Source of the DNA: Dehalococcoidia bacterium
Lineage (GTDB): Bacteria; Chloroflexota; Dehalococcoidia; UBA2979
Direction: 5' to 3'
Assembly: GCA_963694535.1 (NCBI GenBank)
Contig: CAVODE010000002.1
Span: 1-52,844 of the forward strand
Length of the DNA stretch: 52,844 bases
Shown: positions 1 through 52,844 of the stretch, piece after piece
How positions within the stretch are numbered: position 1 is the stretch's first letter
How the letters are laid out: each line of letters begins with the position of its first letter
Translations under genes and position numbers: made by a program
The notes under the pieces: model-generated
What the model saw: the letters and a program-made list of their open reading frames with translations, nothing else
Told to the model about the DNA's origin: nothing
The model's database searches: none

Positions 1-114
1 ATATTGACGCGTGGTAAGTAAAATTAAATGGGCTTTGTATAATTAATTAAAATTTTCGAGGATAAATACGGAATTCAAGCAGTACTTCGTCGTAAATCTC
101 ACGAATTTTCACTA

Positions 115-145
115 TTTTAGCACTCTCCTTCCGAGAGTGCTAAAA
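115..145. repeat. Perfect 13-bp inverted repeat / stem-loop (TTTTAGCACTCTC-cttcc-GAGAGTGCTAAAA) just upstream of the first gene
   Basis: Read directly: 115-127 is the exact reverse complement of 133-145, with a 5-nt loop. There is no U-tract outside the stem on either strand, so it is not a canonical intrinsic terminator. It lies about 30 nt before the start codon at 178. Confidence 0.7.
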
Positions 146-177
146 TATCATCTATCAACGAAATAGAGGTGGAAGAC

Positions 178-1149
178 ATGGACACACATTCAGAGGGCTT
201 TCTAAATATAGACACTGATTTAAGTAAAATAAAGGCTTCGGTATTAATAGTAGGTGTAGGACCTCAAACCGATGGCGTGGCTGCCCACAACACTATCCTC
301 CATTTAGTAGAAGAATATGATGCTACTCAAATTGGTACCATAAATTCTGAAGATTTATTTGATTTAAGCGATGAGCGCCCGCAAGTTTCACTTGATGATT
401 TAGGCAACAGAACAATAGAGTGGCCTGATGCAAGCTTTTGGCACCTTGCAAAGGAAAATTTATCGTCTCCCGTTGTTGCACCTCTTGTCGATACCCGTGA
501 TGGTGATATTTTATTTTTTACTTCACCCGAGCCACATTTTAAATGGATGAAAATAGCTGAAGCAATTACACACGTCGCAACAAAAACTCAAATCCAAAAA
601 ATAATTTTGCTTTCGTCATTTGATGGACCGGTCCCATACGACAAACAAGCCCCCATTCTTGTTACGTCAGGTGCATCAGCCAATGACGCAGAGAATCCGG
701 CTCATGATTTTGCGAGGAATATCGCTGATCTCACTGCGGCCAGCTTCACTACCCCTAAATATCAAGGGGGTGCCACTTTCACCATGGCGTTAGGCACCAT
801 GCTGAGGAATGAAGGATTTATGGTAGCCACGATAAACGCAATTGCCCCTTTCTACGTGCAAAATAGTGGCTCTCCACATGCCATTGATGCGCTCCTGAGC
901 GCTTTCGATAGTCTATATGGCACAATCACCCCTCGTTATGATCTAGAGGAAGAAATGCTTAATTTAAGAACTCGGCTCGAGAACGCACGTAGTGAAGATT
1001 CAACTTTTGACACGTTTATAAATGCGCTGGACTCACAGTTTCTCACATGGCAGCAAAATTTTGTGCAAACTGTAAAAGAGCCTGAGCTTAAAACAGAGGA
1101 TATTCTTGCGGATGTTGAGGCCTTGTTTAATGAAGATCAAGTAAGTTAG
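178..1149 (+). CDS. PAC2-family (proteasome assembly chaperone 2-like) protein
   Basis: The ORF track gives 169..1149. AGAGGTGG at 165-172 favours ATG 178 over GTG 169. Segments VLIVGVGPQTDGVAA, IEWPDASFW, FFTSPEPHFKW and LLSSFDGPVPY match the PAC2 (PF09754) pattern as I remember it from actinobacterial proteins. No search was run. Confidence 0.55.
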   Translation: MDTHSEGFLNIDTDLSKIKASVLIVGVGPQTDGVAAHNTILHLVEEYDATQIGTINSEDLFDLSDERPQVSLDDLGNRTIEWPDASFWHLAKENLSSPVVAPLVDTRDGDILFFTSPEPHFKWMKIAEAITHVATKTQIQKIILLSSFDGPVPYDKQAPILVTSGASANDAENPAHDFARNIADLTAASFTTPKYQGGATFTMALGTMLRNEGFMVATINAIAPFYVQNSGSPHAIDALLSAFDSLYGTITPRYDLEEEMLNLRTRLENARSEDSTFDTFINALDSQFLTWQQNFVQTVKEPELKTEDILADVEALFNEDQVS

Positions 1150-1162
1150 AAGATAAATCTAG

Positions 1163-2062
1163 ATGGATAACGGCAAATCCTCAAATGATTTAACGGCACA
1201 TAGGATAGCTGTTTCGTATATAGATAAGTCCAGGGATTTTTACTCGGCACAAGGCTATGGAAAACCTTATCGTTGGGCATCTAATTTAGAAACTCCCTTT
1301 ACTCCGCTGAAAAAACCACTAAATGAGTGTCGCGTAGGACTCGTCACCACAGCCACTATTCCAAAACCCGGCGTGAGTCTTGAGTATGATCCTGGACTAC
1401 TCAAAACAACGGCTCTTTTCAGCGCACCTAGCGACCCTACCCCAGACGCTCTTTACACAATGGATAGATCTTGGGATAAAGAAGCTACGCATACTCTGGA
1501 TCTCGGGTCATTTTTTCCATTAGATCATTTGAAATATTTTGCGGAACAAGAGATAATTGGATCAGTTTCACCAAGGTTTTATGGAGTGCCTACCGACTAC
1601 TCACAGAGTCGAACATCAAAAAAGTATGCACCCGAGATATATAGACAAATGCAAGAAGACAAGGTTGATATCGCCTTACTGGTGCCACTATGACCCGTTT
1701 GTCATCAGACCGTGGGCCTGATCGCACGTCATCTTGAATCAACTGGCATTCCAACGGTCATAGCTGGTTCCGCCAGGGATATCATCGAACAGTGTGGTGT
1801 GCCACGATTTCTCTTCACTGATTTTCCACTTGGGAATCCTATGGGCGTCCCATTTGACAGCGGAATGCAAAAGACTATCACTCGCATGGCACTAGATCTC
1901 GCAGTTAATACCTCGTTCTCGCGAACTACCGTTCAAACACCGTTTGAGTGGCACGATAATGAGTGGAGAAAAAAGTTCATGTATGTCGGAGATGAAAATC
2001 GAGAATTACTCGCACGAGCTGGACGGTTACGCAAGTTACAACAGGAAAAAAATCGACAGTAA
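1163..2062 (+). CDS. PrdB/GrdB-family (glycine/sarcosine/betaine/D-proline reductase component B-like) putative selenoprotein, read through in-frame UGA at 1691..1693
   Basis: Track ORFs 1163..1693 and 1712..2062 are in the same frame. They are separated only by TGA plus six sense codons. The joined product of 299 aa reads VDIALLVPL-U-PVCHQTVGLIARHLESTGIPTVIAGS. That matches the U-x-x-C-H ... E-x-x-GIPT context of clostridial PrdB as I recall it. The upstream part (FFPLDHL..., APEIYRQMQEDKVD) also aligns with that family. Confidence 0.75.
1704..1722 (+). promoter_or_regulatory. Possible bacterial SECIS hairpin downstream of the in-frame UGA
   Basis: ATCAG (1704-1708) pairs with CTGAT (1718-1722), and an inner CC/GG pair leaves a GUG apical loop. 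The hairpin begins after a 10-nt spacer from the UGA, about the spacing expected for bacterial SECIS elements. The stem is short, so support is weak. Confidence 0.35.
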
Positions 2063-2106
2063 ATCGTGTAAGTTATTCCACAAAGAAAAACTGACGAATT
2101 CACCAT

Positions 2107-2673
2107 ATGCCGTCATGTGATGATACGCTCGCGTCATCAGAAAACATGGCAGGCCTCCACATGACGATACAAGATAATAAAAATTTTGATTCCAGAGCGT
2201 TTAGAAATGCAATGGGTTCCTTTGCCACGGGGGTTACTGTTGTAACAATGGCAAAATCTGATGGAAGTCTAAAGGCCATGACGGCAAATGCATTTTCTTC
2301 AGTGTCACTTGAACCACCTATGCTGCTGGTCTGCATTGACAAGGGAGCTTCCATGCACGAATGGCTCGACCATGTTAGTGCCTTCGGTGTAAATATCTTG
2401 TCAGGTGAACAGCAACATGTGTCAAATGTTTTCGCAAGTAGCGGTACACATCCGGAACCATTGAGCGGAATTCCGCATACGATTGGCCCTCTGGGAGTTC
2501 CCGTAATCAATGACGTTATGCTCTGGGCAAGTTGTAAAATAATACATAAATATCCGGCTGGAGATCACACAATACTCGTTGGACAAGTCGAAGGGCTAGA
2601 AAACAACCAAGCTATTAATAGCCCACTATTGTTTCACAGTGGTAAATATCACCAACTAGGTGAGGAAATGTAG
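2107..2673 (+). CDS. Flavin reductase family protein (FMN-binding split-barrel, NAD(P)H:flavin oxidoreductase)
   Basis: FRNAMGSFATGVTVVT, FSSVSLEPPMLLVCI, HTILVGQVE and PLLFHSGKY are typical flavin reductase domain motifs. The true start may be a later ATG (2146 or 2161). Confidence 0.85.
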   Translation: MPSCDDTLASSENMAGLHMTIQDNKNFDSRAFRNAMGSFATGVTVVTMAKSDGSLKAMTANAFSSVSLEPPMLLVCIDKGASMHEWLDHVSAFGVNILSGEQQHVSNVFASSGTHPEPLSGIPHTIGPLGVPVINDVMLWASCKIIHKYPAGDHTILVGQVEGLENNQAINSPLLFHSGKYHQLGEEM

Positions 2674-2679
2674 ATAACA

Positions 2680-3363
2680 GTGCCAGTAACCAACGCCAAC
2701 GGAATAAATCAACACTACGAACTGACTGGTAATGGAAATCAAACGGTAGTCTGGATTCACGGCATTGGCGGTTCACTTAATTACTGGACCGAGGATTTAC
2801 CTAAATTCTCTAACTTCCAGCATTTGACATACGATGTCAGAGGAATGGGAGAAACTGAAGGAACTAGCGACTCCGTTTCACTTCAAATTTGGGCAAAAGA
2901 TCTGAGTGAACTATTGAAAGCTCTGGATATTAATAATGCAATTATTGCAGGTTCATCTATGGGTGGAGCTATCGCACAGCGATTTGCAATAGATAATCCC
3001 GATCAAACCGCAGCACTTTTGCTTCTGTCCACATCGAGCCGAGTTGGTGCAGCGGCAACAGATCATTGGCGAGCACAGGCCGATGAGACAGAAAAAAAAG
3101 GAGATAAATTTCTAGCGGAAGCTCAGCGAGCGGTCGCGTTCTACAATATGGATGAGGAGCTTAAAGATATCGCAGTTGCAACTCTAATTTTAGTTGGTGA
3201 TGCTGACCCTACGACTCCACCTGGTGGCTCGGTCATTATGTCCAGATGCATTGTCGACTCAGAACTTGAAATTTATTCTGGTTTGGGTCATGCGCCGCTG
3301 CACGAGTCAGATGAACCTGTCAAAAGAGTGCAGGCATGGCTCGCTCGAGTACAAACTGCATAG
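2680..3363 (+). CDS. Alpha/beta hydrolase (3-oxoadipate enol-lactonase-like)
   Basis: HGIGGS oxyanion region, GSSMGG nucleophile elbow, and a C-terminal GHAP with His. GTG start. Confidence 0.8.
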   Translation: MPVTNANGINQHYELTGNGNQTVVWIHGIGGSLNYWTEDLPKFSNFQHLTYDVRGMGETEGTSDSVSLQIWAKDLSELLKALDINNAIIAGSSMGGAIAQRFAIDNPDQTAALLLLSTSSRVGAAATDHWRAQADETEKKGDKFLAEAQRAVAFYNMDEELKDIAVATLILVGDADPTTPPGGSVIMSRCIVDSELEIYSGLGHAPLHESDEPVKRVQAWLARVQTA

Positions 3364-3455
3364 AGTAACTACTCTGTGCTCGGAGTCTGACGAAAACGTA
3401 AACTCTGCAATTTAGATCCAAAAGCAGTTCCCTGCTAATATAAATTTGAGATTAT

Positions 3456-3532
3456 GGTGGGTGTGGCCTAATGGTTAAGGCTCCAGGTTGTGGTCCCGGC
3501 GATTGTGGGTTCGAATCCCATCACCCACCCCA
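3456..3532 (+). tRNA. tRNA-His (anticodon GUG)
   Basis: Folded by hand. G-1 at 3456 is opposite discriminator C 3529. The acceptor stem is GTGGGTG/CACCCAC and the D stem is GCCT/AGGC. The anticodon stem is CCAGG/CCCGG with one A-C mismatch, and the loop TTGTGGT carries GTG at 3490-3492. The T arm is GTGGG-TTCGAAT-CCCAT. CCA is encoded at 3530-3532. Confidence 0.9.
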
Positions 3533-3575
3533 CTCTCAAATACACGAAACACCTTAGAAATGACTTGCAATAAAG

Positions 3576-4124
3576 ATGATCGGTAGTTCCCGCACAAACC
3601 TTGTCGCAAGCATGCTCATATTCACACTTGTATCTCATTCCTTTATCATCGGGTCATCGCTGCTATTGGCTACTCTCTTCACACGGATCGAACATGTAGT
3701 CCTATACGTGAGCGTGCTATTTTCTCTCACCCTTGGCATCCAAATTTGGGAAGAATCAAAAAAGAAATTAACCCGCCTGAGCGTGGTGTATTACGATGGG
3801 GACTGCCGATTTTGTGTTTGCACACTAAAAATACTATCAACGATCTTCAGATTCAAACACGTACGGTTCGTAAGAGGCGATTCTGATCCAAAGATTAACT
3901 CCGAAATGAATAATGAAAATTCCTGGCTCGTCCAAGATAGCAATGGTAGTTTTAATCTTCGCTCTGCCGGATTAATAGAATTACTAAAAACATCTCACTA
4001 TCTCTTTGGTACGACACGCTTGCTTGACTTTGCTACACGCGTGCTAGAGAAGCCATTAGATAGGCTGTATAACCTGATTGCCGAAAATAGAGCATTTCTG
4101 TCAAAAATGATATCCTGCAAATAG
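3576..4124 (+). CDS. DCC-family thiol-disulfide oxidoreductase (DUF393) with N-terminal hydrophobic extension
   Basis: VVYYDGDCRFCVCTLK carries the D-x-x-C-x-x-C signature of the DCC family. The first ~60 aa are two hydrophobic segments. A shorter product starting at the GTG codons just before YYDG is possible. Confidence 0.6.
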   Translation: MIGSSRTNLVASMLIFTLVSHSFIIGSSLLLATLFTRIEHVVLYVSVLFSLTLGIQIWEESKKKLTRLSVVYYDGDCRFCVCTLKILSTIFRFKHVRFVRGDSDPKINSEMNNENSWLVQDSNGSFNLRSAGLIELLKTSHYLFGTTRLLDFATRVLEKPLDRLYNLIAENRAFLSKMISCK

Positions 4125-4166
4125 TGAATCTGAATCCCAAGCTGACAGAAAAAGACGATATTTCTG

Positions 4167-4592
4167 ATGAGTAATTCTTATACTAAATGCGAAACGAAAT
4201 TTGGTTTCTTACTCCTCCAAAGATCATGCGGATCACTCTCGAGCGGGCAATGCGTCTATTGCGGAAGGTATTTTTGCCTTCGCTGTGGAATACAGGAAGA
4301 AAATCATTATGACGTCTGCAAGAGGCACAGCTGTAAACTAAAATATACAGACCTAACAACTCATAAAAAATGGATTGTAAAGCAACAAAAACTAAATGAC
4401 CAAGGGCTTTGTGCCGGTGACGAATGTGAATTTAAATCCCTACATATTTGTGAGCAATGCCATCTAGCCTTTTGCAAAAAATGTCTGAGATTCACAAAAG
4501 CACGCGTAGTGACAGTGCGCACCACCCTACAGGTGGAAAAATTGATTTGTCTTCATTGCAAGGCGCGTCAGAAAATATGGAATGCTAATTAG
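4167..4592 (+). CDS. Cysteine-rich putative zinc-binding protein (two CxxC-x4-CxxC modules)
   Basis: 141 aa with 16 Cys. The two modules are CVYCGRYFCLRC ... HYDVCKRHSC and CEQCHLAFCKKC ... CLHC. No family is confidently recognised. Confidence 0.45.
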   Translation: MSNSYTKCETKFGFLLLQRSCGSLSSGQCVYCGRYFCLRCGIQEENHYDVCKRHSCKLKYTDLTTHKKWIVKQQKLNDQGLCAGDECEFKSLHICEQCHLAFCKKCLRFTKARVVTVRTTLQVEKLICLHCKARQKIWNAN

Positions 4593-4593
4593 T

Positions 4594-5355
4594 TTAGCCT
4601 TGTGTAACTGGATTGCTTAACAAGATGACATTCTTTCCTTCGGCAACCTCAACTTCGCACGTGTCTCCATCCACAATCATTCCAGTTGTTCCAGGCGTAC
4701 CAGTGAAAACTAAATCTCCGGCCTCAAGAGTCATATAATGAGAAACTCTAGAAATACAAGCTGCAATTGAATTAATCAATAATGAAGTATTAGATTCCTG
4801 CTGAGTCTTTCCGCTGATACGTCCTTCAATACGAGTAGTCCAGGGATCTATTTCTGTATCTAACCATGGTCCTACAGCTGTGAACGTATCTGAAGATTTT
4901 GCTCTCCACCATTGCAAGTCGGCTTGCTGCCAGTCACGTCCCGAAACATCATTACCAGCGGTATATCCAGCTACGTAGTTCAGCGCATCATCGGGAGACA
5001 CCTTCGAACATGTTGCGTTCATCACTGCAACCAATTCAGCCTCCATATGTACGTTGGTCGAGTCTGGCGGCAATATGATTGCCTCTCCATGAGCTATCAA
5101 TGAGGATGGAGTTTTGAGAAATGGCTGAGGTTCTGTGGGGGCAACTCTGTCTCCAGCGTGATCCATATAGTTAATCCCAATAGCTACTATTTTTGAAGGA
5201 TCCGTAGGCACTAAAAATTTAATCTGGCTTATAGACATCGACTCACCAGTGTCAGTGCCAGGAGATAGTATTGATCCCTCAATTATAAAAGCCTGCTCTC
5301 CTTCGATTCGAGCCAAAAGATTTCTGCCATTCGCTTCGATTCTTGCAATTTTCAC
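4594..5355 (-). CDS. Fumarylacetoacetate hydrolase (FAH) family protein
   Basis: GINYMDHA, EAELVAVM, GYTAGNDVSGRDWQ and GDLVFTGTPGT are classical FAH-domain motifs. Confidence 0.85.
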   Translation of the reverse strand: MKIARIEANGRNLLARIEGEQAFIIEGSILSPGTDTGESMSISQIKFLVPTDPSKIVAIGINYMDHAGDRVAPTEPQPFLKTPSSLIAHGEAIILPPDSTNVHMEAELVAVMNATCSKVSPDDALNYVAGYTAGNDVSGRDWQQADLQWWRAKSSDTFTAVGPWLDTEIDPWTTRIEGRISGKTQQESNTSLLINSIAACISRVSHYMTLEAGDLVFTGTPGTTGMIVDGDTCEVEVAEGKNVILLSNPVTQG

Positions 5356-5400
5356 TAGATATCTCCATTCAACGTAAATACTATTTGGTCTGACTGCTAC

Positions 5401-5817
5401 TCACTCGTCAGGGTAATCGTAGCCAAGTAGTCCAGAGGTTAATGCATTTCTCTTCCACGACCAATACTGTCGAATCTCATATATCAGTCCAGCAGCTATC
5501 GTATAGTGTTCAGATCCATGAAAGACTACTTCTTTACCAGCAATCGTTCCCTTCATAGTCCATTCAATAGCCGCCGATTCACCAGATTCGATTACTGAGT
5601 CCACATGCCATGTCGCGCCATTCCACTGCTCTCTAATATCTACCCAAAATTGACCGATAAGTTCTTTTGACAATATGGGTTGATGATTTGTGTCATATAC
5701 AGCGGCCTCAGTCGAAAAAAAGTCTGCTATCTCGGCTGCCGATCCATAGCTACAAGATAGAAAGTATTTTCTAATCAATACTTCGCTCGGACCTTGGTGC
5801 CTGTTGGCTTCACTCAT
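5401..5817 (-). CDS. NTF2-like / SnoaL-like domain protein
   Basis: 138 aa with size and pattern typical of SnoaL_2-type cone folds. Its start overlaps the upstream stop (ATGA), which suggests translational coupling with the ligase gene. Confidence 0.55.
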   Translation of the reverse strand: MSEANRHQGPSEVLIRKYFLSCSYGSAAEIADFFSTEAAVYDTNHQPILSKELIGQFWVDIREQWNGATWHVDSVIESGESAAIEWTMKGTIAGKEVVFHGSEHYTIAAGLIYEIRQYWSWKRNALTSGLLGYDYPDE

Positions 5818-7040
5818 CAGTTCGCTTCTAAATCAACGCCCAGCACCATCGCGAGTTCGATTAGAGACGATCTACCTGCCTCACTCGAAACTTTGCCTTT
5901 TATAATTGCATTGGCTAATCCTATAAGAATGTTTGCCGCGGCTGGGGTATCAAGGTCATTGTCCATAGCTGCTTGAAAACGACTTCGGTATGGTTGAGAG
6001 GAAAGTGGGTCTCCTGCTGATCCGCTCATCAAAGTTGCATTCTTAAAAATCGTTACAAGCTCTTCGCACGTCGCTAGGGCTGCTGAATCATAATCTCTAT
6101 CCTCCCGATAATGTACTCGGGCCAACGAAAGTCTTACTGCATTTCCAGAATATTCTCGCTGCACTAGGTCACTCACTTTAACAAGATTCCCTAGCGATTT
6201 TGACATTTTTACGCCATCGAGCTGCATCGTCCCATTATGCATCCAGTATGAAACATATGGTGTCTTGCCAGTAAATGCTTCACTCTGAGCAATTTCAGAT
6301 GCGTGATGCGGATAACGTAAATCCTTTCCACCACCATGTATATCCAAACGATCGCCTAAATGGGTTTGAGCCATCACAGAACATTCAATATGCCACCCAG
6401 GTCGACCCACACCCCACGGAGATTCAAAACTCGCCTCAGCGTGCGAAGAGGGTTGCCAGATTAAAAAGTCTAGTGGTGATCGTTTCAGTTCTTCCGGCTC
6501 GGCAGGCATGGAATCAGATTCAAAGGTAAGTAGTTCAGTATTTGTCAGACCAATAAGGTCACCTAGGGACTGTTGCTTATCAGAATCAAAAAATACATAC
6601 CCATCCCTGAGGTATGCCGCTTCTTTTTCTACTAAATTAGCTACGACAGTAATGATTTCAGGAATAGTCTCCGACACGCGTGGGTACAAATTCGGCGCCA
6701 AAATATTTAAGGCCGACATCTCATCAAGATAAATCTGATGATTTGTGTCCGTCAGCTCTTTAATCGTCAAGCCTCGCTCTTCTGAGACGCGCACCATATC
6801 ATCGTCAATATCCGTTATATTTTGAATGTGAGTGACTTCGTGACCATTAAATTCTAGCCACCTCCGCAAGAGGTCAAATGCAACTGATGTGAGAGCATGT
6901 CCCAAATGACCAACATCGTACGGAGTCACTCCACACACATAAAGACCAACCCCTGTGTCACTGAGAGGAACAAATGGTTCAATTTTTTGCGATAACGAAT
7001 TGAATAGTCGTAAATTATTATGCGGTCTTGCTTCTAACAT
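5817..7040 (-). CDS. Cysteinyl-tRNA-synthetase paralog with MshC-like architecture (cysteine ligase lacking the C-terminal anticodon-binding domain)
   Basis: It has class-I motifs HLGH and KMSKS. The zinc/cysteine-site residues are present (YVCG, WHIECS, HGGGxDLxYPHHxSE). It is 407 aa and ends right after MDNDLDTP...LGVDL. HYREDR and GVTPYDVGHLGHA...ITDIDD resemble actinobacterial MshC as I recall it. Confidence 0.7.
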   Translation of the reverse strand: MLEARPHNNLRLFNSLSQKIEPFVPLSDTGVGLYVCGVTPYDVGHLGHALTSVAFDLLRRWLEFNGHEVTHIQNITDIDDDMVRVSEERGLTIKELTDTNHQIYLDEMSALNILAPNLYPRVSETIPEIITVVANLVEKEAAYLRDGYVFFDSDKQQSLGDLIGLTNTELLTFESDSMPAEPEELKRSPLDFLIWQPSSHAEASFESPWGVGRPGWHIECSVMAQTHLGDRLDIHGGGKDLRYPHHASEIAQSEAFTGKTPYVSYWMHNGTMQLDGVKMSKSLGNLVKVSDLVQREYSGNAVRLSLARVHYREDRDYDSAALATCEELVTIFKNATLMSGSAGDPLSSQPYRSRFQAAMDNDLDTPAAANILIGLANAIIKGKVSSEAGRSSLIELAMVLGVDLEAN

Positions 7041-7110
7041 TTGCCAATATTACCTCTCACGATTACTCAAGAGCTAGAGCCAAACTAGATTAATTGTTCC
7101 TCACAATTCA

Positions 7111-8712
7111 TCAGGGCCGAACCGCACGTTTTGGTTCCTTCGCAAGTTTATGCAATAACGGTTGTGCCAATTCGATAAAAGTACAAGCGATTTTACGAGT
7201 GTCACGAGGGTCAATCAGATCAATAACATCGAATTTGTGAGCAGCCCGTATTGGACTTCGGAGTCGCAAAAGTCTTTCCTCAATCATTGTCCGATGTGCT
7301 TCGGGATCAGGGGCTGATTCAATCTCCCGTCGATACGCCGCCGCAACACCCCCCTCAATCGGAATTCCACCCCACTCACCAGCAGGCCAGCCAAATCGCA
7401 AATTAAGGCCATCTGGTTCACCTAAGCTATTCGGCGCATCAGCTGCCACCCCGTATGACTTTCTTACATTGAACTCAATCTTGGGAATTTTTGCCTCGTA
7501 CGATGCTATCAATGCGCGCACACCTCTCCGCATTGTGGCCTGCTTCTCTGCAGCAGATCCCAACATGAAGCCTGGCATGTCGAGGAAAATAACCATCGGT
7601 AAATTGAAGGTATCGCACAAGTCGACAAAATGCGTATACTTGTCCGCCGCATCTCCGTTCATCGCACCCGCTAATACCATCGGATCATTCCCAACAATAC
7701 CAACGCTGTAACCGCCTAACCTTGCAAAACCTGTAATCAACGAGCCACCGTAGTATCGGCGCATTTCAAAAAAATCACCGTTATCTACGACAAGCTTAAT
7801 TAGCTTGCGCGGATCATAAGGATGTCGGCGTTCCTGCGGCATTATATGCAAAAGTTCTTCGGGTCTTCGATCAACTGGATCGTCATTTTCAACTCGCGCT
7901 GCGACCTCACCAGTGGTGTTAGGGAGATAAGATAAAAAGGATTTAATTTGCTCAAAAGCCTCTTCTTCTGTGTCAGCCTCATTGTCGATCTGGCCGCTCT
8001 GGTGCACGTGTACTGCCGCACCCCCCAGTTGCTCCTTATCCAAGCTTTCTCCTAATGCACGTTTAACAACCGGCGGTCCAGACGGAAAAATTTGAGATTG
8101 GCCCTTAATCATCACGGTAAAATGCGAGAGTAAACCAAATGCAGCCGGTGCACCTGCGACTGACCCCATAATGCCAGCGGCAACCGGAACTTGATTTAGT
8201 AATGCAATCTGCCGAAACCAAGTAGTACCCATCGGCAAACCCATGTGGCCAGCTGCTTCATCAGATTTAGCTGAGTGCCCTACTCCCTCTATCAATTGGA
8301 CATATGGAATTCCATACTGCAGAGAAAGGCGTTGCGTAAACTGTCCGGCCCCCTTGTGCACGTTATGCGGACTGCCGCCAGAAATAGTGAAGTCATCACC
8401 ACCAATTGCGATTGGTCGACCATCAATCTTGCCCATTCCCATCACATATGCTCCCGGGACGAATTCAGCCAAATTTCCATCGGCGTCATATTCAGCAGCA
8501 CCGACCAAGGGGCCAGCCTCAAAAAAACTATCTTCATCAACGAATCGATCAATTCGTTCGCGAATCGTATATCGACCACCGTCGTGCTGGCGCTTAATTC
8601 GCTCAGGCCCACCCATCTCACGGGCAAGGCCTCGTATGTATTCCAGTTCATCTAATGCTTTGTCCCAAGATTCACCGGGTTTCCAAGAATCACGATTCTT
8701 ATCAATAGGCAT
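7111..8712 (-). CDS. Acyl-CoA carboxylase carboxyltransferase subunit (propionyl-CoA carboxylase beta-like)
   Basis: 533 aa two-domain carboxyl transferase. Characteristic segments include GGDDFTISGGS, GSVAGAPA and VGIVGNDP...GAM. Confidence 0.85.
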   Translation of the reverse strand: MPIDKNRDSWKPGESWDKALDELEYIRGLAREMGGPERIKRQHDGGRYTIRERIDRFVDEDSFFEAGPLVGAAEYDADGNLAEFVPGAYVMGMGKIDGRPIAIGGDDFTISGGSPHNVHKGAGQFTQRLSLQYGIPYVQLIEGVGHSAKSDEAAGHMGLPMGTTWFRQIALLNQVPVAAGIMGSVAGAPAAFGLLSHFTVMIKGQSQIFPSGPPVVKRALGESLDKEQLGGAAVHVHQSGQIDNEADTEEEAFEQIKSFLSYLPNTTGEVAARVENDDPVDRRPEELLHIMPQERRHPYDPRKLIKLVVDNGDFFEMRRYYGGSLITGFARLGGYSVGIVGNDPMVLAGAMNGDAADKYTHFVDLCDTFNLPMVIFLDMPGFMLGSAAEKQATMRRGVRALIASYEAKIPKIEFNVRKSYGVAADAPNSLGEPDGLNLRFGWPAGEWGGIPIEGGVAAAYRREIESAPDPEAHRTMIEERLLRLRSPIRAAHKFDVIDLIDPRDTRKIACTFIELAQPLLHKLAKEPKRAVRP

Positions 8713-8788
8713 AAAGGCGTTCCTTCCAGATTGATCAACAGAATACTCTATACGTTATCATCACGGACATAAGGAAGGGAGGCTCACA

Positions 8789-10000
8789 ATGCAACAACAG
8801 ACCGAACGAGCTGCACTTGCCGAGCCCATGGGACCATTAGCCGGGCTCAAGATTCTCGATTTCACTCAATTTCAAAATGGGCCACAGGCAACCGTCATGC
8901 TATCCGATATGGGTGCAGATGTTCTCAAAATAGAACAACCAGGTGATGGAGACCCAGGTCGATCATTAGGACTTCGTGATGATGGTTTTTGCGGATATTT
9001 TGAAACTCACGACAGAGGCAAGCGATCTATCTCGATTGATTTAAAAACACCTCAAGGCAAAGAACTTGTCATGCGCCTTGCCCAAGATGCAGATATTGTG
9101 ACCGAAAATTTTCGACCAGGTGTAATGGATCGCTTGGGGGTAGGCTACGAAGAATTACGGAAAGTAAATCCAGAAATTATCTATGCCCAGAATTCTGGAT
9201 TTGGTATAAAGGGTCCATATTCCCAGAAAGGATGCTTTGATATTGTCGCTCAAGGACTAAGTGGTGCAATGAGAGCACTTGGTGGTGGACCTAACGCAAC
9301 TCCTGAACAAGGACCTTGGGGCTTGGCTGACCAAGTTGGGGCAATGATTTTTGCTTATGGCATTTCCTTAGCCATCGTAGCAAAAGAGCGATATGGTAAA
9401 GGACAACGAGTCGATGTGTCACAAATCGGAGCCATGGCGACACTTCAAGCTCCCTCGCTGGTGCACTACCTTCATACTGGTGTGCAAGGTGAAAAGTTCA
9501 CGAATCCAGTATTTGCGGCCTATGAAACACTTGATAGTAAATGGATTACTATCGGCATTCTCACCCCAAAATGGTGGCCAGGCTTATGCCTTGCAATTGA
9601 ACGAGACGACCTATTAGTAGATGAGCGGAGCTCTTCTCCATTTGCACGAATGGACAATAAAGAATGGCTCTCAGGAGAGCTTGCAAAGTCTTTTGCAAAA
9701 CTTACATATGAGCAAATTAGTAAAAAATTAAATGAAGCTGATGTCCCATCTGCCCCGGTGCACGACTATGAAGCAGTATCCAAAGAAGCACAGTTTTGGG
9801 ATAATGACTATTTGATCGAGCTTGAACATCAAAAATTTGAAGGTCATCGAACGGTCGGAATACCAGTAGCGCTTAGTGAAACACCTGGGCGAGTTCAAGG
9901 ACCTGCACCAGAATATGGAAATGATACGGAGGCCGTTCTGCAAAGGCTCGGCTATACGGTCGAACAAATAACAGAGCTCAAAGAGAATAACGTCATTTAG
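8789..10000 (+). CDS. CaiB/BaiF family (type III) CoA-transferase
   Basis: N-terminal LAGLKILDFTQFQNGPQATVMLSDMGADVLKIEQPGDGDPGR is the canonical family signature. Confidence 0.85.
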   Translation: MQQQTERAALAEPMGPLAGLKILDFTQFQNGPQATVMLSDMGADVLKIEQPGDGDPGRSLGLRDDGFCGYFETHDRGKRSISIDLKTPQGKELVMRLAQDADIVTENFRPGVMDRLGVGYEELRKVNPEIIYAQNSGFGIKGPYSQKGCFDIVAQGLSGAMRALGGGPNATPEQGPWGLADQVGAMIFAYGISLAIVAKERYGKGQRVDVSQIGAMATLQAPSLVHYLHTGVQGEKFTNPVFAAYETLDSKWITIGILTPKWWPGLCLAIERDDLLVDERSSSPFARMDNKEWLSGELAKSFAKLTYEQISKKLNEADVPSAPVHDYEAVSKEAQFWDNDYLIELEHQKFEGHRTVGIPVALSETPGRVQGPAPEYGNDTEAVLQRLGYTVEQITELKENNVI

Positions 10001-10157
10001 CCGAAAAGTTTGTTCCCCAGATCCTAAAAATCAATTGCCTGCAAGGTCACTTCGCCACGGACAATATGTGCAATCAAATACTGTCCGGCCAACATTCCAA
10101 GGAAGTGCTTTAATTTCGTCCCTTTTGAAGTCAGTCATAGGTTCTCTCTAAAATCAT

Positions 10158-11222
10158 TTATACCCCAGCCAGCGAATCACGAACAATCGGCAGAATCTCA
10201 CTCGGGACTCGTTCTAGATAGGCATCAGGGCCATAGTCTGGTGTTGGCGGATTCGGTATGGGATGCAAAACCACATACTCAAATTCAATATCAAGGTTAT
10301 AGAGCTCAGTGAGTAAATCCAGTAACTGAGCCGCAATACTCTGTGCATCACCTAAAAGTGAGAACGCTCGAGCGTGAGCTTCTGAAAGAAAATCAACTGC
10401 TCTGCCACTCTCGAGTAAATCAGTGTTGTGGTGAAAGTCCGGCCATATTCCCTGCTTAGATTTAAGTTCATCAGGTGAATCAGCTGTCCAATCCAGGCCA
10501 ACGTTGTTAAAAAGTGTAGGCGAATATTCGTAGTAACCGGCAGCCATCGATTTTCCCATTAGTAGTGACTCTTCTAAATCATCATGAAAAACGGTGTGCA
10601 AAACTGTGCCCAAACGTATTTCTTTTGGATCACGTCCGGCTTCTTCTGCGCCGGCTCTAATCTCCTTAACTGCCAAAGCAATATTTCTAATATCGGTACC
10701 CACGCGAATAAATACACCATCGGCCACACTACCAGCCATTCGTAGTGTTCGTGGTCCACCGGCAGCAATCCAAATTGGCACGGGCTGAGCGAATGGCAAG
10801 AAGGCAGGCCGCCTCGCATTTACATCAACTTTTTCGCCTGCCAATAAACTTTGGATCAATCTTGTACTCACCTCTAAACTGCTGACACGGGCAGGCCGTA
10901 GTCCGGCTAGTCTCACGGCAGTATCCCCTACACCTAGCCCTAATATAGTTCTCCCTTGAGCCAACTCTGCGATAGTTGCAATACTCGAGGCCGTAACGGA
11001 CGGATGACGTGTAATTGGGTTGGTCAACAGTGGCCCAATCGTGATCTCGCTGGTAGCTTGCGCAGCTGCAGCTAACAGCACATAGGTGTCCCTTCTTCGC
11101 AGTTGTGAGTCGGGTAAAAACGCCGCATCCCAGCCACTATATTCTGCTCTAGTTACATCGGCTGCATACGCCGCGACAGAACTAGTATCGTGCCTGTTCA
11201 AACCGAATTTTGGAAGTCGCAT
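10158..11222 (-). CDS. LLM-class (luciferase-like) flavin/F420-dependent oxidoreductase
   Basis: 354 aa TIM-barrel pattern (ILGLGVGD, IWIAAGGPRTLRMAG). It is a tandem paralog of the next gene. Confidence 0.8.
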   Translation of the reverse strand: MRLPKFGLNRHDTSSVAAYAADVTRAEYSGWDAAFLPDSQLRRRDTYVLLAAAAQATSEITIGPLLTNPITRHPSVTASSIATIAELAQGRTILGLGVGDTAVRLAGLRPARVSSLEVSTRLIQSLLAGEKVDVNARRPAFLPFAQPVPIWIAAGGPRTLRMAGSVADGVFIRVGTDIRNIALAVKEIRAGAEEAGRDPKEIRLGTVLHTVFHDDLEESLLMGKSMAAGYYEYSPTLFNNVGLDWTADSPDELKSKQGIWPDFHHNTDLLESGRAVDFLSEAHARAFSLLGDAQSIAAQLLDLLTELYNLDIEFEYVVLHPIPNPPTPDYGPDAYLERVPSEILPIVRDSLAGV

Positions 11223-11228
11223 TTAGAT

Positions 11229-12290
11229 CTAAGTTTCCAAATTAATTTCGCGAAGTATCTTCATGGTTTCAGCGAGAGTATTGAGACGTTCACCCACACT
11301 AGCCCCATACGGGCCAACTCGGAAAGTATTGACGCCGACAGCTTTATAAGCTTTAAGCTTTTCTGCAACATCAGCCGAGGAGCCCAAAATCGACGAATTA
11401 AGCACCATTTCAGTGGGCACTTCACGTCGAGCCTCGTCACGTCGTCCCTCTACCCACAGTCCCTGTATTTTACTCACCTCATCAGCCCAACCTTGCCGCC
11501 TGTATGCATCAGCGTAGAAATTTTGGGTTTTCGAACCCATTGCTCCTATCTGAAAGGCCAGTGAGGGCTTAAGTTCTTCAGCCGCCTGTTCAATATCTTC
11601 AGTAAATCTGACAGTTCCACCAACAGCTATGTCGATACTTTCAAGTGTTCTGCCGACACTTTCCGCACCTTTACGCATAGGGCCCAAAAAGGTTTCAGCT
11701 GCTTCAGGTAGAAAAGATGTACCCAGCCAACCATCAGCGAATGCACCCGTCATAAATAAATTTTTTGGACCGAGTGACGCGACATATATCGGTAGATTCG
11801 GGCATACAGGAGCCCCTGATCTCAGAGCTTTTCCTAAACCGGTGCCACCTCTCTCAACTGAGAGAGGTAATTCCCAAAATTCCCCGTCATATGCAAGGGT
11901 TTCACCATTAAAGATTCGTCGACAAATATCGATTATTTCCCTTGTGTGTTTGACCGGTTTTCTGAAAGGGATTCCGTGCCATCCCTCAATGACTTGTGGC
12001 CCACTGGTCCCAAGTCCCAAAATAAATCGACCTCCCGACATCGAATCCAAAGTCATCGCTGTCATCGCAACCAGTGATGGTGTTCGAGTCCCAACCTGGA
12101 AAATTCCTGATCCGAATTTCAATGTCGATGTTTTAGCTATTAGATATGCTAGAGGAGTAGCAGCGTCATGTGCCCAGGCTTCGGCGCTCCAAAGAGAATC
12201 AACTCCTAACTTCTCGGCTCCTAGGGCAAATTCTGTTGCTTCTTCCCAATCTTCAATCGCGTAACGATTTAAGCCGACAGACGCCTTCAT
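11229..12290 (-). CDS. LLM-class (luciferase-like) flavin/F420-dependent oxidoreductase
   Basis: 353 aa with LGVDSLWSAEAW, ILGLGTSGPQVIEGWHG and IYVASLGPKN. It lies 6 nt upstream of its paralog. Confidence 0.8.
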   Translation of the reverse strand: MKASVGLNRYAIEDWEEATEFALGAEKLGVDSLWSAEAWAHDAATPLAYLIAKTSTLKFGSGIFQVGTRTPSLVAMTAMTLDSMSGGRFILGLGTSGPQVIEGWHGIPFRKPVKHTREIIDICRRIFNGETLAYDGEFWELPLSVERGGTGLGKALRSGAPVCPNLPIYVASLGPKNLFMTGAFADGWLGTSFLPEAAETFLGPMRKGAESVGRTLESIDIAVGGTVRFTEDIEQAAEELKPSLAFQIGAMGSKTQNFYADAYRRQGWADEVSKIQGLWVEGRRDEARREVPTEMVLNSSILGSSADVAEKLKAYKAVGVNTFRVGPYGASVGERLNTLAETMKILREINLET

Positions 12291-12460
12291 GTATTATCTC
12301 CCTCAGTTATTTTTCCTCATGCAAAGTTTATCCATGGTAATTGAACACCATACCTTGCGCTGTAAACCGTATCCCCTCGTGTGTTTATCTCGATTAAGGC
12401 TTTGTGCATGAATATTGGCCTAGTATTACGTCGACTCGATTCTACTCCCAGCAAAAAATT

Positions 12461-13738
12461 ATGAGGTTATATTTGAAAATCATTGCCAATAAATTACCTT
12501 TGCACTACGGATGGGTCGTCGTGTCACTCTGTATTCTTGGTAATATGGTCGGTGCAGGGACTACCTTTTGGACAATGGCTGTCTATATCCCTCTGATAGC
12601 TGACGAGTTTCAGAGTACTAGGACAGCAGTTGTATCAGCATTCACTGTCGGCCAGATAACGTTTGTAATAATAGCGCCGTTCATCGGCACGTATTTCGAT
12701 CAAAAAGGAGTCCGAGGCTCTATTTTTGTCGGGAGCGTACTTGCGGCTACGGCCTTCCTGTTAACGTCACAGGCCGAAACGGTATTCCAAATATTTCTGG
12801 GGTGGACTCTACTTTCAGCGACCAGAGGCCTACTCATGGACCTGCCTTTCAATTGGTTAATAACAAGATGGTTTGTCGGCAAAAAGCAGCAAGCTGCCCT
12901 TGGGGTTGTAACTGTCGGATTCGGCTTTGGAGGAGCAATACTCCTACCAATCTTGAATCAAATTGCTTCAGTCTACTCTTGGCGTGCCTCGATGATTACG
13001 AGCGCAATTTTGCTTCTAATCGTTCATGGGTTCCTCATCCCTCTCCTTATACGAAATACACCACAACAATTAGGACTGACACCAAACAGATCCAGTCAAG
13101 AAAAATCTCTGAATAGCAGGCCTGATGATTTGGTTGGCATGACCGTTAGCTCGGCGGTTCGAACTCCTGCATTTTGGGTTGCAGCGATGGGATTATTTCT
13201 ATTTTATGGAGGTCAAACACTTTCCTCACTTATTATCGATTTTTTCTCGACCGCCGGGCTCAGTTTTGGTGCTCTGGCAATTGCAATAACTGCATGGATA
13301 AGAACAGGGCTCCGAATTCCATTGGGGTTCTCAATGGCTCGAATCGACCGAGTCTTTCTCCTCTCAACTCTCGTCTGTCTGTCACAAGGCCTTGGCGTTT
13401 TCGCACTGCTATTTGCTCCGACCGGACCACCTCTACTAGCTTGGATACTCCTTTGGGGCATTGGAGGCGCATTCGCCCCGATGATAGGCCCGCTGGTCAC
13501 CACCAAGCTTTTTGGAGTGAAGCACTATGGAGCCGTATCTGGCGCAATACAAGCAATCGGCTTCTCGGGACAGATGGTTGCTCCGATACTGGGCGCTCTG
13601 CTGTTCGATATTCGAGGCGACTACTACTTAAGCTTTATGATCTATTCTATTTCTTTTGTGTTAGGAGCAATTCTTTTTGCCATCTTAAAAGCCCCAAAAC
13701 GTAACGAATATAAGACCACTCAGCATGCAGGTGGTTGA
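12461..13738 (+). CDS. MFS transporter
   Basis: About 12 hydrophobic segments with a central hydrophilic loop. The track ORF starts at GTG 12404. ATG 12461 (MRLYLKII...) looks like the more natural start. Confidence 0.8.
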   Translation: MRLYLKIIANKLPLHYGWVVVSLCILGNMVGAGTTFWTMAVYIPLIADEFQSTRTAVVSAFTVGQITFVIIAPFIGTYFDQKGVRGSIFVGSVLAATAFLLTSQAETVFQIFLGWTLLSATRGLLMDLPFNWLITRWFVGKKQQAALGVVTVGFGFGGAILLPILNQIASVYSWRASMITSAILLLIVHGFLIPLLIRNTPQQLGLTPNRSSQEKSLNSRPDDLVGMTVSSAVRTPAFWVAAMGLFLFYGGQTLSSLIIDFFSTAGLSFGALAIAITAWIRTGLRIPLGFSMARIDRVFLLSTLVCLSQGLGVFALLFAPTGPPLLAWILLWGIGGAFAPMIGPLVTTKLFGVKHYGAVSGAIQAIGFSGQMVAPILGALLFDIRGDYYLSFMIYSISFVLGAILFAILKAPKRNEYKTTQHAGG

Positions 13739-13808
13739 TTTCTCTGACAGCGAAACATGCTAGTCTTCCTCTCTAAGAATTGTTTAGTCTGGAGATTAGG
13801 AAATCATA

Positions 13809-14918
13809 ATGGGAAGCTTTGATATCGTCGTTATTCCTGGAGATGGAATAGGCCCTGAGGTTACAAGTGAAGGTGTACGAATGCTTGAGGCCGTCTCAGA
13901 AAAATTTGGCCATGAATTCACCTTAGATGAACACCCCGCAGGAGGTGGACTAATCGACGCGGAGGGAATTGCAATTCGACCAGAAACACTTGAGCGCGCC
14001 AGTCAAGCAGACGCTGTCCTGTTTGGTGCGGTTGGATTACCTAAATTCGATAATGATCCCAGTGCATTAATTCGTCCAGAACAAGCAGTTCTAGGACTGC
14101 GACGTGAATTAGGCCTGTGGGCAAATATCCGACCAGTCAAAGCGATCGCCTCTTTAACTAACGCATCGCCGCTAAAATCAGAAATAATCGCTGACGTAGA
14201 CATGGTCATAATAAGAGAGCTCACCGGGGGGCTTTACTTTGGAGAACCACGAGAACGTCGAATCGATGAGAATGGCCTTAGAGAAGCCGTTAATACTATG
14301 TATTACCGCGAAGATGAAATTGCGCGGATAGCCCATCTAGGATTTCAATTAGCTCGGGAACGAACAGGACGAATAACAAGCGTTGATAAAGCAAATGTGC
14401 TTATTGTTTCACAGCTCTGGCGAGAAATAGTAGATGAGGTTGCGACTTCATACCCTGATGTGGAGCTCGAGCACGTCATTGTAGATGCTATGACGATGCA
14501 TCTTATCAAACGTCCAAGGGACTTTGATGTAATCATCACATCAAATATGTTTGGCGATATTCTAACGGACGAAGCATCTGTATTAACTGGATCAATGGGA
14601 CTCTTACCTTCAGCATCACTGGGTACGATGTCAGAAAACGGAACCGGACTTGGGCTCTATGAGCCAATCCATGGGACAGCCCCTGATATCACAGGCCAAG
14701 GAATCGCAAATCCACTCGCCATGCTTCTTTCGGTCGCGCTACTACTTCGACACTCTTGCGGACTAGCGAAAGAGGCAGATATTGTTGAACAAGCCATCGA
14801 GCTGACAATTGACGGAGGGCATCGAACTGTTGATTTATCAGATAGCCAGGAAAAATATCTCTCAACTGAACAAATGACAGACAAGGTGCTGGAAGAATTT
14901 AAAAAAATAGATAATTAA
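13809..14918 (+). CDS. leuB: 3-isopropylmalate dehydrogenase
   Basis: IVVIPGDGIGPEV, LFGAVG, IIRELTGGLYFG, NMFGDILTDEAS and GLYEPIHGTAPDI match across the full length. Confidence 0.9.
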   Translation: MGSFDIVVIPGDGIGPEVTSEGVRMLEAVSEKFGHEFTLDEHPAGGGLIDAEGIAIRPETLERASQADAVLFGAVGLPKFDNDPSALIRPEQAVLGLRRELGLWANIRPVKAIASLTNASPLKSEIIADVDMVIIRELTGGLYFGEPRERRIDENGLREAVNTMYYREDEIARIAHLGFQLARERTGRITSVDKANVLIVSQLWREIVDEVATSYPDVELEHVIVDAMTMHLIKRPRDFDVIITSNMFGDILTDEASVLTGSMGLLPSASLGTMSENGTGLGLYEPIHGTAPDITGQGIANPLAMLLSVALLLRHSCGLAKEADIVEQAIELTIDGGHRTVDLSDSQEKYLSTEQMTDKVLEEFKKIDN

Positions 14919-14968
14919 TTAGTAATTCCTACGATGAATATCACCTCCACTGTAAAATTATGATCAAA

Positions 14969-15014
14969 TCAAATGACTTCTTCGACTAGAATTATTCTTG
15001 AAGAAGTCATTTGA
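14969..15014 (+). repeat. Perfect 15-bp stem-loop between leuB and cimA
   Basis: TCAAATGACTTCTTC (14969-14983) is the exact reverse complement of GAAGAAGTCATTTGA (15000-15014), with a 16-nt loop. No U-tract follows. It lies 24 nt upstream of the cimA GTG start. Confidence 0.75.
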
Positions 15015-15038
15015 ACTACCATTTAAGTTGGAGAACTA

Positions 15039-16721
15039 GTGGAACAGCCCATTTTATACCCCGAAAATTTACTCTTGTATGACACAACTCTCCGCGACGG
15101 TCTTGGTATGGAAGGTCTTTCCCTATCCCTGGAAGACAAACTAGAAATTACGCGAAAACTAGATGCACTGGGAGTGCATTACATCGAAGGTGGGTTTCCC
15201 GGCTCAAACCCAAAAGATGCTGAATTTTTTACGAAAGCAAAATTCCTAGACCTAAAGCATGCAAAATTATGTGCGTTTGGATCAACACGCAAACCGGGAG
15301 GAGACGTAAAAAGTGATCCTGCCATCAAAGCAGTGCTTGCGGCCGAAACACCTGTGATTACGCTAGTGGGTAAATCCTCACTTAGCCAAGTGACTGATGT
15401 GCTACAAACGACTGACGAAGAAAATTTGTCAATGATAAAAGAGTCTATAGCGGAATGTGTCTCGGCGGGTAAAGAGGTTGTCTTCGATGCTGAACACTTT
15501 TTTGACGGCTATCTTCAGAACAGTGATTATGCAATTCGTACTTTAAAAGCAGCCCTCTCCGGCGGCGCGTCCACGCTCACACTGTGTGATACAAATGGTG
15601 GAAATCTTCCTTGGCAAATAGAAGAGGTAGTAAGATCTGTGAAAGTGTTTATCGTCGAGCAAGGGCTCGAGAATGTCCGAATAGGAATACATGCTCACAA
15701 CGATACAGATAATGCCGTTGCGAACACACTCGTCGCAATCCGTGCTGGAGCCGATCACGTGCAAGCATGTCTTAATGGTTGGGGAGAAAGAACTGGCAAC
15801 GCAAATATAATTTCGGTTATCGCAAATCTCAAATTAAAACTTAAGATCGACGTTATCAGTGATGATCAATTGAAATTATTGACCCAAACAGCAGCTCTTG
15901 CCCAAGAGCTTGCCAATCTCCAACAAGATCCCCAACAGCCGTATGTGGGAACTGGCGCCTTCGCTCACAAAGCCGGTTTACATGCTGCCGCAATAGTTAG
16001 GTCTCCTGGCTCGTACACACATATAAATCCCAGCGCTGTTGGCAACAGTGAACGAGTGCTGGTATCTGAAATATCTGGACGCCGAAGTATATTGCAAAAA
16101 TTGAAAGAGCAAGGAAGTACTTTAGAGCTTTCTGATTCGGATGCTGAAAAAGTACTATCCCGAATCAAGGCGAGAGAAGCACAAGGTTCAGCTTTTGAGG
16201 CGGCGGAGGCATCTTTCGAAATGGTTGCACGTCGCACACTGAGCACATTCTCGCCGGCCTTCATTCTCGAAGATTTCGTAATTGTCGAGAGACGCAGACC
16301 GGACTCAGACCGTTATGTCGGAGCAAAGCCACGGTCAGTAAAAGATGATTCTACTGATACGGCTGAATCGGCATTTTCATATAACGACATGCAAGCGGAG
16401 GCAATGATCAAAATACGCGTTGATAATAAACTGACCCAAGTCGCCGCGGATGGTAACGGTCCGGTGTCTGCAATGGACGCGGCCGTGAGAAAAGCCCTTA
16501 CCGAGACTTATCCCGGAATCGCAAAAGTCCATCTCACAGATTATAAAGTACGGATCATAGACTCAAAAGCAGGCGCCGATGCAGCCGTCAGAGTGCTAGT
16601 TGAATCCAGCGATGGCAACAGTAGGTGGCGTACCGTTGGGGCCTCAACTGATGTAATTGAGGCATCTTGGCTTGCGCTCCAAGATGCGTACGAATACTGG
16701 ATTATCCATAATTTGAAGTAA
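15039..16721 (+). CDS. cimA: Citramalate synthase (long, LeuA-dimerisation-domain type)
   Basis: LYDTTLRDG, YIEGGFPGSNPKD, DAEHFFDGY, LCDTNGG, HAHNDTDNAVANTL, NGWGERTGNANI and GNGPVSAMDAAVRKAL resemble the TIGR00977-type CimA (Geobacter-like) more than LeuA. GTG start. Confidence 0.8.
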   Translation: MEQPILYPENLLLYDTTLRDGLGMEGLSLSLEDKLEITRKLDALGVHYIEGGFPGSNPKDAEFFTKAKFLDLKHAKLCAFGSTRKPGGDVKSDPAIKAVLAAETPVITLVGKSSLSQVTDVLQTTDEENLSMIKESIAECVSAGKEVVFDAEHFFDGYLQNSDYAIRTLKAALSGGASTLTLCDTNGGNLPWQIEEVVRSVKVFIVEQGLENVRIGIHAHNDTDNAVANTLVAIRAGADHVQACLNGWGERTGNANIISVIANLKLKLKIDVISDDQLKLLTQTAALAQELANLQQDPQQPYVGTGAFAHKAGLHAAAIVRSPGSYTHINPSAVGNSERVLVSEISGRRSILQKLKEQGSTLELSDSDAEKVLSRIKAREAQGSAFEAAEASFEMVARRTLSTFSPAFILEDFVIVERRRPDSDRYVGAKPRSVKDDSTDTAESAFSYNDMQAEAMIKIRVDNKLTQVAADGNGPVSAMDAAVRKALTETYPGIAKVHLTDYKVRIIDSKAGADAAVRVLVESSDGNSRWRTVGASTDVIEASWLALQDAYEYWIIHNLK

Positions 16722-16858
16722 TCATCTCGATTTCAGCGCAAAACTCTCAGGCATGTGTTAAAACAGCCGTATTACTTTGCTATGAAACACACCATAGAAC
16801 GAACAACGGTCTCATTGAAAGGCCGTGAAAGTCAGTGGTGCGGATATACGAAGTTTAC

Positions 16859-17080
16859 TTAGAGTCGAAGCTTACCGTGTGAAGGTTGGCGGCGGCGCTG
16901 TTTACCAGCGGCAAGCTGCTCTTCCTTTTCGATATCAGCTGGATCACAACGCTCCTGCTCGTGCACGTAGCCACAAGCTACACACGATCCAAAAACACCG
17001 TACCAGTCATCTTCTATAATCATCATGCCCTCACAACGGGGACATCTTCTAGGTGGGGTACTCACAATTGGCATGCCCAT
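16859..17080 (-). CDS. Small zinc-ribbon protein (73 aa) with basic C-terminal tail
   Basis: CPRC-x19-CVAC zinc ribbon. A strong SD (GGAGG) lies 3 nt before the ATG. The gene has its own promoter and a long structured leader. Confidence 0.5.
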   Translation of the reverse strand: MGMPIVSTPPRRCPRCEGMMIIEDDWYGVFGSCVACGYVHEQERCDPADIEKEEQLAAGKQRRRQPSHGKLRL

Positions 17081-17262
17081 CTACCTCCGGATCCAAAACT
17101 ACCCAGCAAGCTGGGAAAAACGCTGATCCGGGCGCCGCCGAGGTTAGCTGTCGGGTTCGGGCTGATCAGAAAAAGCCCGTCTTGAATAGGCTTACGCCTT
17201 TCCAAGATTCACCCCATAGTTGGTTCCCCCGGGTTCCTTAAAAGGAAATTAGGCGGCCACTA
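17081..17262 (-). promoter_or_regulatory. Structured 5' leader / candidate riboswitch upstream of the zinc-ribbon ORF (class unassigned; loose cobalamin-like motifs)
   Basis: Minus-strand RNA. A closing helix pairs GCCGCC (17252-17257) with GGCGGC (17134-17139) and encloses about 112 nt with internal hairpins. CCGGAUC (17125-17131) can pair with GAUCCGG (17087-17093), which overlaps the SD. The hairpin CCCAGC/GCUGGG (17102-17115) is followed by UAGUUUUGG. Motifs GGGGGAACC, GGGGUGAAUC and AGCCCGAACCCGAC are reminiscent of cobalamin riboswitch core/B12 box, but the CCCGC-ACUGU and GCCACUG elements are missing. Confidence 0.35.
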
Positions 17263-17279
17263 GAGTTGTGACAGTTCTC

Positions 17280-17308
17280 AAGATAGATAAAATTGACAGA
17301 TTTGTCAA
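17280..17308 (-). promoter_or_regulatory. Sigma70-like promoter for the leader/zinc-ribbon transcript
   Basis: On the minus strand: TTGACA (17303-17308), a 17-nt spacer, then TATCTT (17280-17285). It overlaps a TTGACA-gatt-TGTCAA inverted repeat shared with the divergent cobT side. Confidence 0.4.
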
Positions 17309-17397
17309 GTATATTTGGAAACAAAATTATCATTGCTGTAAAGTCATAACTATACGCTCCAGTCACAAACATCCTATCTTGAGGTAGAGCCTAGATA

Positions 17398-18531
17398 ATG
17401 AATTCACAACAATTGATTAATAACACCATCAAAACAATTGCATCCTTGGAGGTTCCACATCAACAATCTATAGACGTCGTAGCTCAGAGACAGTCGCAGC
17501 TCACAAAGCCCAAGGGTGCTCTTGGAAAGTTAGAAATTCTTCCTGAATTTATAGCTGGTGTCGCCGCGGTGCCAAACCCAGCTCTCCATCGAAAAACTAT
17601 AGTGATTGCTGCTGCTGACCACGGAGTAACTGAAGAAGAAGTATCCGCTTACCCTAAGGAAGTTACTGAGCAAATGGTAAAAAACTTCCTTCGAGGCGGA
17701 GCCGCTATAAACGTTCTCGCCCGTAATTTTAAAATCGACGTAATAGTGATAGATGCAGGAATCAGTATTTCCTCACCTATCCAAGGATCATTAATTCAGT
17801 CCAGTTTAGGCAAAGGAACAGAGAATATCGCTATTGGTCCTGCAATGAGTTACGACAAGGCCACCGAGACCATAACCAGAGGAATAGAAATTTTCAATGA
17901 GGCACATTCTAAGAATCCGATCGACATAATTGGTCTTGGCGAAATGGGAATTGGTAACACTACATCTGCGGCTGCACTGATCGCTGCTATAAGTCGACGA
18001 AAACCATCAACTGTAGTGGGTTTGGGTACAGGTATTAGTGCATCTCAGTTCGAACGGAAGATCGCTGTGATCGAACGAGCGCTAGACGTAAATATAAATG
18101 CCATCAAGGATGCTTATCAAATGAACGGCCCGGAAAAGGCTATAGCTTTTCTTGCAGCATTAGGCGGATTTGAAATTGGTATACTCACCGGAATTGCCTT
18201 AGGAGCAGCGGCCAAGCGAGTACCAATCATAATCGACGGTGTGATTTCAGGAACTGCCGTGCTATTGGCGAGCCTAGCCACACCCTACCTGAAGAAATTT
18301 ACAATTCCTAGTCATATGTCTCCTGAACCAGGTCACAGGGTCGTACTCGATATGCTTGATAGTAGAGATCCGTTGCTAGACCTAGAAATGCGCCTTGGAG
18401 AAGGATCTGGGGCAGCACTTGCCATTAATCTTTGCGATATAGCTTGCCAATTACTCACCGATATGGCAACGTTCGAAGAGGCAGCTGTAAGTACCATAGC
18501 TCCTATTCGTAAAATAGAGGGATGCAAATGA
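17398..18531 (+). CDS. cobT: Nicotinate-nucleotide--dimethylbenzimidazole phosphoribosyltransferase
   Basis: LTKPKGALGKLE, AADHGV, GEMGIGNTTSAAAL and EMRLGEGSGAALA are hallmark CobT motifs. Confidence 0.9.
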   Translation: MNSQQLINNTIKTIASLEVPHQQSIDVVAQRQSQLTKPKGALGKLEILPEFIAGVAAVPNPALHRKTIVIAAADHGVTEEEVSAYPKEVTEQMVKNFLRGGAAINVLARNFKIDVIVIDAGISISSPIQGSLIQSSLGKGTENIAIGPAMSYDKATETITRGIEIFNEAHSKNPIDIIGLGEMGIGNTTSAAALIAAISRRKPSTVVGLGTGISASQFERKIAVIERALDVNINAIKDAYQMNGPEKAIAFLAALGGFEIGILTGIALGAAAKRVPIIIDGVISGTAVLLASLATPYLKKFTIPSHMSPEPGHRVVLDMLDSRDPLLDLEMRLGEGSGAALAINLCDIACQLLTDMATFEEAAVSTIAPIRKIEGCK

Positions 18532-19316
18532 ATGTCACACTGCGAGAGGTACTTAGGTGTCCTCTAATTGCGCTCGAATTTTTAACTATCCTTAGAATTG
18601 CGCGACCCAGAGTCTACGATAATTCTTCATTCGCACGATCTATAAGCTGTTATCCGATTATTGGATTGGGCATTGGCTTGCTTCTGTGGGTTTCAGCAAG
18701 CCTACTTGATCGAATAATTGACCCGGAGATTAACGCTGCTATTCTTCTGATAATTCTGACTCTACTTTCTGGAGGACTTCATCTTGATGGCCTCGCTGAC
18801 ACGGCAGATGGTCTTGCAAGTCAAGGAAGCAAAGCCGATAAACTTGGAATTATGAGTATCGGAAATACAGGTCCGGCGGGAGTTGTGACTCTGGTGCTTA
18901 CACTCCTTCTCCAGTGGGTCGTGCTCGCTGAGATATTACAGCTAGGTGGTGATCTAAGTCGGTCTGCGTTGATCGTCACGCCTATGCTAGGAAGATGGTC
19001 CGTAATTCCAATGGTCGGATTATTTCCGCCAGCCCGGCTAAGTGGTCTCGGTAACTCAATTCAACAAGCATTACTTACAATTCCGATGATAATAGGAACC
19101 CTCGTGGCAATTATTGCATCGGTTTTCATACTGGGACCAATAGGCATTCTCTTCATTTTTATGGCTGGAATAACTTCTATCACCATTGCCTGGCTTTCTT
19201 CCAAACAGTTAGAGGGCATAACGGGTGATATCCTCGGCGCAGGAATAGAACTCTCACAAACGACTGTCTTACTAGCATTTTTAATTGCACCGGGAACTGC
19301 TTTTCTTTTCGCTTAG
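18522..19316 (+). CDS. cobS: Adenosylcobinamide-GDP ribazoletransferase (cobalamin synthase)
   Basis: Polytopic membrane protein with LSGGLHLDGLADTADG and ITGDILGA motifs. It overlaps cobT by 10 nt. Confidence 0.9.
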   Translation: MQMNVTLREVLRCPLIALEFLTILRIARPRVYDNSSFARSISCYPIIGLGIGLLLWVSASLLDRIIDPEINAAILLIILTLLSGGLHLDGLADTADGLASQGSKADKLGIMSIGNTGPAGVVTLVLTLLLQWVVLAEILQLGGDLSRSALIVTPMLGRWSVIPMVGLFPPARLSGLGNSIQQALLTIPMIIGTLVAIIASVFILGPIGILFIFMAGITSITIAWLSSKQLEGITGDILGAGIELSQTTVLLAFLIAPGTAFLFA

Positions 19317-19347
19317 TAACAACAAGCAAGGTACTACTCACTCCAAG

Positions 19348-19893
19348 CTGACTTTAATTACTAGTGGATCAAGAAGTGGGAAATTTACGCTAGCACTAAA
19401 ACCGCAGACGATTCTACGGAAAAAAATACTCGAACGGTAAGTTTTAGAGCAACAATCAAACCGCATAATTCAGAAATAATTCACCGCGTTAACCGCTACA
19501 AAGAAGACCGACCCACGACTTGGCAGACCGATGAAGAGCCGATCGGTATTACTAACGTGATAAGTAACTACAAAAGAGATCTTGTAATTATTGATTGTAT
19601 TTCGATATGGGTCCCGAATATATTGTTCGATATTCTTGGAGATTTTGAGGAAGTTGATGAACAATTTGACAAAAACAGCTACTTACACTTGACGATGCAA
19701 TCAATGAATACTCAACTAAACTGTTATTAGCGCTTACAACCCCTAACTCGTAAATCCTATGCTTCACAAACGAGCTGGAATTTGCCGTTATTCCACCAGC
19801 GCCAATAGGTCAAATTTCCAGAGATTATTTACTAGCCCATATATTCGATAGCACTCTACTGATCGTCGCTGGAACAGTGATCAAACTACAATG
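19348..19893 (+). pseudogene. cobU: Decayed adenosylcobinamide kinase/guanylyltransferase (cobU/cobP) remnant
   Basis: Three frame fragments align in order with CobU. The first is LTLITSGSRSGKF (degenerate P-loop), with a stop at 19438. The second runs from 19434: TVSFRATIKPHNSEIIHRVNRYKEDRPTTWQT...LVIIDCISIWVPNILF..., with a stop at 19728. The third runs from 19724 and has an in-frame TAA at 19751 before ILCFTNELEFAVIPP...LLIVAGTVIKLQ. No ATG start is present. Confidence 0.7.
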
Positions 19894-19951
19894 GTTTCTC
19901 AATATACATGTTAACAAACTAAATACTCTGATTGTCCTCAGGAATCAATCA

Positions 19952-20767
19952 CTACTTACCCTCAAATAACGGTTTGCGTCTTTCCCTAAAGGCAGCAGGA
20001 CCTTCTCTAGAATCGGTTGTTGACTGAACAATTGCCATCGCCGCTTGAGCCTGCTCAAGTCCCTCTACAAAGGATTGATCCAAACCTCGATAGACTAATC
20101 TCTTAGCCAATTGCATAGCGATGGGTGGTCCTTCAGCCAATTGCCTAGCATAGGCAAGTGTCTCCTTCATCAAATCGTCATGAGGTACCACTCGGGCAAC
20201 ATATCCCATGTCCAAAGCAGCATGTGCATCAAAGAGGTCTCCGCTCCAAATTAGCTCTAGAGCTTTCTGCAGGCCTACCAATCTTGGAAGCAACCAAGCA
20301 CCTCCATCACCAGGAATTAGGCCTACATTAACGTATGACATCCCAAACCGAGCCGTATCAGATGCAATTCTGATATCTGCCATAGATGCCATATCCATCC
20401 CAGCACCAACCGCCGCACCGTTGAGAGCTGCAATATATGGCTTATCTAGGTACTGAAGAGCCTGCGCCACTCGATGAACTGAATAGCGTAACGAGTTTCT
20501 CCGTTCACCGGCGTTCTTCTCGGCCATTAATATCCTGTCATCGCTCTCAGCCTCAGCTTTAAGGTCAGCACCCGCACAAAAAGCACGCCCGGCACCCGTA
20601 ACTATCACGACGCGAACGTCGTCGTCATCGGTAGCCTGCCTGATTGCATCAGCCCATTCCGAAAGTAATTCACTGCTAAATGAATTCATTCGCTCAGGTC
20701 TATTCAAAGTGATTGTGGCTATTTGATCCGATACGTTATACGTAACTGCGGTAAAGTCTGTTGTCAT
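19952..20767 (-). CDS. Enoyl-CoA hydratase/isomerase (crotonase) family protein
   Basis: ITLNRPERMNS, VVIVTGAGRAFCAGADL, ALNGAAVGAGMDMA and a C-terminal EGPAAFRERRKPLF. Confidence 0.85.
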   Translation of the reverse strand: MTTDFTAVTYNVSDQIATITLNRPERMNSFSSELLSEWADAIRQATDDDDVRVVIVTGAGRAFCAGADLKAEAESDDRILMAEKNAGERRNSLRYSVHRVAQALQYLDKPYIAALNGAAVGAGMDMASMADIRIASDTARFGMSYVNVGLIPGDGGAWLLPRLVGLQKALELIWSGDLFDAHAALDMGYVARVVPHDDLMKETLAYARQLAEGPPIAMQLAKRLVYRGLDQSFVEGLEQAQAAMAIVQSTTDSREGPAAFRERRKPLFEGK

Positions 20768-20898
20768 TCTTGCGCTCCTTCATCTCACAATTCATAACTG
20801 AGCACTGAAGTCAACGAGTCGACTGTCAGTAAATCCATTCACAAATTAACATATAACCCCAACTAACGATAATTTAATCAACTAAAATATCGATACCG

Positions 20899-22698
20899 AT
20901 GAAATTAAGTCAATCTAATTCAGCTTTAGCAATATCCAAAGTGTTCTATCTGGTTCTACTGCTATCAATCACCTTGGGCGTAAATTGCAGTTCAACCTCT
21001 ATGCCAACTCCATCGCGCATTGAAGCTAACTCACCACCCATGGTTACACAAATTCCTCAGATCACTGTTTTGACACGGCCCTTCAGTCTGAACTTATTAA
21101 AGTCAACTACACCTGAGAATCTAGAGATCGTACCCACCAACTCGGATCTAGCACAGACAATAGTGCAAATTCTTGGAGTATCATTCCGAACTGATTCATC
21201 TCCGGGCTTCGCTAATACTGCGGGCATAGAATATGACATTGTTACAGCAACAACTGGAGTAATAATAGATTCTGAACAGAAATTGATACTAACGGATTTT
21301 GCCTCTGTTGATTGGCAAGATCCGTTAGGGCAAAAGCGTATTGACGCGCTATACATTGTGACTAACCGTGACCCACGTAAGCCAAAAATCGAATACCAAG
21401 CTGAACTAATAGCAGCGAACTTTGCAAGAGATCTCGCCATAGTGAAACTGAGCAAGAAAGTTGATGGGTCGGAAATTAAAAGTTACGCACCGTTTAGCGA
21501 GGCAAAGATCGCAGCAACCGTGCCACGTGATTCTGGGCAAGAACTCCGCGTATTAGGTCACGTGGGTACTTCACTCGATCCTGTCAAAATTGAAAGACTA
21601 CAATTGGTTGGACTAATGAACTCTAATCTTGAGTCCATCAACCTATTACTCGATAATGATACAAATACGACAAATAAATTTCCAGAGTATTTGAAATTAA
21701 TGAACGGCCCAAATTTACTTAACAAAGGGGCAGCATTCACGACAAAAGGAACGTTTGCGGGATTTCTCTCTGCGATGCCGACAGAGATGAACGGGCCAAA
21801 GGTATTGATACGAAGTGTCGATTCCATAACAGATGCGTTTGCCGGCAATAACGTCGTGTCCGCTCTTAGTGAATCCTACAGACGGGAATTTAACTACAAT
21901 TTGAGCAACCAGAGTAAAAGCAGCGAACAAATTTACGTATCCACACCAACATTCGCGACGCTCGCATCAACTAATAAATTTGGGCGCGAGTTAGCTCAAT
22001 ATGACGACCAATTCAATAACGTATCTGAAATTTTCTACGAATACGTCGTTGCAAAAACTGAGCGACAAATTGAGTTATCTGAGATTTGGTTATTTGACGA
22101 TATTGTTATAGATGCTCTCTCCCAATCTCGTCTGTACTCCTCAGAAAGTGCCTCCTGGCACGGCCAATCGCTTAAAAGCGTGACTGCAAATACCGCCACA
22201 GGCCTCGCGAATAATAGTGATCGAACAAATAGTTTACTCAAAGGCGATTGGGAATTACAAATATTGATCGATGGAAGTCTAGTCGCAAAAAGTAAGTTCA
22301 CCATAGGTGGAGAGATAACTAAAGTGCGTCAGATCAGCCCGCTAGTATCAGATAACCAAGTCTCAAACACTGGCCCTGAAATTACTGATTTCGTCTGGGG
22401 GACCGCCGCAAAACTTGATGGTCAAATAATCGGTGACGTTGAAGCTGGAATTGAAAAAGTACTGCTTGGCTTTAAGTATCAGCACTTTGACGAGTCGATG
22501 ACTTTAGGTTGGAAAGTTTACTACGGTCCTGACTTAATTTATTCATCCAAGGAGATTCCATGGGTATTCGAAAAAGAAAATCTATTTTGGATTGGTTTTT
22601 ATCCAACTGAACCATTGTGGCCAGGCTGGTGGGAATTCGAGTTTTATTTAAATGGGGAAATAATCAAACAAATTGGACGAACCGTGGAGGCGAACTAA
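20899..22698 (+). CDS. Secreted/anchored protein with trypsin-like (S1C/HtrA-like) fold that appears to lack catalytic His and Ser, plus a repeated C-terminal beta-rich region
   Basis: N-terminal hydrophobic signal/anchor. TGVIIDSEQKLILTDFASV aligns with GSGFIID..G.ILTNAHVV, where His becomes Ala. ARDLAIVKL retains the Asp motif. NKGAAFTTKGTFAGFLS aligns with GNSGGPL...G.vvGI.S, where Ser becomes Gly. All alignments are by eye. Confidence 0.45.
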   Translation: MKLSQSNSALAISKVFYLVLLLSITLGVNCSSTSMPTPSRIEANSPPMVTQIPQITVLTRPFSLNLLKSTTPENLEIVPTNSDLAQTIVQILGVSFRTDSSPGFANTAGIEYDIVTATTGVIIDSEQKLILTDFASVDWQDPLGQKRIDALYIVTNRDPRKPKIEYQAELIAANFARDLAIVKLSKKVDGSEIKSYAPFSEAKIAATVPRDSGQELRVLGHVGTSLDPVKIERLQLVGLMNSNLESINLLLDNDTNTTNKFPEYLKLMNGPNLLNKGAAFTTKGTFAGFLSAMPTEMNGPKVLIRSVDSITDAFAGNNVVSALSESYRREFNYNLSNQSKSSEQIYVSTPTFATLASTNKFGRELAQYDDQFNNVSEIFYEYVVAKTERQIELSEIWLFDDIVIDALSQSRLYSSESASWHGQSLKSVTANTATGLANNSDRTNSLLKGDWELQILIDGSLVAKSKFTIGGEITKVRQISPLVSDNQVSNTGPEITDFVWGTAAKLDGQIIGDVEAGIEKVLLGFKYQHFDESMTLGWKVYYGPDLIYSSKEIPWVFEKENLFWIGFYPTEPLWPGWWEFEFYLNGEIIKQIGRTVEAN

Positions 22699-22755
22699 CT
22701 GAATAAACTCAGATAGAATTAGGTTAAACAATTAAAGAAACTGAGGTTATCAAAT

Positions 22756-23436
22756 ATGTCAGAAACTGATAGAACTCTTCACACCATCGCACTGATCGGG
22801 GGGACTGGTCCTGAAGGTAAGGGTCTTGCTACTCGATTTGCGATTGCCGGGCATAAAGTAATTATCGGAAGTCGAGACCCCGCGCGAGGTATCGAAGCTG
22901 CGACTGACTTAAACCAACAGCTTAATGCTCTGGCGGATGTAGATATCACTGGCGATACAAACGAAAACGCAGTTAGCATTGCTAATATAGCAGTCGTTAC
23001 GGTACCTTACGGAGGGCATCAGGCTACTCTAGAAAGCCTAAAGTTACTACTTGTGGACAAAATTGTGATTGACGCTGTAGTACCAGTCTATTTTGAGAAA
23101 GGCCCTCGACCAATTGACGTGCCGGCGGGATCAGCGACTGAAGAAGCTGCGGCGATTTTACCAGATTCAAAGGTAGCTGGAGCATTCCATAACTTATCAG
23201 CTGAAATATTGCTAGATCCGGACGCAGACCTCGATGCTGACGTACTCGTTACTGGTTCAGGGGTCGCCAAGGAAGTTGCTATCCAGCTCGCTTCAGAAAT
23301 CAAGGGTGCTAGAGCTGTTGATTCTGGGCCCTTGAGATATTCGAGATTTGTCGAGGGTATTACTATTTTGCTTATCGGAATTAATTCAAGATATAAAACA
23401 CATACGGGCGTCACCGTCAGCGGTCTGGAGCAATAA
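22756..23436 (+). CDS. npdG: NADPH-dependent F420 reductase
   Basis: IALIGGTGPEGKGLATRFAIAGHKVIIGSRD Rossmann start and a 226-aa length are typical of Fno/NpdG. It is adjacent to cofE. Confidence 0.8.
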   Translation: MSETDRTLHTIALIGGTGPEGKGLATRFAIAGHKVIIGSRDPARGIEAATDLNQQLNALADVDITGDTNENAVSIANIAVVTVPYGGHQATLESLKLLLVDKIVIDAVVPVYFEKGPRPIDVPAGSATEEAAAILPDSKVAGAFHNLSAEILLDPDADLDADVLVTGSGVAKEVAIQLASEIKGARAVDSGPLRYSRFVEGITILLIGINSRYKTHTGVTVSGLEQ

Positions 23437-23438
23437 AA

Positions 23439-24248
23439 GTGAGTGAAAACAATCAAACTCAAGCAAGAACAACTACAAGTGCTGGGAACTTAAATATAGA
23501 TGAAGTAAGAATTCTAGCAATACGTAATTTGCCGATGGTCGAAGAGGGCGACGATATCGTAGATCAAATTATTATCGGAGCGGATAAGCAGGGCACCCCA
23601 TTAAAAAACAAGGATATCGTCGTTATCACACAAAGAATATTCTCCAAGGCCCAAGGGCTAGTCGTTCCTCTTGATGACTATCCACCTAGCCCATTCGCGG
23701 TTGAATATGCAGAGCGAACTGAAAAAGACCCTCGGTTGGTTGAGGCTGTACTCCAGGAATCCACGCGAATCATCCGGCAGGTGGGAGGGGTACTCATTAC
23801 AGAAACAAAACATGGTTTCAAGTGTGCAAATGCAGGCGTAGACGGCTCGAATGTTGGCGGTGATGATTTAATCTCTCTGCTACCAAAAGATCCCGACCAA
23901 GATTGTCAGACGGTTTGTGACATCATCAAAGCGAGACTTGGGCTCGACGTGGGAGTGGTTATGACTGATACATTTGGGCGCCCCTGGCGACATGGACAGA
24001 CCAACGTTGCCATCGGTGTGGCCGGAATGCAACCCATGAGGGACTACGTGGGTGCCAACGATCTCGATGGGAAAGAACTGAGAGTGACGACCATATGCGT
24101 AGCCGATGAAATCGCTGGAGCAGCTGAACTCGTGATGGGCAAGCTAGACGCAGTACCCGCCGCGATAGTGAGAGGATATCCATTCGAAATAAGTCAAGGG
24201 TCTGCCTCTGAAATAGTACGTGAAACTCCATTAGACTTGTTTCCCTAG
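23439..24248 (+). CDS. cofE: Coenzyme F420-0:L-glutamate ligase
   Basis: VVITQRIFSKAQG, TKHGFKCANAGVDGSNV, DTFGRPWRHGQTNVAIG and AAELVMGK are CofE/FbiB N-domain motifs. GTG start. Confidence 0.85.
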   Translation: MSENNQTQARTTTSAGNLNIDEVRILAIRNLPMVEEGDDIVDQIIIGADKQGTPLKNKDIVVITQRIFSKAQGLVVPLDDYPPSPFAVEYAERTEKDPRLVEAVLQESTRIIRQVGGVLITETKHGFKCANAGVDGSNVGGDDLISLLPKDPDQDCQTVCDIIKARLGLDVGVVMTDTFGRPWRHGQTNVAIGVAGMQPMRDYVGANDLDGKELRVTTICVADEIAGAAELVMGKLDAVPAAIVRGYPFEISQGSASEIVRETPLDLFP

Positions 24249-24292
24249 GTGAAGACTGAATGTCTACAGAAGAAGCACAAGAGTAATTACAA

Positions 24293-24559
24293 ATGAGTTC
24301 TAAGCACAAAGTACCAAATCCGGTTAGCGCCTCAGAAATACTAAAATCAGCGTTCGTTGACGCGGCAGACGCAAGATTACCTCTATGGCTCCCCATCCCA
24401 GGACTGCTCATTACCCTTATTTTTGCAACTTTTATGGGTCTTACTAGTGAATCCGATCACCTTCAATTGATACTTTCACATATTGCTTGGCCAGGCTTTG
24501 GAATATTTATCGGAGTGACAGTTACGACCTGGCTCGGTTGGCAACTCGAAATAGATTAG
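24293..24559 (+). CDS. Small hypothetical membrane protein (2 predicted TM segments)
   Basis: 88-aa ORF with two hydrophobic stretches, ending 9 nt before holA. No recognisable family. Confidence 0.35.
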   Translation: MSSKHKVPNPVSASEILKSAFVDAADARLPLWLPIPGLLITLIFATFMGLTSESDHLQLILSHIAWPGFGIFIGVTVTTWLGWQLEID

Positions 24560-24567
24560 GCTTCAAA

Positions 24568-25647
24568 ATGCTCTATGTGCTTACTGGAACTGACGAATAT
24601 GCCATCCTTAACGAACTCTCTGAGATAAAGATCGATCTAAACGTAAGTGATGAATCTTTGGAAAATAGTCTTATCAAAATAAGACCAGAAAATATCACAT
24701 TAGAATCAGTTCGCCGATACACACACACTCTGCCATTTATGGGTGGGAATCTTCTCGTTAGCATCGAAGGATTCTTCAGTGCTGTCAAAAATAGCGACTT
24801 AGATGACTGGGGCTTGCTGGTAGATGACCTTCTTAAACTTCCCTCAACAAATCACGCAGTCCTTTACGAGATTATTCAACCCCGAAAAACTCTCGGCACA
24901 AACAAACTGTATAAGAAAATTGAAACTTTGGCTAAATCGGCTGAGAAAGATGGGCACGCCATCTTCTTTAGAAAGCACGATATTCCCAAACCTATAAACT
25001 ATGGATCTATAGAAAAACAAACTGCGTGGGCCCGGGCGTTCATTAGAGATTACAGTGAGTTAAACAACTTCGATATCACACATGATGCCACACTTGAGCT
25101 GGCACTGCGCGTTGGAAATGAGCCAATAACTCTCATCAGTGAACTTGAAAAACTCTCCACTTACTCAGTAACCAATCCAATTAATAAGCAATCAGTCTTA
25201 CTACTTACGCCGCCGGAAGCTGATGAAAATCCTTTTACAATAATGGACTCAATCATTGAAGGAATACCTCGAAAAGCGCTTTATCTCGTGAGGCAAATGC
25301 TTGAACAAAACGAAGAAAATCCATTTGTACTGCAAACTCGCATCGCAAATCAGATTCGGCGCATGGTTATTGCGTGCGAAGCCATAGAATCTGGAAGTAA
25401 CAGTAAAGAATCTCAATTAAACCTGAGCAACGCTTTTCCTACAATGAACAACAAGGGATTTCCTTTCAGAAAACTTACTCAGCAGTCTCGAGATACCTCT
25501 AGCCAACAATGCAAATTCGCGTTAAAACTCTTGGCTGAGCATGACAAATCTGCGAAAACAGGCGAAATAAAGAAAATCGGTTCACGCGACCCCGAAATTA
25601 GCCTGGAGTTACTCGTTCTGAAGCTCGCACGGCTCTTTCAAGCATAA
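24568..25647 (+). CDS. holA: DNA polymerase III delta subunit
   Basis: MLYVLTGTDEYAILNEL... is a typical HolA N-terminus, and the length and helical C-terminal domain fit. I prefer ATG 24568 over the track start 24487, which overlaps the preceding ORF. Confidence 0.65.
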   Translation: MLYVLTGTDEYAILNELSEIKIDLNVSDESLENSLIKIRPENITLESVRRYTHTLPFMGGNLLVSIEGFFSAVKNSDLDDWGLLVDDLLKLPSTNHAVLYEIIQPRKTLGTNKLYKKIETLAKSAEKDGHAIFFRKHDIPKPINYGSIEKQTAWARAFIRDYSELNNFDITHDATLELALRVGNEPITLISELEKLSTYSVTNPINKQSVLLLTPPEADENPFTIMDSIIEGIPRKALYLVRQMLEQNEENPFVLQTRIANQIRRMVIACEAIESGSNSKESQLNLSNAFPTMNNKGFPFRKLTQQSRDTSSQQCKFALKLLAEHDKSAKTGEIKKIGSRDPEISLELLVLKLARLFQA

Positions 25648-25658
25648 AAGAACTGTAA

Positions 25659-26318
25659 TCAACCACTATTCATAGACAGAACAAACCGACCTTGCACTTC
25701 AACATCTGTTGCATCCTCATAAATTGGTGGCATAGATGAATTTCTCGGTTGCAAACGGACTCTTTCACCTTCGGGATACCAACGCTTCAAGGTTGTCTCT
25801 TCTCGGCTTTTTATCCACGCGACGACCATCTCACCTGGATCCGCAGTCTGCCGCGGTTCAATAACTACAATATCGCCATCGAAAATACCGTCATCAATCA
25901 TTGATTCGCCCTGCACTCTAAGGGCGAATAATGCGCGGTCACTTTTCGAACCCAATTGACTCCTTGAAAAAGGCAGCATATCTTCTGCCTCCGCTTCTTG
26001 CGGAGTCACTGGTATCGGAATACCCGCAGCAATTCGTCCAATCAAAGGAATATACAGAATATTATGAGAAATATTTTCTGTATGAGAAGTCTCGTCTCTG
26101 ATAATTTGAATTCCTCGTGCAACATCAACGCGACGAGAAATAAATCCAAATTTTTCTAGATTTCGCATGTTGTATTGGACAACAGACGTAGAAGAAAGTT
26201 CACAAGCCACCTGTATATCCCGAATGGACGGTGGAATCTGGTTCTCATCCAGATAGCTCTCAATAAACTCAAGAATTCTTATCTGCTTATCACTTAACTT
26301 GTCTCGACTAACAATCAT
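25659..26318 (-). CDS. lexA: LexA repressor (S24 peptidase)
   Basis: N-terminal winged HTH (IPPSIRDIQVACELSSTSVVQYNMRNLE). AAG cleavage site in GRIAAGIP. Catalytic Ser in VQGESM and Lys in TTLKRW. Confidence 0.9.
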   Translation of the reverse strand: MIVSRDKLSDKQIRILEFIESYLDENQIPPSIRDIQVACELSSTSVVQYNMRNLEKFGFISRRVDVARGIQIIRDETSHTENISHNILYIPLIGRIAAGIPIPVTPQEAEAEDMLPFSRSQLGSKSDRALFALRVQGESMIDDGIFDGDIVVIEPRQTADPGEMVVAWIKSREETTLKRWYPEGERVRLQPRNSSMPPIYEDATDVEVQGRFVLSMNSG

Positions 26319-26383
26319 AGTTATCTACCTCGGTGAAGTTGTCCAGCTCGAAATATAAATCTTATCAATCAGATTAACTAACT

Positions 26384-26414
26384 GAACGTATGTTCTTAAT
26401 AAGAACAATAGTGC
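26384..26414. promoter_or_regulatory. Tandem LexA (SOS) boxes, Gram-positive type GAAC-N4-GTTC
   Basis: GAACGTATGTTC at 26384-26395 is a perfect half-site pair. An imperfect GAACAATAGTGC follows at 26403-26414. They lie 66-96 nt upstream of lexA, in the intergenic region shared with the PIG-L gene. GTTCTTAaTAAGAAC (26392-26406) bridges the two boxes. Confidence 0.65.
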
Positions 26415-26508
26415 TATTGAGTTATCTTGGTCAAGTCCTCGATCCTATCGGTAATACTACTAAAATCTTACTAAGGCGCCTCCAGACAATTAATCATGAA
26501 ATAGAAAA

Positions 26509-27267
26509 TTGTTAAACTTTATGCCAAGTAATCTAATGAGCCTCTTCGATGGGTCAAAGCTAAACGGAGCTATGGATACGCAAAACCGTAAAGCGATGAT
26601 CATCGCGGCCCATCCCGATGACGGTGAATTCGGGGCAGCCGGAACTGCGACCCTACTGGCAGCCGCTGGATGGACCTTTGAGTATCTAGTGATCACAGAC
26701 GGCAGCAAGGGTAGTTCGGACGGAACCGTAGACGCAAATGAGTTGCGAGAGACGCGGTTAGTCGAACAAAATGACGCCGCCCAACATCTTGGAATTTCGA
26801 AGGTGACAAGTTTAAATTATGTCGATGGTGAGTTACTAGCAGGCAGGACTTTGCTTGGTGAAATAGTTCGTCAAATCAGGATATTCAAACCGGAAATTAT
26901 TTTCACTCATGACCCCGAATCAATGTTCTCTGGCACCGGGTGGATTCATCACTCTGATCATCGAATAACTGGGCAAATGGTTATCGATGCGGTCTATCCA
27001 GCAGCCAGGGATATATTGAATTTTCCAGAACATTTTGATGAAGGTCTCACAACGCATAATGTACAAACCATATATTTATGGGACACAGAAAAACCAAACA
27101 TTTATATCGATATCTCTGATGTGCTTGAAAAGAAAATATCAGCACTACTGTCACATAAATCACAATTTCCCAGTCCAAAGCTGTTTGCTCATCAATCACG
27201 ACAGATGTGGCAGGACTTCGACGGTAAATATCGTGAAGAATTTCGTCGCCTCGATATTTGGGCGTAA
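26509..27267 (+). CDS. PIG-L family (LmbE-like) deacetylase
   Basis: MIIAAHPDDGEFGAAGT and HSDH motifs. The track start is TTG 26509. ATG 26572 (MDTQNRKAMIIAAHPDD, preceded by GGAG) looks more likely. Confidence 0.8.
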   Translation: MLNFMPSNLMSLFDGSKLNGAMDTQNRKAMIIAAHPDDGEFGAAGTATLLAAAGWTFEYLVITDGSKGSSDGTVDANELRETRLVEQNDAAQHLGISKVTSLNYVDGELLAGRTLLGEIVRQIRIFKPEIIFTHDPESMFSGTGWIHHSDHRITGQMVIDAVYPAARDILNFPEHFDEGLTTHNVQTIYLWDTEKPNIYIDISDVLEKKISALLSHKSQFPSPKLFAHQSRQMWQDFDGKYREEFRRLDIWA

Positions 27268-27277
27268 AGAATAATAA

Positions 27278-27805
27278 ATGTACATAGAAATGAAATATTG
27301 CCAAAACTGCGGATCTGCACTGAAGGCATCTGAGCCAATTTTGTTACATCGGCCGATAAATTGCCCGACTTGCCACTTCCAAATGTGGCGTGACCCGAAG
27401 GTTGTCGCGGGAGCTGTGGTGCTGTGTGAACATGAAATTCTTTTAGTCCAGAGACAAAACGAACTGCAACCTGATCTGTGGAGCCTTCCAGCTGGCTTCG
27501 TTAATCAAGGTGAAGAACCAGCCATTGCAGCTCAGAGAGAAGTTCTCGAGGAAACTCAAATACAGATTGAAGTGATTGAGCTGTTAGGCCTAACTTCGAG
27601 CAAAGAAATTATATTCATTGCTTACTCATCATCACTGCCATTGAAAGACAAGCGTGCCCCCCAAATTAGCGAGGAATTAGTGATGGCAGAGTGGCATTCC
27701 TTAACGCGTCTACCTAGCTTAGCTTTTCCGCATGACAAAACCTTTATAGATAGAGCTGCGAGTAATATTGGTTTACCATTAATCAAGATTGAGCATGATC
27801 AATGA
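27278..27805 (+). CDS. NUDIX hydrolase with N-terminal zinc ribbon (NudC-like layout)
   Basis: CQNC...CPTC ribbon followed by the NUDIX box GFVNQGEEPAIAAQREVLEETQI. Confidence 0.85.
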   Translation: MYIEMKYCQNCGSALKASEPILLHRPINCPTCHFQMWRDPKVVAGAVVLCEHEILLVQRQNELQPDLWSLPAGFVNQGEEPAIAAQREVLEETQIQIEVIELLGLTSSKEIIFIAYSSSLPLKDKRAPQISEELVMAEWHSLTRLPSLAFPHDKTFIDRAASNIGLPLIKIEHDQ

Positions 27806-28335
27806 CTAATAAATCAACCTCAAAAAAAGACGTACCAGCAGATATAAATTCTGAATTCAAAGGATCGCCCATCACACTCCTACAACAGAGAGGTATCGAG
27901 GCGGAAGTTTTCATTCCACTAGTCAGAAAACTAGAAAAAGAATTAGGGCAAGAAAAAGCCCATGAACTCGCTAAAGAGACTATCTATGAAATGGCTCGTG
28001 AACAAGGCAAGCAATTCTCTCGGCTAATTCAAAAAACCGATCTAAATGGTTTCCGAACTATCAAAGACACGTGGAGTGCGGCGGGCTCTGATCTCGACAT
28101 CGAAGTAATTCAGGACAATGACGACTCATTTCACTTTAATGTCACTGGATGTCGGTTTGCACAATTATTCAAATCGTTAGGAGCGACCGATCTTGGAGCA
28201 ATATTCTCCTGCGGGCGTGACTTCGCTCTGTCACAGGGCTATTCTGAAGACATTGAACTAAACAGAACACAAACCATCATGGAAGGTGCTTCGTTCTGCG
28301 ACTTTCGTTATAGTTGGAAACCAACACACAAATAA
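27802..28335 (+). CDS. L-2-amino-thiazoline-4-carboxylic acid hydrolase family protein
   Basis: C-terminal CRFAQLFKSLGATDLGAIFSCGRDFALSQGYS...LNRTQTIMEGASFCDFRY matches my recollection of PF14196. It overlaps the NUDIX gene by 4 nt. Confidence 0.5.
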   Translation: MTNKSTSKKDVPADINSEFKGSPITLLQQRGIEAEVFIPLVRKLEKELGQEKAHELAKETIYEMAREQGKQFSRLIQKTDLNGFRTIKDTWSAAGSDLDIEVIQDNDDSFHFNVTGCRFAQLFKSLGATDLGAIFSCGRDFALSQGYSEDIELNRTQTIMEGASFCDFRYSWKPTHK

Positions 28336-28358
28336 GAAAAAGTATGGAGGGAAATTGA

Positions 28359-28688
28359 ATGGAAATCAGCGTTGTGCTAAGTGATACCTGTGGGTACCAC
28401 GAAGAAACTCAAGAGATTCTAAAAGAAGCTATGGCACAAGCCGGTGTTGAGGCCGAAATTCAGGTTACAGTGATTCACCAAGATGAAGAAGCTATCTCTG
28501 TGAATTGCATCGCGTCACCAACAATTAGAATAGACGGGCTTGATGTCGAATATCAGGAAAGAGAGCCCGAAGAAAGATCAGCTGGACAGCGATATTTCAA
28601 TACTCCCGCTGGCTGGAAACCTTATCCAGAAGTGGGAATGATTGTAAGGGCGTTAGAAGCCGCAAAAGTTCGTGAAACAGGCGCATAA
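28359..28688 (+). CDS. Thioredoxin-fold-like small protein with degenerate CxxC (CGYH)
   Basis: MEISVVLSDTCGYHEETQEILKEAMAQAGVEAEIQV...SPTIRIDGLDV resembles the redox-active-disulfide-protein-2 / Thioredoxin_3 layout, but the second Cys is His. Weak call. Confidence 0.3.
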   Translation: MEISVVLSDTCGYHEETQEILKEAMAQAGVEAEIQVTVIHQDEEAISVNCIASPTIRIDGLDVEYQEREPEERSAGQRYFNTPAGWKPYPEVGMIVRALEAAKVRETGA

Positions 28689-28709
28689 TTCTTCATAATC
28701 ACGTGACAA

Positions 28710-29132
28710 GTGGTTGAAAAAAGGACTACCCACATGGTACGCAAACATGATCTACGCAAAATACCAGGAGCAAACCGTTTTCTCTCGGAAGCTCTTTCTG
28801 CCATAAAGTTTGCGAAACCCAAAGTAAAAAAAATCAGTGAGGATCTAGGGATCAGCCAAAGTGCGCTTCAAGAGAAAAGTTATGATCTGGCAGCAAAAGC
28901 TAAACACTCAGCCGCTGAATTGAGCCCCAAAGTTTCAGAAGCTCTAGAAGGTGTTAAGGACTATGCTACCGAACACGAGACCGAACTAAAAAAAGGTGCG
29001 AGCGAAAGCGCTAAGGTTGCTTCAAAAATGCTAACACCACCCCTCTTGAGACCAGCGCTGGATGCATTTCTGAATGAAGTAAAGAGTCAGGACGAGCTTT
29101 CTGAAAAAGCCGAAGATGACTCCACGCCCTAA
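28710..29132 (+). CDS. Hypothetical helical, Lys/Glu/Ala-rich protein
   Basis: ORF only, with no recognised family. The start could be ATG 28734. Confidence 0.35.
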   Translation: MVEKRTTHMVRKHDLRKIPGANRFLSEALSAIKFAKPKVKKISEDLGISQSALQEKSYDLAAKAKHSAAELSPKVSEALEGVKDYATEHETELKKGASESAKVASKMLTPPLLRPALDAFLNEVKSQDELSEKAEDDSTP

Positions 29133-29218
29133 TAAATATTCTTATTGCTTTATCTAGACAGACACGCCGAACTAACCGTAGCCTTAATTTATCCCGCGTT
29201 CACTAAAATAATAGTCTG

Positions 29219-29842
29219 TCAACCGACCTTCATAGTATCTTCAAAAGCAGAACTCGTATCCGGTTTCTTACTTGACCTGCTTGACTCATAATTTGATATC
29301 TCATCCTCATATTGCATAGTTATGCCTATGTCATCCAAACCGTTCAAAAGTCTGTGCTTAACAAATGGATCTATTTCAAAGCTTCTTTGCCAATCGGACC
29401 CTTCTAATTTCACAGTCTGACTGGATAAATCAATACGCACTTGCGAATCCGGTAACTCCTCAGCACGCGACATAAGATAATCAATGTCTGACTGGTCTAA
29501 AACAATCGTGAGCAGGCCAACTTTGGAACAGTTATTTCGAAAAATATCAGCAAATGACGGAGCCAAGATTGCCTGCACTCCAATATCCTCTAGACCCCAA
29601 ACAGCATGCTCTCTCGAAGATCCACAGCCAAAATTTTGCTGCGCAAGCATTATCGGTGCACCCGTATAATTCGAATCATTCAACACAAAGGATTCTTCCT
29701 TACGCCACTCGTAAAAAGCGAACGGGCCATACCCAGATCTTTCAATTCTCTTTAGAAACTGTTTTGGCATAATTTGATCGGTATCAACATCTGCTCGATT
29801 AAGTGGAATTGTTTTGCCTTGTATCGATTCAATAGTTTTCAT
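29219..29842 (-). CDS. leuD: 3-isopropylmalate dehydratase small subunit
   Basis: DVDTDQIMPKQFLK and QNFGCGSSREHAVWGL motifs. It sits immediately downstream of leuC. Confidence 0.9.
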   Translation of the reverse strand: MKTIESIQGKTIPLNRADVDTDQIMPKQFLKRIERSGYGPFAFYEWRKEESFVLNDSNYTGAPIMLAQQNFGCGSSREHAVWGLEDIGVQAILAPSFADIFRNNCSKVGLLTIVLDQSDIDYLMSRAEELPDSQVRIDLSSQTVKLEGSDWQRSFEIDPFVKHRLLNGLDDIGITMQYEDEISNYESSRSSKKPDTSSAFEDTMKVG

Positions 29843-29859
29843 TTTTTATTGCTCCCAAG

Positions 29860-31269
29860 TTAGATTTCACGGATATCTACGAAATGCCCGGCGACTGCGG
29901 CCGCGGCCGCCATAGTGGGACTAACCAAATGAGTTCTTCCGCCGGCGCCCTGACGGCCCTCAAAATTCCTGTTCGAAGTCGAAGCAGACCGTTCCCCAGG
30001 AAGCAAAATGTCGGGATTCATGCCCAAACACATTGAACATCCTGGATCACGCCATTCGAAACCTGCATCCTTGAAAATCGAGTCCAGTCCTTCGGCTTCA
30101 GCCTGTATTTTCACCGGCCCCGAACCAGGCACAACCATCGCCTTAACAGTCTCGGATATTCGCTTGCCTTTCAGAACTGATGCGGCCTCTCGAAGATCCT
30201 CAATACGTCCATTCGTGCAAGATCCAATAAAAACTCTGTCTATATTAATATCTTCTATGCGTTGTCCGGACTCCAAGTCCATGTACGTAAGAGCGCGTTC
30301 AGCCGTTTCCTTACCAGCCGCGGTCGTAAAATCCTCAGGTCCAGGAACACGGCCCGAAATCGGAACTGACTGAGCAGGTGTTGTTCCCCAAGTCACATGT
30401 GGCTCAATCTCAGAACCATTTAGCACTATCGAGTGATCAAATTCAGCTCCATTATCAGTCTTTAGTGAACTCCAATCTTTCACCGCAGCATCCCAGGCTT
30501 CCCCCTCCGGAGCCATCGATCTTCCCTTCAAATACTCAAAAGTTACCTCATCAGGAGCAATTAGTCCGGCTCGCGCACCGGCCTCAATTGTCATATTACA
30601 GACTGTCATTCGAGCTTCCATAGAAAGAGACTCAATCAGCTCGCCTCGATATTCAATAACTCGTCCAACTCCTCCGTCGACGCCCATTCGTCGGATGATT
30701 GCAAGGATTACATCCTTAGATGTAACTCCTGGCGAAAGGGAACCGGTTACCTCGACCGACATAGTTTCAGGAGGTACCTGCGGTAGTGTTTGTGTCGCCA
30801 ATACATGTTCAACTTCTGACGTACCTATCCCAAAGGCCAATGATCCAAAGGCGCCGTGAGTTGATGTATGCGAGTCACCACACACAATCGTCATGCCAGG
30901 CTGCGTCAAACCGTGCTCAGGTGCAATAATATGCACCACCCCCTGTCTCGTATCAAAAATATCCCAAAGAGGTATACCAAATTCCGCTGCATTTTTCTGC
31001 ATAGTCTCTATTTGTTTAGTAGAAAGTGGGTCTGGATTTGGGAGATCTCGACCCTGAGTAGGTACGTTGTGATCCACCGTAGCTAACGTAAGGTCTGGGC
31101 GACGAACTGGGCGATCAGCTAAGCGTAAAGCCTCAAATGCCTGAGGAGATGTGACCTCATGAACCAAATGCAAATCGATATAAAGCAGATCTGGCTCACC
31201 TGTGTGAGAGCGAACAATATGTTGCTCCCATATTTTCTCGATAATTGTTTTTTTCACATCCATTACCAA
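29860..31269 (-). CDS. leuC: 3-isopropylmalate dehydratase large subunit
   Basis: Aconitase-family motifs [26 protein letters not shown] and [11 protein letters not shown]. Confidence 0.92.
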
Positions 31270-31309
31270 CCCCTTTATCTATCGCCCACAATTTAACTTC
31301 AAACCATCT

Positions 31310-32848
31310 TTACGAAGTCATCTGGTCATTCAATGAACGATTCATCGCATATATATAAGCACGTGTACTAGCAACCAGTATGTCAGGATCAGCAGCCCTT
31401 CCCATATAGCTGTGACCATTCGACTCAATTCGAATAGTTACCTCACCCTGAGCATCAATACCTTCCGTCACCGATTTAACACTGTATTCAGTTAAAGTAT
31501 TTTCTGCGCCCGTCACCCTGTTGACAGCGTTATAAATAGCGTCAACAGGACCCTCTCCGACAGCAGCATCTTCAAATACTTCATCGGAAGAATTAACCAA
31601 ACGAACTGTTGCGGTAGGCCTCCCGTGATCTGTCGTAGAAACTTGAACAAGATCTAATTTCCATAACTCGTCGACATCTAGTGATGTATGCTCCGAAATA
31701 ATAGCCATCAAGTCTCTATCATCTACTTCATCTTTTCGATCAGCGACATCCTTAAAGGCAGCAAACACTTTATCTAAATCAATACTTTCGAGGTCAACTC
31801 CCAAGTCTTGTAATCGCGCCGACAGACCGTGACGACCAGATACTTTGGTGAGTACGATAGATTCACCTGTTGGTTGTCCCACAGACTCAGCACTCATAAT
31901 TTCATATGTCTCACGCATCTTTAGCACACCATCCTGATGAATCCCAGACGAATGTCGAAAAGCATTGCGACCAACGATTGCCTTATTATTCTGAACCTGC
32001 ATTCCGGACAATCGTTCCACCAGTTTTGAAGCAGGATATAGCTCAGTATGCTCTATATCGGTATACACACCCATCATGTCTTGACGTGTGGCGATCGCCA
32101 TAATAACTTCCTCTATCGAAGTGTTCCCCGCACGTTCACCAATACCATTAACAGCACCTTCAATCTGACGTGCACCTCCAAGTACACCAGCAATCGAGTT
32201 TGCGGTCGCCATGCCTAAATCGTTATGACAATGCACTGAAATTCGTGCCTTATGGATATTGGCAACATTCTCATAAATTGATTTAATAAAAGCGGTAAAA
32301 GATTCCGGTATCGCATAGCCAACGGTATCCGGAATGTTAATTGTTGTAGCGCCCTCTTCAATAGCCGCTTCCAGGATCTGATAAACAAAATCTGGGTCAG
32401 ATCTGGATGCATCCATTGGAGAAAATTCCACGTCAGACACATACCCTTTTGCTCGTGCGACACCAGCGCGAGCCATTTCAATAATATCTTCACGGTTTTT
32501 TCGTAGTTGATGAGCCATATGAATATCGCTTGTTGAAAGAAATACATGGATACGAGGAGATTCCGCTTGACTCAGAGCTTGCCACGCCGCGTCGATGTCC
32601 TCAGGCACAGCTCGCGCTAAACCAGCAATTACTGGTCCTCGAACATCTCGAGCAATTGATGCTACCGCATCAAGATCGCCTGGCGACGTGGCAGGGAAAC
32701 CTGCCTCAATGATGTCTACATTAAGCTTTGCCAGTTGCTTAGCAATTTCAACTTTGTCCTCTTTTGTAAAGGAAATCCCTGCAGATTGTTCGCCATCTCG
32801 AAGAGTTGTATCGAAAATATACACTTTATCGTTATCGTTATTAGTCAT
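31310..32848 (-). CDS. leuA: 2-isopropylmalate synthase
   Basis: IFDTTLRDGEQSAG, HCHNDLGMATANS, NGIGERAGNTSIEE and a C-terminal LeuA allosteric domain. Confidence 0.9.
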   Translation of the reverse strand: MTNNDNDKVYIFDTTLRDGEQSAGISFTKEDKVEIAKQLAKLNVDIIEAGFPATSPGDLDAVASIARDVRGPVIAGLARAVPEDIDAAWQALSQAESPRIHVFLSTSDIHMAHQLRKNREDIIEMARAGVARAKGYVSDVEFSPMDASRSDPDFVYQILEAAIEEGATTINIPDTVGYAIPESFTAFIKSIYENVANIHKARISVHCHNDLGMATANSIAGVLGGARQIEGAVNGIGERAGNTSIEEVIMAIATRQDMMGVYTDIEHTELYPASKLVERLSGMQVQNNKAIVGRNAFRHSSGIHQDGVLKMRETYEIMSAESVGQPTGESIVLTKVSGRHGLSARLQDLGVDLESIDLDKVFAAFKDVADRKDEVDDRDLMAIISEHTSLDVDELWKLDLVQVSTTDHGRPTATVRLVNSSDEVFEDAAVGEGPVDAIYNAVNRVTGAENTLTEYSVKSVTEGIDAQGEVTIRIESNGHSYMGRAADPDILVASTRAYIYAMNRSLNDQMTS

Positions 32849-32881
32849 TGTCTTTTAACCTTCAGTCTTAGTATAAATTGT

Positions 32882-32929
32882 AAAAAATACGAGGTAGGCC
32901 CTCCCGTTTGCTCTATGCAACGGAGGGCC
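32882..32929 (-). promoter_or_regulatory. GC-rich hairpin plus downstream U6 in the leuA 5' leader (possible attenuator element)
   Basis: Minus strand: GGCCCUCCGUUGC-AUAGA-GCAAACGGGAGGGCC (32897-32929, two bulges). U6 (32882-32887) follows 9 nt downstream, about 35 nt before the leuA ATG. Confidence 0.3.
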
Positions 32930-33147
32930 GCTGAAGCGACAAAGGTAATAGTAGAGACAACAATCGTATTTTCAAAGAAACCTCTTAGTGTTCTATACTG
33001 AGCTCCATAACTATAAGGGATAACAAGGTTGTTTACCTTCATATCCTTCTGTTGCCGAATGTGTCATGAAACTTAACATTTTTGACTCATTCCACACTAA
33101 ACTGCGGAAGATTAGTTTTTTTGCATGAAGTATGAAGGAATATCCCG

Positions 33148-34296
33148 ATGAAAAGCCTCAAACAAAAGTATTGCATCGTTGGTGTCGGTAATACAGCATA
33201 TGGAAAGAATCCTGGCATCTCGCAAATCGCTCACAATGTACTAGCAATTCGTTCAGCCCTAGAAGATGCCGGTCTAACTACTCAGGATCTTGATGGCGTG
33301 CTGACTAAAGCTCCTACCTCAACTTTTCCAATGCTCTGGGGACCAAAAATTGCTGAAGCGTTGCGAATTCAGCCCAAAGTTACTGCGACTCTAGATCAGG
33401 CCGGTGCAAGTAATATAGGACTCATTCAGTACGCTATAAGCGCAATTGAGTTGGGGCAAGCAGAGGTAATAGCAATCTCCTATGGAGATAATCCACGAAC
33501 AGGTACGCGTGCCTCATATGCGCGGCCGAGAGGTGACGACGCACTAGCAGGATTATTTGGAGCACCATCAAGCTACGCGATGGTTGCGAAAAGACATATG
33601 CATGAATATGGAACGACCAACGAACAGCTTGCAAATGTGGCAATCGCTCATCGAACGCACGCAAGCATGAACCCAGGTGCCCAATTTCAAGAACTTTTCA
33701 CAGTCGACGACTATATGTCATCCAGATGGGTGGCCGAACCATTCAGATTGCTTGACTGCTGTCCTGTTTCAGATGGTGGCGCAGCTTACATTATAACCAC
33801 CGAAGAAAAGGCCAAAGAGCTCAAAACATTGCCGGTTTATATAGAGGGAATCGGTCAAGCACACCCATCCTGGGATTTCTATCGTCGACCCGAATTAGCT
33901 ACAAGTGGTGCAAAAATAGCGGGAAAGATGGCTTTCGAATCGGCTGGTCTCCAACCAGCTGACGTCGATTTCTGTGAAATATATGATTGCTTCACAATTG
34001 TGCCTCTTATAAGCCTCGAGGAATATGGGTTTGTAGGCAAAGGTGAAGGAGGTTCATTTTATGAAGAGCAAAGGACCCATATTGGCGGTGAGCTACCCTG
34101 CAATACTTCAGGAGGTCTATTATCTGAAACGGGCATGCCAGGAACTCAACTGGTCGTAGAGGCAGTCCGTCAGCTAAGAGGCCAAGGCCAAAACAGACAA
34201 GTCAAAGGGGCGGAAGTCGGCCTAGTTAGTCAACAAGGTGGAATCATGACCACTCACGCTACGATGCTTTTGTCGAACCAAGGAGTACACCAATGA
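33148..34296 (+). CDS. Thiolase-like protein (SCP-x / acetyl-CoA acetyltransferase family)
   Basis: 382 aa with a thiolase C-terminal motif (NTSGGLLSETGMPG). It is paired with a DUF35 OB-fold gene, as is typical. Confidence 0.85.
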   Translation: MKSLKQKYCIVGVGNTAYGKNPGISQIAHNVLAIRSALEDAGLTTQDLDGVLTKAPTSTFPMLWGPKIAEALRIQPKVTATLDQAGASNIGLIQYAISAIELGQAEVIAISYGDNPRTGTRASYARPRGDDALAGLFGAPSSYAMVAKRHMHEYGTTNEQLANVAIAHRTHASMNPGAQFQELFTVDDYMSSRWVAEPFRLLDCCPVSDGGAAYIITTEEKAKELKTLPVYIEGIGQAHPSWDFYRRPELATSGAKIAGKMAFESAGLQPADVDFCEIYDCFTIVPLISLEEYGFVGKGEGGSFYEEQRTHIGGELPCNTSGGLLSETGMPGTQLVVEAVRQLRGQGQNRQVKGAEVGLVSQQGGIMTTHATMLLSNQGVHQ

Positions 34297-34730
34297 GCGA
34301 GCTTCCGGTCGCTGATAAATTCGCTGCTTTCGAAGAGTTAATTCCTCCACTCACCGATTTAAACACTCCGTACAGAGAAGCTCTTAGTCGCGGCGAACTG
34401 ATTCTTCAACAATGCCAAACCTGTACTAGTCATCAATACCCCTTCGAATCATTTTGCTATGAGTGCGGATCCACTGAATTAGAAAACAAAATATCGCTCG
34501 GGCAAGGCTTTGTATATTCCTTCGTTAAGGTCCACCAACCCTACCATTCAGCGTTCAAACCATTTATTCCCTACACGGTTGCAACCATTCAGCTGGACGA
34601 CGGGCCTCGCCTACTCTCCGCAATGCTAGAACTTACGACCGAAGTAAAAATAGACGACAGAGTAAAGCCACGTATTGAAAGAATTACTGCTAGTGAGTCG
34701 ATGCTAATGTACGAATTAGAAAGGTCTTAA
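34293..34730 (+). CDS. Zn-ribbon/OB-fold protein (DUF35 family), thiolase partner
   Basis: CQTC...CYEC rubredoxin-like ribbon followed by an OB-fold segment. It overlaps the thiolase gene by 4 nt. Confidence 0.8.
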   Translation: MSELPVADKFAAFEELIPPLTDLNTPYREALSRGELILQQCQTCTSHQYPFESFCYECGSTELENKISLGQGFVYSFVKVHQPYHSAFKPFIPYTVATIQLDDGPRLLSAMLELTTEVKIDDRVKPRIERITASESMLMYELERS

Positions 34731-34731
34731 T

Positions 34732-35157
34732 GTGCGTATAAGAAAACCCTGGACACTGTGGGATAACTCAGTCAATTACAAAACATTACCAGGAGCTATG
34801 GGTGTTTTTGAAATTGCTGATAGTGAACAAAAAACCATTTATATTGGGAAGGCATCAGGAAAGTCGCCTTTCGGGCTTCGAGGTGAATTATTCCTATGTT
34901 TCGGCGAAAAGACTGATTTCGATGGCAAGAATTGGATCCATCCTAAAATGGGTCAACCACTTCCCATAATTCAAAAGCATGCAGCGTACTTTCGGTACGA
35001 GGTGAATCATATGTATTACAGTCGCTGGATAGAAATTCTCACACGTTTTAATGAGGATCACGGCCGACTACCGACTGGGAATCTAGAAGACCCCGAAGTC
35101 ATTCCAGAACTCGGTCGTTACCATTGGAAAACTAAAGAAAGCGGAACGGAGAACTAG
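34732..35157 (+). CDS. Small GIY-YIG-like domain protein
   Basis: GVFEIADSEQKTIYIGKA has the GIY-(10 aa)-YIG spacing. It is followed by LRGEL (Arg), FRYEV and WIEIL...GRLPTGN (Glu/Asn positions). GTG start 1 nt after the DUF35 stop; the ORF ends 1 nt before the ACAD start. Confidence 0.4.
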   Translation: MRIRKPWTLWDNSVNYKTLPGAMGVFEIADSEQKTIYIGKASGKSPFGLRGELFLCFGEKTDFDGKNWIHPKMGQPLPIIQKHAAYFRYEVNHMYYSRWIEILTRFNEDHGRLPTGNLEDPEVIPELGRYHWKTKESGTEN

Positions 35158-35158
35158 A

Positions 35159-36328
35159 ATGGTTGATTTTAGAATCAGTGATGAGCAAAAATTTATTATC
35201 GATAATGTTCGAAGATTAATACGTGAAGAAATAAGGCCACTGGAAGAAGATCTAGATCCAGATGCATTCTCGCTGCCCCCATCAGAAAAAGATCGTCTGG
35301 TTTCCATGGTCAAAGAAATGGGACTTTACCAAATGGACGTTCCCACAGAATACGGCGGTGCAGGAATTGATTTGGTCACGCGAACTCTGGTTGCTGAAGA
35401 ATTATCCCAGCACCGAGCCGGCCTATACGCGCCTGCATATGGTGTTTTCGGACATGGTCCTCCAGGCCAACTGTATAACGCTACTGAAGAACAAAAAGAG
35501 AAATACTTATGGCCTGTAATTCGAGGGGAGAAAAGTGCTTTTTTTGGACTAAGCGAGCCTAGCGGCGGCTCAGATCCAGCACGAGCAATAAAAACCAGAG
35601 GCATAAAAGACGGCGATGACTGGGTCATCAACGGAGGAAAGCTTTGGAATTCGGGAGCCGATACAGCAGATTTTGGAATTGTCTATGTACGTACTGATCC
35701 TTCAAAAGGTCGAGACGGTATCAGTGCGTTCTTAGTCGATACGGACACACCAGGCTTTCGTGTCGAACGACTCGTACAAGTATTAAGAGCACATTACACA
35801 ACTGAGCTGTCATTTACTGATATGCGAATCCCGAGCCAAAATCTACTCGGTGAGGAAGGAAAAGGCTTTGCGCTTGCTAATGATTATCTCAGTATGCAGC
35901 GCATTCCTTACTCCGCCACAGGACTGGGAGTGGCAATTTTAGCGCATGAAATGGCTATGGATTGGGCCAAACAACGAGAAACATTTGGGCAACCACTTGC
36001 CAATCGACAGGCAATCCAATGGATGCTCGTTGATAACGAAATTGATATAAGAACTGGACGTTGGGCCTGCCTGCAAGCAGCCGATCTTGCTCAACGCGGG
36101 GAGCCATTTAGATTTGAATCCTCAATGGCAAAGCTCGTAGCCACTGAGGGTGCCGGCCGAGTAGTCGATCGCTCAATGCAGATTTTCGGTGGCCTTGGAA
36201 TGAGTAAGGATTTGCCGCTTGAGCGTTGGTATCGAGAATTAAGAATTCGCAGAATTGGAGAAGGCCCATCCGAGGTTCAACGAATAGTGATGGCCCGAGA
36301 CTTACTAAATATCAGAAGCGGTTCCTAG
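35159..36328 (+). CDS. Acyl-CoA dehydrogenase
   Basis: FGLSEPSGGSDPA, the WVINGGKLWNSGA pattern, and a C-terminal QIFGGLGMSKDLPLERWYRELR...GEGPSEVQR. Confidence 0.9.
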   Translation: MVDFRISDEQKFIIDNVRRLIREEIRPLEEDLDPDAFSLPPSEKDRLVSMVKEMGLYQMDVPTEYGGAGIDLVTRTLVAEELSQHRAGLYAPAYGVFGHGPPGQLYNATEEQKEKYLWPVIRGEKSAFFGLSEPSGGSDPARAIKTRGIKDGDDWVINGGKLWNSGADTADFGIVYVRTDPSKGRDGISAFLVDTDTPGFRVERLVQVLRAHYTTELSFTDMRIPSQNLLGEEGKGFALANDYLSMQRIPYSATGLGVAILAHEMAMDWAKQRETFGQPLANRQAIQWMLVDNEIDIRTGRWACLQAADLAQRGEPFRFESSMAKLVATEGAGRVVDRSMQIFGGLGMSKDLPLERWYRELRIRRIGEGPSEVQRIVMARDLLNIRSGS

Positions 36329-36366
36329 GTCTCAGAAACCGCTTGCTAGGCTGAGAGGATTAATAG

Positions 36367-37161
36367 ATGACAATCGACTTTGAAATTTCAAATCACATTG
36401 CGACAATTACGATCAACAGGCCTGAAGCTCTTAACGCTATGACGCCTGCAATGTACGCTAAATTATCGGATTCTTGGCTCGAAGTTCGAGATAATCCAGA
36501 CATTTGGGTAGCAGTAGTAACTGGGGCGCCACAACCAGATCGAGTACCCGAAAAGCAGGTTTTCTCGGCTGGTGCGGATCTGAAACAAACTATTACTCAA
36601 AGACCTGAAGCCTTTGAGTTTTGGCAAACACAAAGCAACCAAATTCTAAATCGAGGGCTCGAAGTATGGAAGCCCGTGGTAGCAGGGATCAACGGGCTCT
36701 GCCTTGCTGGTGGAATGACGTTACTACTTGCTACAGATATTCGAATAGCATCAGAACACGCCTTTTTTGATTTATCTGAGGTGAAGCGTGGAATACTACC
36801 AGGGAACGGTGGTACTCAACGGACCATTCGACAGCTTCCATACCCGATTGCAATGGAAGTGCTACTGCTTGGTCGACGGCTGTCTGCAGATCGAGCTGCC
36901 AACTTCGGTCTCATCAACGAAGTTGTGCCTCATGACAAGGTACTTGAGATCGCCATGGAACGAGCTGAGGAGTTAGCTGCCATGCCACCGCTAGCTGTAC
37001 GTGCCATTAAGGAACTATCAGTCCGTGCACAATACATGCCACTGGATGATGGCCTCCGACTTGAGTCCGCTATGCAAGCAAGACTGAGTTTTACCGAAGA
37101 TGCAAAAGAAGGACCAAAAGCGTTTGCTGAGAAACGCAAACCAAACTTCAAAGGCCGCTAA
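36367..37161 (+). CDS. Enoyl-CoA hydratase/isomerase family protein
   Basis: ITINRPEALNAM, FSAGADLK, GINGLCLAGGMTLLLATD and EGPKAFAEKRKPNF. Confidence 0.85.
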   Translation: MTIDFEISNHIATITINRPEALNAMTPAMYAKLSDSWLEVRDNPDIWVAVVTGAPQPDRVPEKQVFSAGADLKQTITQRPEAFEFWQTQSNQILNRGLEVWKPVVAGINGLCLAGGMTLLLATDIRIASEHAFFDLSEVKRGILPGNGGTQRTIRQLPYPIAMEVLLLGRRLSADRAANFGLINEVVPHDKVLEIAMERAEELAAMPPLAVRAIKELSVRAQYMPLDDGLRLESAMQARLSFTEDAKEGPKAFAEKRKPNFKGR

Positions 37162-37202
37162 TTTATAATTAATCGACAGTCAGTGCATATCTAGGGGTAC
37201 AT

Positions 37203-38108
37203 ATGAAGATCGTAAATAATACCGGATTATCGGAATTGATATCTGATTCCGAGGAATCACTATTGTGCACTGGATTTGCCTTTACCGAAGGCCCAATCTG
37301 GATCGAAAATGATAATTCATTATTGTTTAGCGACATCAATAAACAAACAATTCACCGATGGCAACAAATCACTGGAAAAGTTGATTCATACCGCCCTTCC
37401 AGCCATCACTCAAATGGACTGACGATTGATTTGGACGGAAATATTCTTGCATGTGAGCACTCAGGCCGACAGGTATCTAGAGCTCCTTATAAACAAGAAA
37501 ATAAAATTCAGACAATAGCTAGCCATTGGGACGGTAAAAAACTTAACAGTCCAAATGACTTAGTCGTTCACAGTAACGGAACAATTTATTTCACAGATCC
37601 CACATATGGGCTCACTCAACCCGCTCAAGGAGATCCAAATGCTGAACAGGAATTAACATTTCAAGGCGTTTATAAAATAGCGCCCGACGGGGAGCTTGAT
37701 TTACTCACCACAATGTTTACGCAACCAAATGGACTTGCTTTCTCGCCTGATGAAAAATCGTTGTACGTAGGTGACTCAAAAGATCGTCTAATCCGAAAGT
37801 TTTCCGTTGAAAATGATGGCACCCTAAGTAATCCAGTTTTATTTTTAGATGTAGCAAACGATCCTAGACCAGGAGCCCCTGACGGGATGAAGGTAGACCG
37901 ACAAGGCCGATTATGGACGACCGGACCTGGGGGAGTCTGGGTTCTAGAGCCTAATGGAACTGTACTAGGTCAAATCGAAATTCCTGAATTGCCGGCAAAT
38001 ATAGCGTTCGGCTCTCTGGATTATAAGACTATTTTCCTGACTGCCAGGACGAGTGTTTATTCCATTAACACCCACGTAAATGGAATAGTCCCGCCAAAAC
38101 GAAACTGA
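37203..38108 (+). CDS. SMP-30/gluconolactonase/LRE family protein
   Basis: FTEGPIW, NSPNDLVV, IYFTDP, PNGLAFSPDE, PDGMKVD and NIAFG beta-propeller repeats. Confidence 0.85.
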   Translation: MKIVNNTGLSELISDSEESLLCTGFAFTEGPIWIENDNSLLFSDINKQTIHRWQQITGKVDSYRPSSHHSNGLTIDLDGNILACEHSGRQVSRAPYKQENKIQTIASHWDGKKLNSPNDLVVHSNGTIYFTDPTYGLTQPAQGDPNAEQELTFQGVYKIAPDGELDLLTTMFTQPNGLAFSPDEKSLYVGDSKDRLIRKFSVENDGTLSNPVLFLDVANDPRPGAPDGMKVDRQGRLWTTGPGGVWVLEPNGTVLGQIEIPELPANIAFGSLDYKTIFLTARTSVYSINTHVNGIVPPKRN

Positions 38109-38148
38109 CTCAGAGTTTCACGCCGGAATTACCAACAAGGCATAGTAC

Positions 38149-39141
38149 CTAATCGTTAAGCCACGCCATCATCGATCGAACCTCAGCACCAACTATCTCA
38201 ATTGGATGCTCCGCTGTAATCCTTCGGAGTGCTTTGAAATGGGGCTGCCCGACTTGATTTTCTAACAACCATTCACGAGCGAATTCGCCTCGCTGCACTT
38301 CAGCTAATATCTTCTTCATTTCAGCCTTGGTCTCAGGCGTCACAATTCTTGTACCACGGGTATATGCGCCGTATTCTGCGGTGTCAGACACCGAAGACAA
38401 CATTGCTGCTAGGCCTCCCTCATACATTAGATCAACGATTAACTTAATCTCATGGAAAGTTTCAAAATAGGCAGACTCCGGTTGATATCCGGCCTCAACA
38501 AGCACTTCAAATGCGGTTTTCGCCATCTCGACTATACCGCCACAAAGCACCGCCTGCTCACCAAATAAGTCAGTCTCAGTTTCTTCCCGGAAAGTAGTTT
38601 CAAGAATACCTGCTTTCGTCGCTCCTAAAGCTTTCCCGTACGCTAAAGCAACGGCAAGAGCCGATTCGCTCGCATCCTGGTGAATGGCGACTAGAGCTGG
38701 CACGCCTCCTCCTTCTTGAAAAACGCGTCTAACCAAATGACCTGGTCCCTTAGGAGCAATCATTGATACATCGATATCAGGTGGCGGATTAATCGCGTCG
38801 AAATGAATATTAAAACCATGGGCAAACATTAAAGTTTTCCCAGGCTCAAGATGAGGTTCAATATGATCCTTATAAACTTGGAACGCTATTTGATCTGGTA
38901 CCAAAACCATAATGATATCGCAGGAGATAGTAACCTCGTCTACAGTACCCACAGCCAGGCCACTTTCTTTTACCACATCCCATGATCGTGATCCAGGATA
39001 TAAACCGACTGCAACATCCACACCCGATTCATGTAAGTTCAAAGCATGTGCATGCCCTTGTGAACCAAATCCAATAATTCCAACTTTCTTCCCATCCAAT
39101 ACCGACAAATCAGCATTGTTCTCATAATAAACTTTAGCCAC
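38149..39141 (-). CDS. ilvC: Ketol-acid reductoisomerase
   Basis: [20 protein letters not shown] and [12 protein letters not shown] match class I KARI across the full length. Confidence 0.92.
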
Positions 39142-39192
39142 AGACTTACTCCCTAAAACACTATCAATATTATTTTTTTCTTACCTACAGAC

Positions 39193-39789
39193 TCAATCAC
39201 TTAGATGCGGCAGGTCACCACTTGGGATTCTACCTGACTCTTGATGGAATCGTCTTAACTCCTCATCTTCAAAGTGCGGCATTTGAGTTGTGCGTTCTCC
39301 GCGAACCAGAGCTATACCCCCAGTACGAACTAATTCAAGAATACCGTATGGACGAAGGTTATCTGTAAGCGCCTCTATAGTCTCGTTGGCAGCAGTGATT
39401 TGAATAATCGCGCTCGCAGCTGACAGGTCCACTATCGATGCCCTAAATATTTGAACAATATCTAAAATTTCACGTCGTTGTTCTGGCTTTGTCATAACTT
39501 TTATCAACGCAAGCTCGCGTCCAATTGATTCGCCATCCTCCAACACTTCAGCAGTGATTACATCTATCAATTTATCTAACTGCTTGGCGACTTGATCGCC
39601 TATTAAGGGAGTTCCTTCGACGACTATAGTCATCCTTGATACTCCTACCTCATCTGTAGAACCCACAGCCAAACTCTCGATGTTATAGCCACGCCGCCGA
39701 AATAATGATGCGACACGCGTCAAAACGCCTGGACGATCTTCTACCAATGCGGCAATCGTCTGCCGTGGGCCAGTCAAGTCTGTTTTCAT
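39193..39789 (-). CDS. ilvN: Acetolactate synthase small (regulatory) subunit
   Basis: The ACT domain start IAALVEDRPGVLTRVASLFRRRGYNIESLAVG is typical. A roughly 30-aa C-terminal extension exceeds the usual length. Confidence 0.85.
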   Translation of the reverse strand: MKTDLTGPRQTIAALVEDRPGVLTRVASLFRRRGYNIESLAVGSTDEVGVSRMTIVVEGTPLIGDQVAKQLDKLIDVITAEVLEDGESIGRELALIKVMTKPEQRREILDIVQIFRASIVDLSAASAIIQITAANETIEALTDNLRPYGILELVRTGGIALVRGERTTQMPHFEDEELRRFHQESGRIPSGDLPHLSD

Positions 39790-39837
39790 AATACCAATCC
39801 TTCAATTTAACTAAATTAACAAACAAAATAGTATTTT

Positions 39838-41529
39838 CTATTTTTGTAGCTGCTCGGCCGATTCCACTGTTTCGCTGAGTGCCGCGCCAGCTGGCACCAT
39901 TGGCCACACATTGTCTTGTTGCACGACTCGAAAGTCGATAATCACGGGCCCAGGATCAGCCTCAGCTTCTTGAATAGCCGAGTCCACATCCTCCTGATTG
40001 GTTACTCGAATTCCACGAATTCCATACGCTTCGGCAATTTTTAAGAAGTCAGGCTGTGTGATGTCCACATCGACCAAATTCTTGTCGTAAAATAATTCCT
40101 GCCATTGACGCACCATACCGAGATAACAATTATTCATAATCGCCATCTTCACTGGTAATTTCTCAGCGACCATAGTTCCTATTTCCTGGAAGGTCATCTG
40201 AAATCCACCATCACCACAAATAGTCCATACGGGCCTATCTGGACATGCAGCCTGTGCACCCATTGCGGCAGGCACTTCGAAACCCATGGTTCCCAAACCA
40301 CCCGACGTGATGAATTGACGTGGTCGAGATATATTTCCAAATTGCGCAGCCCACATCTGGTGTTGTCCAACTCCCGTGCACAAAACTGATTCCGGGCCGA
40401 TCAACTCGGCAATTCTTGAAATTGCATACTGTGCACTTAGTTCTGGGCCACTTGGAATAGACATTGATTCCTTATGATTAGTACGCATTTCATTTATCCA
40501 TTTAAGCCAGTCTGGGTGGGTAGCTGTATTTACAGATTCGACTAACTGAACCAATACATCCTTAACATTCCCTACGATCGGAACGTGAGCTTCAATATTT
40601 TTTTGGTGTTCTGCAGGATCAATATCAACATGAATAATTTTTGCGTCAGGGTTCATGTCCTCAAAACGCCCTAGTGCTCGGTCATCCATTCTCATGCCTA
40701 ACCCAATAATGACGTCCGCTGACGAGGCCGCATGATTTGCCCAATATGAGCCATGCATCCCAAGCATTCCATATGAAAGAACATGACTAGGATTTATCGA
40801 CCCCAAACCAAGCAAGGTATTGACGACTGGGATTCCACCTTTTTCAGCAAAAGCTCGTAATTCCTCTGCAGCATTAGACAGGATTATTCCGTGCCCCGCA
40901 AAAATAAGCGGTCGCTCTGCTTGATTAATAATTTCAGTTGCTGACTCAATGGATGTGGCTGTACCTAACGTAGGCGGATTATAACCTCGGATATGAACGT
41001 CCTCTGGCCAGTGAAATTCCGCTTCCTCTATGAAAACATCCTTTGGTATATCAATGTGAACTGCCCCAGGTCTTCCAGTCGTCGCGATGTAAGCTGCCTC
41101 ACTAAATGCATAAGCCAAATCATCCGGCCTCATAACAATGTAATTATGCTTAACCGTTGGCATAGTAATACCTGTAATATCTGCCTCCTGAAAGCCATCT
41201 TTTCCGAGTAGTGAGCGTGTGACATTACCTGTGATAAATAACGTTGGTACTGAGTCCATATGAGCATTTGTAATAGCAGTGACCAGATTTGTAGCACCAG
41301 GACCTGAAGTTGCTAATGCAACACCCAATTTTCCTGAAGCCCTTGCATAGCCATCAGCCGCATGCCCAGCAGCCTGTTCGTGCCGAACCAAAATGTGGTT
41401 TATGTCGGGATAATCTGGGAATCGATCATAGAGGGGCAATACAACTCCTCCTGGATACCCAAATAATGTATCAACACCTAGTTTCTGTAAACACCTAAGA
41501 ACAATGTCTGCACCACTTATTTTTGTCAT
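39838..41529 (-). CDS. ilvB: Acetolactate synthase large (catalytic) subunit
   Basis: ThDP enzyme motifs (GYPGG, GPGATN, GGLGTMGFEVPAAMGA, GDGGFQM). ATG 41529 is preceded by GAGGAG 6 nt upstream, and I prefer it to the track GTG at 41547. Confidence 0.9.
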   Translation of the reverse strand: MTKISGADIVLRCLQKLGVDTLFGYPGGVVLPLYDRFPDYPDINHILVRHEQAAGHAADGYARASGKLGVALATSGPGATNLVTAITNAHMDSVPTLFITGNVTRSLLGKDGFQEADITGITMPTVKHNYIVMRPDDLAYAFSEAAYIATTGRPGAVHIDIPKDVFIEEAEFHWPEDVHIRGYNPPTLGTATSIESATEIINQAERPLIFAGHGIILSNAAEELRAFAEKGGIPVVNTLLGLGSINPSHVLSYGMLGMHGSYWANHAASSADVIIGLGMRMDDRALGRFEDMNPDAKIIHVDIDPAEHQKNIEAHVPIVGNVKDVLVQLVESVNTATHPDWLKWINEMRTNHKESMSIPSGPELSAQYAISRIAELIGPESVLCTGVGQHQMWAAQFGNISRPRQFITSGGLGTMGFEVPAAMGAQAACPDRPVWTICGDGGFQMTFQEIGTMVAEKLPVKMAIMNNCYLGMVRQWQELFYDKNLVDVDITQPDFLKIAEAYGIRGIRVTNQEDVDSAIQEAEADPGPVIIDFRVVQQDNVWPMVPAGAALSETVESAEQLQK

Positions 41530-41707
41530 AAAGGTCTCCTCAATCACAAGTCTAGTTCGCCGTACAAGTCAAATGACTCTGTTCCACTTATTACTAGCTC
41601 ACTCTGATATAACGTAAACTTCGTATTCTCGTTAACTCTAAATATTTTCGGGATTTTTAGTTCTCTTGGCTCGACACGCGAGCTCATGGGCGGCCAGGAC
41701 GGCCACC

Positions 41708-41800
41708 CTAGGACACGACGACTACAGGTACTAAATGAGCAGGAATAACCGAGCTTTCTATCAACTCAGTTAAAAAAGAAGTGCCGTTCAAGTAACACAT
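41708..41800 (-). CDS. Candidate ilvB leader peptide (30 aa, MCYLNGTSFLTELIESSVIPAHLVPVVVVS)
   Basis: Translated by hand; it is below the ORF-track length cutoff. 12 of 30 residues are Leu/Ile/Val, and 5 of the last 7 codons are Val. The stop codon abuts the hairpin GGGUGGCC-GUCCU-GGCCGCCC (41688-41708). A TTGACG-17-CAGAAT promoter-like pair lies at 41811-41839. No clear SD. Confidence 0.4.
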   Translation of the reverse strand: MCYLNGTSFLTELIESSVIPAHLVPVVVVS

Positions 41801-41873
41801 AGTGAAGCTTATTCTGAGACCTAGATCCGAAACCGTCAAGACCGTTAGCTATTCCTTAGTATTGGAATAGGAA

Positions 41874-43064
41874 CTAGATTCGCCTGCGCACTGAAATTTT
41901 ATCTCCCAGCCAAGCCGCAGGCCTGAGTAACGATTGTCCTATTCTCCCAAACTTGTTAATAAGGTCTAGATAGGTTGAATCGCCACGGATTAGCTCAATT
42001 GCTCCAATCCAAAACATGCCTACGTGTTGAAGCATCCAAACAAACGGCCTTGGGTAAGTATGGAATATTTGCATTAGTGCCTCTGACGTCTCGATTTCGG
42101 GAATAAGTTGCTTTTGTAGCTCAAGTTGGTAGCCGTTTAGCGAATCGACTTCAGAGGAAAGATACTGCTCGACGATCGGCGCAACCGCCATACCTGATTG
42201 TAAGGCCGCAAAAATTCCTTCACCAGATAAAGGATCGACTAAGCCGGCTGCATCACCGAGTAGAGCCGCTCCGTCAATAGAAATGGCTGAATCATGATGC
42301 CGCATCGGAAGATGGTGGCCTTTAATCTCTATGATCGAATCATAATCTACGCCATAGATTTCAGCCAACTTAAACATAGCGGCCTTTAGCCGTTTTCCCC
42401 CACTCGACCGGCTGCCACCTACCCCAATGTTAATGTGATCACCCTTGGGGAAAATCCATCCATATCCCTGAGTTAGGTATCCGAAATTAAGAATCACCTT
42501 ATGTTTAAATTCACTTGGAACGCCGTCATGAAAATACACGTTACCTTCCAACGCAACGGCTCCTTCACTGTGGCTGTCAAAACCCAGTCTATTACCAGTA
42601 ATTCCATTAGCCCCATCAGCACCTAGAAGCACTCGTGCTCGAATTTCAGTACCAGATCGAGTATTGACCACGAACCCATCGCCCGAATTCGATAAAATAT
42701 CGGTTACCTGTTCACCATCTCTAAAATTTGCACCTACTTCCTGTGCCTTATCAGCCAGAAATGCATCCAGGCGTGATCTTTGGGTCATATAAGTCAGAAT
42801 TGACCCTGAGCTCTGTAGCACAGAAGGCTCATTCCGAATTCTGATGTCTGCATCAGTAATAATATCCTCGATCACAGGCTCAATAGAAAATGGAAGAATT
42901 CGTTCACATCTGACTGTTACGCCGCCGCCGCAGGGTTTGTCTCTAGGGAATTTAGCCCTGTCCAGTAGCAGGACTTCTAGACCTGAGCTGGCCAACTGAT
43001 ATGCCGCGATAGAGCCGGAAGGTCCCGCGCCAATGATCGCTACTTCTGTGGTTATCGATGCCAT
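41874..43064 (-). CDS. Geranylgeranyl reductase family FAD-dependent oxidoreductase
   Basis: VAIIGAGPSGSIAAYQLASSGLEVLLLDRAKFPRDKPCGGGV and GDAAGLVDPLSGEGI are typical of the family. Confidence 0.8.
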   Translation of the reverse strand: MASITTEVAIIGAGPSGSIAAYQLASSGLEVLLLDRAKFPRDKPCGGGVTVRCERILPFSIEPVIEDIITDADIRIRNEPSVLQSSGSILTYMTQRSRLDAFLADKAQEVGANFRDGEQVTDILSNSGDGFVVNTRSGTEIRARVLLGADGANGITGNRLGFDSHSEGAVALEGNVYFHDGVPSEFKHKVILNFGYLTQGYGWIFPKGDHINIGVGGSRSSGGKRLKAAMFKLAEIYGVDYDSIIEIKGHHLPMRHHDSAISIDGAALLGDAAGLVDPLSGEGIFAALQSGMAVAPIVEQYLSSEVDSLNGYQLELQKQLIPEIETSEALMQIFHTYPRPFVWMLQHVGMFWIGAIELIRGDSTYLDLINKFGRIGQSLLRPAAWLGDKISVRRRI

Positions 43065-43105
43065 TAAATCAGGTTATACCTTAGATCAAATAGAGTCACT
43101 GTTAC

Positions 43106-44047
43106 CTAACCAGATGCAACATGAATCGTAAGTTCGAAAAGGAATACTGCAAATGCCGGTATCAGTATTGCGGAAAATAAAACCATTAAGGCAAGTTTTT
43201 GTTCCCAAATAAAAAATATTAGGCCCAATATGGTGTTACCAACGACTAGTAACGAAGCTAGAAGCGGAATTTGAAATAATTCCTCGCGCAGCCAAAAGGT
43301 GACGAATCTCGACTTTTCCTGACTGATTGGAAAAACTCCTTCCAGTTGAACAGGAAGTCCCGCATAGCGAAAGCTGAATTCGGACCACATCAAAATCGTC
43401 ATCGATATAATGAGTATCAAATATACCCATACGGTCGCCGACGAAATAAGGAAATGCAATCGAGGCCATATATATCCCAGATGTGGTTCTATTAGCTCTT
43501 GGGAATCGTGATGTCCATATGCACCAATGCCTCCAAGGAAATCTGCTTCATCACTCACCGATAAGCCATACAAAGAACTAGGTGTTTCAAGGTACAGTAG
43601 TTCCTGTCTATTTCGAGAAGTCGAAAAAATACTAATGGGCTTAGGCGCACTCGTTGTTAAATCGAGTGTCGAAAATCCTTTCCCAATACTCATTCCTGGC
43701 CATGAAAACATATTCATCACAATGTCATTCGAATAGCCAGTAGTACTGATCCTAGTTACCGACGCAAGCGGAATAATATGACGTACCAAACCCCAATGAA
43801 TTATCAAATTATCGTCATTTACCGTATATCGTAATTTAAAAAAACACAGAATCCAGTAGGAAAAAAATAAGGTCAACAGAGCTGCAAAAAAAGAACAGCC
43901 GTAGACCAAGATTTTCAACGCACCAAAAGAAAATTCACTCGCTACGAATGCTAATCCCACCGTAAGGCACACCGACCAGCCAGATAGTAGAATTCCGAAA
44001 ATTAAGCCTTTGAGTACCCTAGGCCTAAACGTACTTTCACCGGCCAT
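43106..44047 (-). CDS. Membrane protein with bacterial PH (YdbS/YdbT-like) domain
   Basis: Two N-terminal TM segments, then LRYTVNDDNLIIHWGLVRHIIPLASVTRI (bPH_2-like), then several C-terminal TM segments. Confidence 0.4.
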   Translation of the reverse strand: MAGESTFRPRVLKGLIFGILLSGWSVCLTVGLAFVASEFSFGALKILVYGCSFFAALLTLFFSYWILCFFKLRYTVNDDNLIIHWGLVRHIIPLASVTRISTTGYSNDIVMNMFSWPGMSIGKGFSTLDLTTSAPKPISIFSTSRNRQELLYLETPSSLYGLSVSDEADFLGGIGAYGHHDSQELIEPHLGYIWPRLHFLISSATVWVYLILIISMTILMWSEFSFRYAGLPVQLEGVFPISQEKSRFVTFWLREELFQIPLLASLLVVGNTILGLIFFIWEQKLALMVLFSAILIPAFAVFLFELTIHVASG

Positions 44048-44060
44048 AAATTTAAATTAA

Positions 44061-44984
44061 CTATTCAGCGTAAACAGGTATCAGCCAGTTTTTGTATTCA
44101 GATAATTCGCCCGTTATTGCATCAAAAAATAACTTTTGCAGCTTTCTGGAAATTACACCTGGCTGGCCATTCCCAACCGGTACCCGGTCGACTTCAGTTA
44201 CAGGTGTGACGTGAGCGGCGGTTCCCGTCATAAATAATTCGTCCGCAATATATAGCTCAGATCTATCAATAGTCCTTCTCTGGACCGGGAGATTAAGCTT
44301 TTCACTCGCAAGAAAAAGAGCAGTATCAAGAGTGATTCCCTCTAATATATTGTCACTCTCAGGAGGACTGATCAGGACCCCTTTTCTAATCATCACAAGG
44401 TTTTCTCCCGCGCCTTCAGACACGTGTCCATCTTGATTTAGCATAATCGCTTCGGTCATTCCGTTTTGTTTAGCTTCACTGGTTGCCAAACCATTATTCA
44501 CGTACAGACCAGAAACCTTGGCTCGCGCGGGAATCGAAGTGTCATCAACTCTGCGCCATGACGAGGTCATAACCGTAGCACCCGCATTTGGATCTAGGTA
44601 ATCGCCCAAGGGCCTCGAATAAATAAGTAACTTATCCTCAACCGAGTGAATAGCAGGGCCGATGTCAAGCCCTGATTTATATACCATCGGCCGGATATAC
44701 ATATCCTCCTTATAATCGCAGCGACGCGCCAACTCTACAACGAGATTAGAGATTTCATCCGCATCGTAAGTTCCATTCATTCGCAATATTCGAGCACTCT
44801 GGACAAGACGATCAATATGCTCACGAACCTTAAAGAGATAAAGCTCTTCATGTGCGGGATTCCAGTTACCGCGAATCCCCTCAAACACCGCGCTCCCGTA
44901 ATTGAAAGCATGAGTCATTACATTGAGGTTCGCCTCTTCAATAGGAACAAATTTTCCCTCGAAATAAGCCATCTGTTGTGCCAT
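44061..44984 (-). CDS. ilvE: Branched-chain amino acid aminotransferase
   Basis: Fold-type IV PLP enzyme pattern (YGSAVFEGIR, EAKQNG, EGAGENL, GITLDT). ATG 44984 is preceded by GGGGGA, and I prefer it to the track start 45062. Confidence 0.88.
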   Translation of the reverse strand: MAQQMAYFEGKFVPIEEANLNVMTHAFNYGSAVFEGIRGNWNPAHEELYLFKVREHIDRLVQSARILRMNGTYDADEISNLVVELARRCDYKEDMYIRPMVYKSGLDIGPAIHSVEDKLLIYSRPLGDYLDPNAGATVMTSSWRRVDDTSIPARAKVSGLYVNNGLATSEAKQNGMTEAIMLNQDGHVSEGAGENLVMIRKGVLISPPESDNILEGITLDTALFLASEKLNLPVQRRTIDRSELYIADELFMTGTAAHVTPVTEVDRVPVGNGQPGVISRKLQKLFFDAITGELSEYKNWLIPVYAE

Positions 44985-45098
44985 ACTTTCCCCCTGAACA
45001 CTCGTTAGCATAATGTCGCGGTGCGAATTACCCATGATAAATCTAAAAAAAATACCGCACAATAGAAACTTGACTATTGCTTAATTTATCTTACAAAC

Positions 45099-45141
45099 CA
45101 GGCACGATACTATATAAATCTTTTATATAGTATCGTGCCTG
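45099..45141. repeat. Perfect 20+20 bp palindrome (CAGGCACGATACTATATAAA-tct-TTTATATAGTATCGTGCCTG) in the ilvE / MBL-hydrolase divergent intergenic region
   Basis: Read directly: 45099-45118 is the exact reverse complement of 45122-45141. Each arm contains a TATAAA -10-like hexamer. On the + strand, TTACAA (45091-45096) lies 16 nt upstream of TATAAA. Confidence 0.9.
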
Positions 45142-45211
45142 CGCACTTCCACGCGTAAAAGAGGATAGTTAATTTTCACTATGAAACTAATTCAGTTGAT
45201 AGTCTATCCAA

Positions 45212-46117
45212 ATGACAAATTCAGAGTTTTTAACAGGAGCAAAATTTAAAATAGGATCAATGCCTATTACGATTGTTAATGACGGTACTTTCATGTACGA
45301 CGGAGGTGCTATTTTTGGGGTTGTCCCACGGGTGATGTGGCAGCGCGCCGTCCAAAATGAAATCGATAGTCAACATCGAATCACTCAAGGTCTGAATTGC
45401 GTTCTACTAAGGTCCAATGGCAAAAATATTCTGCTCGACACAGGAGTGGGTGGAAAGCCAGGCGATCGAGATGTAGCTTCACCGATCGAACAAGGAAATC
45501 TGATCCAATCAATTGCTCAACAAGGCCTCAGCCCCAGTGACATAGATGTCGTGGTTAACACTCATCTACATTTCGATCACTGTGGTTGGAATACTTCGGT
45601 GAGTTCAAATAATGAAGAGCTAGTGCCTACCTTTCCGAATGCCACCTATTACATCTCTGAAAAAGAATGGAATGATGCCCTTAATCCTAACGAGCGTACT
45701 CGAGCGACTTACCTGGAAAAAAATCTAAACCCAATCGTGGATCATATAAAATTATTCGATGATGAAATAAAAATAACTGATGAAGTAGTAGTTTCACCCA
45801 CACCCGGCCATACAGAAGGCCACAGTGCCGTCTTCATGCGGTCTGGTCAAGAATGGGGCGTCTACGTTGGCGACATGATTCAGCATCATGCGCAACTCGA
45901 ACGAACTGCCTGGGTTTCAGGACTGGATGTCTTGCCGTTAGTTTCAATGGAAACGAAGAAAAAACTCGCCGCCGAGTGCATTGAGTCCGAAGCCTTAATA
46001 ATATTCTCCCACGGTACATATCCAGGTGTCGGTAAATTAACCCTAACGGACGAAGGATTCCGAAAGTGGAAAAAAGAAGCTCCACACATAGCTGACTCTA
46101 GTCCACATACTCATTAG
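45212..46117 (+). CDS. MBL-fold metallo-hydrolase
   Basis: The HLHFDHCG (HxHxDH) motif, a later TPGHTEGH, and the distal His/Asp pattern. Confidence 0.85.
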   Translation: MTNSEFLTGAKFKIGSMPITIVNDGTFMYDGGAIFGVVPRVMWQRAVQNEIDSQHRITQGLNCVLLRSNGKNILLDTGVGGKPGDRDVASPIEQGNLIQSIAQQGLSPSDIDVVVNTHLHFDHCGWNTSVSSNNEELVPTFPNATYYISEKEWNDALNPNERTRATYLEKNLNPIVDHIKLFDDEIKITDEVVVSPTPGHTEGHSAVFMRSGQEWGVYVGDMIQHHAQLERTAWVSGLDVLPLVSMETKKKLAAECIESEALIIFSHGTYPGVGKLTLTDEGFRKWKKEAPHIADSSPHTH

Positions 46118-46132
46118 GGCATTTATCTAATT

Positions 46133-47308
46133 ATGACCGAAGAAAACGCTAAAAAACAAATAATTCCAATCATTCCCACAATAGGCGGAGTGGAGCGGAC
46201 AAACATACTTCCTCTCGTTCACCTGCACATGAAAGCTAACTGGCATCCGGCACCTGTCCATTCCTTTACATTACCGCTTTGGTACCGAGGAACTTATGAT
46301 GAGCAACGCTCGGCACGGTCAGGTACCGTAATTTCGGATCGATCACATCTTGGACGTTTCTATGTAACAGGGGAAAACGCTGAGCGAGTGCTCGATCGTG
46401 TTTTTACGTCTGATCCCTACAACGTAGCAATCGGACACATTAGCCGTACAATCGCCTGTAACGAGGATGGAACTATTTTTGACATTGCGATTTGGTGTCG
46501 CCTAGATGTAGGAAGATGGCTAATTATCTCTGGGCCAAGAACGCAAACAAGCTTACTCAAACGCGTTGAAGAATCTGCCAAAGTGCATCCAGACGTGTTG
46601 GTTAGAGATCGGCTAGAGGAGTCAGTTTTACTCTCAGTTTCAGGGCCCAATGCACCTGACAGCTTAGTTGCAGCCCTAGGACCGACCATCCCTAAGTCCA
46701 TACCACTGAACGAAGGACACGAAATTTTGCTGGGCGGGTACCGCGCGCTCGTTGCAAATTATTCAGAAACTGGCGAGACGGGGTATCTAATCATATGTTC
46801 ACCCGAAGTTGGTGAACATATTTGGCAACAACTCCTATCAGTTGGCGCGGAGCCTATTGGGCTCGCTGCGTCTGATGCCTTGAGACTTGAGGCAAATTTT
46901 CTTGAAGCTCCCGCCGAAATTCCTCATCCTGCTACACCGTTTCATGCTGGGTTAGCTCAGTTAGTAGATATGGAAGACAGTAAAAAAAATCAAAGGACCT
47001 TTGAAGGAAGTGCCCAGCTAGAAAAAGATATGAAAGCGTTTCCAGCCACGCGATCTATCAAAGTTTTCAAGCTGTTAGATAAGGGTTTGGCAAAAAAAGG
47101 AGATATGGTACAGCTACATGATGGAACGGTTGTCAGCGCCTGTGTAACTGCATTTTACTCCGCGGCTCTGGGTGCGAGTTTAGCGTTTGCATATATCCCA
47201 AAAAAACACCTGAATGATTCTATATATATTGACACCGACTCCTCAAGATCTTCGACCGAGTCTATGAGACCAGAAGAAGTTCTTGAAAAAATAAAAAAAA
47301 TACACTGA
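46133..47308 (+). CDS. Aminomethyltransferase (GcvT-like, folate-binding) family protein
   Basis: HLGRFYVTGENAERVLDRVFTSD, GETGYLI and AASDALRLEA are typical of the GcvT/YgfZ/DmdA superfamily. Substrate is unknown. Confidence 0.7.
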   Translation: MTEENAKKQIIPIIPTIGGVERTNILPLVHLHMKANWHPAPVHSFTLPLWYRGTYDEQRSARSGTVISDRSHLGRFYVTGENAERVLDRVFTSDPYNVAIGHISRTIACNEDGTIFDIAIWCRLDVGRWLIISGPRTQTSLLKRVEESAKVHPDVLVRDRLEESVLLSVSGPNAPDSLVAALGPTIPKSIPLNEGHEILLGGYRALVANYSETGETGYLIICSPEVGEHIWQQLLSVGAEPIGLAASDALRLEANFLEAPAEIPHPATPFHAGLAQLVDMEDSKKNQRTFEGSAQLEKDMKAFPATRSIKVFKLLDKGLAKKGDMVQLHDGTVVSACVTAFYSAALGASLAFAYIPKKHLNDSIYIDTDSSRSSTESMRPEEVLEKIKKIH

Positions 47309-47772
47309 ACTGACCTCGTTCTCAACTCTTTATTATGGGCAGTTGGAGTCACATCGCGACTAAAGTCCAACAGGTGTTTCTGTAGCATCAGTACTAGCAC
47401 TCTTCTTTGAATAACGATAAGACTTGAAGCAGGGTATCCGAATCAACGGACTAACTCTTGAAAAATATACTTAGTACTAGTCCTAGCGTATCAATTGCCC
47501 CAATTTGCTTGTAGAACCCAACGGCGAGACTAAACAGCTTCTCAATCCAGACAAACTCAAACAGAAATGGAATCAATGCCCTTACCTAGGCGCCAATAAT
47601 AAAAATATCAGCGTTAGTATGAGCTGTGACTCCCCCATTACACGGAAAGGGCGATCACCAATTCCGTCCCATCATTACCAAAAGTGTCAATCTAACTCGG
47701 ATCCATGAAACGATTATTAGAAGTAGTAGAAAAAAGAACTCGATGAATCTCTCCATATGAGGTTTCTAGTGT

Positions 47773-48555
47773 CTAACGAGCTCGATTACCGCCATCCACC
47801 GGATAAATTCCACCTGTAATGAAGGACGCGTCCGACGAGCATAAATAAGTTACCAGTGCTGCCACTTCCTCAGGCTGACCAATTCGCCCCAGCGGGTACA
47901 TCTCTGCCACTCTGTCCTTCGCCGCATCTATATTATCTGGGTTGGCACCACGAAGAACCGCCTCACCCATTGGCGTGTCAATTATGCCGGGACAAACAGC
48001 ATTTACACGAATATTATGCGACCCTAAACTGAGCGCAGCTGACTTTGTCATTCCTACTACGGCATGCTTACTTGCACCGTACGCGAATAGTGTTGGAGTT
48101 CCACTGAGACCGGCAATCGATGCGGTGTTTACAATTGTACCGTTGCCATTTTTTATCATTGCCTCCGCGACGAATTTCATTCCCAGCCATACGCCCTTTA
48201 CGTTCACAGACATTACATTGTCAAAATCATCTTCCGTATACTCAAATAAATTACGCCACGGGCCGAGAACTCCAGCATTATTAAAAAACGCATCAATACG
48301 GCCGAACTTATCCATAGCCTGAGATACATAATCTTCAACAGAGCTCGAGCTACTAACGTCTGCTGTGACCACATGCACATTAGCCCCCGCTCGTTCAACT
48401 CGTGCCGTGATTTCCTCTAGTGCCGTGCCATCTAAATCCACCAGAACAAGATCTGCTCCATCTTCAGCAAAACGCTGTGCCGTTGCACCGCCTATCCCGC
48501 CCGCTGCTCCAGTCACAACTGCGACCTTACCCTGAAATCTGCCCTCTGTACTCAT
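47773..48555 (-). CDS. SDR family oxidoreductase
   Basis: TGAAGGIG, NNAG, catalytic YGASK, and PGIIDTPM. Confidence 0.9.
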   Translation of the reverse strand: MSTEGRFQGKVAVVTGAAGGIGGATAQRFAEDGADLVLVDLDGTALEEITARVERAGANVHVVTADVSSSSSVEDYVSQAMDKFGRIDAFFNNAGVLGPWRNLFEYTEDDFDNVMSVNVKGVWLGMKFVAEAMIKNGNGTIVNTASIAGLSGTPTLFAYGASKHAVVGMTKSAALSLGSHNIRVNAVCPGIIDTPMGEAVLRGANPDNIDAAKDRVAEMYPLGRIGQPEEVAALVTYLCSSDASFITGGIYPVDGGNRAR

Positions 48556-48621
48556 ACAATCTCCTCAGTGCTAATCGATGCTCTCGCTCCGATAATATAA
48601 CTGACCAAACATCACAACATG

Positions 48622-48658
48622 CAAATAAAAAGAGAGCAGCTTTCTCAAGCTGCTCTCT
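48622..48658 (-). terminator. Rho-independent terminator after the substrate-binding protein gene
   Basis: Perfect 12-bp stem AGAGAGCAGCTT / AAGCTGCTCTCT (48631-48642 / 48647-48658) with a 4-nt loop. On the minus strand it is followed by UUUUAUUU (48623-48630). Confidence 0.75.
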
Positions 48659-48703
48659 CTTATATTTTCAGCAATCGCCGAAACATAATCTAGAAATTCT
48701 AAA

Positions 48704-50587
48704 TTATGACTTGAGCCACATCCAAGCAGTGTTCTCGGCGCCCTGTCCGTAGGACTTCCAGACTCGATAGCCGCCGCTACTTTCCACGGTACCAGTCCAA
48801 TTAACACCTGCTCCAGCTTGACCAGGTACGTAATACATATTCTCCGCATTGATCTTCTGAATCTCGTGGATGTATTCACGTCGCTGCTCATAATCTGACT
48901 CAGCAGCCTGCAGCGCATCAAGTTCACTAATACGTGCGTCCTTGATTCGACCGTGGTTACGTGCATTATCACCAAACATTCGTGGAAAATATCCACCAAC
49001 CTCTGGGAATGGAGTCTCATATCCCCACGCAATACCACTGAAGTTACCTGTGAAGGTCTGAGTGATGTATTGGGACGCATAATCCTGATGCTCAATTTCG
49101 GTCTTCAGACCGACAGCAGTCAGATATGCCTGTACCGCTTCACCAATCTTGTTGAACGTACCTCCAGTGCCACCATATGGGTAATACTGGAACTTAATTT
49201 CTGAGCCGTCATAACCTGTCGCTTGCAGAAGCTTGGCAGCTTCGGCAGGATTGTACTTAAAGTCATTTCCAGCTTTACCCATCTTAGGATCAGTTGGGTT
49301 CAGCCACCACTTCTCAAAACCAGCTGGAATCAGGTTGTTCCACCGCAGTAGATCTTCCTTTGAACCAACACCGGCCTTAACCATAGCTTCAACTTCGTAA
49401 CCGAGCTCGGTAATGTCATCACGATTCTGAGCCATCGAAGTGGCGCGCCTAAATCGTACATCTGACCAAACTGGATTCGCGTCTAGCTCATTGTTTGAGA
49501 AGTACAAGAACGACATCAACGCTGGACGAGCACCGAACCACTGAAGGCCTGGCATTTCTGCTTTCGTTGGAATAACATCGTTCGCGTTTATCGAATTCAA
49601 GTAATGCAAGTTGCCCGCTTTAAGTTGGGCTAGCCTGTTCTGATATTCCGGGACACTGATCCAGTGAAATTCATCAACAAATGGCGCTGAGAACTTGCTC
49701 CCCATTGGAGACAGTGATCCGTGCCAATTAGGATTTCTACTGAATTTAAAGTCAACAGATGGTTCATAGCTCTCAAAAATAAATGGACCAGATCCAATAA
49801 TTTCTTGGGCCGGATCAAATCCACCATTATGTCCTTCAACAGGCTGAACCCATAATGCATTCGGATCACCCATCGTATCGATGAACGTCGCAGACGGAGC
49901 TCCACAAACAAATTTTAAGGTGTAATCATCTATTGCTTCACATGAATCAATATTAGGAACAGTATCCTTGTTAGGAGACTCATCCGCTATGAGCTTGTTC
50001 CAAGAGGAAACAACGTCAGCACTTGTGACTTCGCGCTCATACACAGGAGCCTTGTTATGAAATTTAACGCCCTGCTTGAGCTTAACAATCCAGGTCACCG
50101 CATCCGTAGTCTCAGCTGATTCAGCTAAGTCCGGAACAGGACCAAGGTTGTAAGGACTCTGGCCTTCACCAGTTCCATTCATAAATAAACGACTTACGCT
50201 GAATGAACTCGGGTATTTTGCAAGGTAGGAAAGGTTCCCATAAGGGTCAATCGTAGGCGGATCTTGTATCCAGCTTCCTACTAATTTTCCACCACGCTTA
50301 ACTCCGGGGTATGGATCAACACTAGCCGCAGTTGTCGCAACAGCTGCAACTGAAGTCTGTGTCGATGTTGCAGCTGCAGCCTGAGTTTCAGTTACCTGAG
50401 CCAGAGCCTGAGTAGCTGCAGCTGTTGCTGCACTTCCGCCACTTGCTACTACTTCTTCGTCACTACCACCACAACCTATTAAAGCTGCTCCCGTAATACC
50501 TGCTGCTGCCACTCCGGCACCGCGCATTACAGAACGGCGAGAAACTCTTCGCTGCGTTCCCAATCTACTCCAATAACTCTTTTCCAT
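48704..50587 (-). CDS. ABC transporter substrate-binding protein (family 5, peptide/opine/nickel type) with Tat signal and lipobox
   Basis: RRVSRRSVMRGAGVAAAGITGAALIGCGG gives a twin-arginine signal plus a lipoprotein Cys. An Ala/Thr-rich linker follows, then an SBP_bac_5-like body. Confidence 0.85.
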   Translation of the reverse strand: MEKSYWSRLGTQRRVSRRSVMRGAGVAAAGITGAALIGCGGSDEEVVASGGSAATAAATQALAQVTETQAAAATSTQTSVAAVATTAASVDPYPGVKRGGKLVGSWIQDPPTIDPYGNLSYLAKYPSSFSVSRLFMNGTGEGQSPYNLGPVPDLAESAETTDAVTWIVKLKQGVKFHNKAPVYEREVTSADVVSSWNKLIADESPNKDTVPNIDSCEAIDDYTLKFVCGAPSATFIDTMGDPNALWVQPVEGHNGGFDPAQEIIGSGPFIFESYEPSVDFKFSRNPNWHGSLSPMGSKFSAPFVDEFHWISVPEYQNRLAQLKAGNLHYLNSINANDVIPTKAEMPGLQWFGARPALMSFLYFSNNELDANPVWSDVRFRRATSMAQNRDDITELGYEVEAMVKAGVGSKEDLLRWNNLIPAGFEKWWLNPTDPKMGKAGNDFKYNPAEAAKLLQATGYDGSEIKFQYYPYGGTGGTFNKIGEAVQAYLTAVGLKTEIEHQDYASQYITQTFTGNFSGIAWGYETPFPEVGGYFPRMFGDNARNHGRIKDARISELDALQAAESDYEQRREYIHEIQKINAENMYYVPGQAGAGVNWTGTVESSGGYRVWKSYGQGAENTAWMWLKS

Positions 50588-50868
50588 GAAAATTAAATCC
50601 TTTCATAATTCCCGACCACGCACATACGTACGTCCTCAGTATTTTCGGTCAGTTGTGGAACTATACAACATTAATCGAATTCTGTGGGTATTAAGACATA
50701 AATATTTTTACCATATTTATGGCCTAATTCATTCGAGAATTTTCTCAAAAATGGCTTCCGTTTCTAATTTATCAGACCACATTAATCCAGATGTATTAAT
50801 ACTGAATAAAAAATAGTCTGACATCTTAATGCTGCTCGTTATATAATCACGGTACACGGTGGGGTGCT

Positions 50869-51750
50869 GTGGAGTTGTCTCACATGCCTAATCCCCAATT
50901 TCTAAGCACAATACGCAATAAATATCCGCAAATAAAATGGGCGTTTATTGGCTTGATTATTGGCTGCATGGTAGTACTTCCGACATCAGCCTTAATCGCT
51001 CAGAGTCCATGGGTAACACAGCAGGCAGAAATAGTTGTAAGAAAACTACCTGACGGGCGATTAGAATTTTGTCTTGATGTTGGGATCGGTGAAGAATTGA
51101 TTCGTGAATGCCCGCGACTAAGAATGCTAAATTATGCAGAAGTCGAAACCAACGTGTGGAATCGTTCGACACCGATATTAATAACTAACCCCGACACGAA
51201 TATACAAACGTTAGATCCGGCTACCGGTCTATACAGAACAAAAGCCGGAGACAGCATGGCAAGTGTTTCTGAAAAATTTAATATCTCAATACCGGATCTT
51301 GTGCGATTAAATCCTGATGTTGGAATCATCCTTCGGTCAGGTCAGATATTATCTGTCGATATCGCGTTGGCACCAGCTGTCATTGTAGGAACCGTCCGCA
51401 CAGATGCTGAAGTAATAAGCGGCACCTACACGATCGTCAGTGGTGACTCACTTGGTGCAATTGCCGCGCGATTTGATATCTCTACAAAGCGTATATTGGA
51501 ATTAAATCCGTCAGTTACTAATCCTAATTCGCTTTCGATTGGCCAAATCTTAATCGTTGAGGAAAAAAGAAAAACAGCGCCAGTAAAACCTGCAAAGGCC
51601 GAAACTGTTTACATTGTTCAATCTGGAGATTCACTAAATAGCATCGCTCGAAAATTTTCAGTATCAGTTTCGGCGCTGCGTGAGGCTAACGATATCGAAG
51701 ATGCCGACTTCCTATCCATTGGACAACAGCTCTCAATTCCAAGTCAGTAG
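50869..51750 (+). CDS. LysM-repeat protein with N-terminal membrane anchor
   Basis: Three LysM repeats: YRTKAGDSMASVSEKFNISIPDLVRLNP; YTIVSGDSLGAIAARFDISTKRILELNP; YIVQSGDSLNSIARKFSVSVSALREAN. ATG 50884 is an alternative start. Confidence 0.85.
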   Translation: MELSHMPNPQFLSTIRNKYPQIKWAFIGLIIGCMVVLPTSALIAQSPWVTQQAEIVVRKLPDGRLEFCLDVGIGEELIRECPRLRMLNYAEVETNVWNRSTPILITNPDTNIQTLDPATGLYRTKAGDSMASVSEKFNISIPDLVRLNPDVGIILRSGQILSVDIALAPAVIVGTVRTDAEVISGTYTIVSGDSLGAIAARFDISTKRILELNPSVTNPNSLSIGQILIVEEKRKTAPVKPAKAETVYIVQSGDSLNSIARKFSVSVSALREANDIEDADFLSIGQQLSIPSQ

Positions 51751-51853
51751 AATTCAGACAGAGAACTCGCGGATTACAACCACAACTTAAAATAGGTTAG
51801 TGGTCCGAGATGGTCTGGCTTAAAATCTCCATCAAGAATAGAATACAGAGATT

Positions 51854-52150
51854 ATGGCAATCGATGTACCAATGATTATCCCTTTTGCACTGGCCAGCGG
51901 TCTGATGCTGTGGGGAGTCCTTTCAGCAGTAAGTGCGTTCAGCGGTACCTACGATAACGCCGGCATTCCAAAAATATATTCTTCCGTGGAAAGGATCGTA
52001 GAAGTGCCAGAAAACTCTGTTGAAAATAAGGCTAATGCTAAACAAAGACCACAAAGTGAGAGCCCAATCGTGATAGCTATTTTATACGCCGGAGGTCTTG
52101 GTGTGATGGGAATGCTCGGCTTAATGCTCATTGCATCACTGATTTGGTGA
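51854..52150 (+). CDS. Small hypothetical membrane protein (2 TM)
   Basis: 98-aa ORF with hydrophobic N- and C-terminal segments. No family recognised. Confidence 0.35.
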   Translation: MAIDVPMIIPFALASGLMLWGVLSAVSAFSGTYDNAGIPKIYSSVERIVEVPENSVENKANAKQRPQSESPIVIAILYAGGLGVMGMLGLMLIASLIW

Positions 52151-52211
52151 TACGTTCTAACCAGTAAAGACTGGTCTTTTCAGAACAAACAAAGTCAAAG
52201 GGAGTTTAACC

Positions 52212-52844
52212 ATGGGTGACACAGTTCTCTATGAACGAGAAGGCCATATCGGCACAATTACATATAACCGACCCGAAGCAATGAATGCCATTAACGGACA
52301 GTTACGTGAAGATTTAAACGCTGCATGGGAAGCATTTAGAGATGACGAAGAAGCCTGGGTGGGAATAGTGACTGGTAATGGTCGAGCCTTTTGTGCGGGA
52401 GCTGACATCAAGTCTTTTGGTGAGACACCTGACACGAAAGGGACCTTTTGGGAAATTCCATCGTTCACATCTTTGGAGTCTGGCATGGAGGTATGGAAAC
52501 CAGTCATAGCTGCTGTGAATGGCTATGCACTCGGTTTTGGCCTCACTCTTGTATCGGCATGTGACTTCGTTATAGCAAGTGAAAAGGCTGAGTTTGGCTT
52601 TCCGGAAGTTCGTATCGGAGTGCCAACCATTCAGGGCGCAGTTCGCATGCCCAAAAAAGTTGGTTGGCAAAATGCGATGGAATTACTCCTAATTGGTGAA
52701 CGAGTCAATGCACAACGTGCTAAGGAAATGGGACTCGTCTGGAAAATAGTCGAGCATGAAACACTGATGGATGAAGCGATAACTCTTGCAAATCGCCTGC
52801 TCGAAAGCGCACCATTAGCTGTTAGAGCAACAAAAGAAGTCGCG
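52212..52844 (+). CDS. Enoyl-CoA hydratase/isomerase family protein (3'-truncated by window end)
   Basis: Not in the ORF track because no stop lies inside the window. Hand translation from ATG 52212 (AGGGAG SD upstream) gives MGDTVLYEREGHIGTITYNRPEAMNAI...VTGNGRAFCAGADIK...AAVNGYALGFGLTLVSACD... It is open for 211 codons to the window edge. Confidence 0.85.
   Translation, partial: MGDTVLYEREGHIGTITYNRPEAMNAINGQLREDLNAAWEAFRDDEEAWVGIVTGNGRAFCAGADIKSFGETPDTKGTFWEIPSFTSLESGMEVWKPVIAAVNGYALGFGLTLVSACDFVIASEKAEFGFPEVRIGVPTIQGAVRMPKKVGWQNAMELLLIGERVNAQRAKEMGLVWKIVEHETLMDEAITLANRLLESAPLAVRATKEVA

Follow-up and report, generated by a model that had tools for sequence, protein, structure and literature searches.

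An in-frame UGA codon within a PrdB-like gene of a Dehalococcoidia bacterium: a very probable selenoprotein outside the curated PrdB and GrdB families

Introduction

Selenoproteins designated "Proline reductase (PrdB)" came to light in the Sargasso Sea survey of Zhang, Fomenko and Gladyshev (2005; PMC1088965), in which the family, characterized by a UXXC motif and represented by 42 Sec genes, was the third most abundant of the selenoprotein families. "Proline reductase" selenoproteins were then named for Anaeromyxobacter and Geobacter in 2006 (PMC1794560), and the GOS analysis of Zhang and Gladyshev (2008; PMC2398784) counted 235 Sec and 110 Cys members of the family in 38 samples. In the 2005 and 2008 papers the family was treated as a proline reductase and no host was given; furthermore, the partner subunit PrdA does not enter the discussion in the main text of the GOS paper, where the word "PrdA" has 0 occurrences (PMC2398784).

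The gene described here, found in a 52.8-kb stretch of Dehalococcoidia DNA (the whole stretch analysed, hereafter "the window"), is another member of this family, whose selenoprotein status has been established since 2005, so that a Sec-decoding PrdB homologue is not as such a novelty. Indeed, an entry of the 2005 supplement listed as "Proline reductase PrdB" (AACY01093821) matches the window protein with 70% identity over 178 aa and reads ...LLVPLuPVCHQTVGLVARHLESNGIPTVIAGSARDIIEQCGVPRFLFTDFPLGNP...; the marine family and the window gene have in common the motif U-P-V-C-H-Q-T and an in-frame TGA at a position held by Cys in homologues, and do not differ in kind. What is added here, with respect to the earlier papers, is the placing of a host in the Dehalococcoidia and the documentation of the lack of a PrdA partner. 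Taken as a whole, the evidence makes it very likely that a single gene occupies positions 1163-2062 and encodes a selenoprotein of 299 residues, belonging to a separate PrdB-like branch of the GrdB/PrdB superfamily, that the UGA of this gene, standing in the Sec/Cys column of the family, is the site of a SECIS-driven Sec insertion, and that the product is probably neither a D-proline nor a glycine reductase.

Relation to PrdB and GrdB

True PrdB sequences of Clostridium sporogenes/botulinum, Caldicellulosiruptor and other organisms were retrieved with a PrdB sequence as the query. That they are homologous to the window protein is indicated by the NCBIfam PrdB model (TIGR04483) which, once the internal stop has been replaced, matches residues 46-266, running across the UGA, with E = 5.7e-27. 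The Sec/Cys position falls in the same column of the two proteins, the window sequence being L-U-P-V-C-H-Q where PrdB has G-[C/W]-G-T-C-H-R, and in both an E-x-x-G-I-P-T motif is located 15 residues past this column. The preliminary description of this DNA had referred to the U-x-x-C(H) context of the selenocysteine in PrdB and GrdB, followed about 15 residues later by E-x-x-GIPT, and had singled out the position of the UGA as the point to be verified; the UGA is aligned with the Sec/Cys column within the PrdB-like family as well as in true PrdB, and the spacing of the two motifs is the same.

Aside from this core, the two proteins have diverged strongly. The identity of the window protein to PrdB, in the alignment with the Clostridium proteins, is 25-27%; PrdB consists of 241 aa as opposed to 299 aa, the extra residues of the window protein being located at the N-terminus (~25) and at the C-terminus (~45), and the GFMGGGG and AALPP segments of PrdB are replaced by YGVPT(D/E)YSQ and GSARD, respectively. 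The TIGR04483 score (94.7 bits) is below the equivalog cut-off of 300, that of TIGR01918 (30.0) is below the subfamily cut-off of 65.45, and that of Pfam GRDB (PF07355; 20.3) is below the gathering cut-off of 22. With GrdB/GrdF/GrdH (PF07355) there is, in the C-terminal half, a weak homology with E values of 1.6e-9 to 3e-7; the window protein shares with them the UxxC selenoprotein motif (PMC13188914) and is ~140 residues shorter. As judged from its sequence, the gene is a member of the GrdB/PrdB superfamily that keeps the putative catalytic motif and lies outside the curated PrdB and GrdB families.

The fact that PrdB is the best profile match, the common U-x-x-C-H ... GIPT core and the name "proline reductase PrdB" given to the family by both the literature and the JGI annotation are what would be expected if the protein were a true B subunit of D-proline (or glycine/betaine) reductase, with a PrdA/GrdE-type partner and the electron-transfer proteins encoded elsewhere. 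Against this reading stand the low identity to PrdB, a score far under the equivalog cut-off, the replacement of the GFMGGGG segment and the two terminal extensions, to which the data on the gene neighbourhood, presented below, are to be added.

One gene interrupted by an in-frame UGA

The coordinates of the gene, of its signals and of its neighbours are collected in Table 1. As first noticed by inspection of the sequence, the ORFs 1163..1693 and 1712..2062 are in the same frame, with the TGA at 1691-1693 and exactly six sense codons (CCC GTT TGT CAT CAG ACC, 1694-1711) between them, and the GTG at 1712, with which the second ORF begins, is not preceded by a purine-rich Shine-Dalgarno sequence. 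The read-through translation of 1163-2062 yields 299 residues with a single internal stop (...VDIALLVPL*PVCHQTVGLIARHLESTGIPTVIAGS...) and, when Sec is inserted, the peptide spanning the UGA reads LLVPL-U-PVCHQTVGLIAR. The window, scanned in six frames, has no second site at which an in-frame TGA links two substantial coding-strand ORFs, and scanning it for further selenoprotein candidates of this kind gave none that was credible.

Table 1. Features of the PrdB-like locus (positions in the window)
Feature	Position	Strand	Remarks
PAC2-family gene, upstream	169..1149	+	Pfam PF09754, E = 5.9e-24
PrdB-like selenoprotein CDS, complete	1163..2062	+	299 codons + TAA stop, Sec = codon 177; single frame
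In-frame UGA, read as Sec	1691..1693	+	First residue of U-P-V-C-H-Q; aligns with Cys homologues and with the true PrdB column
Cys180 and His181 codons	1700..1705	+	Both invariant in 79 related genes and also in true PrdB
SECIS-like hairpin within the CDS	1704..1722	+	Stem 1704-1710/1716-1722, loop 1711-1715 (CGUGG); pair counts, synonymous entropy, folding
Flavin reductase	2107-2673	+	Pfam match
Alpha/beta hydrolase	2680-3363	+	Pfam match
DCC1-like thiol-disulfide oxidoreductase	3576-4124	+	Pfam match; after tRNA-His

Comparison with the closest genome (L007, a Dehalococcoidia MAG with 90% protein identity) gave dN/dS values of 0.057 for the part before the UGA and 0.135 for the part after it, because of which both halves of the gene can be considered to be translated in this frame and to be subject to purifying selection. 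Mechanical ORF calling does split the region into a 176-aa protein and a 116-aa protein starting from GTG 1712, and this is the sole point in favour of the existence of two separate genes. The lack of a Shine-Dalgarno sequence before this GTG, the six intervening codons, which encode the invariant PVCHQT, and the Cys-type homologues, all of which are single polypeptides, speak to the contrary. Furthermore, the protein library contains many clusters of fragments whose last profile position is 160-161 or whose first is 169, boundaries that would be expected if gene callers mistook a Sec codon for a stop. The likelihood of two genes is therefore close to nil, and the split into ORFs of 176 and 116 aa would be an annotation artefact of the gene callers. 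The view that a single interrupted gene is involved, advanced at the outset, is upheld by the PrdB model spanning the UGA and by the Cys orthologues being single proteins of ~290 aa.

The UGA as a very probable selenocysteine codon

A search of 5.8 billion proteins yielded 1810 relatives. The full-length ones, of ~291 aa, originate from Bradyrhizobium, Acidimicrobiia and many metagenomes and contain an invariant L-C-P-V-C-H-Q-T; upon end-to-end alignment with these Cys-type homologues the TGA of the window coincides with the first Cys of the invariant C-P-V-C-H-Q. The nearest database entries (88-92% identity) are, on the other hand, 176-aa fragments that stop at the very same place. A scan carried out on one genome per GTDB species identified at least 585 genomic stretches encoding relatives, the best 80 of which were analysed and found to contain 79 distinct genes, that of the window included; their hosts are Chloroflexota (Dehalococcoidia and Anaerolineae), Syntrophaceae/Smithella, Acidimicrobiia, Myxococcota and Spirochaetaceae. 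The UGA column is occupied by TGA in 76 and by TGC in 3 of these 79 genes, and every non-TGA homologue has a Cys in this position. This distribution, the alignment with the Cys homologues and the conserved hairpin dealt with in the following section all support the claim of the preliminary description that the gene is Sec-decoding, and the Cys-containing orthologues that it had suggested looking for do exist.

The same data bear on the possibility that the TGA arose as a nonsense mutation in a former Cys gene, the locus being a pseudogene, or that it is an assembly or sequencing error. Such an origin would be in keeping with the splitting of the gene by gene callers and with the thermodynamically unexceptional nature of the window hairpin when considered alone. 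Nevertheless, six independent metagenome assemblies of this organism, corresponding to all six loci fetched, agree in having the TGA, the 176-aa product is indexed with identical sequence in 90 blocks of the sequence collection, the TGA is kept in the great majority of divergent genes and the frame downstream of it is intact and under purifying selection, so that this explanation can be regarded as effectively refuted and its residual probability as negligible.

A conserved SECIS-like hairpin

The preliminary description had located a short hairpin at 1704-1722, after a 10-nt spacer; this structure is found where it was predicted and is conserved across relatives. In the window it consists of AUCAGAC / CGUGG / GCCUGAU, with one A.C mismatch (1709:1717) and one compensated U-A pair; a weak extension of the stem may pair 1700-1702 with 1724-1726. 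The hairpin begins 10 nt past the UGA and its G-containing apical loop lies ~20 nt from this codon. The consensus of the family after the TGA is CCG GUC UGC C-ACCAGAC-CGUGA-GUCUGGU-C, corresponding to a 7-bp stem and a 5-nt loop containing G-U. In true prdB a hairpin also occurs within the CDS, ~13 nt past the UGA as against 10 nt in the window, and its sequence is unrelated.

The comparison of 72 distinct sequences showed pairing in 92% of the stem cells, as against 16-31% if the 3' side of the stem is displaced by 1-3 columns; at one stem pair there are 49 C-G, 12 U-A and 5 U-G, the 12 being double changes from C-G to U-A. Of the 131 degenerate codon columns in which the residue is conserved, the five with the lowest synonymous entropy are the codons Q-T-V-S-L (1706-1720), their normalised codon entropy being on average 0.21 compared to 0.84 +/- 0.11 elsewhere (Mann-Whitney p = 8e-5). 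Since synonymous entropy collapses over the codons of the hairpin, a constraint at the RNA level overlaps the coding constraint at 1704-1722. Furthermore, the 27-mer folds of the Sec-type genes have a mean energy of -10.6 kcal/mol, as against -4.6 +/- 3.1 for windows taken elsewhere in these genes.

The energetics of the individual structure are less distinctive. In the RNA folding that had been suggested as a check, the 27-nt fold of the window hairpin (-7.3 kcal/mol, within the top 19% of control windows) is only moderately stable, and the 66-nt fold of the region is no better than its shuffles (z = +0.86). No consensus structure was returned by RNAalifold for the 72-sequence alignment and no match to an Rfam SECIS family was obtained for the hairpin, either at the gathering threshold or at permissive E-values. 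The structure is not uniform within the family, a minority of lineages having the hairpin in a shifted register (CCGUGA-GUC-UCACGG). The significance of the hairpin rests on its conservation across relatives and not on thermodynamics.

Probable host and selenocysteine insertion

The host is most likely a marine, SAR202-like member of the Dehalococcoidia. The Sec machinery was searched for with aragorn in the case of tRNA-Sec and by means of sequence motifs in the case of SelA, SelB and SelD, and the search was continued by walking beyond the 3' end of the window; no tRNA-Sec, selA, selB or selD was detected in the 52.8 kb of the window, in the ~8 kb past its 3' end or in the 86 related loci. 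The capacity of this genome to insert Sec is accordingly suggested by the gene's own signals and by the behaviour of the family. In this connection, many other host lineages of the family, such as the Syntrophaceae and the Myxococcota, are documented Sec users (PMC1794560).

The failure to find the machinery in these regions would fit a decoding of the UGA without Sec, by way of either a reassigned code (Trp or Gly) or a hairpin-stimulated near-cognate read-through (inserting Trp or Cys), and some database entries (P0001, P0122 and P0136) do show a W at the UGA column. These W entries, however, most likely stem from code-4 translation pipelines, and L087, the one locus of this kind that was fetched, has TGA at this position. 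As to the code, TGA terminates 12 other genes of the window, whose Pfam domains are complete and reach within a few residues of the C-terminus, and for this reason the organism can be taken to use the standard genetic code. Finally, the occurrence of Cys in the non-TGA homologues is the pattern of a Cys/Sec and not of a Trp position, and the Sec-using lineages just mentioned also count against decoding without Sec, which is thus to be considered highly improbable.

Gene neighbourhood and the search for a partner

The flanking genes had initially been described as those of a PAC2-like protein, a flavin reductase and an alpha/beta hydrolase, and these identifications are corroborated by Pfam. 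The order PAC2 / PrdB-like / flavin reductase / hydrolase / DCC1-like is kept only in the nearest Dehalococcoidia relatives; the synteny with PAC2, in particular, is confined to the window and to L003, L007-L010 and L013, which are the closest relatives within this class. It had also been thought worthwhile to look for Cys orthologues sharing the PAC2 and flavin reductase neighbourhood; the two Cys-type contexts that were examined are both different: in Bradyrhizobium the neighbours are an MFS transporter and a 436-aa TPR-like protein, in another genome they are peptide-binding proteins and an FAD-linked oxidase, and neither context is common to other loci. The clustering of the neighbours of 79 loci identified no partner conserved throughout the family. 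The largest neighbour cluster was rejected as a partner, being an artefact due to an antisense ORF inside the gene itself.

The canonical prd operon (L087/L088), from which the queries were taken, is compact, with the order prdC-prdA-orf92-prdB and with prdD/E nearby. No tblastn match (E <= 0.01) to PrdA, PrdC, PrdD, PrdE or orf92 was obtained in the window or in the 86 related loci, each with 7-10 kb of flank, whereas in the same tblastn the PrdB query was matched 87 times. Within the window, no ORF has a GRDA or a Gly_reductase Pfam domain and no split ORF of the CxxU type resembling GrdA is present. The Gly_reductase domain (PF09338), which holds PrdA and PrdD/E, presumably covers GrdE as well.

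The statement of the preliminary description that no Prd or Grd partner is nearby is therefore sustained by the tblastn search and by the domain content of the window ORFs, and its opinion that a classical Stickland reductase is unlikely is consistent with the scores below the PrdB and GrdB cut-offs. Returning to the possibility of a true B subunit, 0/86 loci, belonging to many phyla, have PrdA, PrdC, PrdD or PrdE within 7-10 kb, in spite of the compactness of the canonical operon; moreover, the hosts of the family include aerobic marine and soil bacteria not known for Stickland fermentation. That the protein is a true B subunit with a PrdA/GrdE-type partner encoded elsewhere must hence be deemed improbable, and it is very unlikely that the protein is part of a classical Stickland reductase. 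Owing to the absence of an adjacent pyruvoyl-protein partner (PrdA/GrdE) in the genomes examined and to the strong divergence from PrdB, the window protein is probably not a D-proline or glycine reductase; its sequence and context would better suit a stand-alone or differently partnered reductase.

Possible mechanism and function

The sequence of events that can be envisaged for this selenoprotein is, as far as catalysis is concerned, carried over from GrdB/PrdB (reviewed in PMC13188914). The hairpin, acting as a bacterial SECIS, would recruit SelB with Sec-tRNA(Sec), thereby allowing translation to pass the UGA. In the protein thus produced the selenolate would be the catalytic nucleophile attacking the substrate, as suggested by the U-P-V-C-H motif common to PrdB and GrdB; Cys180, which is presumably the resolving residue within the UxxC redox motif, would then convert the adduct into a selenenyl-sulfide, and an external thiol or a flavin-dependent reductant would finally regenerate the enzyme.

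As to the structure, the AlphaFold2 model of a Cys homologue 62% identical to the window protein (P0003) has a pLDDT of 90.6; a Foldseek comparison of this model with solved structures gave nothing below E = 0.01, and a sequence-profile search of the PDB gave no match, so that no hint as to function came from the fold. Further leads come from domain fusions, the profile search having covered 1.84 billion cluster representatives. In three distinct clusters (P0244, P0242 and P0245) a Cys-type sister branch with the motif PNCPVCHQ follows, as a C-terminal fusion, an adenylate-forming AMP-binding enzyme, and in other members of the family the fusion partner is a protein kinase or an HTH domain. 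The fusions with AMP-binding enzymes hint at a covalent acyl or carboxylate chemistry taking place on the Sec/Cys residue. This hint cannot be extended as such to the Sec clade, inasmuch as only 2 of the loci searched have an AMP-binding enzyme at a distance of a few kb, and the Sec-type genes do not regularly have one as a neighbour.

Implications for the family and its hosts

As far as annotation is concerned, the two ORFs of the window are to be merged into one selenoprotein gene, and splits of this kind are common in public protein sets. With regard to the host, the gene implies the use of selenocysteine in a lineage of SAR202-like marine Dehalococcoidia, a subject on which we found no open-access literature.

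More generally, the "PrdB" that is among the most abundant selenoproteins of the ocean lacks a PrdA partner and falls under the PrdB and GrdB cut-offs, and for these two reasons the real reaction of the marine "PrdB" is probably not the one that its name suggests. That the PrdB-like family constitutes a separate class of stand-alone selenoenzymes, acting without a pyruvoyl partner and being neither a proline nor a glycine reductase, is a tentative proposal, to which we assign somewhat less than an even chance. If it were true, an abundant ocean selenoprotein would have been misnamed for ~20 years, and an unrecognised selenium-dependent reaction would take place in the SAR202-type bacteria that degrade organic matter.

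Reading and probable mistranslation of the UGA codon

The protein library (a profile search of 1.84 billion cluster representatives) contains many fragments of the PrdB-like family that either stop at profile position 160–161 or begin at position 169, an arrangement indicating that these entries have been split at the Sec codon. In other database entries (P0001, P0122 and P0136) the Sec column is occupied by Trp, a residue that is probably due to the translation of TGA as Trp by the source pipelines; the gene of P0136, which belongs to the canonical prd operon locus L087 and is the sole gene of this type that was fetched, has a TGA at the Sec column. In the alignment of the window protein with true PrdB, a Spiroplasma alleghenense protein annotated as PrdB (P0176) was seen to carry Arg at the catalytic Sec/Cys column (GRGTCH), which is odd if the reductase is active. 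In Spiroplasma UGA is a Trp codon.

The majority hairpin ACCAGAC/GUCUGGU, the SECIS-like stem starting 10 nt after the UGA, is not formed in a minority of the Sec-type genes, namely those of the related loci L021, L043, L061, L073, L075, L083 and L084. In the minority genes a shifted hairpin, either CCGUGA-GUC-UCACGG or CCGUCA-GUU-UGACGG, occurs ~20–40 nt past the TGA, indicating that the register of the SECIS varies among lineages while a G-U loop is retained.

Other features of the region

Additional features are collected in the table. The riboswitch and the small ORF that accompanies it, the latter looking like a zinc ribbon, are flanked by a leuA-like gene and by cobT on the opposite strand. 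The tRNA-synt_1e protein, at 407 aa, is shorter than a normal CysRS and is similar to MshC-type cysteine ligases. Its presence along with the PIG-L deacetylase could be a sign of a thiol pathway resembling that of mycothiol or bacillithiol. The 141- and 599-aa ORFs both lack a clear family assignment, the former having no Pfam match. Coenzyme F420 genes are abundant in the region and genes of acyl-CoA metabolism are also numerous, a richness that agrees with a Dehalococcoidia of the SAR202 type.

Additional features of the window and its surroundings
Feature	Position	Strand	Remarks
Cys-rich ORF, 141 aa	4167-4592	+	syntenic in nearest relatives
Class-I tRNA-synthetase-like protein, 407 aa	5817-7040	-	tRNA-synt_1e, CysRS type
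Small ORF, 73 aa	16859-17080	-	two CxxC pairs; directly downstream of riboswitch
c-di-AMP (ydaO-type) riboswitch	17118-17265	-	Rfam, 76.5 bits
ORF, 599 aa	20899-22698	+	only a weak trypsin-like match, E ~1e-4
PIG-L family deacetylase	26509-27267		
F420 genes	10158-12290, 22756-24248		two luciferase-like oxidoreductases, F420-dependent oxidoreductase, F420:glutamyl ligase
Fused FO synthase	immediately upstream of window; 780-3245 in locus L001		

Fold and domain fusions

The AlphaFold2 model of P0003, a Cys homologue 62% identical to the window protein, is confident (pLDDT 90.6, pTM 0.90). A Foldseek comparison of this model with the PDB gave no match at E < 0.01, the best TM being ~0.3, and a profile search of the PDB sequences likewise yielded nothing. 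The PrdB-like fold seems to be without a solved structural relative.

The PrdB-like domain has a sister branch of the Cys type, characterized by the motif PNCPVCHQ. In three distinct clusters, AMP-binding adenylating enzymes carry a domain of this branch at their C-terminus, and in other proteins it is joined to a Ser/Thr kinase or an HTH domain. Such fusions, represented by the proteins P0244 (805 aa), P0242, P0245, P0257 and P0347, may offer clues to the function of the PrdB-like domain.

Follow-up and report, generated by a model that had tools for sequence, protein, structure and literature searches.

A predicted ydaO-class c-di-AMP riboswitch upstream of a conserved small zinc-ribbon gene in Chloroflexota

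Introduction

Which ligand is sensed by the leader of a small zinc-ribbon gene that lies back-to-back with cobT-cobS in a Dehalococcoidia genome, and how might binding of this ligand affect expression of the gene? We addressed these questions for a locus on the minus strand of a 52,844-nt stretch of contig CAVODE010000002.1, hereafter referred to as the window. An earlier note, made from the sequence alone, had described a riboswitch-like leader with its own promoter in front of the ORF, and our analysis supports this general view. Moreover, it indicates that the leader is very likely a c-di-AMP-sensing riboswitch of the ydaO class, which is transcribed from its own promoter and would control in cis a single small gene specific to Chloroflexota.

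The leader aptamer

A search against Rfam matched positions 17118 to 17265 (minus strand) to the c-di-AMP (ydaO/yuaA) riboswitch aptamer at full length, including the 3′ pseudoknot tail. The match to RF00379 extends over model positions 1–134 of 134 and scores 76.5 bits, compared to a gathering score of 38. It is far from chance, since the E-value of 4e-16 refers to the whole window. All 18 related loci sampled for RF00379 score between 50 and 90 bits. Our own covariance model, CM R1, scores 115.6 bits on the window aptamer and detects exactly one aptamer per locus in 80 loci and in the window, all with E≤6e-19; all 81 sequences fit this model. Covariation is also evident in the orthologous leaders, as 17 of the 33 consensus pairs in an RNAalifold fold of 19 sequences show compensatory changes.

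The resulting fold is a multi-helix, pseudo-symmetric P1–P7 structure supported by covariation. The closing helix that the earlier note had drawn between GCCGCC (17257–17252) and GGCGGC (17139–17134) can be read directly from the sequence and is confirmed as P1, which closes the aptamer; it is present in both the Rfam alignment and the RNAalifold consensus, and its outer pair covaries (UA/CG/AU). Among the enclosed hairpins proposed at the same time, UUCC/GGAA corresponds to P2, AGGC/GCCU to a small insertion hairpin within the P5 loop, and CGGGCU/AGCCCG to P7 (CGGGC...GCCCG, 17158–17179, minus strand). The proposed CCAA/UUGG pairing is absent from the consensus fold, where UCUUG is paired with CAAGA instead and constitutes P5.

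The window leader also harbors the class-defining pseudoknot, in which the P7 loop pairs with the 3′ tail. Here, the loop carries CUGAUC (17169–17164), which can form six base pairs with GAUCAG in the tail (17123–17128, minus strand). The solved 4QLM sequence (PMC5393176) shows this loop-tail pseudoknot as well. Across the family, the loop-tail duplex has a mean energy of −9.6 kcal/mol compared to −5.0 kcal/mol for shuffles, and 48 of 75 leaders lie at or below the 5% level. The anchored covariation score of the pseudoknot is 4.43 versus 3.48±0.14, with none of 2000 permutations reaching the observed value. On this comparative evidence, we regard the leader aptamer as an established full-length member of RF00379 with covarying helices and pseudoknot.

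The position of the locus next to cobT-cobS, and the B12 genes that 74 of 84 related loci carry beside the small ORF, would suit a cobalamin riboswitch, i.e., a leader that senses a corrinoid and is co-regulated with the divergent cobT-cobS genes. The probability of this reading is close to nil: the cobalamin-clan models RF00174, RF01482, and RF01689 gave no match in 16700–17500 even at E≤10, and RF00379 with its 76.5 bits accounts for the whole region. As positive controls, the same search finds true cobalamin or AdoCbl riboswitches in related loci, always as elements of their own that lie downstream or on the opposite strand. Thus, a cobalamin class is refuted at the level of both sequence and structure, and the resemblance of short motifs to B12-box-like elements, which the earlier note had pointed out, is not real. 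The Rfam search that the note had directed towards RF00174 and RF01689 did give a strong match, but to RF00379. What is left of the B12 link is the gene neighborhood, with B12 salvage or import genes flanking the small ORF, and not the riboswitch class. In the related loci, the cobalamin riboswitches (RF00174, RF01482) control the adjacent btuFCD-like or cob genes.

The ydaO fold could in principle have been adapted to another ligand, and such a specificity variant would explain the atypical gene association. In line with this, nearly all family members have AC or GC at two conserved positions just 5′ of P7 that are upper-case UA in the Rfam consensus, and the regulated gene differs from the transporter or cell-wall targets that are usual for the class (PMC7266159). 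Nevertheless, we consider a change of ligand highly improbable in view of the high scores of 73–90 bits and of the remaining upper-case consensus blocks, CGGGGGAACC, GGGGUGAAU, CCCGAACCCG, and CAGCUAACC, which are all matched. To our knowledge, there is no variant class of ydaO.

Promoter and transcript

Upstream of the aptamer, a promoter scan identified a sigma-70-type promoter at 17280–17308 on the minus strand, with a −35 box TTGACA (17308–17303), a 17-nt spacer, and a −10 box TATCTT (17285–17280), matching the consensus at 10 of 12 positions. In the six closest loci CTTGACA is invariant and the −10 box keeps TAnnnT at equal spacing, so that both the scan and conservation bear out the near-consensus promoter noted earlier. 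The transcriptional start site (TSS) is predicted to lie near 17273. An inverted repeat at the −35 box, TTGACAaatcTGTCAA, was considered as a potential operator and dropped as a chance occurrence, because its second arm is not conserved.

The window stretch is contained in 20 metatranscriptomes. To map the transcript, assembled contigs from 12 seawater metatranscriptome runs were aligned to the window. In all 12 runs, the contigs over the leader and ORF unit stay within 16513–17259, which confirms that the region is transcribed, usually to far greater depth than its neighbors. In five of the six runs with assembled flanks, the unit reaches 13–56× compared to 2–7× for the flanking genes; the sixth run has a value of 10 for the unit and 7 for the flanks, and in six further runs the flanking genes lack any assembly. 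Aptamer and ORF lie together on a single transcript contig. In seawater, the leader and the small ORF are thus transcribed as one discrete RNA of high abundance. Because the contigs carry neither strand nor local depth, we infer rather than observe the minus-strand origin of this abundant RNA and the absence of premature termination.

At the 5′ end, no RNA contig covers 17260–17429 in any of the 12 metatranscriptomes, in agreement with the transcript start near 17273 that had been suggested before. However, all leader contigs end at or below 17259, and their 5′ limits of 17253–17259 fall 14–20 nt short of the predicted TSS. At the other end, the contigs reach 63–346 nt beyond the stop codon and indicate a 3′ UTR at 16513–16858 (minus strand), with 3′ ends at 16513 (two runs), 16570, 16683, 16764–16765, 16785, and 16795–16796. 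This region runs antisense into the 3′ end of a convergent cimA/leuA-like gene (stop at 16721), and a terminator-like site was not found within 16513–16858.

The small zinc-ribbon protein

The small ORF (16859–17080, minus strand) encodes a C4 zinc ribbon followed by an acidic helix and a basic C-terminal tail, and comprises 73 aa from the ATG at 17080 or 71 aa from the ATG at 17074. The codons of the CPRC...CVAC ribbon are located at 17044–16973 and those of the tail, QRRRQPSHGKLRL, at 16900–16862; an AF2 model places the ribbon at residues 10–42 and the helix at residues 47–57. Both the ORF and its strong GGAGG Shine-Dalgarno (SD) sequence, as described in the earlier note, are real, but the length of 73 aa is less probable than 71 aa. 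Translation probably starts at the second ATG, located at 17074 (MPIVSTPP...), from which the SD spacing is 9 nt rather than 3 nt; homologues have a length of 70 aa.

Conservation analysis of the ORF revealed 110 homologous clusters, with relatives in at least 412 species-level genomes. All 80 relatives that were retrieved belong to Chloroflexota/Dehalococcoidia. The basic tail, QRRRQPSHGK[L/I]RL, is identical in all 81 loci and is encoded by 67 distinct coding sequences. Since so many different DNA sequences specify the same tail, RNA-level constraint was rejected as the cause of its invariance. As judged from these sequence comparisons, the ORF is clearly under purifying selection at the protein level.

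The aptamer is located directly 5′ of the ORF in 80 of 80 close loci. Among distant members of the protein family (52–57% identity), it is kept in three of four lineages, the remaining lineage (L090/L091) having the protein without the aptamer. Across the genomes compared, the pairing of aptamer and ORF appears firmly conserved throughout the protein family.

Database searches gave sub-threshold similarities for the protein. Matches to Pfam Zn_Ribbon_TF PF08271 (20.7 bits, cut-off 29), PF02150 (20.1 bits, cut-off 25.2), and TIGR01384 (17.7 bits, cut-off 64.75) all stay below the respective cut-offs, a match to RPC10 has an E-value of only 0.024, and the best Foldseek hit, Thermus ZifS/TTHA0897 (8yoz), one of 0.05. 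Searches of the PDB with the family profile and with the tail segment alone returned nothing significant. Relatives in which the protein is part of a longer fusion are rare metagenomic singletons. An assignment of their N-terminal domain to sigma-70 region 4 or a LuxR-type HTH is unsupported (Pfam E 0.029, one member), and the confident AF2 model of this domain (pLDDT above 90) has no significant fold match in the PDB. A phage or defence origin of the small protein was likewise discarded; viral contigs yielded no relatives, and neither PADLOC nor PHROGs gave a match. Our best guess is a small adaptor or regulator, soluble in nature, that might use the invariant basic tail to dock on a conserved partner and may have a link to cobamide (B12) salvage.

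Expression platform and mode of regulation

Immediately downstream of P1, CCGGAUC (17131–17125, minus strand) is complementary to GAUCCGG (17093–17087), which overlaps the SD GGAGG (17088–17084), so that the 3′ strand and SD together span 17084–17093. This long-range helix, already recognized in the earlier note, is confirmed and is part of the minimum free energy (MFE) fold of both the whole leader and the platform alone when the pseudoknot is left out of the fold. It covers G17088 and G17087, i.e., two of the five SD bases. The platform logic attached to it, in which closing of the aptamer is followed by an SD-sequestering helix, overlooks the pseudoknot: because GAUC (17128–17125) is shared with the pseudoknot tail, the alternative helix and the ligand-bound fold are mutually exclusive. 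Between clades, CCGGAUC/GAUCCGG changes to CUGGAUC/GAUUCCAG, a compensatory exchange of C-G to U-A. Pairing of the tail with downstream sequences is found in 56 of 75 leaders compared to 46.4±4.3 for shuffled tails, with varying position of the partner. Duplexes between the tail and the pre-SD region, however, are no better than shuffles across the 75 leaders (−12.3 versus −11.4 kcal/mol; 2 of 75 significant), and the idea of a general SD-sequestering helix was dropped. The alternative helix is a clade-specific feature.

In the mechanism that we propose for the window leader, binding of c-di-AMP would stabilize the aptamer fold and, with it, the pseudoknot that joins the P7 loop (17169–17164) to the tail (17128–17123). 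The stabilized pseudoknot would withdraw the tail from the alternative helix (17131–17125/17093–17087), which abuts and partly covers the SD, so that ligand occupancy would remodel the ribosome-binding region. The target of the switch would thereby be the initiation of translation, and not intrinsic termination.

Between the two strands of the alternative helix lies a small platform hairpin, CCCAG-CUUG-CUGGG (17102–17115, minus strand), which is followed by UAGUUUUGG and was called terminator-like in a scan. The hairpin had previously been drawn with six pairs (CCCAGC/GCUGGG); it is present, but has five pairs around a tetraloop. A hairpin at this position is kept family-wide with differing sequences, mostly CCGG-NGGGAUN-CCGG. 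The c-di-AMP riboswitch could thus act by premature intrinsic termination at 17115–17102 and UAGUUUUGG in the OFF style of B. subtilis ydaO/kimA, the mode of action with the best documentation in this class (PMC9960051), and some relatives (L004–L006) have a better stem and a U-rich tail at the hairpin. Still, we regard termination as unlikely in the window, and the terminator platform considered in the earlier note as weak. The stem has only five base pairs, the U-run is interrupted, and an antiterminator competing with the hairpin, including one that pairs with the 3′ part of the aptamer, is not evident. Moreover, GC-rich relatives keep the hairpin without the U-tract, and in 11 of 12 runs contigs continue past the hairpin into the ORF, although their flat depth is compatible with partial termination. 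In the twelfth run (X40), the contig ends at 17115, beside a polymorphic site.

For a switch acting on translation initiation, we lean slightly towards repression by c-di-AMP, based on precedent and on a well-sampled sister clade in which release of a pre-SD segment lets UUCC fold onto GGAG. All characterized c-di-AMP riboswitches repress, and a translational precedent is available in C. glutamicum nlpC (PMC9960051). In our folding models, locking of the tail lowers the predicted SD accessibility from 0.40 to 0.32 overall (a decrease in 21 leaders and an increase in 10; p=0.03), and from ∼0.7 to ∼0.1 in the L012–L019 clade. In the window leader, the predicted accessibility is unchanged by tail locking (0.25 vs. 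0.24), and in its closest relatives tail locking raises SD accessibility, opposite in sign to the sister clade. With these mixed results across leaders, a uniform OFF or ON logic derived from folding was abandoned.

The opposite sign would make the leader an ON switch, in which the helix 17131–17125/17093–17087 masks part of the SD without ligand, and c-di-AMP opens the ribosome-binding site and activates synthesis. Such a design appears possible but rather doubtful to us. In its favor, two bases of GGAGG (G17088 and G17087) are covered by the helix, which is the MFE state in folds computed without the pseudoknot; tail locking lifts the SD accessibility in L001 and L004–L006 from 0.20–0.25 to 0.33–0.53; and the SD region of L031 and L076 is itself the pairing partner of the free tail. 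Activation would, however, depart from the repression seen in every characterized c-di-AMP riboswitch (PMC9960051), and it runs against the family majority of 21 versus 10 leaders as well as the sister clade, whose clear anti-SD/anti-anti-SD design implies OFF; in the window itself, just two of the five SD bases are covered.

Significance

The leader is a further member of a known riboswitch class, and the gene that it would regulate is previously undescribed. As the class is well known, the RNA itself is unsurprising. Among the papers searched, none connects c-di-AMP riboswitches to Chloroflexi/Dehalococcoidia or to a zinc-ribbon gene; the supplements of the two primary ydaO gene-association papers may list such a link. 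Our analysis provides a confident annotation for a leader present in hundreds of uncultured Chloroflexota genomes. It also brings into the c-di-AMP regulon of Chloroflexota, as a near-obligate member, a small protein that had no name and that is both strongly conserved and highly transcribed; the known c-di-AMP targets (transporters, cell-wall enzymes) give no hint of a zinc-ribbon protein.

The persistent adjacency to genes for the B12 nucleotide loop or B12 import suggests a testable link between c-di-AMP and cobamide salvage in a group where corrinoid dependence is ecologically important, and the invariant 13-residue tail offers a handle for a search for binding partners. As a speculation that we would regard as a long shot, the zinc-ribbon protein might be a c-di-AMP-gated effector that couples osmotic/K+ signaling to cobamide salvage in Dehalococcoidia, and acts on the neighboring cobTSU or btuFCD operons from a divergent gene, either as a regulator or as a docking adaptor, with its riboswitch perhaps being the first c-di-AMP ON switch.

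Comparison with known systems

The small protein shares the three-stranded C4 zinc-ribbon fold with the TFIIB N-ribbon, RPB9/RPC10, archaeal TFS, and Thermus ZifS (8yoz), all at the level of sub-threshold matches. None of these proteins has the acidic helix and the invariant QRRRQPSHGKLRL tail of the window protein, and no functional inference can be drawn from the likeness. Cobalamin riboswitches (RF00174, RF01482) occur in the same neighborhoods, but they have another fold and another ligand and do not match the window leader.

The closest counterparts of the leader are B. subtilis ydaO/kimA (RF00379) and the Thermoanaerobacter aptamers 4QLM/4QLN, with which it shares family, helices, pseudoknot, and a full-length model match. 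As in B. subtilis, the aptamer is located in the 5′ UTR of the gene that it would regulate. In contrast to ydaO/kimA, the window leader has no convincing intrinsic terminator or antiterminator, its host belongs to the phylum Chloroflexota, and its gene encodes a tiny soluble zinc-ribbon protein rather than a transporter for K+, amino acids, or osmoprotectants or a cell-wall enzyme, as is typical of ydaO targets.

The apparent lack of a canonical terminator is shared with ydaO-type switches of other bacteria. According to the summary given in PMC9960051, the switch of S. coelicolor rpfA likewise comes from a high-GC lineage without a canonical terminator and is reported to lower the transcript levels of a muralytic enzyme gene. 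The riboswitch of C. glutamicum nlpC also has no canonical terminator and is proposed to control translation of the first gene by alternative pairing in which an anti-SD-like element takes part (PMC9960051). It controls a cell-wall peptidase operon and its action has been tested with reporters, whereas we infer the mechanism in the window from sequence and folding; moreover, in contrast to nlpC, the alternative partner of the pseudoknot tail in the window family differs between clades.

A c-di-AMP riboswitch in the leader of a small zinc-ribbon gene

An Rfam scan of the whole window returned a single riboswitch match, to the c-di-AMP (ydaO/yuaA) family RF00379 at 17118–17265 on the minus strand, which covers the entire model with 76.5 bits (gathering score 38; E 4e-16). 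The only other gathering-level match is a tRNA gene (3457–3529, plus strand). The cobalamin class, which the earlier note had considered, drew no cobalamin-clan match even in a permissive scan of 16700–17500 at E≤10; the search was sensitive enough, since genuine cobalamin and AdoCbl riboswitches were detected by the same tool elsewhere in related loci. The motifs GGGGGAACC, GGGGUGAAUC and AGCCCGAACCCGAC, previously likened to B12 elements, are actually conserved core blocks of the ydaO consensus. The leader shows defining features of the class, i.e., model score, helices, pseudoknot and 5′-UTR position, and, judged by its sequence, the RNA is a member of this known class.

The main features of the layout described from the sequence were recovered. 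The promoter TTGACA-17-TATCTT (17308–17280, minus strand) scores 10/12 in our scan, is conserved in the six closest loci, and is separated from the small ORF by a leader of ∼190 nt. The closing helix P1 pairs GCCGCC (17257–17252) with GGCGGC (17139–17134) in the minus-strand sequence and encloses several hairpins as proposed, except that CCAA/UUGG lies outside the consensus fold. The downstream platform hairpin (17115–17102), followed by UAGUUUUGG, is present with a stem of five rather than six pairs. Likewise, the 73-codon ORF exists (17080–16859), although its start is probably the second ATG at 17074, because the resulting 71-aa product begins with MPIVSTPP like its 70-aa homologues.

RNAalifold predicted 33 pairs from 19 aptamers, 17 of them with compensatory double changes. 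On sequence evidence, the class-defining pseudoknot is present as well: the P7 loop CUGAUC (17169–17164) can pair with a tail, GAUCAG (17128–17123), just 3′ of P1, equivalent to the CUCCUUCG/CGAAGGAG pairing in the crystallised 4QLM sequence (quoted in PMC5393176). Loop-tail duplexes have a mean energy of −9.6 kcal/mol compared to −5.0 for shuffled tails, and surpass 95% of their own shuffles in 48 of 75 distinct leaders. In a register-anchored test, pairing at the flanking positions was commoner than in any of 2000 partner permutations, with A-U, C-G and G-C all seen at the first flanking pair. Immediately before P7 (∼17179–17181), the Rfam consensus has an upper-case UA, whereas almost every aptamer associated with this gene family has the dinucleotide AC or GC. 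This mirrors the AC ahead of the CGGGGG block in the other half of the pseudo-symmetric fold.

RF00379 lies directly upstream of the small ORF in all 18 sampled loci. A covariance model built from RF00379 matches in sampled related loci found exactly one aptamer in each of 80 loci and in the window (E≤6e-19), with 93–135 nt between the aptamer 3′ motif and the CPxC codons. Among distant protein-family members (52–57% identity) from four other lineages, three lineages carry the aptamer and one, represented by loci L090 and L091, has none, even with filters off. Thus, the association is near-obligate, not absolute. The aptamer-less loci (L090, 2760–3424; also L091) retain a ∼200-nt leader after a TTGACA-type promoter and have an AdoCbl riboswitch (RF01482, 60 bits) immediately 3′ of the small ORF, ahead of FecCD-ABC-CobA-CbiZ.

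Probable competition between the pseudoknot and a Shine-Dalgarno-proximal helix

The proposed helix between CCGGAUC (17131–17125) and GAUCCGG (17093–17087), the latter overlapping the SD GGAGG (17088–17084), is found in the minimum-energy structure computed for the entire leader. Its 5′ strand and the pseudoknot tail have GAUC (17128–17125) in common; therefore, the ligand-bound fold and this helix are mutually exclusive, a competition of the type required by a riboswitch platform. Analogous helices occur in L012–L019 (CUGGAUC/GAUUCCAG, where a compensatory change turns a C-G pair of the window into U-A), L027 (GGAUCAG/CUGAUCC) and L055 (UCUGGAU/AUCCAGA). Over 75 leaders, duplexes between tail and SD region were no better than shuffles, and the helix is not universal; tail pairing with any downstream partner was modestly enriched (56 leaders versus 46.4±4.3 with shuffled tails).

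The hairpin between the two helix strands is kept in all clades with differing sequences. Its position between tail and SD is conserved (17102–17115 in the window; ∼3975–3990 in L013), and in GC-rich clades so is its sequence, CCGG-NGGGAUN-CCGG with GCCC just before. Conservation of the GGGA loop suggests that the hairpin does more than act as a spacer.

When the tail was locked in the folding model, the predicted unpaired fraction of the SD fell from ∼0.7 to ∼0.1 in L012–L019, L016, L039 and L055, because the freed UUCC folds onto GGAG. For these leaders the model thus predicts OFF logic. In the clade of the window, predicted accessibility was unchanged or higher; across all leaders it went down in 21 and up in 10 (p=0.03). 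Control is most likely translational, whereby the pseudoknot would compete with the SD-proximal helix for the tail. Intrinsic termination at the hairpin 17115–17102 is a weaker alternative: the U-run that follows is broken, no antiterminator could be discerned, and a U-tract is missing from GC-rich relatives. As to the sign of regulation, we lean slightly towards repression by c-di-AMP, because every tested c-di-AMP riboswitch represses, one of them acting on translation (PMC9960051).

The unit is transcribed in seawater

The window sequence occurs in seawater metagenomes and therefore stems from a marine population. Leader and ORF were found in 20 seawater metatranscriptomes, 12 of which were mapped as contigs on 16300–17900. 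Contigs over the unit are confined to 16513–17259, and none of the 12 runs covers 17260–17429. Six runs also assembled cimA or cobT; in five of them the unit reached 13–56× versus 2–7× for these genes (10 versus 7 in the sixth). In the remaining six runs, the small transcript was the sole assembly from the locus. We infer the minus-strand origin of this RNA from the contig boundaries. The 5′ limits cluster at 17253–17259, the foot of P1, and three runs have sequencing adapter attached at 17253 or 17254. These limits fall 14–20 nt short of the start predicted from the −10 box, which could reflect loss of 5′ ends in the libraries, trimming by exonucleases as far as the folded aptamer, or another start site.

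Contigs pass through the platform hairpin and the ORF in 11 of 12 runs; they are strandless and of flat depth, data with which partial attenuation is compatible. They extend 63–346 nt past the small-ORF stop codon. This region (16513–16858, minus strand) contains no terminator-like site, so transcripts run into the convergent cimA/leuA-like gene (15039–16721, plus strand; citramalate/isopropylmalate-synthase-like), antisense to its last ∼200 nt.

A Chloroflexota protein family next to B12 genes

Homologues of the small protein form 110 clusters at E≤1e-3; no cluster has a functional name, and all those with a named taxon are Chloroflexota. At least 412 genomes encode relatives (scan with one genome per GTDB species), the best 80 all being Chloroflexota/Dehalococcoidia MAGs. 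Aligned members have a C4 zinc ribbon (CPRC...CxxCG), ExDWYG and GYVHE motifs, an acidic linker and an invariant C-terminal tail, QRRRQPSHGK[L/I]RL. The 81 loci use 67 distinct coding sequences for this tail, with variation at every synonymous position; the constraint therefore acts on the protein, which rules out an RNA-level one. An AlphaFold model (mean pLDDT 73.6) comprises the ribbon (residues 10–42), a helix (47–57) and a disordered tail. Sequence and fold searches gave no significant relatives, the best sub-threshold matches being RNA-polymerase-type ribbons and Thermus ZifS, and we found no phage or defence signal.

Some longer proteins end in this ribbon and tail, the latter RRRQPSHGKLRL-like (P0120–P0190, 189–736 aa); they are rare singletons. 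Their shared N-terminal domain has five helices and an NPW...LT.L.L motif, and its confident model (P0153) matched no PDB fold; a helix-turn-helix reading is unsupported, as the model resembles nothing solved. One of them, P0161, is labelled Nanoarchaeia, yet its neighbours are RuvC/YebC/MgsA-type genes.

Divergent upstream of the small ORF lie cobT in 51 and cobS in 42 of 80 loci; in the window, cobT-cobS(-cobU) spans 17398–19316 (plus strand), with no cobalamin riboswitch at its cobT. Loci without cobT instead have a divergent btuFCD-like transporter under a cobalamin riboswitch. Neighbours in distant lineages are a PduO-type adenosyltransferase with a CobC-like phosphatase, BtuF/C-like genes, or a downstream AdoCbl riboswitch with FecCD-ABC-CobA-CbiZ. 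Overall, B12-related genes occur in the flanks of 74 of 84 loci; of the ten others, four are truncated at a contig end. This proximity could be inherited synteny, yet it spans several different architectures, and it is the only functional lead for the protein. Three distant loci have a second small ORF (71–91 aa) without Pfam matches 3′ of the zinc-ribbon gene on the same strand (L084, 3379–3654; L086, 3357–3617; L088, 3605–3820) and a same-strand short-chain dehydrogenase gene ahead of the riboswitch; the window has neither.

Comparison with known c-di-AMP riboswitches

Known targets of c-di-AMP riboswitches are K+, amino-acid and osmoprotectant transporters and cell-wall enzymes (PMC7266159, PMC9960051). 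Among the papers accessible to our literature search, none links these riboswitches with Chloroflexota or with such a zinc-ribbon gene. In contrast to the transporters and cell-wall enzymes controlled by described members, the leader studied here precedes the gene of a tiny soluble zinc-ribbon protein. The RNA class is already known; the departure from described members lies in the target gene.
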